Origin: Octopus bimaculoides
Lineage: Eukaryota
Length of the DNA stretch: 52,949 nt
Assembly (NCBI RefSeq): GCF_001194135.2
Contig: NC_068989.1
Span: 42,359,086-42,412,034 of the forward strand
Reading direction: 5' to 3'
Below, one piece after another: positions 1 to 52,949 of the stretch. The translations under genes were made by a program, and so were the position numbers. Below the pieces are notes generated by a model. The model saw nothing but the letters and a program-made list of their open reading frames with translations, did not search any database and was not told where the DNA came from. How positions within the stretch are numbered: position 1 is the stretch's first letter; the number at the start of each line of letters is the position of its first letter.

Positions 1-82
1 CACACACACACACACGCATATATCACCATATAACTATCGACTAGAATATTGGATATTGTTATACACCACTGGTTACAAACTA

Positions 83-286
83 CAGTAATCCCTCGACTAT
101 CGCGGGTGGTACGTTCCAAAACCACCCACAGAAATAATTAAAATCTAAAAAAATATATACCTATCGGCCGCAGAAACCCGCGATATACCGAAGAGACCGC
201 GATATAAATTTACATATATTAGCCAGAAAAATCTGCGATGTACTGAGCGCGCGATAGGTGAACCGCGATATGGCTAAGGATTATTA
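83..286. mobile_element. pogo/Tigger-type MITE
   Basis: Left end TA|CAGTAATCCCTCGACTATCGCG and right end CGCGATATGGCTAAGGATTATTA|TA are imperfect inverted repeats flanked by TA; internal repeats of CGCGATA. Confidence 0.7.
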
Positions 287-349
287 TATTTTTCAAATGA
301 TGCCTACTCGCGAATTCGGCAAGTAGGCCAATATATATATTTCAAAGAT

Positions 350-351
<2 letters not shown>

Positions 352-381
<30 letters not shown>
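352..381. repeat. (ATT)10 microsatellite at 3' end of R4/Dong-like fragment
   Basis: Direct reading; a second (TTA)n tract lies at 711-741. Confidence 0.95.
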
Positions 382-384
<3 letters not shown>

Positions 385-708
385 TAGTTTTATTTTTATA
401 ACGTGCTTTCACTTCACTACCGAACGCAGCTCTGTGCGCCTTGGGTATGTGCTGTGGTTTGCTGTGGTGCTCTTATGTTTACTGTATTGAAAGTGTTTTG
501 CGTAGGATGTGTGCAGTACCCAGTAGTGCAATTTTCTGTATGTTATATATATATTTGTAAGTCCTGCTATTTTTGTTATGTATTTGTCTGAATATTTTTT
601 TATTATACCTAAGGCACCTACTATGATAGGAATTGTTTCTGTTTTTAGATTCCACATTCGAGTTATCTCTATTTCCAGGTCTTTGTATTTTGAAAGTTTT
701 TCCATTTC

Positions 709-710
<2 letters not shown>
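382..710 (-). mobile_element. 5'-truncated R4/Dong-like non-LTR retrotransposon 3' end (restriction-like endonuclease C-terminus + 3' UTR), family A
   Basis: Translates KEMEKLSKYKDLEIEITRMWNLKTETIPIIVGALGIIKK..., then after a frameshift IALLGTAHILRKTLSI-like; typical RLE C-terminal motif; TAA tracts on both sides; near-identical copy at 42569-42882. Confidence 0.85.
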
Positions 711-742
<32 letters not shown>

Positions 743-747
743 TATTC

Positions 748-845
748 ATGTATTTATTGCCCACAGGAGTTAAACAGAGAGGACAAACAAGGACAGACAA
801 AGGGATTAAGACGAGTACATCGACCCCAGTGCATAACTGGTACTT
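748..845 (-). mobile_element. 3' tail of tRNA-derived SINE family A (tail type A1)
   Basis: Matches the tail of the complete copy at 12931-13161 (tttattgcccac...gacaaacaaggacagacaaagggattaag...cgaccccagtgc.taactggtactt). Confidence 0.85.
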
Positions 846-1183
846 TGCACAGCTTCTAACGCTGGAGATGTACTACGGTGTCAGCTGTTCACCCCTTATT
901 TTTCGAGCACCTTCCGGAGTATTCGAGTGGTTCCAAGCAGTGCTGTTTTCTGCAAGTGCTCCACCCTTATTGCAGCCCCTATTTGTTCCATGTACAGCTC
1001 AAGATTTTTACTCACTATTCCCAGGGCTCCGCCAATTATTGTTAGTACTACCACCTTTTTCATCGACCACAACTGCTTAACCTCCCAAGCTAACCTGTCA
1101 TATCTATCGACTTTTCTTTCTTGCTTATCGCATACCTTGTTGTCGGCTGGGCAAGCTATATGTATGATTCAGCCATAGTTGAA
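846..1183 (-). mobile_element. R4-clade non-LTR retrotransposon 3' end (RLE domain), family B
   Basis: Minus strand reads IHIACPADNKVCDKQERKVDRYDRLAWEVKQLWSMKKVVVLTIIGGALGIVSKNLELYMEQIGAAIRVEHLQKTALLGTTRILRKVLEK* (stop at 896-898); homologous to but distinct from family A. Confidence 0.85.
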
Positions 1184-1384
1184 ACAAGAACAACAAACAT
1201 TGTTAAAAGAGGAAAGAAGCATGGTCATTCCTTACCCAAGTCACCTTATCTTATCAGCCATCATTTATGCACTCATAAATTAGCTTGATAGTTGAACTCT
1301 GAATGGCTGTATGCAAATGAGTTTATAAAAGGGTTCCAGAACTCTTGTGGGGAAAAAAATTTCGCACCCCGGACACATCAGCAT

Positions 1385-1583
1385 TTGAAGCTCTGACACG
1401 CTTCTGCTTGACTCACTAACACACCCACGTTTAGGTCACTGATGCATCTACACAGACTCTACATAGACTCATCCTTACTTGGGTCACTGACATAACCTCA
1501 TTTATGTCACTGACACGCCTTCACTTAGGTCGCTGACACGCTTTCCCTTGAGTCGTTGATACGCCTTCGTTTGTGTCACAGCC
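1385..1583. repeat. degenerate 23-bp minisatellite (~8.5 units, consensus ttaggtcactgacacgccttcac)
   Basis: Units start at 1385, 1408, 1431, 1479, 1502, 1525, 1548, 1571. Confidence 0.85.
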
Positions 1584-1774
1584 TATAGAAAGAGCAAGCC
1601 CTCATTAGACATTTAGAACTTTTTCCCTACAATATTACATACAGTGTGTTACTGATTCTGACACCAGCCACTGTTACTTGTATTGCATGACAAAATTTGA
1701 ACATGACTGTGTTTGCTCCATTCTACTACAAGTGTACTTCAAGAGTATCCCAACATAAGCCATTTATTTACTGA

Positions 1775-1997
1775 TTTCAATTCATTCTAAATTTTAGCAC
1801 AAGGCCTACAGTTTCGAGGAAAGGGGTTAGTCGATTACGTCGACCTCAGTACTCAACTGGTACTTAATTTATCGACCTCGAGGGAATGAAAGGGTAAGTC
1901 GACCTCCGCAGAATTTGAACTCAGGCGTAAAGACTGGCGAAATGCTGCTAAGCATTTTTTGCCCGGCGTGCTAACGATTCTGCCAGCCCACCACCTT
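1775..1997 (-). mobile_element. SINE family A (tail A2), diverged full-length copy
   Basis: Head aaggtggtgggctggcagaatcgttagcacgccggg, B-box-like gagttcaaattc, core gaggtcgataaattaagtacc, tail as in 27189-27400. Confidence 0.85.
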
Positions 1998-3289
1998 AAA
2001 CCATTTAGCTATAAGCAAAGTGTTGTGTAGGCCCAAGTAGTGTAGTGAGGAAGTGTTATGCACAGTGTTGTGGAAAGTCTAATGAAGAAACCTTATTTAG
2101 AGCAATGTTGTGTTATGAGAAAGTCTTGTGTAATGTAATCTAGCACAGGGCCAGTTTTAAGCCAATTAGACAGAATTGTTCAAATTGGGCCCCGCGCACA
2201 CGGTCGAGTGGAAGACGCTTTGATGAATTAAACCCCTTGACTTCGGCAAAACAAAAATGTCCACACGATTCATTTTATCTTTTTGTGCGACAAGCGGATT
2301 TACCTCATTACTTTAGAAAAAACATCTTATTTAACGCTATCTATTTTCTGCGAAATGAGTGCTTGGCAACATCTGACAGACAGGGCGTCATAATCAGCTC
2401 AACTCAGTTCACACGCAGTGTGTCCCTAGCTATCCTGACTTGTAATAGAACATTAAAACTTTCATATGAGCTTTCAGTTTTTATATCACTGCGGCTAATG
2501 GTGGAGCCTCAAGCGCTCAGTGCTTTTTTGGCTGGGACTGGTGTACTACACGAAGCATAAAGCACCAATCTTCAGCTTTTGTAGAGTAGATGACCCCACT
2601 GACAATCCTCTAATTGGATCCTGCACTTCCTAGCGCTGGCCCTGATGTAGTGATATGTAGTTTAATGTAGTGGAATGAGGAAATGTTGCATATGGTAGTG
2701 AGGAAGTGAGGATTAAGTGTAATCGACTTGTCCCCTCCCCACAAAATTTCAGGACCTGTGCTTTTAGTAGAAAGGATTAAGTGTTTATTTTTGTTCATCC
2801 AGACATGCGACACAATTCTACCACGTGACGTTTGCCACATAATTTATCCTTTAGCTTACACTTATTCATTCAATCGTGTCCGACACTTATTTGACTCTAT
2901 CAGGTGACATTTTTTTTTTATATACATTGATCCATTTTATGGATTTATTCTTTTCCTCCGCGCGACGCTTGATTATAGTGCAAACTTATTCATTTACGAC
3001 GTAGACAATTGGAATTACAGTTTACCATTTCACATTTCATTTTGGAATTATTGCAATATTTTTCGTTCATTGATAAAATCATTATCTGAGCATAATATCA
3101 TTATTCGTTCCTAAATTATAACAGTAGTAGTGTAGCAAGAACGTATTGTGAGGTGCAATGTAGTGTTGTGAAGGTAGTAAAAATGTGTTGCCTGGTGGCG
3201 AAGATTAGGTCTGCAACCCCACAGTACATTGACATAAGAGTACAGAAGTGTAGGGGAGGAGTAAAATCGATTGAATAGACGTATACTAT

Positions 3290-3390
3290 AGTGGTTTCAA
3301 ATTTTGGCACAAGGCTAGCAATTTCAGGCGAGAAGGTAATCCGATTACATCGATCCTAGTGCTCAACGGATACTTATTTTATCGACCCCA
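3290..3390 (-). mobile_element. SINE family A fragment (core + A2 tail)
   Basis: ttcaaattttggcacaaggc...cgattacatcga.cc.agt...tacttattttatcgacccc. Confidence 0.7.
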
Positions 3391-3400
3391 ATTTTATCAA

Positions 3401-3678
3401 CAAGGGTTCCAGTTGATCTGATCAATGGAACAGCCTGTTGGGGAAATTAATATGTAAGTGGCTGAGTACTCCACAGGCACGCGTACCTTTGAATGTCGTT
3501 CTGAAGGAGATTCAGCGTGACAAAGTCGGCCGCTTTGAAATACAGGTACAACTAATTTTTTCCAGCTGAGTGGACCTAAGCAACATGAACAAGGGCACAA
3601 ACGCGCGGCCAGGGATCGAACTGACGACCATACGATCGTGAGCCGAATACCCCTAACTATCATGCCACGCGCCTTCAC
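3401..3678 (-). mobile_element. tRNA-derived SINE family D (CORE-like middle, shared long tail)
   Basis: Head gtgaaggcgcgtggcatgatagttagggg...; tail shared with 38357-38745 and 47846-48139. Confidence 0.8.
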
Positions 3679-4145
3679 TGGAACTGAAGTAGGAATATAG
3701 CCGCTAACATCTGTTCTGGTCGTGAAGAAGCTAGCAGTTTTATAAAACCAGATGTAGTATTCCTTACTTAAAATAATACTAATTTGAAGTAGTTGCTATT
3801 CCGGAGTCCCAATATTTGCCAATATTTACCAATGCTTATCGCCATCAGATTTATTTAGATAGATAAAGAAAGGAATTAAGCTAACGGCATTCAGTAATGC
3901 GTTTGACTTATTCATGTACTTCAGTGCAAAAATATGGTGTTTTCATTGTTCGTCGTAGGTGGAGAGTGACGTAAATGGAATTCAGTCATTAGTTACTGCA
4001 TATTTATTTCTTCTTCGATAAGTACAGAGATATACTCGTCGCAAGGATGTAAAACTATAATGACAGAACAAAGTATTTTATAAACCATCTCTCACGTTCA
4101 AAACAACGTTTTATATATTTTCTTTCTGTCTTTCTTTCTTTCTCG

Positions 4146-4146
<1 letters not shown>

Positions 4147-4213
<67 letters not shown>
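4147..4213. repeat. (TG)n(TA)n compound microsatellite
   Basis: Direct reading. Confidence 0.95.
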
Positions 4214-4217
<4 letters not shown>

Positions 4218-4714
4218 ATGTACACTTGTATATATCGTTGCTATTACGTTAAACAGTCGAACGTTCAAATTTGGCCAAATGCGTTTTTACAATATTTAAT
4301 TTTGCTGGCAATAGCCGGTTCTTTTGGCCAAGCTATCGTATCTCCAGCTGCTTCAGATGCCATGATATGAAAATTGTCAAAGTGTAGTACAACGGTTTAG
4401 CGTCTATCAGAAGTGTAGTAAATCCCAGATACGACAGTTTTGCAAAAATATTTCTGACTGAAAATATCATACATGCATGGAGTTACGATTTTATGCACCC
4501 AACAAAGTATTACTGTTAAGCTGAAACTGTTGCTATTGTAAAAAGAAATGGAATGGTGAAACTATTTTTTCGTTTTCTGAAAAAGCAACGCTTTGGACTT
4601 AAGATACTTTTGCATAATAACAACGATACATATTCTCTTACGCGTATGTGTGTTCGATAATATACATACATATACATACATACATACATACATACATACA
4701 TACATACATACATG

Positions 4715-4769
<55 letters not shown>

Positions 4770-4809
4770 GTATGTAAAAACATACATACATATACGTACA
4801 CATACACAC

Positions 4810-5600
4810 ACATACCCAGGCCTATTCCCCATTTTCTTTTCTTTTTTAGGAGTGGGTAGCTACAAGACACACCAGACGCACTCCATTCATTTCCCAGCTC
4901 AAAGAGGCGAGCCCCGTGCTATACTCAGGTCAAGGCATAGAACGCAACCTCTAATATCAGTAGCGGGGCCCGACAGCATATGCTGGTTTACTCCGCCACA
5001 TCATGCTGGTTTCATACCCCTTTGAGTAACATCAAATTCTCTCATCCATCCGCAAACACTCTCCAAGATTTCCTATCATTTATAAACTCTCTTGCCTCTC
5101 TCACTCCAACTTCTCTGACCACCAAAGCGTTCCTCATTCCATCCATCCACACAAACCGAGGTCTGCCTCTGGTTCTGTTGCCTACCAACTCTGCCTTCAT
5201 CGCTCTCCTTACCATCCGCTCCTCTTCTCTCCTCTCCATGTGGCCAAACTACCTCAACATTCGTCTATCCATTTTAGTTGTTAGTTTTTCTCTCATTCCT
5301 GCTCGCCTTCGCACCTTCTGTTCCTCATCCTGTCCATCCGTGTCAAACCAACCATAGCCCTCAGACGTCTCATCCATAAAGGCCCAATACACATCTCTCC
5401 CTTTTGTCAAAAACTTCTCACGCATCTGCCTTACTACAAATATCTGATCTGCACAGCCCCTTCCACTCCTAAAACCGCACTGCTCCTTCCCTATTACACT
5501 CTCTGTCTGGTTCCTCACCCTTACAACCAGAATTATCCCGTACAGTTTACCAACCACACACACAACAAACTTATACCCCTAAAATTGTTTATTTTCCTCA
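4810..5600 (-). mobile_element. RTE-clade LINE remnant, 5'-truncated with a large internal deletion
   Basis: NFRGISLLC(fs)VVGKLYG...KEQCGFRSGRGCADQIFVVRQMREKFLTKGRDVYWAFMD (RT N-terminal motifs) joined directly to MRRLRAMVGLTRMDRMRN...VRRRAGMREKL...FGHMERREEERMVRR...RTRGRPRFVWMDG (RTE C-terminus), then a 3' UTR ending in simple repeats. Confidence 0.9.
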
Positions 5601-5907
5601 TTTTCTTCTTTGTCTCTTTTTCTTTCTCGTGAGGCGTTCTTATCTCGTTTCAGACGTCTTAAACGAAACTAGGTCACTCTACTTGACCAGGTTTATCAAG
5701 AAATCAGTGTCTGACACTTTGGTTGGTCTGTGACAGAGTTGACAGAGAAAGAAGCTGCCATCTCAGATAAGATTCTCGATCAACAGTGATTCATGATGTT
5801 TGTTGCTTTGCTCTCTAGAGATTACATCATTGCTGCCTCATTAGTATATGCATATCTAATATACACACACATACACAGACACACAGACACACAGACACAG
5901 ACAGACA

Positions 5908-5950
<43 letters not shown>

Positions 5951-5969
5951 CCCCACAACAGACTAATTG

Positions 5970-6700
5970 AAGAGCTTTGATGAATTATGATACTAGAGAC
6001 CAATGTGGCTGGAATTAAGAGAGAAAGGACGAATGTATTCGTTCTAAAGTCTTCGTTCGGACATATCGACTTCTTAGACAGCATCATGATAAACGAAAAC
6101 GGTAACAGCACGGATATTGAAACAAATATTAATGGCAGTTCCATAAATTCTGTTAGAGATCTGGAACCACTCAATAGGTAAGGAAACGACAAAAAGTCTA
6201 TTACATACACAAGCGGACCGAACATCACCCCTAAAGTAAGTAGTGGTTTTTGCGAAAGAATTTACGGTTATCATCTAGGACTAAAAGAGAAGAAACGTAG
6301 GGAAGAGGCAGAAATGAATGCATCAACAGACATTGGCCAGAAACCCAAACTAAAAAATAAAAGATAATTTATTTTGGAACGCAGAAACGCCGTCAGAACA
6401 GCAGAAATATTGGGTAAATTATCGTTACAAAGAGGAAAAATTTGTCAACAACTAGCCATTGGACTCGAATCCACATCTCTTGAAGACGCTTATAAAAACA
6501 AATGTTTGTTATATTTATACACACGTAGTTAAAAATAAAAGCTTTTACAACAAAATTACAAACAATAACACCTGAAAAAAAAAAAGAACTGACGTTGCTA
6601 TCTACATAAAGGGCTCCTCCTACTGGTATGGAGTAAAATGGAATGAACTGTCTGTTTGCAAACATCATGTCCAGTCAGATTTATGCCAAAAGAGGGTAAC
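5970..6700 (+). mobile_element. possible highly decayed LINE ORF2 (APE endonuclease/linker) remnant
   Basis: Weak motifs INENGN, KKSITYTSG and WNELS in interrupted frames; no intact ORF. Confidence 0.3.
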
Positions 6701-7183
6701 AATTTCCCACAAAACCAATTCGAATGTAAATAATTATATCCTAATAACCCGATGTCGTACAGGTCAACGTAATCAAAGTGGGAGTACCAGGACGTCGGTC
6801 GTATTTACACTCACCTAAGGAAGATGTAACAAAACGTCGCCTGCTCTCATCAATAGGTAATAATTCAGTTGTAGTGCGAACAGCAGTAATCGAAATAGCA
6901 TGCTTTTTAAAATATCACGCAAAAGATTGTACGTCAGCTGACCTGGCTGCAACATATGTACAGGGAAAGCCGCACTTATCGATACACAGAGCTAAACGAC
7001 AGACAGATCCAAGATTTTTAACTAAATGTCACTCTAATACTATTGTTATTACAAATCAGTAAATCAGTAAGAAGAAACAGGGGTGAAATCTCTTACCGGG
7101 CTGGTATTGATACATACAATCAAGAACTATGTATGGCAGTCACGGAAAACCACATCACAGCAAATGTAGCAAATGCAGAGATA

Positions 7184-7396
7184 TACAGCATTTTGAGGCA
7201 TATAAGTCGATGTAGTATATAGAGCAAATATTTAGTGTAAACATTAAAAAATCGTCACTATCTTTCCAAATCTCGCAGCGTTTCAGTTGGATTTTTTGGT
7301 CCACCAAAATCGCCTATATATATATAAGTCAACTGACATTATTTGACTGCAAATTTTGGTCTGGAAAATTCGACTTATATAACAGAAAATATGCTA
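7184..7396. mobile_element. pogo/Tigger-type MITE
   Basis: tacagcattttgaggcatataagtcga (7184-7210) versus tcgacttatataacagaaaatatgcta (7370-7396) form imperfect terminal inverted repeats with TA ends. Confidence 0.65.
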
Positions 7397-7416
7397 CACG
7401 TTAAAGTAATCATCGA

Positions 7417-7661
7417 GGCGCCTGGCTTAATGGTTAGGGTGTTGGACACATGATCGTAAGATTGCGATTTCGATTCCTCGACCGGGAAACGCATTGTGTT
7501 CTTAAGGAAAACACTTCATTTCACGTTGCTCCAATCCACTCAGCTAGCAAAAATTAGTAATCCTGCGCTGGACCGGTGTCTCGTCCAGGTGGAGAATATA
7601 TACGCCCTGGAAACCGGGAAACCGGTCCTGTGGATCTCTCTGACTCGGAAAGGAACTTTAC
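7417..7661 (+). mobile_element. tRNA-derived SINE family E (CORE-like middle, short tail)
   Basis: A-box tggcttaatgg, B-box-like atttcgattcc, middle tgtgttcttaaggaaaacacttcatttcacgttgctccaatccactcagct shared with family D; different tail. Confidence 0.8.
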
Positions 7662-8357
7662 ATTGCTCTTTACTACAGTTAACGTGCACATCCTGTGATA
7701 TCGACTTACAGATGTTTACCTGATACCATCCCACAGACAAAGGGCCAGGCCTGCAACTACTCACAGCAAATGATAACACTCATATCGAATTCTCTTCTTT
7801 ACAGATAATAAACCTATACATCAACTGTATCGATCTCCTAACTAATGAACTCTACCTATAGAAGTCAAGGCTGTTGCTCTTTCCTCATGACTATACCATA
7901 ATAAAAAAAAATGCAGGAAACACAAATACACACACGCACAAACACACACACATACATACATACACATGCATTAAACCACAGCCAAATACACGCACACAAC
8001 CACAAACATAAACATACATACAAACGTATAAACGCATAAAATCGCATACACACACACACACACACACACATGCATTTGTGGAAAGTTAAGCCGCCACTAA
8101 TTGTTTTATGTGCCTGTTTAGCCGCGAGAAGACATGGAAATTCTTTTGACTCTCCAGCATCTTGACCTATCAGGTTATTTGGTATATGACAGCTGAATGG
8201 TCAACGAGGCAGCATCATTTGAAAGGTATACCAATGCGAGGAAGCACATTTTGATCAGTCATATATAACCAGATTCGATAGTCAGGTCGATACTGTGATA
8301 CATACATACATACATACCTACATACATACATATGTAAAATATATGTGTATACATATG

Positions 8358-8388
<31 letters not shown>

Positions 8389-8393
8389 GTATA

Positions 8394-8782
8394 GGCGTAG
8401 GAGTGGCTGTGTGGTAAGTAGCTTGCTTACGAACCACATGGTTCTGGGTTCAGTCCCACTGCGTGGCACCTTGGGCAAGTATCTTCTACTGTAGCCTCGG
8501 GCCGACCAAAGCCTTGTGAGTGGATTTGGTAGACGGATTTGGTGAGTGGATTTGGTGTGTGTGTGTGTGTGTGTGTATGTTTGTGTGTCTGCGTTTGTCC
8601 CTCCAACATCGCTTGACAACCGATGCTGGTGTGTTTATGTCCCTGTAACTTAGCGGTTCGGCAAAAGAGACCGATAGAATAAGTACTAGGCTTACAAAGA
8701 ATAAGCCCTGGGGGTCGATTTGCTCGACTAAAGGCAGTGCTCCAGCATGGCCACAGTCAAATGATTGAAACAAGTAAAAGAG
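8394..8782 (+). mobile_element. tRNA-derived SINE family B, full-length with internal (TG)n
   Basis: Head ggcgtaggagtggctgtgtggtaag, ggttcagtccc, CORE-like gcgtggcaccttgggcaagt; tail ends gaaacaagtaaaagag; many partial copies elsewhere in the window. Confidence 0.9.
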
Positions 8783-9049
8783 TGTATATGTAAATATATA
8801 TATATATATGAAACAAAAGAAAGGGGTGCTTCCACGCAGGAAAATATATAGGGAAATGTGTTGTTGAAAATGTACCTAAATTTCAAAAGCTCGTAAATGT
8901 TTAAAATACATTTATTTACATATATACCAAACTAGTTCCAACATTCAAAATTATACACGAATATATCAGTGGATAATTTTGAATAGTCTACAATATATAC
9001 TGCGTAATATATTTTTACATTCATTCCTCTTTTATTATTTATTTTTCAC

Positions 9050-9440
9050 TCATATCCAGTTCTTCACCGTGGCTCGTTTAATTGGTCTCTTCTTATAAAC
9101 GCTGTGAATGACGCTTGAATTCAGAATTTGAATTGTGTAGATAGACGTTGACACAATATTCTTGCCGGTCGGGCACATGTTAAGCCCCAAGGTATGTTTT
9201 TTCTGTTAAAATCTATGTACGGAATGTTCTCCTGAAGAGAAGAATGGATCCACTACTGGTTCCTAACTTCAAAATTGCAATAAAGGTCTAACCTTTTATT
9301 TTCATTTAGGTTTTGAATTCTATATGTCATGTCACTCGCGGACAGGGTTTATAGTTGAGGAGACATGAGTGATTATAGTGGCTTTATGGCGGTTTTGACT
9401 GCTATTTCTGGCATGTAAGGGTTTGTAACCCTCTCTGTTA
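9050..9440 (-). mobile_element. decayed Tc1/mariner-type transposase remnant
   Basis: Broken minus-strand frames give THVSSTIN, I*NSKP, VDPFF, KTYLG and LNE...NWI in the order expected for a DDD/E transposase core. Confidence 0.35.
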
Positions 9441-9473
9441 TAATTGTGATCTTTCACAATTATTGCACCCTTC

Positions 9474-9524
<51 letters not shown>

Positions 9525-9989
9525 NNNNNNNNNNCTTGGTCCTGTTCTCATAATTGTTTCGCTCATCCAATAACAACAATACAATGTATGTAGCCCTAAA
9601 AAACGGTTTTTGTGCATTTACAGAGAATACCGAACTGTCTTACACAGGATCTTGTTTTGGGGTATTCTCAATAAGTAATGAATACCCAAATTGTGAAGTC
9701 AGTTATGTAATAACAGGCTAATCAGATATGAGATAATAACAATTTAAAGTAAATAACTCTGAAAAGGGGCTTTTGTGCGTTCCCAAAGAATATTACCTTC
9801 AGGGACGCTAGTGTTGGTATATTCATGAATAAGTCACTAACCGAAATAAGTGGATCTATTGTTTAGGAAAATACTATTTACTTGTTTAAGGGTTGTACTG
9901 GATAAATTGCGAAAATAACTCTAACAGTTCAAATACTAAGAAATAAGCATACTCAATTTCATTTTTAGCAAAAAATTTAGGAAAATGAA

Positions 9990-10375
<386 letters not shown>

Positions 10376-10896
10376 CTGTGACAGCACATAGGTGGTATTA
10401 ATTTTCAGCTGACTAGGTTGGAGCAACGTGAAATGAAGCTTCTTACTCAAAGACAACGCGCTGTCTGTTTCAGTAAAGCGAACTCACGAACTTAACATGA
10501 AATAAACACCCCAACCTTTAGGCTGCATACGTTCACGCACACAGACACACACATACACACACACACACATACACACACACTCTCTCGAATACGCTTATAG
10601 TAAAGAAAACAGATGTATGTATAGTGAAAACCTCGAAAAGTATTAATTCCATAGACCTAATGTATAGGGAAACGGAAATGAATGTCAGCAAAACATAGCG
10701 ACTGCAATATTTATCGAACTGAAGCAATTATCCTGTCGAGCAAGTTGCCAAGACCAATGCAAATCTTCCACGCCGATCGAATGATGCAGGATGAGTAAGT
10801 TCATTTGCCCGAAATATTCTGCATCCATCATGCTGCATCCTTTGATTACAACGTACCCTGGCTCAGGCGGTTACGTGTTATTAAACCGATAGACAG

Positions 10897-11016
10897 GCCC
10901 CTGACTGGTGCAGCTACACCGAATCGGTGCAGACCTGGGAGAAATGGTGGCTAAGAAATGGTTTCAGACTCTTTAAAATCAACTATGGCACTCTCGAACG
11001 AGGGCCTCACTACCAG
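10897..11016 (+). other. candidate 120-bp phase 0-0 exon or decayed coding remnant
   Basis: cag|GCC...CAG|gtactg; open frame APDWCSYTESVQTWEKWWLRNGFRLFKINYGTLERGPHYQ; weak polypyrimidine tract; no partner exons found. Confidence 0.25.
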
Positions 11017-11221
11017 GTACTGTTTAAGGTTACACTAGGGACAGTAAGACATTTGTAAATAAAAAACAAACATAAGGAAACAAATAAAATAAAGCTGAAG
11101 GACAATGATTTAAGGACCAGTAGTGATAACTTCATTTGTGGAAGGGCGAGAAAGAATTATAAACAGCAAAGAGCGGAACCAAACAGCACTGATCAAACCA
11201 TGATATATTGCATCAATTAGA

Positions 11222-11476
11222 GCAGAAAGCTGGCAGAATCGTTAGTATGCCGGGCAAAATGCTTAGCGGCATTTCGCCCGTCTTTATGTTTTGAATTCAC
11301 ATTCCGCCGAGGGTGACTTTACTTTTCATCCTTTCGGGATCAATGTGATCGATTTTAACCTACCTCCACCTCGGAATTGCTGGTCGATAAAGTAAGTATC
11401 ATTTGAGTACTGGGACCGATGTAATCGATTTATTCCTTTCTTCGAACTTGCAGGCCTGGTTCTAAATTTTGAAACT
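11222..11476 (+). mobile_element. SINE family A (A2), diverged, with an internal partial tail duplication
   Basis: agctggcagaatcgttag..ccgggcaaaatgcttagcgg head; tttcatcctttcggg core; tail-like segment appears twice. Confidence 0.8.
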
Positions 11477-12734
11477 TATATTTCTGAAACTATGACAAAT
11501 TGTATTTGGAAATGATGCGGACATTAAGTCCTGCTTTATTATTGTGAGAAATTAAAGCAGAAAGCACAGATGTTTTCATTGAAGAAAAGAATGCCAATTC
11601 ATTCTTTCATCGACATATAAATCCATTCTGAGGGAAAGAAAAAAAAATGCTTTATTTCTGGAAAAGATTTAGAAACTCTCAAAGTGTAGAGGCCTTACGA
11701 TAGTAAGAAAACATTAGGTAGAATGGCTGGCTGGCTGGATTTGCAAACTCCATTATGATACGAGCATTAAGGATGACAAACGTAAAGAATATAGATATAA
11801 ATATACCATTGATAAGTTATAGACACAATCTTTTACATTTACAACCATTGCTAACAGAATGCCATATATATATTTATATAATACACTCTGAGTGCGTTCT
11901 TCTTGAGACGATATTACCATACAATCAACAAACACACGTATCAAGTGTACACAGAATAACTTGATGGTAAAAATCTATTTTCCTACAATATTTTTTATCT
12001 GAGATCTACTGGAAGATGCATATGCTTCGAATGTATTTTGTCTATTTTTTATTATTTTTAGACCGGTGGATCGATGCGACTGGACTTAGTTACCAAAGTT
12101 AATGGTTAATTTGAACAATTGTTTTAGAGAGAAAACGTTGGCGGAATGCAAAGATACAGATAAATGTGAGTTTTAGGATCAATATATTGGTCTAAATCAT
12201 TTTGTTTATGGGATGAGGGGAACAGAAAATAAATGAAATATGTCAATGTGAATATTGAATACCGCTATCATCGTGGTGGTGGTGGTCGTCGTCGTCATCG
12301 TCATCGTCGTCGTTGTCGCCTCCACCGTCGTTACTACCGTCATCGTCACATTGTAGGGTTGGGAGAAAGGGTCGCATAACCTTGAGGCAAGGGTGGGGGC
12401 GGGAACGCATTTCAGGGTTGAAAGTAGGAGATGCAGTGTAGAACTGAGATAAGGATGCGCTAATTGTAGCGCTGGGTTAGGACGCTGAATATCCCGGCAC
12501 CGACTCTAGGCACAACAGCACGTTTTGCTTTCTTTCTTCTCTCTCATCATTTTTGCTTTTGCCTGTTACAAACTAAGTCCCCCTTTGCCTTTATTTTTCT
12601 CAAACATTTCACTTTCATTCTCAGCTGTCCAATGTATTTCTCTTGAAAATGCTGCTGCATTGCGTTATATTATTTTAAATTATACTATATTGTATTACTA
12701 AAAAAATATCATTATATACATATATATATATAAT

Positions 12735-12930
12735 ATTCTTTTCTACTCTAGCCACAAAGCCCGAAATTTTGGGGAGGGTGGGGTCAGTCGATTAGATCGA
12801 TCAGAGGACGCAACCGGTACTTAATTTATCGACCCTGAAAGGCAAAGTCGACCTAGGCGAAATTTGAACTCAGAAAGTAATGGCAGACGAAATACTGCTG
12901 AGCATTTCGCCCGGCGTGCTAACGTTTCTG
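12735..12930 (-). mobile_element. SINE family A (tail A2), lacking ~15 nt of 5' end
   Basis: Head to tail on the minus strand; abuts the tail of the next copy. Confidence 0.85.
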
Positions 12931-13161
12931 TTTTCTTTATTGCCCACAAGGGGCTAAACATAGAGGGGACAAACAAGGACAGACAAAGGGATTAAGTCCA
13001 TTACATCGACCCCAGTGCGTAACTGGTACTTAATCTATCGACCCCGAAAAGATGAAAGGCAAAATCGACATTCGCGGAATTTGAACTCAGAACGTAACGG
13101 CAGACGAAATACTGCAAAGCATTTCGCCCGGCGTGCTAACGTTTCCGCCAGCTCACCGTCT
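12931..13161 (-). mobile_element. SINE family A (tail A1), full-length
   Basis: Head (a)gacggtgagctggcggaaacgttagcacgccgggcgaaatgc, B-box gagttcaaattcc, tail ...ttgtgggcaataaagaaaa. Confidence 0.9.
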
Positions 13162-13168
13162 TTTATAT

Positions 13169-13205
<37 letters not shown>

Positions 13206-14120
13206 NNNNNNNNNNNNNNNNNNNNNNNNNNNNNNNNNNNNNNNNNNNNNNNNNNNNNNNNNNNNNNNNNNNNNNNNNNNNNNNNNNNNNNNNNNNNNNN
13301 NNNNNNNNNNNNNNNNNNNNNNNNNNNNNNNNNNNNNNNNNNNNNNNNNNNNNNNNNNNNNNNNNNNNNNNNNNNNNNNNNNNNNNNNNNNNNNNNNNNN
13401 NNNNNNNNNNNNNNNNNNNNNNNNNNNNNNNNNNNNNNNNNNNNNNNNNNNNNNNNNNNNNNNNNNNNNNNNNNNNNNNNNNNNNNNNNNNNNNNNNNNN
13501 NNNNNNNNNNNNNNNNNNNNNNNNNNNNNNNNNNNNNNNNNNNNNNNNNNNNNNNNNNNNNNNNNNNNNNNNNNNNNNNNNNNNNNNNNNNNNNNNNNNN
13601 NNNNNNNNNNNNNNNNNNNNNNNNNNNNNNNNNNNNNNNNNNNNNNNNNNNNNNNNNNNNNNNNNNNNNNNNNNNNNNNNNNATATATATATATATATAT
13701 ATATAGTTGTTTAGTTGTCCACATACACAGTTGCATTTCAGTTATGGCTGAAATTTTATAGAGAATGAGTAATAGTGATGTTTATCATCACCAAACAATT
13801 GCTGACTCACACAAACAAAAGGTACTTTGTCACCAGAATATCTAAGATTGTTCACTTCAGAATTAATTTGGACGAATATTAAGAGATAAATGGCAATGAC
13901 CTTTCAGTGACTGTATAATTGGGGTTGGTCTATCAATAGATAAGAACAGTTATCTCAACTTTCGCTTGATGATAACATTTCGGACGACTTATTAGTTTTC
14001 AGGTAATTTGCGTATTGTTTCCCTAGTGATAAATGAGATGGCAGATCGTTAAGTCAGGCGTGTTAAAATGCAGTGAAAAATTGAAATCAGCTCATTTTTG
14101 TTCTCGTTTATTGTTTAGCA

Positions 14121-14375
14121 GTGAAGGTGCGTAACTTACTGGTTAGGATGTTGTAATCACGATCTTGCGATCGTGGTCTTGATTTCCGGATCTTGAGCGA
14201 AATATTTCATTTCACGCTGATCCAGTTCACTCAGCTGTAAATGAATAACCCTGCAACGGTCTGCGTCCTGTTTGGAAGCAATGCTGTGATCTCGGTCGGC
14301 TATGCGCTACAGAAACTGAGTAAACAGCCCTATGAGTCCATGGACACAAAACAGTAACGGTCTGGGGAGCTACTT
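14121..14375 (+). mobile_element. SINE family E, old diverged copy
   Basis: gtgaaggtgcgtaacttactggttagg head; atttcacgctgatccagttcactcagctgtaaatg middle. Confidence 0.65.
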
Positions 14376-15031
14376 CTATTTATTTACTGTTTATCGTTTC
14401 GGTGGTGGAAGTAATCAACCAACTATTTTTTGTTTTTTAATCTTTCAATCAGTAGAGAATGGATTACTCATGACTCTTTACAGAGCTACCCGAGACAGGA
14501 GTCAGGGTAGTTGGTAGTAAATCATCCGGAAACCTAGACCGAATGTTTCCAATTGACTGGATTTCGTTATAAGTACCCAATGTACCCGCTGAGTGACAGA
14601 CTCAGTCTACCATCTATACAGGCCATGGCGGGATTCGAACTTAGAAGCCAAAGAACCAGAGCAAATACTGCAAGGCATTTGGTCCAGCCGTCTAACAAAA
14701 AAGTACCAATCTACCGTACTATACTGGTACTTTTCTCTGTTTTCATTGAACAGGAAAGGATGAAAGATAAAGCTCACCTCGAAGGAATTTGAACTCAGAA
14801 CACCGAATTTCAGCATAAATACCACGACCCATGCAAACTGTTGCCCTTACGACTGCCAATCACCGACAAGTGAACGTCAATAGTGTTGCAGCTGTCATTT
14901 TTGTTAATGTTTAACCCTAGTCAGCCGTGTTTGGGCAAACTTATAAGTAGAGAGATGCTAAAGCTTGTTTCTGAATTAGACACAGGGCCAACAGTTTTGA
15001 GAGGAAGGATTAATCGATCTCATCGGACCCA

Positions 15032-15395
15032 GGGTTCCTCCTGATGATGTCTTCAGCTAACTGGATCCTAATCCACCAAGGGAAGGTATGTCGGAAGAAA
15101 GTAATTCAACAACGCGGGTTAATGAACCGTAAGACGTGTGGCCAGAACCTCCTGGAAAATAACCATAGCGAGGGACATTCCACAGTTGAATTAGAACAGT
15201 CACAAACAGTGAAAGAAGACATGCACCCAACACCAGAGCTGAAGACACCTCCGAAAGGGGGTGGCCCCGCCATGTCAAAACGGTAGAGGAGTAGGGGCCG
15301 AAACCGGACGTGGTTCCTCCTGATGATGTCTTGAGCTAACTGGATCCTATAAAGGAGCTGTTGTGACAGCAGACCACGAAACATGGTTGAAATTC
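15032..15395 (+). repeat. unclassified GC-richer element with 39-bp direct repeats 280 bp apart
   Basis: ggttcctcctgatgatgtctt(c/g)agctaactggatccta at ~15032 and ~15312; internal hairpins. Confidence 0.7.
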
Positions 15396-15759
15396 CTTCC
15401 TTGGTAATTTATTTTATCGACACCGAAAGGGTAAAAGTAATGGTCATTTGTGTGAGAATTGAACCAAGAAGCTAAAGAGATAGACTGAGTGCTGCGAATT
15501 TCTTTTTCTTTTTAAATTTCCGACGATTCAGTGATTCTAGTAACTTACCGCCTTAAGGCGAATGATTCCGTTAAATTTTAGTACAAGGCCAGCAATTTTA
15601 AGGGTGGGGTACTTGAAGAGTACTTTATTTTATCGACCTCGAAAGGATGAAAGGCAAAGCTAACTTCGACAGAATTTTAATTCAGAACGTAAAGAGCCGA
15701 AAGAAATACTGATAAGCACTGTGTCCAACACGCTAACGATTCTGTCAACTGGCCGCCTT
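15395..15759 (-). mobile_element. two tandem diverged SINE family A copies
   Basis: Two successive core (ttttatcgac.cc.gaaagg) plus head (aacgattctg..a.ct.gccgcctt) modules. Confidence 0.7.
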
Positions 15760-16229
15760 CAGGTATTCTAATATGTGAAAGCTTTTATTGGAGACATTGT
15801 GCATCTAAGATCACATCATCCAATGTATCCTTTGATTTTTTTTTTTTACCTTTTCAGACGGCAGGTTCTAATTTGAGGGATATTTGACTGATATTTCTTG
15901 CAAGTGAGACGAGCAGATAGAGACTCACTTGTTAGCTCGTCTCGTTCATGCACTTTTATTTAGTGTTAATTGATACTTAGCTGAGTTGCTAGACACAAAT
16001 GAAAGAATCTGGGTTAAAAGCTAGTTTCTTTAATACATCACACTCCCACCGATTCTTTTAGTTGCACTTATCGTGGAAAATTTAGGTTATGATACTAATA
16101 TCTCACTTTAGAAAGATTTTATAAAGAGCGAATTAAAGCGGCTTACTTAACGGATGTTAGTAAGAAGTGCAATGACAATATAGCTGGAACACGCGCGCGC
16201 GCACGCACACACACACATGCACACACACA

Positions 16230-16263
<34 letters not shown>

Positions 16264-17109
16264 TACGATGAACGCGATTAAAAATCCGAGCTGGATCCTC
16301 AGTAAGCACTTCTACGGATACCAGCTAGCAGAGTGTATACCTTTAGATACTGTACCTTAACAGAGAAAACTCTCCATACAAAATGAAATTCCAGGTCAAA
16401 GGGATGGTCACGGAATAGGAATACATTAAATCAGAAACTCGAAATTATGGTGTTATATTTAATACCATTATATAAACCTTTATACACACAGATATACAAA
16501 CAAACATACATACATGTGTACATGCATACACGCACACATAGATATAATATAATCAGGCACACAAACAGAGACACACACACGCACACGCGCTTGTGCGCAC
16601 ACACATGCACACACACACACACACATACACACACCTATAATAGAGAACACAGAAAAAGTTATAACATCGCTTACAGGAAAGGACCACGTGTCAGCCATAA
16701 TGCGTATTGCCGTGTTAAACTGAACACCAAAGTGACACCAAGAATTAATTCATCCACATTAGAAGCCTTAATCTAACAAGCTAGGGTCTCTCACACCAGC
16801 GGCCGGTGAACGGGGAATTCGGTCTACACAATATCCAGTTATGAAATTATAGATATCTAATATTAAAAAAATACAAGATAAGTTTTGGCGTAGCCTATGG
16901 GAATCGAACTAACTGTCTGCAGTAAACCAGTTAAACCGGTGATAAATTGACAGTCGTTTAAAGGTCGAACAGAATGCTTTGCGGTATTTGTACCGAATTT
17001 TCCTGAGTTCGAATTCCGCCAATCTCAACCTTTATCTTTCGGGATGGCTGGCAGTAGGAACTGTTGGAACCGCAGACCATATACCTTGATTTTAGTCGAA
17101 CAGATCGAC

Positions 17110-17246
17110 CCTAGTATTTAGTTTTTTTTTAAAGTCTGGTACTTAATCTATCGATATATAGTTTTTTGCCGAACCGCTAGACACTGGCGGCGTAAATAAA
17201 CGTACAGCGATTGTCAAGCTGTGAAGGGAGACGTACAATATACAAA

Positions 17247-17260
<14 letters not shown>
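17110..17260 (-). mobile_element. SINE family B 3' half, diverged
   Basis: ttttgccgaaccgcta...ggttgtcaagc-like segment as in 32520-32720. Confidence 0.6.
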
Positions 17261-17282
<22 letters not shown>

Positions 17283-17313
17283 CTCTCTCTCTCTGTCTCT
17301 CTCTCTCTCTCTG

Positions 17314-17345
<32 letters not shown>

Positions 17346-17575
17346 TGTCACTCTCTCTCTCTCTCTCACTGATCAATAAACATTCTCGTACCTTTCATCT
17401 TCCGTCTCTCTCATTAATCCCCCCACCATATATATATATATCTATATCTACATTATATATATATGACAGTAGGGTAAAAAAATTGGATATTAATTAATAT
17501 CAGTAGGGTAAAAAATTGGATATTACATATGATCTTCTTCTAGCACATTAACAGTCCACCTAGTGGTCTCATTTT

Positions 17576-17658
<83 letters not shown>

Positions 17659-17669
17659 GCGATGCCCCT

Positions 17670-17822
17670 CCACACAATATCCGTCTTCCAGATTCACTCA
17701 CAAAGCATTGGTTAGTCCTCGACTATACTAGAGGACACTTCTCCAAGTTGTTGCGCAGTGGGGCTGAACCCGAAACTACATGGTTGTGAAGTGATTTTCT
17801 TAACCACAAATTCATGCTTTGC
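17670..17822 (-). mobile_element. SINE family B 5' half, diverged
   Basis: attcactcacaaagc.ttggt...gcgcagtggggctgaacccgaaactacatggttg...ttcttaaccaca. Confidence 0.7.
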
Positions 17823-17999
17823 CGATATTTATGATAAAAAGTGGGACTCCCGAGGCCGAAATTCTTTTTGGTTTTTTTCTCTTACCCATATGGGCTTGAA
17901 TTATAGTGAGGAAGGGCTACGCCGAACAACTACCCCTGTCTGTTTCGCACTTGAATTCCTGGTCATGTAGCAACATGTGGGAAGATATAGGGATGGCTG

Positions 18000-18071
18000 T
18001 ACATACATACATACATACATACATACATACATACATACATACATACATACATACATACATACATACATACA
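18000..18071. repeat. (TACA)n microsatellite
   Basis: Direct reading. Confidence 0.95.
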
Positions 18072-18444
18072 GTAAAAATTGTGTAACACTTTCCAGAAGT
18101 TTTTCATTTAAGTATATATGAGCATGTCTAGACATGCAACAAATACATGAGAATAGATATATAAAGCAAAACATACAAATCCGAACGTATACATACATAC
18201 ATACATACATACATACATAGACACCAGTTACGAAAATAACTATATTATACAAAGTACAGATGACTGGAGATCGGTCATTGCCTGAAATGTACAATAATGT
18301 CACATGTTTGCAGATTAAAAAGATATCAAGAAATATGAAAAAATAGAATAAAGAAGTGGTGGTGTGTATATATGACAATGATATCTTTAGTGTCTGTCGG
18401 CATACGTGGTTATGCTTCAATCTATTTATGGGTGTATTTTGTAA

Positions 18445-18563
<119 letters not shown>

Positions 18564-19124
18564 GGTGAGAATATAATAACTTCACGTGTACGAACACATT
18601 CAAAAGCAAAAACTAAAAACACAAATAAAATGAAAAGCCAGAAATTGCAAAAAATGGAAAAATAAAGAGAAGGATAGAGTATATGTACTTGAGACGGAAT
18701 AACTTTCTATGTATTCAGCAATGCATGTGAATATGCATATATATTTACGGGCGTGTATATATAGGCGTGTTTATATATACAGATATATATANNNNNNNNN
18801 NNNNNNNNNNNNNNNNNNNNNNNNNNNNNNNNNNNNNNNNNNNNNNNNNNNNNNNNNNNNNNNNNNNNNNNNNNNNNNNNNNNNNNNNNNNNNNNNNNNN
18901 NNNNNNNNNNNNNNNNNNNNNNNNNNNNNNNNNNNNNNNNNNNNNNNNNNNNNNNNNNNNNNNNNNNNNNNNNNNNNNNNNNNNNNNNNNNNNNNNNNNN
19001 NNNNNNNNNNNNNNNNNNNNNNNNNNNNNNNNNNNNNNNNNNNNNNNNNNNNNNNNNNNNNNNNNNNNNNNNNNNNNNNNNNNNNNNNNNNNNNNNNNNN
19101 NNNNNNNNNNNNNNNNNNNNNNNN

Positions 19125-19370
19125 CACTTGATCAATGAGGGAGTTTGATACCGCTGCCCTCATCTGTGTTTTCTGCCCTGAGGTAGGCTCATCTGGAACC
19201 CTTGACAGGAAGAGATCTTGTTTTGTTTTGAAGACACTTACATCTACACCCTGCAAGTCTCTCAGGCATTTTGGAAGGATATTAAGGAGCTGTGGGCCCT
19301 TGAAACCCAACATGTTGCGGTAGCTCGTCCTGTATTTTGATGATTATTACAGTTTCCTGTCCCACTTTCT
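19125..19370 (-). mobile_element. 3' coding end of a CR1/L2-group (jockey group) LINE
   Basis: LGFKGPQLLNILPKCLRDLQGVDVSVFKTKQDLFLSRVPDEPTSGQKTQMRAAVSNSLIDQ matches the GP.LFN.LP..LR...FK..LD.FL..VPDEP..RAA.SNSL.DQ ORF2 terminus; runs into an N gap. Confidence 0.75.
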
Positions 19371-19570
19371 TTTGCCATGAGCATTACTTAAACTCAGGGC
19401 CAAACACTAAAAGTTGCTGGATTGCAACTTGAAGATCAAACAGATTTTCGTATATGAAATCCATTTTTATTCTACTTCACTTACTGTATGTTTTTCTCTT
19501 ATATGATACACACATCTAAATCTGTAGTCCTAGTCTCACACTAGTTCAGATTTGAGAGTGAAACTTTCAG

Positions 19571-19890
19571 TTCTCCTTGGGCATATGGCCTATTCAAATG
19601 TCAAAAGAAACTGTGACAGATGGGTCTTCCACTTCACCTATGGCCTTCTCAGTGCCATCGCACAGTCGCCTGGATTCCGTAAAGCCGTTCTTCTATATGA
19701 TATAGCCATTCTTCTAACTTCATTCACGTTCAAACTGAATCATTCAATTCTCCTTTGGCATACCACCTATTCAAACGTTAAAAGGAACAAATGGATGTTC
19801 TATTTGACTTGTAGCCTTTTCAGTGCCATCGTAGTCACCTGGATTCCATAAAGCTATTCTTCTATATGATATACCCATTTTTCTAGCTTC
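19571..19890. repeat. diverged tandem duplication, ~150-bp unit, period 177
   Basis: 19571-19721 versus 19748-19890 share e.g. cagtgccatcg..gtc.cctggattcc.taaagc..ttcttctatatgatata.ccatt.ttcta.cttc. Confidence 0.85.
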
Positions 19891-21299
19891 TCGGCCCGAG
19901 AAACAGTAAAAGTAATTACCCGATCAACGTCGGGTATTACTGCTAGTGTGTGTATATGAATATATATATATATATTTGCATTTCGCTTTTGGATGGACTA
20001 GGCTTGATTTCACGTTCGTTTCCAATGATCTGTTTCCGTATAGGCAATGTTCTTGAACAGTTATTACCAATGAGCGAGTTTTGGTGACGTTTCAGCTTTG
20101 CTTTTTATTCCACTGAAAATGGTTAAAGTTATCTTTTGTCTGACTGAGATAATAATAGTAATTCTTCACCAGTATCTCTATCCCTGTACCACTCTTGTAC
20201 CTGAGTTTCACCCACCATACACTCGCGTCTGTCAACGTCTCACTATAGTTCTCCTATTATTGTCCTATCTTCTCAGTCACATTGCCTAAACGAATAGCGA
20301 AGGCTCTTGTTTTGTTTGCTACCAAGGTAACCTCTCTAGTTTTAGTGTCACGGTAAATTGTACTCATTACATTCTGTAAAGTGGTTTGCGTGGAGAGAAG
20401 TGCTTAGCTATGGGTTAAGTGAACGCTTAGCCATGCCGAGATCATGATAACCTCTTTAGTGCTGTGCTACGATAAAATGTACTTTGAAAAGTGATCGCTG
20501 TTTAAAGAACAACCAGCTGTAGAAAGCCATGCCAAATATTAGAACGTGTGAACATGATCCTCCGACTAGTATAGGAAGGCAAGTAATATCGAATAAGATG
20601 TGATTCGTTCAATGACGACTTGTTCAACCCATACATGCTAGGTAAGCGTGAATGTAAAAGGCTTCTGCTGCTGAATATGTACTATATGTAAGTGGATATA
20701 AGAGGGAGAAAAGGGAGGTGAACATTTCAAGAATAATACTGGAAATAAAAGTTTTTTTTTTTTAATTAAATGATTACATGCAAAAAATAAAAATATATAT
20801 ATATGAAGATAAATAAAAATCATAATTGAGAATTGAATTGATAGATTATTTTAAAATATCAAAACTTACAATTTGATGTAAACATAAGGGATTTAGTAAA
20901 TTAAGTGAATATGATGGATGGGGGTTAAGGAACAAAGGGTATAACTGTTGGATAGAAAATAAACAATTATAGAATTAAATGTAAATATTTTGTAAAATGT
21001 TTTTCGGAATATTTTTTCGTTTACGATCGAAACATTACGAAGTTATCGAAACATTACGAAGTTATCGAAACATGCAAATCTAACAATAAACAAAATTTCA
21101 TTTCGGTTATAGCTTGAACTATTTCAACAGAAATTAGGATATTAAACTCTAAATTCAATGTTTACAGTTGGTATTTTCAATACTTGATCAGTTTGTTTTT
21201 ATATTTATGGTTTTTGTCTTTAACACTCCCGATGTGCGTAGAAAATGATGTGTCATTTCTATAACAGAGAGTGCTCACACCTCAATAAGACGCATAAAG

Positions 21300-21590
21300 G
21301 GATAAAACAGAAAGAAAAGGATTTGTTTCAATTGTCCTTTTAGTCCAAATGACATTTCTAATATAGCAAAATATTTCCTATACCTAATAGAGAAGCACTT
21401 TCCTGACTCGCAAAGATATAACTAATGCTTTAATGAAATGAAATGAAATGAATATTGGATGCAGTTGCACAGAAAATCTTGTCGCATTAATATCAAGGAC
21501 TAACGGGTAAAATATAATAGCAATCATAAACAGCTTTAAAGATGAATTTGCTCACTCAACGGAAAGTGCCTTATCAAAGCATTTGTGTAC
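21300..21590 (+). mobile_element. Penelope-like element remnant (RT C-terminus to start of GIY-YIG region), WFNPP-type lineage
   Basis: RKKRICFNCPFSPNDISNIAKYFLYLIEKHFPDSQRYN*CFN...CSCTENL...CSLNGKCLIKAFVY corresponds to the PLE motif series RKR.IIWFNPP(Y/F)S...NIGK.FL.LI.KHFP...FN...SYSC..N...CPL.G.CL...VY. Confidence 0.75.
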
Positions 21591-22076
21591 GGAACTAAAT
21601 CTTTTTCGCCTGATGTAATAACTAGGAACTAAATCGGTTATCCCAATGAGTTTCTTTTAGAAATGTCTAAACCCAATATCCATTTCCCTTTCAATATTGG
21701 GATAACAGAAATGCATCGTCTATATATGTCTCGAATATTTACGATAAAACTCGTAAAGCGGTAAATCTCTTGCTTTGTCAACCTCGTGTCATACCTACAA
21801 AATATTTCTCTTTTTGAGCCTTATCTATTTTGGATTTTCTTACACAAAGCAACTACTGTGTTGATGACGCATATTGAGGGAAGAACAAGTGCCTTCCAGA
21901 CAATCAGACTGTCGGTTCCATAATGGTATATCAGTTTAGGACAATTCTTAATTCTTGAGATTATCTCCCCTTAACAGACGGAGTTGGTACCAATTGCCAA
22001 CAAGCAACTCTTCATCATTTTTCTTATATGCTATTTAAGATAGTTTTATATGCTCCTTGTTAAATATGCACACACC

Positions 22077-22128
<52 letters not shown>

Positions 22129-22629
22129 NNNNNNNNNNNNNNNNNNNNNNNNNNNNNNNNNNNNNNNNNNNNNNNNNNNNNNNNNNNNNNNNNNNNNNNN
22201 NNNNNNNNNNNNNNNNNNNNNNNNNNNNNNNNNNNNNNNNNNNNNNNNNNNNNNNNNNNNNNNNNNNNNNNNNNNNNNNNNNNNNNNNNNNNNNNNNNNN
22301 NNNNNNNNNNNNNNNNNNNNNNNNNNNNNNNNNNNNNNNNNNNNNNNNNNNNNNNNNNNNNNNNNNNNNNNNNNNNNNNNNNNNNNNNNNNNNNNNNNNN
22401 NNNNNNNNNNNNNNNNNNNNNNNNNNNNNNNNNNNNNNNNNNNNNNNNNNNNNNNNNNNNNNNNNNNNNNNNNNNNNNNNNNNNNNNNNNNNNNNNNNNN
22501 NNNNNNNNNNNNNNNNNNNNNNNNNNNNNNNNNNNNNNNNNNNNNNNNNNNNNNNNNNNNNNNNNNNNNNNNNNNNNNNNNNNNNNNNNNNNNNNNNNNN
22601 NNNNNNNNNNNNNNNNNNNNNNNNNNNNN

Positions 22630-22687
<58 letters not shown>

Positions 22688-23582
22688 GAAGAAAGAGAAA
22701 GAAGGAAGGATTAAATGAAGGCTGTATATAAACATACATTCATTCAGATACGAACGCTATTGGCGCGCACACGCATACAAACACAGTCAGTAATTAGCTG
22801 TGTGTGTGTTTGTGTGTGTGTGTGTGTGCTTGTGTGCGTGGATAAGAAAGTGGCGGTATGTGTGTATGTGTGCATGCGATTAACGTTCGTACGTGTGTTC
22901 CTACCTTCCTTTGTAAAAGGTGTGTAAAATAATATCATAGCTAAGGATGTTACCAACTATATAACAAATGCTTCTCAAATAATTTTATACCGGAAACAGA
23001 GTTTGGTGTATTATAATGATCATAGTGAACGACAGTGAGAATTAAATTGAGTGGTCGAGAAGATGCAGGAAAGAACTGGAGAAAAAAACAGAAAGAAGAA
23101 ATAAAAATTAAGAATGAAGAGAAGTGAATTAAGGCAAAGACAAGTATTAAACTCAGGAGGTTGGTTAAGTAATGGGACGTTCAACCAGATGGTGGAATAT
23201 TTAATGTTCCAGACTTTAAACATATATTTGTGAATGGGGTGATACTTGGTAAAGATCTCTGCTCCGACACTCTTTGTTAACTTGTCAGTCATTATCACTA
23301 CTGCTAGTTAAATCCCTCTAAGCATACTTAACAAAACCTACGCGTTCATTGTTCTTAACCGATACAGAAGAAATAAGTCACCCGACAGAATAGTTCTTAA
23401 TATTAATAACTTAAGCTCCTTCATAGACCTACAGGCACGTTATAGAATACCTAAAACTGCATAAATAGATATAACACTTTGTATGTATAGCCCGCCTGGA
23501 TACGAAAATTCTAATATTCTAATAACATAACGATGTATTAATACTAATGGACTACACACACACACACACACAGACCTGCTAT

Positions 23583-24175
23583 TTTCCATATTTTCTCTCG
23601 TTGCATATTTAATTCGTTTGTTTTCGTACTCCATGTTGTTTACACAGTTGGTGACGTCTTGTACCCATATATCTTAATCTATTTGATGCGACTCTATACT
23701 TTTCTATCTGTCTCTCTTTCTCTTTCTCTCTCTCTCGTTGCTCACACGTAACCATCGTCCATCTTTTTTCCTCACGTGATCATCTTTCTTTTCCTGCATA
23801 ACCATTCTAAGGACTAGATATATTCTATCTCTATCTTCTATCTTTTCTCTTTTCAAAGAAAATATTTCTCGCAGCGTTCACAATTTTCCTCTCGTTCTGA
23901 TCTAACGATCCTCCATGTTTGTGTTCGTTCGGTTTCCTTGTATGTCTCCACTGTCCTGTTTTTGTTCCCAACTTTGACCCGCAATAAATCCTAAATTTTA
24001 TTTTGGAATTCATAGGAAGACTCGTATTGTCGTTGAATGCTCGAAATGAGGAGTAGATCATCGACAGCCGACAACTGATAAACGGTCATTCTTTGTGTTA
24101 TTTTCCTTGTTTTCCATTTTCTCTCGTTGTTTGCGTATTTAACTAGTTTGTTTTCGTACATCATGTTGTTTACTT
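23583..24175. repeat. unclassified repeat bounded by ~60-bp direct repeats (LTR-like remnant?)
   Basis: tttcca..ttctctcgttg...gtttgttttcgtac..catgttgtttac at 23583-23643 and ~24112-24175; AATAAA inside. Confidence 0.45.
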
Positions 24176-24197
24176 TCAGTTTCTATCTACTGAATCA

Positions 24198-24320
24198 ACT
24201 CACAAGACTTTCGTTGGCCCGAGGCTATAGAAGAAGACATTTGCCTAAGATGCCACGCAGTGGGACTGAACGCACAACCAAGTGGTTGGGAAGTAAGTTT
24301 CTTACCACACACCCACGTCT
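24198..24320 (-). mobile_element. SINE family B 5' half
   Basis: actcacaagactttcgttggcccgaggctatagaagaagacatttgcctaagatgccacgcagtgggactgaac. Confidence 0.8.
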
Positions 24321-26181
24321 ACAAAACTTGATACATATGCATCGATATATGCATTGATATATATNNNNNNNNNNNNNNNNNNNNNNNNNNNNNNNNNNNN
24401 NNNNNNNNNNNNNNNNNNNNNNNNNNNNNNNNNNNNNNNNNNNNNNNNNNNNNNNNNNNNNNNNNNNNNNNNNNNNNNNNNNNNNNNNNNNNNNNNNNNN
24501 NNNNNNNNNNNNNNNNNNNNNNNNNNNNNNNNNNNNNNNNNNNNNNNNNNNNNNNNNNNNNNNNNNNNNNNNNNNNNNNNNNNNNNNNNNNNNNNNNNNN
24601 NNNNNNNNNNNNNNNNNNNNNNNNNNNNNNNNNNNNNNNNNNNNNNNNNNNNNNNNNNNNNNNNNNNNNNNNNNNNNNNNNNNNNNNNNNNNNNNNNNNN
24701 NNNNNNNNNNNNNNNNNNNNNNNNNNNNNNNNNNNNNNNNNNNNNNNNNNNNNNNNNNNNNNNNNNNNNNNNNNNNNNNNNNNNNNNNNNNNNNNNNNNN
24801 NNNNNNNNNNNNNNNNNNNNNNNNNNNNNNNNNNNNNNNNNNNNNNNNNNNNNNNNNNNNNNNNNNNNNNNNNNNNNNNNNNNNNNNNNNNNNNNNNNNN
24901 NNNNNNNNNNNNNNNNNNNNNNNNNNNNNNNNNNNNNNNNNNNNNNNNNNNNNNNNNNNNNNNNNNNNNNNNNNNNNNNNNNNNNNNNNNNNNNNNNNNN
25001 NNNNNNNNNNNNNNNNNTATATATATATATATATATCTGTAGTTAACCAGGAATGATGATTTGTGTATATAATACAAACACCTCACTATCCGTAGGCACC
25101 AGACGAGTGAATGCTATTTTCTTAGAATACTTGCTATCTATCAGATACTTGATATTGCAGGTAACAATGAAGAATAAATAGCATTGCTATTCGAAATTAC
25201 AGTAAGATTAGAAAGACACACAATGCCACCATTTTAAGTGTATATCTGAAATACTTCAGCATGAACAACAATGCAAAATAGCCAAATGCGAAAGACAGTG
25301 ACTTTATGGAGAGGCAGATTGTAGCTGTTTACAGACATGTCACTAGATATAGTAGCAATTTTAGTGAAATCTTATTTTTTTTTTGCTTTCTATTCCACTC
25401 CGTGAAATAACACGATTCATTTCTCATGATTTTTTTTTTTAGTGTGTGTTATGAATGTTATGCTTGAAAATTGCGTAGTTTCCGTGTACGGTTGCACACA
25501 CAAATATATATATAAATNNNNNNNNNNNNNNNNNNNNNNNNNNNNNNNNNNNNNNNNNNNNNNNNNNNNNNNNNNNNNNNNNNNNNNNNNNNNNNNNNNN
25601 NNNNNNNNNNNNNNNNNNNNNNNNNNNNNNNNNNNNNNNNNNNNNNNNNNNNNNNNNNNNNNNNNNNNNNNNNNNNNNNNNNNNNNNNNNNNNNNNNNNN
25701 NNNNNNNNNNNNNNNNNNNNNNNNNNNNNNNNNNNNNNNNNNNNNNNNNNNNNNNNNNNNNNNNNNNNNNNNNNNNNNNNNNNNNNNNNNNNNNNNNNNN
25801 NNNNNNNNNNNNNNNNNNNNNNNNNNNNNNNNNNNNNNNNNNNNNNNNNNNNNNNNNNNNNNNNNNNNNNNNNNNNNNNNNNNNNNNNNNNNNNNNNNNN
25901 NNNNNNNNNNNNNNNNNNNNNNNNNNNNNNNNNNNNNNNNNNNNNNNNNNNNNNNNNNNNNNNNNNNNNNNNNNNNNNNNNNNNNNNNNNNNNNNNNNNN
26001 NNNNNNNNNNNNNNNNNNNNNNNNNNNNNNNNNNNNNNNNNNNNNNNNNNNNNNNNNNNNNNNNNNNNNNNNNNNNNNNNNNNNNNNNNNNNNNNNNNNN
26101 NNNNNNNNNNNNNNNNNNNNNNNNNNNNNNNNNNNNNNNNNNNNNNNNNNNNNNNNNNNNNNNNNNNNNNNNNNNNNNNNN

Positions 26182-26235
<54 letters not shown>

Positions 26236-26907
26236 TTCCTCCTTGACCCTCTCGTCGCTGACACGTGACGAAAGGGAATCTCTCTTTCTGTTCACTGCCT
26301 TCCTCTAGAAAAGACGTGTTTTTTCTGTCTCTTCTCTCATGCACGTCTACCTAGCATTCAAAATAATTTTTCTATCGTCTTGGCTTAACAGCCCTCACTG
26401 TTGTTTTTACTGTCTTGTTCTCACTGTACTGTTCCTGTTAACACTTTCACCCTCCGGAAAAAATTCCATATTGAATAGTTATGCGAATTAAACAAATTAT
26501 TACTAAATTATTTTTGATTGATTACTTGTAAATTTATAAAAATTATCATTCATAGATTGAATTATTTCAAGCTGACATTAGTATTTGTACACAATTGCTT
26601 TGTTAAAATTGAGTATACGATAACTTAATTTAATTAATTTTTAATACAATATAACTTAATTCCTATGAACTAAACAAATTTCTTGTGATAAAAAGATGCC
26701 ACAGAATGTATAACATATTGTGATTCCAATACTTTTGAGCAACAACGTTAGTTCCATACCTTTTAAGGTTTATTATGACATTCTTTAACCCTTTTTAGCA
26801 AGCGCATTTTTCAATTCTAATTTCGTACTTTTTAAGGCAACGCTTGTAATATTTTATATATGCACCGTATTTCTCCTAATGGTGTGGAAGCTCATGGGTG
26901 TACGTCG

Positions 26908-26943
26908 GTGTGTGTGTGTGCTTGTTCTTGCGTGTGTGAGTGT

Positions 26944-27022
<79 letters not shown>
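26908..27022. repeat. (TG)n microsatellite
   Basis: Direct reading. Confidence 0.95.
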
Positions 27023-27023
<1 letters not shown>

Positions 27024-27188
27024 AAGCGTGTCCTAAGTATAGATCCACAGATCTTGTTTAATTTAACTTTAAAATTAATACAAATCAATGTCATTTATAT
27101 TTCTTTCTTTCGTATTTCCTTTAATCAATAGTATTAATTTACATTACATCCTTTTCTCCATACATGTTGAAATATTTCGGCTCTTTAA

Positions 27189-27400
27189 GGCGGCGAGCTG
27201 GCAGAAACGTTAGCACGCTGGGCGAAATACTTAGCGGTATTTTCTCTATCTGATCGTTCTGAGTTCAAATTCCACCGAAGTTAATTTTGCCTTTCATCCT
27301 TTCAGGATCGATAAATTAAGTACCAGCTGCGTACTGGGTCGATCTAATCGACTGGCTCCTCTCCCAAAATTTCGGAGCTTCTGCCTAGAGTAGAAAAGAA
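27189..27400 (+). mobile_element. SINE family A (tail A2), full-length
   Basis: ggcggcgagctggcagaaacgttagcacg head; gagttcaaattcc B-box; tttgcctttcatcctttcaggatcgataaattaagtaccag core; tail cccaaaatttcgg...tagagtagaaaagaa. Confidence 0.9.
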
Positions 27401-27547
27401 CATTTTGACTCTTTGGTGGTAAAAAAAAAACCAAAACTACATGGACTATTGTAACTGATACGGCTTTTTCGACGTTGTTCTCATTTTCTTCTTGGAAATT
27501 TACGGATTTTACATAAGCAAATGAAGCAGGTAAGAACAAATATCCTG

Positions 27548-27642
27548 TCAAGAAGACACTTGCCAGGTGCCACGCAGTGTGACTGAACCCTGAAGTATGT
27601 GGTTGGAAAGCAAGCTTCTTACCACACAGCCGCGCCTGTGCC
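27548..27642 (-). mobile_element. SINE family B 5' fragment
   Basis: agaagacacttgccaggtgccacgcagtgtgactgaaccc...ttcttaccacacagccgcgcctg. Confidence 0.8.
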
Positions 27643-27656
27643 TACTTTGATAATAT

Positions 27657-27690
<34 letters not shown>

Positions 27691-27854
27691 TGGTATGTAC
27701 CTATGTATGTATGCATGCATGTGTTTGTGTATGTATGTATGTATGTATGTATATTTATACCACTTAATTTGATTGTTTTATGAAAAAATAATCGAATAAA
27801 GAGGAAATTAGTTTAGTAAATGATTTATTTATAATAATAATGATTTCTTGCAAG

Positions 27855-28450
27855 TTGCTTGAGATTGGGAAATGCATGAAGCAAGAGATATGCTTTCTCC
27901 GTACTTATTTTATATGGTTAAATGATTCTAATAAGAAAAATAAAATTGCCTTAAATTCGAAATTGGTATAAATCTTGTCGGAAAGAAAGCTAACAGTCTC
28001 GAGTATTGCAACAATATTGCATTGATTACAGAAAACAAATACGACTATGTTGTTGGAAGAGTAATGAAAAGGTTGGCATTTTCCACAACGTCAGATAAAC
28101 GAAGATTGTGCCCAATAAAGAAACGTACGATGGTATCATATACAATGAAGTAATAGAAGTTTGTGAAATCATTTGATTTCTTTAGAGTTATTATCTGCAT
28201 TAACGTCGAAGGCTACACGAAAGAAATAAAATAGAGATGACTAAACTGCACGTGATCTGGAAGGATTGGATTACTTTAAAAAGAAACGGAGAGAGACATT
28301 AATCAAAGATTTGATAGTTATGTCCTACTGAATACAAATGTGGGGAATTAAAGAGACTGATCTGGAGAGAATTGATGTATTTGAAATGGGGAGCTGATGA
28401 AAAATGATTAATGCTCTAACAAATAAATTTTGCACGAAATTGAAGAAATG
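27855..28450 (+). mobile_element. old RTE-clade LINE RT remnant
   Basis: Broken frames give KQ..MLSPYLFY, FEIGINLVGKKANSLEYCNNIALITEN (decayed NLRYADD), IEVCE..FL, IWKD, and WGIKETDLERIDVFEM (ETW..K.D..RIDAFE). Confidence 0.75.
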
Positions 28451-28633
28451 ATATAATATTTAGAATAATCCTGCAAGTAGAACTGAAGCACTTTTGATAA
28501 ATTACAAGAAAAGAAAAATAATAGTATTATCTCTTATTGTTTACTTGTTTCAGTCCTTAGACGACAACCATACTGTGGCACCACCTCGAAGGGTTAGTCG
28601 AATAAATCCCAATACTTTAAAGTTTATCTATCC

Positions 28634-28697
<64 letters not shown>

Positions 28698-29094
28698 ATG
28701 TATGTATGTATTGTTATTATGTATGTATTGTGAGAAATAGAATAAATGAAATTAAAACTGCACAAGGAGTATATCAGAATTAATTAGAATTTAATATGTT
28801 AAAATATATGAATACACTTGACCGGTTTCACATTTGATTTTGAAAATTGTATACTGTATAGAGTTGTGTCACGAATTATGTCTATTCTGGCCGTTGTTAT
28901 GAAACAGTGTGTATATAAAGTAGGAATGTGGCTCAGAACACTATCCATTAACATACAAATTGATTGGTCAACAATTTATGCATTTACGCTCATGTGACAG
29001 TCCCGAAAGCAGATCACATTTATATTCAATGAATATGTTATATGACAGTTAGAAAAGAGAGATATGAATAAGTGATATAATAATTGTTTACAGT

Positions 29095-31560
29095 ACTTTC
29101 GTGTTGGTAAGTAGTTTTTTAGGGACTTCGGTTGCCTTTCGCATTTGATTATTTCTATATTTCATGTAAACTTTTCATTCTTGGGTCTTGGCTCAAAAGC
29201 AATATTTTCTGATTGGTAATGCTGAATGTTTCTATATTTCTTGGGTTGTGTGTTGTAATTAAAGATAGAGTTTTTGGTGTATCTAAGCAATTTTTGGCTT
29301 TGCTTAATTCTCCAATATTTCATATTGCTCTGGCGCGTTCCATTCTGTTCTCTATTAAAATAGACGGGTACATTCTTTCAAATAGTGCCAGCTTTAATTC
29401 AAGAAGCCTTTTATTCTGAACATCCAAATTGGAGACAATTGTTCTGATTCTTCCAGTTATGTTAAATGGAATATTGGATTTGATATGTTATGGGTGGTAT
29501 GAAGAAAACAGTAGGTACAAGTCCGTGGGCTTGTAGTAGATGTCGGTTTTTATGTTCGTGCCATTCTTAATAATTGAAATGTCTAAGAAGGACAGTTGGT
29601 TAAGAAGGGTTGTTGGCTAAATTCTATGGTGAACTGAATACTGTTATTGATACTATTGAGTAGGAATTTTAAATCGTTGAGTTCATCTAGGTTGTATGTC
29701 CACAGAATAAGGTAGTCATCTAAATATCGTTTCTAGTTTTTCACCAAATAATTTTCAAAGCTGATACCGTACTTTGCTTTTGGCTTGTTCATGCATTTGG
29801 ACTTCTAGATATGCTATGACTAAGTTGGCGTATACTGGGGCAACTTTTGTAATCATCGCAGATCCAGATATTTGTTGGTAGGTGCTTTTCTCGGAAATGA
29901 AGTTGTTTTGAAGGATGAATTTTAATTCCTCTGTAATTAATTATTGATCAATTCGATCTGGAATTTCGTCCTTAGTCAAAAACCTATTGTCTGAAGTCCG
30001 TACTCGTGTGGAATGGTAGTATAAATATTTACTATATCAAATGAAGTGATTATGGTATCCTGTTAGCTTTTTTCAGGGGGTAGTTTAATAGGTTTGGTCA
30101 CCCCTTATGAAACTTTGTATAAATTTTAAGAGACGGTTTAACAGTATGTCAACGAAGTTGCTAAGTCAGTGAGTTTCATAGACTGGGCCAGCTACAATCG
30201 GTCTTAATTTGAGATCCGTCAGGAAGAGTATGTTTATGTTGACTGAGTGTGATTCTTTACGGGACTCATTAATTATTTTATTTTTGTGGATTTTGGGAAG
30301 TACGAGGAGAAAGTGGTTTCGGCTATAAAATTTGTTAGATAGTCAATTTCTTCATTGGTTAAGCCTTTTCCGTGTTGGTTTATGAGAATGTTAAATTTAG
30401 ACATTGTCTTTGTTTGTTGATCGTTCTTTACTATCTTATAGTGGGTAGTGTCTTCAAGTAGAGTTTAAGCCGCATTTTTGTATTGTTCCATATTCATAAG
30501 TACAGCACTTGTTTTATAATTTTCTTTTATAGCTATGTTATTATTGCTTTTAGGTCATATATTGTTTTCCATTCTGTTCGACTAGTGTTGGACTTCCGTT
30601 TCGGAAAAGGGAGTTTAAGGGAAGGTGGATATAAACTCAGAAAATTTGTCTAGTGTCTTTTTCTTCTTTTTGTTGGGTTGTAACTGCTTCTGTTTTGCAC
30701 AATGGAATGATCAGTATCAAAAAGTTCTGTTAATCTTAATTTCCTACAAAAAAAATTTAGATATCATCTCGTACTTCCCTGAAGTTAAGATAATGTGCTG
30801 TCGGGGTAAATTTTAGACTTTTTGAAAGAATTTGTATTTGTTCTTTCGAGAGATTTAAGTCGGAAAGATTTATTTTAGGTTTCTTATCTTTATTCTGTAC
30901 TACCGGGCATCTTAAAATTATTCTTCTGGGCTTAAAAAAATGGCTTATGATGTTTGTTCTTTTGGTTGTGTTTCTAAGTTTGTGGTTATACACTCCGTTT
31001 CTTTCCAGTTTTCTGGAATAATTGTTGTCCTTTGTATGTCTGAATAAAGGCCATTGATGTCTATGATAGTTTCTCCTGTCATAATTACGGCTTCTTTGTG
31101 TATATTGAAATATTTGGTGGGTTTATTTTGTTGTCTAGAGAACCTGGAATCGGTGTTGTATCTTGCAAATCGTTGGTGGATAAAATTCTTAACTTTCGAT
31201 GTTTGTTGTGTGCGAATAAAACTGGCATGCTTTAATTTTTATACATACATACATATAATCATGTGTGCGTGTGTAAAATTAATTTAACTACTTTCAACTT
31301 CAATTGTTTGTCGTAATTTATTTATATAATAACTCCACCCTTTTCTTTGAAAGTTTGCCAACCTTTTAGGCGAGTCTTTTCTGTAGATAAAAGCTTCAGA
31401 TAATTAAGAGTATTTTTGAGTTTGGCTTTCAGTGTATCACTCCTTAAGCGAAGTAAGGCAAAGCGGTTACGAAAATTGCTTTGCAACCGCAAGGTACCGC
31501 ATTCGATACTAACACGAGGTATCCTGGGCAAATATAATTTTTTATTGTCTCAGCTCGACT
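29095..31560 (-). mobile_element. Penelope-like element, long decayed ORF (N-terminal region + RT + linker; endonuclease missing)
   Basis: INLSDLNLSKEQIQILSKSLKFTPT; LKLRPIVAGP; APVYANLV; KRYLDDYLILW (YLDD at 29715-29726); FLDI; TDIYYKPTD; HP.HIKSNIP; THNPRN; RQPKSLK. Many stops and frameshifts. Confidence 0.9.
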
Positions 31561-31589
31561 TATACCTTGACAGTAAAACAAAGGTGATG

Positions 31590-31800
31590 GAAACAGTATA
31601 GAAGCTCGTCTGGTAGACTGCACTTGTAATTCAAAGATTACTATCTTGTCACACGCTGTACCACGATGATTCTGTCTAAGAGTTACGTTAAAGGTATGCG
31701 TATCTTTGGAATGCTCATCCATTTGTACGTTAATTCAGGAGCAGATAATTCTGTTCATTGAACAACTGCGTCCTCACCGTTGTACGACGGAGATACACTA
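31590..31800 (+). mobile_element. 3' tail of SINE family C/D, old copy
   Basis: cttgtaattcaaag...cttgtcacac...agttacgttaaaggtatgcgt...tacgttaattc. Confidence 0.6.
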
Positions 31801-32519
31801 CCACTACCATGTCACTACTTAAATTATTTATCGAAATGCATGCCATTAAGCTATTTTTGTTATCTACTTTGGTTAATAAATTAGCTTTTTATGTATCATT
31901 TTGTTATTTACTAATAGAGCTGACTTTACTAATAGAGCTAAGTTATAGTTCAATTGTGCCTCATTTATTTCAAATATCAATTTTCAGAACTGGGTTTCCT
32001 ATTATACATATATACCCACGAATGAGGAACCAAACACCCGTTGGGTGGTAGATTTACAATATCATCTCATTCTGTAATATTACAAAAATGGTGCCGTGAT
32101 TTACGGAAACAAACATAGCGTCAGATAAAACATACAACGGCCTTTAGCCGTTTACCTTTACGATTTTGAGTTCGAATCACAGCCAAATTCCACTTCGTCT
32201 TTTATTCTAACGGGGTCAGTAAAATATAATTGTAGAAATTATATAATCCAAATTTAGGACACTGTGTAAAGTGCCTTTGTAAAGAAAACATTAAAATTTA
32301 AAAGAAAAGACATGCATAAGACATTTCTCCTGATAAACACTGAGAGCCGACATCAACATAACAACAATAATAGAAACGACAAGGTATCCAGCCAATGCGT
32401 TACAAGCCAAAGAAGGAGTCGTTTAATGATAACTAGACTTGTTAGAAATAACAGATCGTTTATCCCCACATCCTACCCCAAGACAAAATGAACACATTGG
32501 TTCACATTAGACTGGAGTA

Positions 32520-32720
32520 TACTCTTTTACTCTTTTACTTGTTTCAGTCATTTGACTGCGGCCATGCTGGAACACCGCCTTTTAGTCGAGCAAATCGACC
32601 CCGGGACTTATTCTTTGTAAGCCTAGTACTTATTCTATCGGTCTCTTTTGCCGAACCGCTAATGTTACGGGGACATAAGCACACCAGCATCGGTTGTCAA
32701 GCAACGCTAGGGGGACAAAC
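32520..32720 (-). mobile_element. SINE family B 3' half, young
   Basis: tactcttttacttgtttcagtcatttgactgcggccatgctgg...cggttgtcaagc...ggggacaaacac; continues into (CA)n and a gap. Confidence 0.9.
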
Positions 32721-32728
32721 ACACACAC

Positions 32729-32780
<52 letters not shown>

Positions 32781-33775
32781 NNNNNNNNNNNNNNNNNNNN
32801 NNNNNNNNNNNNNNNNNNNNNNNNNNNNNNNNNNNNNNNNNNNNNNNNNNNNNNNNNNNNNNNNNNNNNNNNNNNNNNNNNNNNNNNNNNNNNNNNNNNN
32901 NNNNNNNNNNNNNNNNNNNNNNNNNNNNNNNNNNNNNNNNNNNNNNNNNNNNNNNNNNNNNNNNNNNNNNNNNNNNNNNNNNNNNNNNNNNNNNNNNNNN
33001 NNNNNNNNNNNNNNNNNNNNNNNNNNNNNNNNNNNNNNNNNNNNNNNNNNNNNNNNNNNNNNNNNNNNNNNNNNNNNNNNNNNNNNNNNNNNNNNNNNNN
33101 NNNNNNNNNNNNNNNNNNNNNNNNNNNNNNNNNNNNNNNNNNNNNNNNNNNNNNNNNNNNNNNNNNNNNNNNNNNNNNNNNNNNNNNNNNNNNNNNNNNN
33201 NNNNNNNNNNNNNNNNNNNNNNNNNNNNNNNNNNNNNNNNNNNNNNNNNNNNNNNNNNNNNNNNNNNNNNNNNNNNNNNNNNNNNNNNNNNNNNNNNNNN
33301 NNNNNNNNNNNNNNNNNNNNNNNNNNNNNNNNNNNNNNNNNNNNNNNNNNNNNNNNNNNNNNNNNNNNNNNNNNNNNNNNNNNNNNNNNNNNNNNNNNNN
33401 NNNNNNNNNNNNNNNNNNNNNNNNNNNNNNNNNNNNNNNNNNNNNNNNNNNNNNNNNNNNNNNNNNNNNNNNNNNNNNNNNNNNNNNNNNNNNNNNNNNN
33501 NNNNNNNNNNNNNNNNNNNNNNNNNNNNNNNNNNNNNNNNNNNNNNNNNNNNNNNNNNNNNNNNNNNNNNNNNNNNNNNNNNNNNNNNNNNNNNNNNNNN
33601 NNNNNNNNNNNNNNNNNNNNNNNNNNNNNNNNNNNNNNNNNNNNNNNNNNNNNNNNNNNNNNNNNNNNNNNNNNNNNNNNNNNNNNNNNNNNNNNNNNNN
33701 NNNNNNNNNNNNNNNNNNNNNNNNNNNNNNNNNNNNNNNNNNNNNNNNNNNNNNNNNNNNNNNNNNNNNNNNNNN

Positions 33776-34620
33776 CTGTTCCAGGACCTTACTCTGGTCC
33801 TGGGGACAGTCTTTCTTGATATGACCGGGCTTCAGACACCGGTGGCACTTGGGTTTACGTCCCTCAAGAATTACCGGATATTTCTGGCCGGCCATCCTCA
33901 AAAACTCCGGAAATACCAGATCTCTGGCTGATTGGGTCCACAGGGTCAAAACCGCTTTTGCCCCAACCCAATCAGCTGTAGGTAAAATTTTCACATTTAA
34001 GAGCTTTGCTCCACTGCCACCCAGACGCCGTCGGATAGTATCCTCTATCCAATCAGGTTCTATACCGGGTGGCAGCCCACAGATCCAAGCCCTAGTTAAT
34101 TTCTTCCCACAGTATATGGGAAGAAACAGAATTTGATCCCGGTTCCGCTGCAGTCGTCACTTCGCTGGTGAAAACTAAATCCTTTGCGTAGTTCTACGTG
34201 GTGTAGTTCAAAGCAAGAGGAAGACTTTTCTTTAAATTTATTAGCTTTCAAAACGTGGTTTGATAACAATAAATTCCTTTTCTTTTTTAAACAAAGTTCA
34301 CAATATTAATTTGTAGTTCTCAATTCACGGCTTGAAAACAACAAACCTTTACAAACTAAGTTCACAATTTTTGGAGGAGTTATACCTCCAAAACACTCTT
34401 CTCACCGCTAAGTGAGACATTAAGCACAACCATAGGCAGACAAATGCGTGGAATTCAGTGGAGGTTTCTTGTTCGACATAAATATAAATAAATACGAGCA
34501 ACAAACCCCCACTAAATCCCCAAAAAACACAAAAGTCTTACCTGTAGTTGTACGTCAAAAATTCACGACGCTGGCATTCAGCGACGTGAAGCCGGAGCGA
34601 CAATAAACACGTCCTTTCGC
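33776..34620 (-). mobile_element. Tx1/L1-like LINE 5' region: probable 5' UTR and ORF1 with intact CCHC zinc knuckle
   Basis: Open frame DQILFLPIYCGKKLTRAWICGLPPGIEPDWI...PVILEGRKPKCHRCLKPGHIKKDC (Cx2Cx4Hx4C); G/T-rich upstream leader; runs into a 995-N gap. Confidence 0.8.
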
Positions 34621-35148
34621 TAAGCACGCTACTTACCATACAGACACTCCTGCGCCTATGATACTGTATATGAAAAGATTAGGAAAGATCATGGATAAAT
34701 TGCCATTGATTTGTAAGTAGTAGTAGTACTGCATATATATATACACATATACATACATACATACATACATACATACATACATACATACATACATACGTAC
34801 GTACGTACATATATNNNNNNNNNNNNNNNNNNNNNNNNNNNNNNNNNNNNNNNNNNNNNNNNNNNNNNNNNNNNNNNNNNNNNNNNNNNNNNNNNNNNNN
34901 NNNNNNNNNNNNNNNNNNNNNNNNNNNNNNNNNNNNNNNNNNNNNNNNNNNNNNNNNNNNNNNNNNNNNNNNNNNNNNNNNNNNNNNNNNNNNNNNNNNN
35001 NNNNNNNNNNNNNNNNNNNNNNNNNNNNNNNNNNNNNNNNNNNNNNNNNNNNNNNNNNNNNNNNNNNNNNNNNNNNNNNNNNNNNNNNNNNNNNNNNNNN
35101 NNNNNNNNNNNNNNNNNNNNNNNNNNNNNNNNNNNNNNNNTATATATA

Positions 35149-35618
35149 TAAACACAAGGACACAGGAAATGTGTCAAGGCCGACAGGAAGCAGTGCTGCT
35201 TCCTAGGGCTGAATAGCAGTATTGTTGTTCGCTTCATGGGACTGTCACATTAAGTTGACAGCATACAACTACTTTATCGTATCACTACTGCATAAATCTC
35301 TCTGAGAGATTTAGAAATGTATTATTGCTATTTTTGAAATCAGTGAATGTATTTCACTAGAATTATTATATGTTTACAAGAGCTTGGCAGGCATCTCCAA
35401 CAGCAGGCCATGCTACTCCAGACTGATGATGAGCAATGACTTTGAAACTAGTCTCTGGATGCAGGCTTAGCTGGGTGGGGGTGTTTGTCTCGCCCTTGTA
35501 AACATAAGGACACAGGAAATGTGTGAAGGCCGATAGGAAGCAGTGCTGCTTCCTGGGGCTGAATAGCAGTAGTGTTGTTCCCTTCATGGGGCTGTCACGT
35601 TAAGTTGACAGCATGCAA
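35149..35618 (+). mobile_element. retrozyme-like non-autonomous retroelement: 350-bp monomer + 120-bp terminal redundancy
   Basis: 35149-35268 and 35499-35618 are direct repeats (9 mismatches in 120 by manual count), period 350; no ORF of note; a hammerhead motif lies between them. Confidence 0.7.
35407..35466 (+). ncRNA. minimal type I hammerhead ribozyme motif
   Basis: Stem I tccaga (35417-22) with tctgga (35454-59), extendable via tgc/gca and gcc/ggc; CTGATGA (35423-29); short stem II; GAAA (35444-47); palindromic helix III ACTAGT; GUC cleavage triplet, predicted cut after 35453. Confidence 0.75.
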
Positions 35619-36262
35619 ACACACGCACACACACACACACACGCACATACCCATGCTTTCATACTTTCCGTACGGCTCACTCGACTCTTCATATTTCTTA
35701 TACTCTCTTTTATATGTACTAATACTTCCTAAACCATTCACGACTGCATGTTAAACAAGAGACCAAACAGCAGAATGTTTCTCTCGTTATCACTACTCAT
35801 TAATTTATCATAATTTATCAAGGTTCATTATATTACATGTTAATTATGGAACACGTTATCTCGGTAGTTAAATTACAGCAATTTCATCTATGTCTTTATT
35901 TTCATCTAAGCTGCTAAAGATATCATTTCGTAGAAATATTATCTCTATAATACTTAGGCTTAAGTGCCTTTAAGCTTATTTTGAAGGTTATCTTTCAGAT
36001 ATATCCAGATTTGCTTCTCTATGCAGTACATTTTGATGTCTCCATTTACAGATAAATATTCCGTCGATGAGTTACGCATCTTCTATTTTGATAGTATTCT
36101 TTCCCGACGGCTCTTCAATGCAGCATTTTCACATCCCACCATACCTGTTTATCATATCACTTTGACTGTTGTTTGCTTATAGCAATCTTTCATATGAGTC
36201 TGTGTGCGCGCGCGTGTACATGTCTTTCATTTGCTTATATACTTTTCATTTATATATATATA

Positions 36263-36293
<31 letters not shown>

Positions 36294-37672
36294 ATGTAGG
36301 TATGTGTGGTCGATGATATATATATATATATATATATATNNNNNNNNNNTATATATATATATATATATATCATCGACCACACATACTCTATGTATGTGTT
36401 TTTCTTGTTCGCCGGTACGCTGCGGTTTAGCGTGGTGAGAATGATTCTTTCAAAGCACTGGGTGCTAAGACATGTGAAAGTGATAGACAGGCAAGACATC
36501 TCGCCCCTAATCTCATTCGGGAGCGATGGATATCGATATTTCGCCATTTTTGTGGTTTATTAACATGATGTAGACGAATCGAACCGAAGAAGAACTGAAT
36601 CACCAGTCGATGACTACATACAAATAGTGTAAAAAAAAAAAAAGAAGACATTTACTGATATGCCACAACGATATATACATACGATTAAATTCAATTGTGG
36701 ATTAGAAGCAGCCTGAAGGAGCTCGGTAAGTCGCATAGAGCGGAATCAAACAGTTTTAAATAAGAATAGCAACAACAACAACAACAACAACAATAGATTC
36801 TGTCGGTGTCGCTGTTCATGTGGAGGATGCTAGTGGTGGTCAGTGTCTTTCTAGTTTATGCATGTGTGTGTCGGTTGTTTGAGAAAGGCATTTAATAAAA
36901 AAGATCTGACTCAAGGAAATTTCTTTCGATGAGATATTAACCAAATATTGGTGATGTTGTGTCTTTATATCTGTGGGAACCAGATCCTAAAAGCAAAACA
37001 AGAGAAAAAAAAAAGGCCCATATTTTTTAAAAGATATTCATCTAAGATAATTTCACGGGCGGAAAATCATTTTCTTTCCAGTTCATTTGATTGTCAGCCT
37101 GAAATTTTGAGGAAGTGGGATAGTCGATTGCATTGACCATAGTGCTCAAGTACTGTCATTATCAATTCATAGCAGAGAAACATACCTACACATATACACA
37201 TATGCATACCTACAAACAAACAAACATACATATATACATACATACATACATACATACATACATACATGCATACATACATACATACATACATGCATGCATA
37301 CATTCATACAAAAATACCTTTCTTGTATTGAAATTCCATTGAAGGAGCCTTGGACTAGGTTACAAACCGGATCTTTCTCTATTAGCAAGAAATTTTGCAA
37401 TAAAGCTGAATAATGACATACATACATACATACATACATACATAGTCTGGATAAGTTTGGATTTTCAGAAAATGTGATCAACCAAATGATTCGCACACTG
37501 GAAATACAATCTGTAAGCGGAACAATAAAACTATGCAAAACTTTTCTCAGGTTTAAAATGTGACATTGTTTTCGTTATCTGAATTTCAACGATGGAGTTT
37601 TGTATATTTGTTAGAAACAAGCTCCTTCTTCAGAGGAAGAATTTAAATGATTAAATTCAGAAGAGACATACA

Positions 37673-37708
<36 letters not shown>

Positions 37709-37754
37709 TACATAAAACATGTTAAAAGATACAGAAATAAGTATATACATAGAT

Positions 37755-38311
37755 CAGAGGTTGGGGAACTTTTTTAACCAATTACCCCAAAATATAGTTA
37801 TTTACACCGATGTTACCTCCTTGATTTGAAAGGAAGAAAATCATAGATTCTTTGAATTCAAAAGGATAAAGAATCTATTTATAAGGAGAATACAATTATT
37901 AATATAAAAAGTATGAAACAAATGCGATAAAATAAATTAATATCTTCATTATGAAACAAAAATATTTTTCTAGAAACTTTTTCACTTCAAGTTTTGGAGA
38001 AATGATGTTTCATTACATCAAAATTGGGGAATTTTGATGTTACAGCAATTTAGTTACAGTTTTTGGTGTCCAAACTCTTACTCTGCTTTGATTTCCTGTT
38101 CATTAAAGTTGAAAATCCTTGTTTGCAAAGGTAGGTTGTTACAAAAGGCAACAACTTTTTGACTGCCTCTTCATACCAGAAGAAAATTTTCTGTCGTAAC
38201 TAAGAACATTTTTTTAATATAATTTCACTTATGTCTAATTAGTCCTCATTACCTACAAGAATTTCATTTTTACCCCACTTCAGGTTATTTGCCCCGGTTC
38301 GCCGACCCCTG
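37755..38311 (-). mobile_element. Charlie-like hAT internal-deletion derivative
   Basis: TIRs CAGAGGTTGGGGAAC and GTTCGCCGACCCCTG (12/15 match); flanks acatagat/acattgac (6/8, decayed 8-bp TSD); minus strand EEAVKKLLPFVTTYLCKQGFSTL is the hAT C-terminal dimerisation motif. Confidence 0.85.
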
Positions 38312-38356
38312 ACATTGACGGACTGATGTACATTCATACAAGCGATAAGTTTATAT

Positions 38357-38745
38357 GTTGTTGTTGTTGGCACTCCGTCGCTTATGACGTCGAGGGTTCC
38401 AGTTGATCCGATCAACGGAACAGCCTGCTCGTGAAATTAACGTGCAAGTGGCTGAGCACTCCACAGACACGTGTACCCTTAACGTAGTTCTCGGGGATAT
38501 TCAGCGTGACACAGTGTGACAAGGCTGACCCTTTGAATTACAGGCACAACAGAAACAGGAAGTAAGAGTGAGAGAAAGTTGTGGTGAAAGAGTACAGCAG
38601 GGTTCGCCACCATCCCCTGCCGGAGCCTCGTGGAGCTTTAGGTGTTTTCGCTCAATAAACACTCACAACGCCCGGTCTGGGAATCGAAACCGCGATCCTA
38701 TGACCGCGAGTCCGCTGCCCTAACCACTGGGCCATTGCGCCTCCA
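38357..38745 (-). mobile_element. young full-length tRNA-derived SINE family C with (CAA)n tail and 14-bp TSD
   Basis: A-box tggcccagtgg, B-box ggtttcgattccc; TSD cgataagtttatat at 38343-38356 and 38746-38759. Confidence 0.95.
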
Positions 38746-39087
38746 CGATAAGTTTATATATCTGCCAACAAACATACATACAGAAACACAGACAGATATG
38801 CATACACCTATATAGACTCATACCCAGCTGTGCCACTTCAATCAATGAAGACTTTACTGTAGTTAATGACCAACTAAGTAAAGTTTTTCTTTAGCATTTC
38901 AAGTCTATGATTCAAAATGACTCAGCTAAAAAAACCTTTGTAAACTTGTAGTAAATATATAGGGCGATGTATTGTAATATACCAATTATATTAAGTAGCT
39001 GACACATCTATATCTGACTACCACCCTCACTCTCTTTAACTTCTTCTATTCGCTTACCTTCATTTTTCTTTCTCTCTCCGACTTCGT

Positions 39088-39127
<40 letters not shown>

Positions 39128-39189
39128 CCCTCTCTCTCTCCTCGATCTGTTTTAAAATTCTTATTTCAGGCTGAGAAAGAAAGAGAAAT

Positions 39190-39900
39190 GACAACGACCG
39201 TAATTCTTTACCGGTCTCCACAAAAATTGAGAAGAAAGGGAAAACATGTTTTCCTTAAGCTGGGGACCTGATCGAAATAATTATTACAGAATCTATTCCA
39301 CCAGAGCCACTGTTGTGGGAGAATTCCGACCACTCCCATGTGACTAAAAGTAGACTGAGACATTGTCGTGTCGTCAACAGTTCGGGTTGGTAAGCAGTCA
39401 CAAGCAAGGTAACTGTCATAACCCAGATTTAGTCTGGAAGGACGTTATCACTGCTAGGGAGGTAGCGCAGGTGAACATAGCATCTGTTATCACCTACCGC
39501 CTGACCGTCGTGCCTTGCTCTGATTCGTGGCTGAGCAAGTTGGAGTGGGGCACCACTTGTAAGGCGCTCTATCTGCTGCCAAAAGCCGTTAAAGGGTGGG
39601 CGAGAGATATTGTGACTGAAGATGCGCAAGTTTGCGCTAAGGCTTAGGCACCTCTAGTTCTACCTAGATGGTAAGCGGGTGTGGTCACCGCTCGTGAAGT
39701 TTTTCTTACCGCAACTGACCTCTCTTCGGGAGTTAGGTCCTTGGATCAAGCGGAGACCCAGACAGGGTGATTGACAGTTACAGTGCCAATAACACTCATG
39801 CTGCTCTCTCGGGCGGGCAATACCGACAGCTGGAGTTCCACCACGGACTTCTATAGCGGGTTAGTTGAATTCATGTCAGATGACAGCCTTCGGGGAAACT
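39190..39900 (+). mobile_element. Tx1/L1-like LINE ORF2 remnant (post-RT region)
   Basis: AVTSKVTVITQI*SGRTLSLLGR(fs)EVAQVNIASVITYRLTVVPCSDSWLSKLE...SICCQKPLKGG...FALRLRHL*FYLDGKRVWSPLV...LRELGPWIKRRPRQG. Confidence 0.75.
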
Positions 39901-40786
39901 CTGTTTGAAAAATCTTTCGGGTCGGGGTATATGAATAATTACCAGAAAACCATAAAAGGTAAAAGATACAAGATTGTTTCTAGCTAGCCTTGTCCTTGAG
40001 TGACTTTTATATCCTTCTACTGGATATGTAATTTAACGAAGCAGGAGGGAAAAGAAAGTATTTACACGACGCAATACTATTACTATTACACGAGACTCAA
40101 TGCTTTATATCAACGGCTCACAGTGAACTGCTTACCAACCCGATTTTTCTTTTATTGGCCACACAGGGCCCATCATAGAGGGGACATTACAAGAACAGAC
40201 AAGCGAACAAGTACAGTGTGTTTACAATGAAAATGATAAATATAATGAAATCAGATGAATGTTTAAAAGTTTTGAAAAAACCGATACTGTACTTGAGCGA
40301 AGTTAAAAATATGAAATGGTGACAATTTACCCATTGCACCCTATATATGTATATGTATATATGTGTGTGTGTGTTACATTCACATATACGTTTATATAGA
40401 TATATGTATGTGTGTGTGTGTGTGTGAACGGTAAAGTGAGTAGCTACATCAAAGTGGCAGACGAATGTTACTACTAATTTAACCTCAGGTAGATTCTCCG
40501 CCAGCCGGTTCTCGGTGCAAGCTCTGCACCCATTATATACAATATATCGCTAGCAGGGGTAGCGAAGACCTACAATCTGCGGCAATTGACAGGATTGCGG
40601 TACCGGCCAGTTTCGAGCGATTTGGTTCACATCACTCGCGCGCACCTGATGTGGATACTCGTTTTACTGTATAGTACACGTTACTACTCCATCTCTTCTT
40701 GAGATTTTATAATTAGCTATTTTGCTTATGCATATATATATACATACATTTATGCATACATATATACATACACACACACACACACA

Positions 40787-40844
<58 letters not shown>

Positions 40845-40929
40845 TAAATGTATGTATGTATGTATGTATGTGTGTATGGATGTATACATAGATATATAGT
40901 TAACGAAGCCAGCAATGTCTGTACGGAAC

Positions 40930-41200
40930 AATATTCGCCAAGGTGCAATAATTCATATGTGTCACTTCACCATCGTTATTAAATTTGCAACTATATTTTA
41001 TTGACAATTATTAAATTACAAAGACAGAATGTGTCTCTGAAACGCATTAATATCATGCAAGAATTAAACATTGTAAACTATTTTAGAAAACACACAGTTC
41101 TATAAGACTTATTTCAAAGATATTCAGAGCCATCACAGATTTACTCCTGAGGGGCCATATATGCCGCTATCAGTTTTGATAATATTCAAAGTGTTGGAGG
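40930..41200 (-). mobile_element. decayed Tc1/mariner 3' remnant
   Basis: WPLRS...EYL*NKSY resembles WPP.SPDL.P.D..LWGYLK.KVY; a mariner-like end cagggtgcaa-type sequence also occurs near 40320-40345. Confidence 0.35.
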
Positions 41201-41399
41201 TTTTGACTGACGTAAGAAGAAAAACCTGATTATTATCTTTCTCAAGACACCGGAATTTAGTAAATAAGTCAATAATATAAAGAGAGAAAAAGTAGTTCGT
41301 GCTGCTGCGGAAAGTATAGTTATTAAGATAATAAAAATATCTCGTGGTCTTGTATCATGATAAATGAGAAGTTTAGTTATTTACAAGAATTAAGAATTG

Positions 41400-42220
41400 A
41401 GATAATTCATATAATAATACTCAATTTATTGCCTTCGTGTTTGGTTTTACACGTTAATGGAAGAGTATATTGCAACTCAGGTCAACGAAAAGGTATCTAG
41501 AAAATCACTTGCTAAATTCTCAAAAGGAACTCAACAAAACACTAGGTATGTGGTGGTCCAGTGAGGACTGTAACTTTGCAAAGCAATAGAACTAATAAAT
41601 AGTGAGACCATTCTATTGTCAAAGGTGTTTACTCGTGACGGTGACCTGCATGGGATGATTGTAACTCGCTGTAAAATACTGTGGAGTCAATCCTGGACAC
41701 AAGCTCAATATCCAGATTGAGTTCCAAGATAGCAGAGACAGCTGTTCAAGTTTGAGGCTGAGTCATATTTATATCTATGCTGGGTTTCTATTGGTTTGAT
41801 CTCTGATCATCACCAGGTATTTTATTCCTGGATTTGTTGATAGCACAGAAATGAATTTGAATTTGAAATACTTATTTGTACAGAAAATAATGTTCTTAGC
41901 TATTGAATCACTGAATATTAAACTTCCAGTCCGATCTAGTCTGGGATTATGAAAGCATTCAGAACTAGAATACCTGATGATTGTTGTGTAGATATAAATA
42001 TTCTAGAAAGATTTCATATATAAAGCTGAAGATGATAGTTGAGAAAATTATTATGTCGTCAGGTATCTATTGCCATAACAGCTGATACACTGATTGATTT
42101 GTGTCTATACATATCGTTAGGACCAGGTGGGCTATGATCTATAGACTTAACAGCATTAAAACTGATAATGTATGTGAGAACTTGTCCATGAATACCGTAT
42201 TCATTCCGTTTTACTAACTC
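41400..42220 (-). mobile_element. old CR1/L2-group LINE RT remnant
   Basis: YGIHGQVLTYIISF (YGI.G..L.WI.SF motif) followed by decayed LGP and ADD-like segments. Confidence 0.45.
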
Positions 42221-42285
42221 TCACTGCTACATAATACTACATACATATATACATACTTACACACACACACACATACACACATGTA

Positions 42286-42336
<51 letters not shown>

Positions 42337-42568
42337 TTATCTATCTATCTATCTGTCTGTCTGTCTGTCTGTCTNNNNNNNNNNNNNNNNNNNNNNNNNN
42401 NNNNNNNNNNNNNNNNNNNNNNNNNNNNNNNNNNNNNNNNNNNNNNNNNNNNNNNNNNNNNNNNNNNNNNNNNNNNNNNNNNNNNNNNNNNNNNNNNNNN
42501 NNNNNNNNNNNNNNNNNNNNNNNNNNNNNNNNNNNNNNNNNNNNNNNNNNNNNNNNNNNNNNNNNNNN

Positions 42569-42882
42569 AAACTTTCAAATACAAAGACCTGGAAATAGAG
42601 GTAACTCGAATGTGGAATCTAAAAACAGAAACAATTCCTATCATAGTGGGTGCCTTAGGTATAATAAAAAATATTCAGACAAATACATAACAAAAACACC
42701 AGGACTTACAAATATATATAACATACAGAAAATTGCACTACTGGGCACTGCACACATCCTACGCAAAACACTTTCAATACAGTAACCATAAGAGCATCAC
42801 AGCAAACCACAGCACATACCCAAGCCTCACAGAGCTGCGCTCGGTAGTGAAGTGAAAGCACGTTATAAATATAAAACTACTG
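42569..42882 (+). mobile_element. R4/Dong-like RLE 3' end, family A, second copy
   Basis: KYKDLEIEVTRMWNLKTETIPIIVGALGIIK(fs)YSDKYITKTPGLTNIYNIQKIALLGTAHILRKTLSIQ*; (TAA)n tail at 42883-42903; 5' side lost in a gap. Confidence 0.9.
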
Positions 42883-42903
42883 AACAATAATAATAATAAT
42901 AAA

Positions 42904-43452
42904 TGCCCGGATGCAATAGCAGGCAGTGGCTCTCATGGCTTCTGATCTTGATTGATTGGAAGTGTTATCATGTACATTGTTTTGTCTCGGTATAAAAGAT
43001 GGGCTACAGCAAATATTCTGCTCAATACTACAGATTTGCTTGTCAGTTGTTTGACCGTAACCAGTTGAGCATGTCCCTTGATGGCTGACGATATGTGCAT
43101 CTCTGATCATGAGCAGAAGTAGTGGGGGAGCATCATGTGTTGAGAGGAATTCTTTGGGGTTTGGATACTTCACTTCTGGAAACATCGGTGTTTTGCTCAA
43201 CATCTTTAAACAAACCTTATTCAAGGACCTTTTGAGCGGGATGGGCTACTCGACCTGAAGAAAATTCTAACTGGGCCCCACCTGCGAGGTCATGCGCTGT
43301 TTATCTTGATATGAAACCACCATGTCGTGCACATATGGTTGTGATGCATGTGCCTGGTGTACCCTTATCAGACGGGTAGTCATGATGGGTATAATGGGAT
43401 TCGTATATTTTACCCTAGTGTCTCTTTGATGGCATGCACTGTTCTCTCACTC
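42904..43452. mobile_element. unclassified ~550-bp interspersed element flanked by TAA-rich tracts
   Basis: Sharp compositional boundaries; (TAA)n on the left and aataataacaataaaa on the right; no tRNA head or recognisable protein. Recognised from memory as a common octopus repeat, unverified. Confidence 0.55.
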
Positions 43453-44074
43453 AATAATAACAATAAAATAAAATAAAATAAAAGGTAATAACATATATCC
43501 TAAATGGGTTTTGCGAGTGAATGTGTATGGGAGAGAGAAAGGGATAAAAATAAAATGCGATAGTGGTAACAGGGTAAATAGTAAATAAATAAATAAATAA
43601 AAGTAAAGGTATCGATATAGATATGTTAGTATTGTAAGGGGGTTAGGGGTCAAATGTTAAAGTTTCAGTAGAGAGGGGGTGAAAGCCAATCTAGGTAAGG
43701 TTATAAGGACAGTAGTTTAGTGCAGATATTTCAAGCTTCATAGCCATTAAATGATATGAGATAAAGGATTAAGAATCTAAACTTAAAATTGAAAATTAAA
43801 ATTTAGAATTACAAACTCAGCAAACTAAAACTGAAAAATTATGAAAATTAAAAATTATTTAGTTGAGATTAGCTAGTTTCTAAGATAGTTATATCGATAG
43901 AGGGGCAGGGAAAAAAAGAAGAGTGTACACGCCACACCCACACGTATATATATATATACATACATATAGATATATACGTACATATGCATATATGCATGTA
44001 CACATCCATATACATACGTACATATATCCACATAAGCGTACATATAAGGCGCGCACATACACATACATATACGT

Positions 44075-44136
<62 letters not shown>

Positions 44137-44552
44137 NNNNNNNNNNNNNNNNNNNNNNNNNNNNNNNNNNNNNNNNNNNNNNNNNNNNNNNNNNNNNNNN
44201 NNNNNNNNNNNNNNNNNNNNNNNNNNNNNNNNNNNNNNNNNNNNNNNNNNNNNNNNNNNNNNNNNNNNNNNNNNNNNNNNNNNNNNNNNNNNNNNNNNNN
44301 NNNNNNNNNNNNNNNNNNNNNNNNNNNNNNNNNNNNNNNNNNNNNNNNNNNNNNNNNNNNNNNNNNNNNNNNNNNNNNNNNNNNNNNNNNNNNNNNNNNN
44401 NNNNNNNNNNNNNNNNNNNNNNNNNNNNNNNNNNNNNNNNNNNNNNNNNNNNNNNNNNNNNNNNNNNNNNNNNNNNNNNNNNNNNNNNNNNNNNNNNNNN
44501 NNNNNNNNNNNNNNNNNNNNNNNNNNNNNNNNNNNNNNNNNNNNNNNNNNNN

Positions 44553-44614
<62 letters not shown>

Positions 44615-44626
44615 TTGTGGGTGTGG

Positions 44627-44790
44627 TTGTCCTCCTCCCACCATCGCTTGACAACCGATGTTGGTGTGTCTACGTCTCCGTAACTTAGTGTTTCGGCAAG
44701 AGAGAGCGATAGAATAAGTACAAGGCCTGCAAAGAATAATCCTGGGATCGATTTGTTCAACTAAATGACTGAAACAAGTAAAAGAATAAA
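44627..44790 (+). mobile_element. SINE family B 3' half
   Basis: ccatcgcttgacaaccgatgttggtgtg...cgatagaataagta...gactgaaacaagtaaaagaata. Confidence 0.85.
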
Positions 44791-45345
44791 AGAATATATA
44801 TATATCATAAAAAAATATGTAATACTCTGTGAACTATTGTAAAAAATATTATAATACACTGAACCATTGTGCTATCAAGATCTTAGTCATAGAGAAGTTA
44901 TCACTGTCAACGTTACAGTGTTTCTCCCAGGCATCATGTTCCTTGGCAGTAACTTCAGATTTTGCCACTGATATTCTTTCAGGTGATTTACTTCACTGTC
45001 ATTCTGAAAGGAAGTCTTTTATTATTAAAAGTTTATTTGAAAACAGAGACTGCTGTGGGCGACGTTTGTGATTGAAAGTTATTCCTTCTATATGACCAGT
45101 CGAAGTGACATTTTTCTTAGACGATAAAAATGTTTTCCTAGCTTGAAGCCTAGATCTTCTCCCAGCTTTTTAAAATTTATCACATCATATTAGGGAAAGG
45201 TGTTGGTTCGAACACTTCACAAAATGCTTATTTCTGATGCACGGTTATATTGATAAATATATTGGTTTCAAATTTTGGCAAAAGGCCAGTAATTTCCAGG
45301 GAGAGGGTAAGCTGATAACATCAGCTCCAGTGGTCAACTTGTGTG

Positions 45346-45387
<42 letters not shown>

Positions 45388-46169
45388 CGCACGCACACAC
45401 ACATACATACATACATATCCCTGAGGCAGATTGGCACCTGTTCAGTGGGATGTTGGTCTGCCCACCTAACCAGCGAAGTGACATCATTTGGAGGTAAGAA
45501 CAATACAAAGATGCGCATTATAACCATTATAACGATAGCCTGGCCGATACAGTGAACCAGTGATATATATATGTGTGTATGTGTGTGTATCTACCTATTT
45601 ATATGGACAGGGACAACTGACAAAGGGATATACTCTTTATGCTGCATGTCTCGTTTCTCTGTTTGGTTTATTTCGTTGCTCGAAAAAAGTGCGTTTTCCG
45701 TTTTCGTTTTTATGTTTTCGTTTTTCGTTTCTCACTGTGTTTAACGTTTCTTTGATGTCCTGTACCCATATAAGCATGTATGTATACATATAGATGTAGG
45801 TATGTACATATATGTATGGATATATGGATGTATCTACATATTTATATTATTATTATATACATGTATATAAACGAAAAGCTCAACAAATATGGCAAATATG
45901 GGCCGATAGAAAGATAACTAAAAAAAAGAGACTTTTCAACTCAACTTACTGTAAAGTTGGTTGGAATATGCAATGAGGCGTGTTAGAATACACCAATAAT
46001 TGGAGAACAATTCAATAATTATGCTAGTATCATCACAGATTTCTATTCCAATGATGTATTTAATCAGATAACTTCAATTAGATGTGATAGTCATTTAGCT
46101 TTGCCATTTATAAATTAGGTTTACTGGTCTATAAAATACAGTTATATTTACTTTGGATTAAAGGCTTAT

Positions 46170-46460
46170 AGATCAACGTGAAAACTAGACAACGTCAAGT
46201 TCTCCGACTATGGCACGGAGGAGGCGGAACCGATGCAGTTGCCTTCATGTTCCTGTGTAGATATTTGAGCAGCATCGAACAGGGGACGAATAATCATAGA
46301 CGGGCGATTCGATTCATTTCTGGTTCAATTCAGGTGCATGGTGTTAACAAATTACAAGAAAATGGCGAAATATCGGTATTCATCCTTCCTACATTCGATC
46401 CGAGTCAAGTTGGCTTGCCTGTCTCTGAGTTTCAGTTGCTTTAACACTGAGCATTAACAG
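46170..46460 (-). mobile_element. old RTE-like LINE C-terminal remnant
   Basis: Minus strand IYTGT*RQLHRFRLLRAIVG resembles IY..H.RQL.RF..R.LRAI.G; upstream ANL..IE.R and VY segments. Confidence 0.4.
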
Positions 46461-47763
46461 AGGTCGTCCCTGTGAACAAATAAAACATATAGATTGAGTA
46501 TGTCTAATCGATAATGTATACACCACTAGCACTGCTTTTAATTCGTTACTGACCATGTGTGTGTGCACGAGCGTGTATCTTAATAGTAAATAACGAATTA
46601 AAAGTTTTTATATATATGTATATCAAACACTCAACTAAACTGTCAGTCAATATTTTTAAATCTGATGATTACTACGAACGTATGAAAGCTCTAACTGAAC
46701 CCTACGAACATTACTAAATATTTTTTTCTTTTTACTGTTTAACACACTTCAGCTATTGTAAAAAATTCTTATTAAAATACAATTATGAAAAACGGGAAAA
46801 CCAGAAAGTTGTAACTTTANNNNNNNNNNNNNNNNNNNNNNNNNNNNNNNNNNNNNNNNNNNNNNNNNNNNNNNNNNNNNNNNNNNNNNNNNNNNNNNNN
46901 NNNNNNNNNNNNNNNNNNNNNNNNNNNNNNNNNNNNNNNNNNNNNNNNNNNNNNNNNNNNNNNNNNNNNNNNNNNNNNNNNNNNNNNNNNNNNNNNNNNN
47001 NNNNNNNNNNNNNNNNNNNNNNNNNNNNNNNNNNNNNNNNNNNNNNNNNNNNNNNNNNNNNNNNNNNNNNNNNNNNNNNNNNNNNNNNNNNNNNNNNNNN
47101 NNNNNNNNNNNNNNNNNNNNNNNNNNNNNNNNNNNNNNNNNNNNNNNNNNNNNNNNNNNNNNNNNNNNNNNNNNNNNNNNNNNNNNNNNNNNNNNNNNNN
47201 NNNNNNNNNNNNNNNNNNNNNNNNNNNNNNNNNNNNNNNNNNNNNNNNNNNNNNNNNNNNNNNNNNNNNNNNNNNNNNNNNNNNNNNNNNNNNNNNNNNN
47301 NNNNNNNNNNNNNNNNNNNNNNNNNNNNNNNNNNNNNNNNNNNNNNNNNNNNNNNNNNNNNNNNNNNNNNNNNNNNNNNNNNNNNNNNNNNNNNNNNNNN
47401 NNNNNNNNNNNNNNNNNNNNNNNNNNNNNNNNNNNNNNNNNNNNNNNNNNNNNNNNNNNNNNNNNNNNNNNNNNNNNNNNNNNNNNNNNNNNNNNNNNNN
47501 NNNNNNNNNNNNNNNNNNNNNNNNNNNNNNNNNNNNNNNNNNNNNNNNNNNNNNNNNNNNNNNNNNNNNNNNNNNNNNNNNNNNNNNNNNNNNNNNNNNN
47601 NNNNNNNNNNNNNNNNNNNNNNNNNNNNNNNNNNNNNNNNNNNNNNNNNNNNNNNNNNNNNNNNNNNNNNNNNNNNNNNNNNNNNNNNNNNNNNNNNNNN
47701 NNNNNNNNNNNNNNNNNNNNNNNNNNNNNNNNNNNNNNNNNNNNNNNNNNNNNNNNNNNNNNN

Positions 47764-47799
<36 letters not shown>

Positions 47800-47845
47800 G
47801 TATATAACTTTATGCAACTGTGTGTATGTATGTATTTGTATTAAC

Positions 47846-48139
47846 TAGCACTCTGTCGGTTACGAAGACGAGCGTTCGAGTTGATCCGATCAACGGAAGA
47901 GCCTGCTCGCGAAATTAACGTGCAAGTGGCTGAGCGCTCCACAAACACGTCTACATTTAATGTAGTCCTCAGCGTAACACAGTGTGCGACAAGGAGGTAC
48001 TACTAATTTTTGCCAGCTGTGTGGAATGGGGCAACATGAAATAACGTGTCTTGCTCAAAGACACAACGTGTCGCCGGGAATTGAACTCACGACCTTACAA
48101 TAGTGATCCGAATACACTAACCACTAAGCCACGTGCCTC
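47846..48139 (-). mobile_element. SINE family D, full-length
   Basis: Head gaggcacgtggcttagtggttagtgtattcgg, gtgagttcaattcccgg, tgtgtctttgagcaagacac CORE-like middle, shared tail. Confidence 0.9.
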
Positions 48140-48158
48140 ATATACACATCCACATCGT

Positions 48159-48189
<31 letters not shown>

Positions 48190-48223
48190 CGCGTGTATAT
48201 GTATTATTACATGTATGTACAAA

Positions 48224-48258
<35 letters not shown>

Positions 48259-48982
48259 TGTAGCTGTTGTGAGATGTAGCTTGCAGGTTTGTTAAGTTTT
48301 ACATTTGACGCGTTGTCACATTTCTGTTATTTTCAAGGCATCTCCGAAGTCACTCCCACATTTATCTTCTCAATTTTCTCATCATAAATTATTATTGCTA
48401 TTAATGACACAGACAAGGTTAAGTGAAATAGTTCTCCCTTACTCTCCATCAAAATCTCAACCAGAAATATAGATGAACTATCCTGCACGTATGTCTCCTT
48501 AATTTCCTCATCAAATATCATTATAGTATCATTAATTATAAAGTCAATATGATTCACTCCATTAAAATCTTGACCAGTCTCTTTTGATGGCTTTTGTCTT
48601 CGAAGATTTCTGCTTTGTTAAAACCAGCGTCTTTTTCGTTCTTTATATTGATTTTCAAGACGTCGTATTTGATGAGTGAGATTTACTGTTTTGAAACTAA
48701 TAAATTGCAGAATATTTCAGCGCGAACGAACTAAAGTATCCGAAACTACTTTATACAAAGTATTCTAAAAGAAACTTCTACATTGCAGAATCTTTAAATG
48801 CAGGACAAATTAGAAGCGGGAAGAAAATACACGTAAAACTAGATCACTAGATCTGCTATACACAGCAGTCAAAACTCCTTCGCATCTCATCACACCTTAT
48901 CACTTATGAAGAGGGCACATGAAATACATGCTATCTTAGATGTTGGAATGAAAGTAGTTATAGGCAGGAGGGGGGGGGGCAC

Positions 48983-49018
<36 letters not shown>

Positions 49019-50799
49019 GCGCGCGTGTGTTTGATCTGTGATACTCCGTCACCACCGCTTGAAAAACCGGTGTTGCTATGTTTATGTCCCCGTAACATAG
49101 CAGTTTCACAAAATAGACCGATAGATAGATTAAAAAAAAAACAAGTCTAGTGTTGTTTGCTCAGAAGAAGTTTTTTTTACTCTCTAGAAATTTCTCGTTA
49201 AGATGCAGAAGCATATGTTATAGTAGTAGAAACTTTTGCCCTTTTGCTGAAAAATAAAACTCGTAAAGCTGGTTCTCGTAAAACGAGGTTTTACTGTATA
49301 TAATTTTCTACTAGCACTAAAAATCGGTCTCTTCATTGCTTAGTCTACATTTTTAGTTGAAAAATAGGAAGAAAAACCCGCACGACTATTCAGTTTTCTC
49401 AAACTCTGCATAGCACAAAAGTATCACACAATAGCCTTTACTACATGTACTATAAACGTTTGGCAACCAGCCTAACAGTAAGCTTTTATTTTCTGTAAAT
49501 AAACATAGATACATATCGAAATTTGTGATAATATACTTTATGAAATATCCGTTTATGGCTCTGTATAACCGTATAACTAATCATATTACACACTTTTGTT
49601 ATGATAACGATTTATATATATGATGCATTTAGCAAACGCAATCGTATCATATGTTTGTACTAGCAGGGGAATTTTATTTGCAAACGCATAGCCATAAAGG
49701 CGTAGCATATATCCTTCAGTCATTGAAGAAACCAATATTTGGTATCAGTTAAAACTTAAATATTTAGCGTTCGTGGGAGTGGTCGTGGATCTCTGTTCTT
49801 CTACGATGAGGATTCAGTCGTTCAATCTATTGAATTATTTTCTCCTAAAGTAATGTATATGTGGCAGCATAGACACGTGTACTATTATTATAATTCTAAG
49901 TCAGCATCAGCATGACACAATGTGTGACAAAGCTGTACCTTTGAATTATAGTTACTATACAACCGACGGGCTTCTATTCAGTTTACGTCAACCCGGTTTC
50001 AAGTACATGGAATGGTCCATTTCGATGCAATAGAAAATTACATTTGCTCAAGCTATCTCGCAGTGAGATCGAACCCGGAGTCTCGATGCTGTGAACAAAA
50101 CTTCCTTATTGTTCGGCCACATTTAAATCAACGCCTACGTAAGTCCGAGGGGAATCAAAATTTCATAGTCATTGTAATATGTACTGCAGTCATTATTTTG
50201 TCTTTCTTCTTTTTGCTTGTATAATAAAATATCCTATTAAGTTCTGCTGCGGAACTAACAACAAAGTACTTTTTGGTGTAAACACACACAAAAGTATATC
50301 GAGATGAGCAATGATGTATTTAATGAAATATGATTTTTTTTTCTCTCGTAAAGTGTCCTAAAACAGTTTATAAAACAATATTTCATAGTTCATTTCATAC
50401 ACACACACACACACACATATAAATGTACTGTATTTGAAGTTTTAGTTTTGTTTTAATTTGGTTTTAAATGTTTTTTGAACACAGTTACTCTTTGTAAAAA
50501 GCTCAGTTTGCATAACAAATGCGTTTAGCCCAGTCACATTTGATGTGTGATTTATCATCTAATTATTTATCTTCAAATCACAGTTGGCTGCCTTTGAACA
50601 GATTTAAGCTTTTGCTTTATTGACTGTGTCCAACTGTTTAATGTTCTTTCCATTAATAACAAGAGCACGCAGAGAGCGCAAACCTCTGCCAAGGCAACGA
50701 AAAGCCAGAGATTATTTTAAAGATGAGAATATCTGAAATAAACTCGACTGTTCTCATAAACGAGAATACTAAACATGAAACCGGCCACTCTCAAAAATT

Positions 50800-50907
50800 A
50801 TGTAAAAGAACAAGAAAAATAACCCAGAATCCTTATCCGGTACCGGATTGATCCCAAAATCTAATCAGTTCGTGCCAGTCACCAGGCAAAGCATCCCTGT
50901 AAGTTTA
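50800..50907 (+). mobile_element. HINE/Helitron-like repeat fragment truncated at a LINE 5' end
   Basis: cagaatccttatccggtaccggatt.atcccaaaatctaatcagttcgtgccagtcac...catccctgtaagttt then an abrupt switch to a G/T-rich LINE leader. Confidence 0.45.
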
Positions 50908-52075
50908 GCTGTGTTGGAGTGGTTTTTGTGCTTGGTTGGATTGCGTTGTTGTGTCGGGGAGGAGTTGTTAAAGTTTGTTTGTTTTTGTTGAACTATTTTT
51001 TTGAATTGTTTGTAAAGCAATTATCGTTTTCCCCCGCGCAGGGAAGCCTTCGTTATGGTTTGTGTTGAGAAGCCAGGAGAAGAGGTGCATGAGTGAGGAG
51101 GAGGTGGAAAAATTAGTCGAAAAACAACTTAGTGATTCCGACGATGAATACCCGAGATTGAGAGAGAGAATAATGCCATCTATAACGAGAAGAATTACTG
51201 AAACACCTAGTATACTAACGAAAGAAAAGGCAGAAGAAAAGAAAGAAAAGAATAAGAAGCTTGACTTCGCCGCTGTTACAGGAGCCAAATTAAAAAAATA
51301 AATCTCAATAATGTACAAATAATGTCAAGGGAGAAGCACGAAATTAACGTGGCCCCTACAAAAAGTATTATTGAAGATCTAGAAAAGAAAACGCTGATAT
51401 ACAAGACTACAAGGTGAAGGAAAAAAGAATCGACTATGTAACAGAAGCAGAAATCAAAAAATGAATAAAGCCAATATGGCATAAGCGAGAAGGAGGAGAT
51501 ATGGTGCAATGGAGGTCAGAATGGAGTTGGAAGAGGAATGTCGGATCCATTCTGTAGACCCCTTTAAAACGGACGAAGTAGTTCTTATACCCATATACGT
51601 GGGTAGAAGAACGTCCAGAATTACAGTAAACAACATTCCCTCTGAAGTGAACCCTGAGTGGCTTATCACGGCTGAAACTATGGGTCTCGAAGAAAAAAGA
51701 ACCGTGTTACATGCCGAAGTGATGGAGCCACGAAACTGGCACGGCCAATGTATAAGAATAATCATACAAGCAGAACAGACCACACTGGAAGAAATCATCG
51801 AAATCTTCGAGGTTGGTGAGACCCGACTGGCGGTGACGGTAGAGGGTCACCAACCTCGATGCTTCCAGCGTGGTAAAAAAAAGGCCACCTCAGGGTGGAC
51901 TGTAAAACCAAGGAAACAAAGAAAAAGAAGGAAGAAACCGAGAACGAACAAGTAGTGATTGAACCTGTATCGCAGAAACAACGAACACCAATGCCAGAAA
52001 AAGGAGAGGGGTGGTCTATTGTTCAGAACTAGAGGAAAATAAAGCCACCCTTCCCCGAAAAAGAAAAGATAAAGC
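50908..52075 (+). mobile_element. Tx1/L1-like LINE 5' UTR + decayed ORF1
   Basis: G/T-rich leader; MSEEEVEKL... from 51089 with frameshifts; DEVVLIPIYVGRRTSRITVNNIPSEVNPEWL...VTVEGHQPRCFQRGKK(fs)GHLRVDC is a decayed CCHC knuckle; homologous to 33776-34150. Confidence 0.8.
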
Positions 52076-52914
52076 GGAGACACGTTTAGCCTATGTATTG
52101 CTCTCGACACCCAGAGCAAATTAATACATATAATAGGTTTTCCGAAGCACATGTGAAGTTGTTTTTCACTGTAAAACGTTGACCCTGTTTGAAAGAGAAC
52201 TCCGATCCCTCAGGTTGACGCATATACCACAGTTAGGTCTTCTGCATTTTTTTACTGACGGCTTCAGTGTTGTTGTCTAGCGAACTCGGGCTGGTGTTAG
52301 GAGACTTTTCATGGATTTGGGTTGTCTTTTGCTCTTCATGATGGTGTGCGTTTGGAGGGTTAAATTCATTCTGTGGTCCCTTTTTAGTAGGGGAATGTTC
52401 TGGAGGATGGTGTCGAAGGCTTCATTGTTAAGAAGGTTGTGTGTGGAGATGTATGGCAGGGCAAGTTGAAAGCCTAATTCGATTAGTGATGGTGGGTAGT
52501 TCCTGGCAATGGGTGTATCCTTTTAATTCATGTAGTCGTGTGTCCCTAGTGCTTGCATTAGAAACTACAGTACAAATCTTTTGCTAGGCTGAAAGAGATA
52601 TTCATTCTAGTGTGTCTGGGGTGGCATGAGTTGAACGGTAGTTATTACTTAGAGTCCGTGGGCTTATAGTATATATTTGTTTCTATTTCGTTGTTAGATT
52701 TCTTAATGAGGATGTCGAGGAATGGAAGTTGTTGATGGTTATATTCCATCGTAAATTGAATGTTTACGTCAAGTCCATTTATAAATGCTTGAAATTCTTT
52801 AAGTCTCTCTATACTTTGCCAAAAAATGAAACGTTCATCCAGATACCTCTTCCAGTTATTTTCTATGTAGAGAGAGAATGGGTTGCCATATTTTTCTAGT
52901 ATCTTACGATAAAG

Positions 52915-52917
<3 letters not shown>
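52076..52917 (-). mobile_element. Penelope-like element remnant: RT C-half, linker and GIY-YIG N-half
   Basis: WKRYLDERFIFW; QLPFLDI; IYYKPTD; HPRH; SKRQPKSMKSLL; PSVKKCRRPNCGICVNL(fs)GSEFSFKQGQRFTVKNNFTCASENLLYVLICSGCREQYIG*T. Confidence 0.9.

Positions 52918-52949
<32 letters not shown>

What the first reader, a model, noticed from the sequence alone, without database searches (positions are those of the whole stretch)
35149..35618. Retrozyme-like element: hammerhead ribozyme inside a 350-bp unit present 1.34 times
Seen: a 120-bp direct repeat (about 92% identical, period 350) brackets a non-coding unit containing tccaga-CTGATGA-tgagcaatgacttt-GAAA-CTAG-TC-tctgga. All conserved hammerhead core nucleotides are present, stem I pairs perfectly for 6 bp, and helix III is the palindrome ACTAGT. 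Known: minimal type I hammerheads with palindromic helix III occur in Penelope-like elements and in metazoan non-LTR retrozymes (roughly 170-400-nt tandem monomers, related to newt satellite 2 and Schistosoma SM-alpha), which self-cleave, often as dimers, and give circular RNAs. Inference: monomer plus partial redundancy is what reverse transcription running more than once round a circular RNA would leave, so this may be a cephalopod retrozyme family. I do not know whether it has been described. The base before GAAA is T rather than C, plausibly CpG decay, so this copy may be weakened.
Basis: partly seen in the sequence, partly recalled or inferred. Interest (0 to 1): 0.88.

Follow-up and report, generated by a model that had tools for sequence, protein, structure and literature searches.

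The report
Hammerhead retrozyme copy in octopus DNA
This stretch of octopus DNA is one old, probably inactive copy of a small non-coding "jumping" element carrying a genuine self-cutting hammerhead RNA motif; the kind is known from mussels, corals and salamanders, and I found no paper in the searchable library reporting it from cephalopods.

Summary
A 120-nt direct repeat (92.5% identical, period 350) bounds a 470-bp non-coding insert at 35149-35618, which lies between (TA)n and (CA)n microsatellites. The hammerhead is real. Rfam misses it, but Rfam also misses canonical controls of the same class. A covariance model built only from five published retrozyme hammerheads finds 35414-35460 full-length at 35.3 bits (E about 3e-9); the next hit in the window scores 10.9 bits. 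It has the canonical metazoan type-I layout, but helix II is weak (U.U, G.U, A-U, G-C). An Argonauta hians locus holds a 356-nt tandem array (4.9 copies, 99% identical, inside (TA)n) next to a Penelope-like element, with a hammerhead-like motif in every monomer. Its monomer aligns collinearly with the window unit (p about 0.003). Both inserts end at nearly the same monomer position (165 and 170 nt after the cut) but start at different ones. That pattern indicates target-primed reverse transcription from a fixed RNA site, giving a truncated copy followed by a full unit. Not shown: other copies in Octopus, circular RNA, or cleavage. Verdict: a decayed solo copy of a non-LTR retrozyme, a new member of a known kind.

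The parts
35149..35618 (+). Whole insert: 1.34 units of a 350-nt non-coding element
   Evidence: Direct-repeat family D2, period 350; blastn self-hits. The edges of repeat homology coincide with the flanking microsatellites.
35149..35268 (+). Upstream 5'-truncated copy: the last 120 nt of the unit, equal to monomer positions 46-165 counted from the ribozyme cut
   Evidence: 92.5% identical to 35499-35618. Read as the truncated leading copy because the 3' end is shared with the Argonauta array while the 5' ends differ.
35269..35618 (+). One full-length 350-nt unit. It begins CTACTTTATCGTATC and ends GACAGCATGCAA.
   Evidence: The start block CTAC(TT)TATCGT is conserved with the Argonauta monomer just after that array's 3' end. 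GC is 42.3%. RNA fold z = -4.9 to -5.1, or -7.6 when permuted to start at the cut, against a window background of -0.6 +/- 1.4.
35414..35460 (+). Type-I hammerhead ribozyme motif, including the loop-1 bulge UAC/U
   Evidence: Model R1: 35.3 bits, E 3.3e-9, model positions 1-47 without gaps; descriptor hit.
35417..35422 (+). Helix I, 5' strand (UCCAGA)
   Evidence: Pairs with 35454-35459 in 6 Watson-Crick pairs. Helix I covaries across relatives.
35423..35429 (+). Catalytic core C3-A9 (CUGAUGA)
   Evidence: Read directly; invariant columns in the training alignment.
35430..35443 (+). Helix II (U.U, G.U, A-U, G-C) and loop 2 (CAAUGA); weak
   Evidence: Read directly. The explicit hammerhead fold is +0.8 kcal/mol, against -4.8 for a canonical control. 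Loop 2 has the form CAAxxA, as in Sm1/N79 (CAAAUA) and axolotl Ax330 (CAAAAA).
35444..35453 (+). GAAA, palindromic loop 3 (CUAG), U16.1 and C17. The predicted cut is between 35453 and 35454.
   Evidence: Read directly. Same architecture as axolotl Ax330 (GAAA-CAUG-UC) and the Argonauta PLE hammerheads (GAAA-CUAG-U).
35454..35459 (+). Helix I, 3' strand (UCUGGA)
35377..35498 (+). Imperfect hairpin of about 120 nt that extends helix I and carries the hammerhead at its tip
   Evidence: MFE and centroid structures; inverted repeat I21.
35141..35148 (.). Left flank: end of a (TA)n tract. It follows a 326-N assembly gap (34815-35140) and a (CATA)n/(CGTA)n tract (34732-34814).
35619..35647 (.). Right flank: (CA)n microsatellite directly abutting the 3' end of the insert

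Best explanation
The insert at 35149-35618 is a solo genomic copy of a small (350-nt), non-coding, non-autonomous retroelement of the metazoan non-LTR retrozyme kind, in an octopus genome. Each unit encodes a canonical type-I hammerhead on the + strand. In an active source locus, which would be a tandem array like the one found in Argonauta, the multimeric transcript would be cut after C17. Two neighbouring ribozymes would probably act as a dimer by pairing their palindromic ACUAGU into an extended helix III. Monomers could then be ligated into circles. A reverse transcriptase, most likely from a Penelope-like element (PLE), then starts cDNA synthesis at a defined internal site of the multimeric or circular RNA, about 165-170 nt downstream of the cut. 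Synthesis is primed on a nicked microsatellite target, runs for more than one unit and stops at a variable point. The product is a 5'-truncated copy followed by a full unit, inserted between (TA)n and (CA)n. This particular copy has only one ribozyme and a sub-canonical helix II, and its two repeat copies have diverged by 7.5%. It is therefore most likely an inactive relic about 10 million years old. Shown here: the repeat, the hammerhead identity, the RNA structure signal, the flanks, the presence of PLEs, and the Argonauta relative. Inferred: transcription, cleavage, circularisation, PLE dependence and the priming site.
For: The repeat and its period are established. Model R1, built from coral, mussel, two axolotl and Schistosoma-derived hammerheads, gives 35.3 bits and E 3.3e-9 at 35414-35460, with the next hit at 10.9 bits; this score is in the range of canonical controls (31-37 bits). 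Features not required by any search also match published type-I ribozymes: the UAC/U loop 1, the CAAxxA hexaloop, the U.U at 10.1/11.1, and the 1-bp helix III with a palindromic tetraloop. The chance expectation is 0.08 per genome. The monomer RNA is unusually structured, more so on the + strand (-121 against -98.6 kcal/mol; z -4.9 against -3.5). GC is 42%. There is no coding signal and there are no protein relatives. PLE reverse-transcriptase remnants lie in the window, with best hits to Octopus proteins, and PLEs make up 6.8% of the O. vulgaris genome. PLEs insert as partial tandems into (TA)n or (CA)n (PMC8557442) and start reverse transcription internally (PMC11167929). Argonauta locus L009 has a 356-nt array of 4.9 copies at 99% identity inside (TA)n, with a hammerhead-like motif in each monomer, adjacent to a PLE whose own hammerheads share the U.U and CUAG features. 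The two monomer bodies are both 307 nt and align collinearly; 3 of 1000 shuffles and 0 of 89 rotations reach the observed score. The 3' ends fall at monomer positions 165 and 170, while the 5' ends fall at 46 and 222.
Against: No second copy of the unit was found in Octopus sequence: none in the window and none in about 43 kb of O. bimaculoides and O. sinensis loci. No eukaryotic genome database was available, so a family within Octopus is unproven. Helix II is weak and the hammerhead fold is not the minimum-energy fold. The Argonauta ribozyme scores only 13.4 bits (E 0.11) and has a helix II of 2-3 bp. Homology to the Argonauta monomer is statistically modest (p about 0.003-0.01), and blastn sees nothing outside the ribozyme. 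The shared 3' end rests on two insertions only (about 3% by chance). The octopus PLE copies that I sampled show no hammerhead. No expression, cleavage or circle data could be obtained.
Confidence: 0.74

Rival explanations
1. The insert is a fragment of an autonomous Penelope-like element: either a pLTR pair or a heavily 5'-truncated PLE tandem, with the coding part lost or hidden in the adjacent assembly gap.
For: PLE pLTRs carry hammerheads and form partial tandems. The Argonauta PLE hammerheads share N7=U, the U.U pair and the CUAG loop with the window motif. Retrozymes are close relatives of pLTRs in Xenopus. A gap lies 8 nt to the left of the insert.
Against: The redundancy has a 350-nt period with no ORF between the repeats. 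A PLE pLTR pair would be separated by at least 2.5 kb of coding sequence. The gap is estimated at 326 nt and is separated from the unit by (TA)n. The unit has no similarity to the PLE remnants in the window or to the sampled octopus PLE loci. The Argonauta relative is a pure 356-nt array.
Confidence: 0.07
2. The insert is a local tandem duplication or a remnant of a satellite array that arose by slippage or unequal crossing-over. It carries a fossil hammerhead, and no retrotransposition produced this copy.
For: Only 1.34 units are present. An assembly gap lies next to the element, and assemblers collapse tandem arrays. Newt and Schistosoma hammerhead repeats were first described as satellites.
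Against: Both ends of the repeat homology coincide exactly with different microsatellites, (TA)n and (CA)n. That is expected for an inserted unit and not for duplication of resident sequence. The 3' end matches that of the Argonauta array in monomer coordinates. There is no further copy nearby.
Confidence: 0.1
3. The insert is a SINE-like element mobilised by a LINE rather than a PLE, comparable to Schistosoma Sm-alpha. On this view the (CA)n is the element's own 3' tail and the hammerhead is a passenger.
For: The (CA)n tract directly follows the 3' end. Several LINE reverse-transcriptase remnants lie in the window. Octopus genomes are rich in SINEs.
Against: No tRNA-like head was found. A partial head-to-tail tandem is typical of PLE-mobilised elements and not of SINEs. 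The Argonauta array ends in (TA)n, not (CA)n, so the microsatellite behaves as target rather than tail.
Confidence: 0.06
4. The hammerhead-like motif is a chance match inside an unrelated structured repeat.
For: A relaxed descriptor is expected to hit more than 100 times by chance in a Gb-sized genome. Rfam reports nothing. Helix II is poor.
Against: The Rfam negative is uninformative, because Rfam also misses canonical controls of the same class. R1 gives 35.3 bits against a 10.9-bit runner-up, and scaling its E-value to a whole genome gives about 2e-4. The loop 1 and loop 2 signatures, which no search asked for, match published ribozymes. With all observed features required, the expectation is 0.08 per genome.
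Confidence: 0.03

Closest known systems
Metazoan non-LTR retrozymes (Cervera & de la Pena 2020, PMC7229834), especially the axolotl 330- and 350-nt repeats (HHR_Amex1 and HHR_Amex2) and the mussel Mg353 repeat
   Same: The unit is about 350 nt, non-coding and below 45% GC, with one type-I hammerhead per unit and head-to-tail redundancy. Helix III is 1 bp with a palindromic tetraloop, as in Amex1 (CAUG there, CUAG here). Helix II has a U.U at its base, as in Amex2. Loop 2 has the form CAAxxA. The monomer RNA is strongly structured.
   Different: Only 1.34 units with a single ribozyme are seen here. No family, circular RNA or cleavage has been shown. Helix II has 3 pairs, one of them a wobble. 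There is no sequence similarity outside the ribozyme.
The 356-nt tandem array in Argonauta hians found here (L009 13786-15515, GCA_054771915.1)
   Same: The host is an octopod. The monomer bodies are both 307 nt without the ribozyme, and blocks are collinear (GCTGGGG..GCCCTTGT, CTAC..TATCGT, ATCAGTGRATGTATTCACT). The hammerhead sits at the same place in the monomer. Both lie in (TA)n flanks, both 3' ends fall at monomer position about 165-170, and both RNAs are highly structured (z -4.5).
   Different: The Argonauta array has 4.9 copies at 99% identity and so is young. Its helix III is a 10-nt palindrome (UCAGCGCUGA), its 10.1/11.1 position is A.A, and its helix II is GC/GC only. Overall identity is about 59%, so the two are at best distant relatives. 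I did not find this array described in the papers searched.
Penelope-like element pLTR hammerheads (Cervera & de la Pena 2014, PMC4209133; Frangieh et al. 2024, PMC11167929)
   Same: Shared features are a palindromic minimal helix III, expected action as a dimer, partial-tandem insertion, a preference for microsatellite or AT-rich targets, and internal initiation of reverse transcription. The Argonauta PLE hammerheads share CUGAUGA-U...U-GAAA-CUAG-U with the window motif.
   Different: There is no RT or GIY-YIG coding region. PLE minimal hammerheads typically have a long helix II (6-8 bp) and a short helix I (4-5 bp). Here helix I is 6 bp and has the canonical loop 1 and loop 2 signatures.
Schistosoma Sm-alpha (Sm1 hammerhead; its N79 derivative is printed in PMC12550524) and newt satellite 2
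   Same: These are repeats of about 330 nt with a type-I hammerhead. Sm1/N79 shares the UAC bulge next to a 6-bp helix I, the single U opposite it, a 4-position helix II and a 6-nt loop 2 that begins CAA.
   Different: Sm1 has a strong G-C-rich helix II and is an efficient ribozyme. Sm-alpha is described as SINE-like. The comparison with newt satellite 2 rests on my own knowledge and on descriptions in the literature, not on a sequence test made here.

Membership tests
Type-I hammerhead ribozyme | Conserved core CUGANGA ... GAAA ... UH with an A15.1-U16.1 pair and H17 not G | tested here: met
   All core positions are present, with C17 at 35453. R1 aligns full-length without gaps.
Type-I hammerhead ribozyme | Three helices in type-I topology: helix I open, helices II and III closed | tested here: met
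   Helix I has 6 Watson-Crick pairs. Helix III is 1 bp plus the palindromic CUAG. Helix II is present but weak: 3 pairs plus a U.U.
Type-I hammerhead ribozyme | Match to a curated or independent covariance model | tested here: met
   Rfam gives no hit, but it also misses canonical controls of this class. The independent model R1 gives 35.3 bits, E 3.3e-9.
Type-I hammerhead ribozyme | Self-cleavage after H17 | not testable with these tools
   This needs in vitro transcription of monomer and dimer constructs. Energetics suggest this copy is weak.
Metazoan non-LTR retrozyme | Short (about 170-400 nt) non-coding unit in head-to-tail arrangement, with one hammerhead per unit | tested here: met
   The period is 350 nt and 1.34 units are present, with one hammerhead in the full unit. 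ORFs are at most 77 aa and have no true relatives. Solo or monomer copies are reported as common in Xenopus.
Metazoan non-LTR retrozyme | Low GC (below 45%) and a highly structured monomer RNA | tested here: met
   GC is 42.3%. The fold z-score is -4.9 to -7.6, against a window background of -0.6 +/- 1.4.
Metazoan non-LTR retrozyme | Multi-copy family dispersed or in tandem in the host genome | not testable with these tools
   No eukaryotic genome collection was available. There are no copies in the window or in 43 kb of Octopus loci. A distant relative forms an array in Argonauta.
Metazoan non-LTR retrozyme | Expression as small circular RNAs joined at the ribozyme cut | not testable with these tools
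   No RNA-seq data were accessible. No translated trace of the unit exists in the assembly-derived protein libraries, which is only a weak negative.
Metazoan non-LTR retrozyme | Co-occurrence with Penelope-like elements in the host | tested here: met
   PLE reverse-transcriptase remnants lie at about 28800-31122(-) and 52236-52947(-). PLEs are 6.8% of the O. vulgaris genome. The Argonauta array abuts a PLE.
PLE pseudo-LTR | The repeats flank an RT plus GIY-YIG open reading frame | tested here: not met
   Only 230 nt of non-coding sequence lie between the repeat copies.
tRNA-derived SINE (Sm-alpha-like) | A tRNA-related head with pol III A and B boxes | tested here: not met
   ARAGORN finds nothing in the window, and I saw no A/B-box spacing by eye. 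Degenerate promoters cannot be excluded.

The most novel reading that the evidence does not exclude
Octopods may carry a lineage of 350-356-nt retrozymes that predates the split between Octopus and Argonauta and is still amplifying in Argonauta, where the array is 99% identical. Their hammerheads would be a distinct sub-type with a non-Watson-Crick 10.1/11.1 pair (U.U or A.A) and a helix II of only 2-4 bp. Copying into DNA would always begin at one internal RNA site about 165-170 nt after the ribozyme cut. That would make the lineage a natural system for studying PLE-type internal initiation on multimeric or circular templates, and a possible source of abundant ribozyme-derived circular RNAs in cephalopod tissues.
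Probability: 0.3. Interest if true: 0.6.

Novelty: new member of a known kind. Interest (0 to 1): 0.42.

Why it matters
Retrozymes have been described from cnidarians, bivalves, amphibians and other animals. None of the papers I could search mentions hammerheads or retrozymes in cephalopods, although octopus genomes are about 7% Penelope-like elements and their transposon and RNA biology is closely studied. If the family is confirmed, repeat annotations of octopus genomes gain a named class that is currently likely to be filed under unknown repeats or tandem repeats. The shared 3' end seen in the Octopus and Argonauta copies would give a testable link between retrozymes and the internal-initiation mechanism recently shown for a PLE. 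There is also a practical lesson: Rfam's hammerhead models miss this whole class of ribozyme (1-bp helix III with a palindromic loop), so Rfam-based annotation will under-report it.

Tried and rejected
- **Rfam.** I ran it at gathering score and at E<=10. It returned only microsatellite-driven miRNA noise. Controls showed the hammerhead negative means nothing.
- **C/D-box snoRNA reading.** The weak SNORD109A hit (16 bits) is rejected: there is no D box and the match is only 35 nt long.
- **Protein handle.** The 73/77-aa minus-strand frame of the unit gave nothing in the word-indexed search. The exhaustive phmmer search gave only spurious hits to frames that read through unrelated satellites.
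- **Metagenome pattern scan.** It found a true hammerhead family with 727-1020-nt units. That family shares only the 41-nt ribozyme with the window, so it is not the same element, and the helix I and helix III identity was imposed by my pattern.
- **Sampling octopus DNA through TE proteins.** The abundant TE ORF led to ENA contigs of another species, at about 75% identity. Two Octopus loci (43 kb) contain no copy of the unit.
- **Looking up a window ORF** to find the locus in other assemblies: not on record.
- **Plain MAFFT alignment of the hammerheads** misaligned loop 3 and loop 2. I fixed this by trimming loop 3 and adding N placeholders, both declared in the report.
- **RNAcofold of two copies** did not reproduce the double-hammerhead. 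Nearest-neighbour energy models do not capture the ribozyme core, so this is uninformative.
- **Free-end global alignment with the Argonauta monomer** was uninformative. I replaced it with fixed-end alignment and with shuffle and rotation controls.
- **Literature searches for the sequence strings** found nothing relevant.
Full report
**1. The observation.** A 120-nt direct repeat lies at 35149-35268 and 35499-35618. It has 9 mismatches (92.5% identity; 6 transitions, 3 transversions) and a period of 350 nt, so the insert is 470 nt, or 1.34 units. The left edge of repeat homology sits directly on a (TA)n tract. That tract follows a 326-N assembly gap and a (CATA)n/(CGTA)n tract. The right edge sits directly on a (CA)n tract. 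The unit occurs nowhere else in the 52.9-kb window. The hammerhead-like string lies at 35417-35459 and reads exactly as written.

**2. Is the hammerhead more than chance?**

- **Descriptor.** A type-I descriptor finds only this site in the window. Four hundred random windows gave 2 hits under the relaxed rule (helix I of at least 5 bp) and none with a helix I of 6 bp or more.
- **Analytic expectation.** A loose motif would occur more than 100 times by chance in a 2.7-Gb genome. With the features actually seen (six Watson-Crick pairs in helix I, and a palindromic tetraloop as helix III) the expectation falls to 1.5e-6 per window and 0.08 per genome.
- **Rfam.** It reports no hammerhead at gathering score or at E<=10. 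This negative carries no weight. Rfam also fails to report canonical hammerheads of the same architecture that I recovered from metagenome contigs, even in a 561-nt search at E<=10.
- **Independent model.** I built a covariance model, R1, from five published ribozymes that owe nothing to this window. They are coral Amil224, mussel Mg353 and axolotl Ax330 and Ax353 (Supplementary Table 2 of PMC7229834), plus the Schistosoma-derived N79 (PMC12550524). Two simplifications are declared: loop 3 was trimmed to its first two and last two bases, and an N was placed in the three 5-nt loop-2 sequences to keep the helices in register. The named structure holds on the training set, with 98% of cells paired and 7 of 12 pairs showing compensatory change.
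- **Result.** With filters off, R1 finds 35414-35460 full-length and gapless at 35.3 bits, E 3.3e-9. The runner-up in the window scores 10.9 bits. Canonical controls score 31-37 bits. The model's calibration is rough, but the 24-bit margin does not depend on it.

**3. Anatomy of the ribozyme.** Several features that no search asked for match published type-I ribozymes:

- a UAC bulge immediately 5' of a 6-bp helix I, with a single U opposite it, as in Sm1/N79;
- a four-position helix II closed by a six-base loop of the form CAAxxA (CAAUGA here, CAAAUA in N79, CAAAAA in axolotl Ax330);
- a helix III that is a single A-U pair capped by a palindromic tetraloop (CUAG here, CAUG in Ax330);
- a U.U at the base of helix II, which is the described hallmark of axolotl HHR_Amex2, visible in Ax353 as CUGAUGA-U-GCC...GGC-U-GAAA.

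Helix II is nonetheless weak: U.U, G.U, A-U, G-C, then a C.A mismatch. The explicit hammerhead fold costs +0.8 kcal/mol, against -4.8 for a canonical control. By comparison with the Argonauta ribozyme (GC-AAAU-GC), I infer that a G-to-A change at 35439 cost this copy one pair. That is inference, not a tested result. With a 1-bp helix III, cleavage would need two ribozymes pairing through ACUAGU, as established for newt and PLE hammerheads (PMC4209133). This locus has only one ribozyme.

**4. The unit as an RNA.** The 350-nt monomer folds far better than shuffled sequence: -121 kcal/mol with z about -5, and z = -7.6 when permuted to start at the cut. The minus strand gives -98.6 kcal/mol and z = -3.5. 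Random 350-nt segments of the same window give z = -0.6 +/- 1.4, and only 1 of 45 is more extreme than the unit. About 66% of bases are paired, 13 of 116 pairs are G.U, and the hammerhead sits at the tip of a hairpin of about 120 nt that extends helix I. GC is 42.3%. There is no coding signal. The only long frame (77 aa, minus strand) has no relatives in either protein library, and the few hits are frames through unrelated satellites.

**5. Genomic context.** The window is octopus-like. It shares a 390-bp repeat at 95.6% identity with an O. bimaculoides chromosome, and the best protein hits for its transposon remnants are Octopus proteins. It contains decayed Penelope-like reverse-transcriptase remnants at about 28800-31122(-) and 52236-52947(-). 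Pfam does not recognise them. PLEs are reported to make up 6.8% of the O. vulgaris genome. They insert as partial tandems, prefer (TA)n or (CA)n targets (PMC8557442), and start reverse transcription at an internal site of their RNA (PMC11167929). In Xenopus, retrozymes are close relatives of PLE pLTRs, and solo monomers are common (bioRxiv 10.64898/2026.07.22.740005).

**6. Relatives.** No eukaryotic genome collection was available, so I could not search Octopus genomes directly.

- **Metagenome family.** A metagenome scan with the core pattern found a hammerhead element family with 727-1020-nt units. It shares only the 41-nt ribozyme with the window.
- **Argonauta array.** Fetching cephalopod loci through PLE proteins gave the key result. 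An Argonauta hians locus (L009) holds a 356-nt tandem array of 4.9 copies at 99% identity, embedded in (TA)n. Every monomer carries CCGGCA-CUGAUGA-AGCAAAUGCA-GAAA-UCAGCGCUGA-UC|UGUCGG on the minus strand. The array lies next to a PLE that is itself flanked by an inverted pair of hammerheads. The monomer RNA is also highly structured, z = -4.5.
- **Caveats on that array.** Its ribozyme scores only 13.4 bits with R1 and has a very short helix II. Calling it a retrozyme rests on the combination of features rather than on the model score.
- **Homology with the window unit.** blastn sees no similarity between the two monomers. With the ribozyme removed, however, both bodies are exactly 307 nt. A fixed-end global alignment scores 108, against 75.7 +/- 11.4 for dinucleotide shuffles (3 of 1000 reach it) and 67 +/- 14 for circular rotations (0 of 89 reach it). 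The collinear blocks are GCTGGGG..GCCCTTGT, CTAC..TATCGT and ATCAGTGRATGTATTCACT. I read this as distant homology with modest support.
- **Pair conservation.** Across the window, metagenome and Argonauta hammerheads, helix I is paired in 100% of cells and all six positions show compensatory changes. That alignment was fitted to the model and so leans towards the structure.

**7. Mechanism.** Counted from the ribozyme cut, the window insert ends at monomer position 165 and the Argonauta array ends at position 170. Their 5' ends lie at 46 and 222. A shared 3' end with variable 5' truncation is the signature of target-primed reverse transcription that starts at a defined site on the RNA. With only two insertions, chance coincidence is about 3%. 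On this reading the window structure is a 5'-truncated copy (35149-35268) followed by a full unit (35269-35618), which is the PLE-style partial tandem. The template must have had a 350-nt periodicity, so it was either a multimeric transcript or a circle, and the data do not distinguish the two. Both junctions show short microhomology with the flanks: UAAA against (TA)n, and ACAA against (CA)n (by eye). Divergence between the two copies of the repeated segment is a JC distance of 0.079. Using the calibration in PMC13282606 (0.09 corresponds to 25 My), the insertion would be about 10 My old if the two copies were identical when inserted.

**8. Verdict.** The element is best explained as a decayed solo copy of a non-LTR retrozyme in an octopus (confidence 0.74). 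The rivals are less likely for the reasons given in their entries: a PLE pLTR fragment, a local duplication or satellite remnant, a LINE-dependent SINE, and a chance motif. This is a new member of a known kind. In the searchable library I found no paper that reports hammerheads or retrozymes in cephalopods, which shows absence from that library only. Interest is moderate. The copy itself is ordinary. The possible octopod-wide lineage, its unusual helix II, and the fixed priming site are worth a genome-wide follow-up.

Noticed in passing
L009 13786-15515 (Argonauta hians, GCA_054771915.1, BAAFZT010000002.1): A 356-nt tandem array of 4.9 copies at 99% identity, embedded in (TA)n, with a type-I hammerhead-like motif in every monomer on the minus strand. 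It looks like a young retrozyme array in an octopod.
   Followed up: yes
L009 8407-8452(-) and 13614-13659(+): An inverted pair of hammerheads (UCU-CUGAUGA-U-ACAAA-ACAA-UUUGU-U-GAAA-CUAG-UU-AGA) flanks the PLE gene at 10001-11227. So hammerhead-bearing PLEs exist in octopods, and their U.U and CUAG features match the window motif.
   Followed up: partly
L009 18907-18950(-): A solitary hammerhead-like motif (TCTCTAC-CUGAGGA-UUUUUAAUAAA-GAAA-CGCG-UU|GUAGAGA) scoring 22.5 bits with R1, near microsatellites.
   Followed up: no
window 28800-31122 (-): A decayed Penelope-like reverse-transcriptase remnant with motifs LPKIHK, LRPIVAG, YQQISGSAM, RYLDDYLILW and LSFLDISIIK..IYYKPTD, broken by many stops and frameshifts. 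It ends at a (GATA)n/(CAGA)n microsatellite near 28640-28720. Pfam does not recognise it; the best protein hit is O. bimaculoides LOC106870299.
   Followed up: partly
window 52236-52947 (-): A second PLE reverse-transcriptase fragment (..LPFLDILIKK..IYYKPTDSK) that runs off the end of the window.
   Followed up: no
window 412-741(-), 899-1168(-), 42570-42782(+); also 5045-5578(-): Three copies of a transposon ORF tail (..GALG..LQKTALLGTTRILRKVLE) and LINE-type reverse-transcriptase fragments. Relatives at about 70-75% identity occur on long ENA contigs (ERZ25066843, ERZ25066847, ERZ25042219) from an unidentified species.
   Followed up: partly
window 33776-34156(-) and 51485-51952(+): Gag-like ORFs. 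The first has a CCHC zinc knuckle (Pfam zf-CCHC, E 1e-4) and is cut by an assembly gap about 1 kb upstream of the retrozyme copy. I saw no link to the unit.
   Followed up: no
window 36300-36336 / 36350-36386: A perfect 37-nt inverted repeat around a 10-N gap within (AT)n. It may be an assembly artefact at a palindromic join, or a real hairpin.
   Followed up: no
window 38356-38745 (also 47848-47970): A repeat that is 95.6% identical to O. bimaculoides chromosome CM046609.1 (L004 19389-19772). This is the best evidence for the window's origin.
   Followed up: partly
L001, L002, L003 (metagenome contigs Ga0314680_10104106, OBQE01000158.1, OQVM01076114): A family of elements with 727-1020-nt units carrying a canonical type-I hammerhead (GCCAGA-CUGAUGA-GACC..GGUC-GAAA-CUAG-UC|UCUGGU). 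L001 and L002 are assembled as more than one unit. L003 is a 5'-truncated insertion in a GT-rich microsatellite. The host organism is unknown.
   Followed up: partly
L005 350-600 (O. sinensis CM016859.1): A nearly perfect palindromic element of about 240 bp sits between (TA/CA)n microsatellites. Its centre (GAAGCUUC-CUGAUGA-UUUC..GAAU-GAAAC..) gives R1 hits on both strands (19.7 and 14.5 bits). It could be a head-to-head hammerhead relic or a chance match.
   Followed up: no
L007 3407-3448(-) and 3977-4018(+) (ENA ERZ25066847): An inverted pair of PLE-type minimal hammerheads (CCAAA-CUGAAGA-..-GAAA-CGCG-UA-UUUGG; 22.8 bits) flanks a small ORF at 3519-3848 that resembles the end of a GIY-YIG endonuclease.
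   Followed up: no
Rfam release 15 (method note): Rfam's hammerhead models report neither the window motif nor canonical type-I hammerheads with a 1-bp helix III and a palindromic tetraloop, even at E<=10 in about 560 nt. Rfam-based annotation will miss this class.
   Followed up: yes
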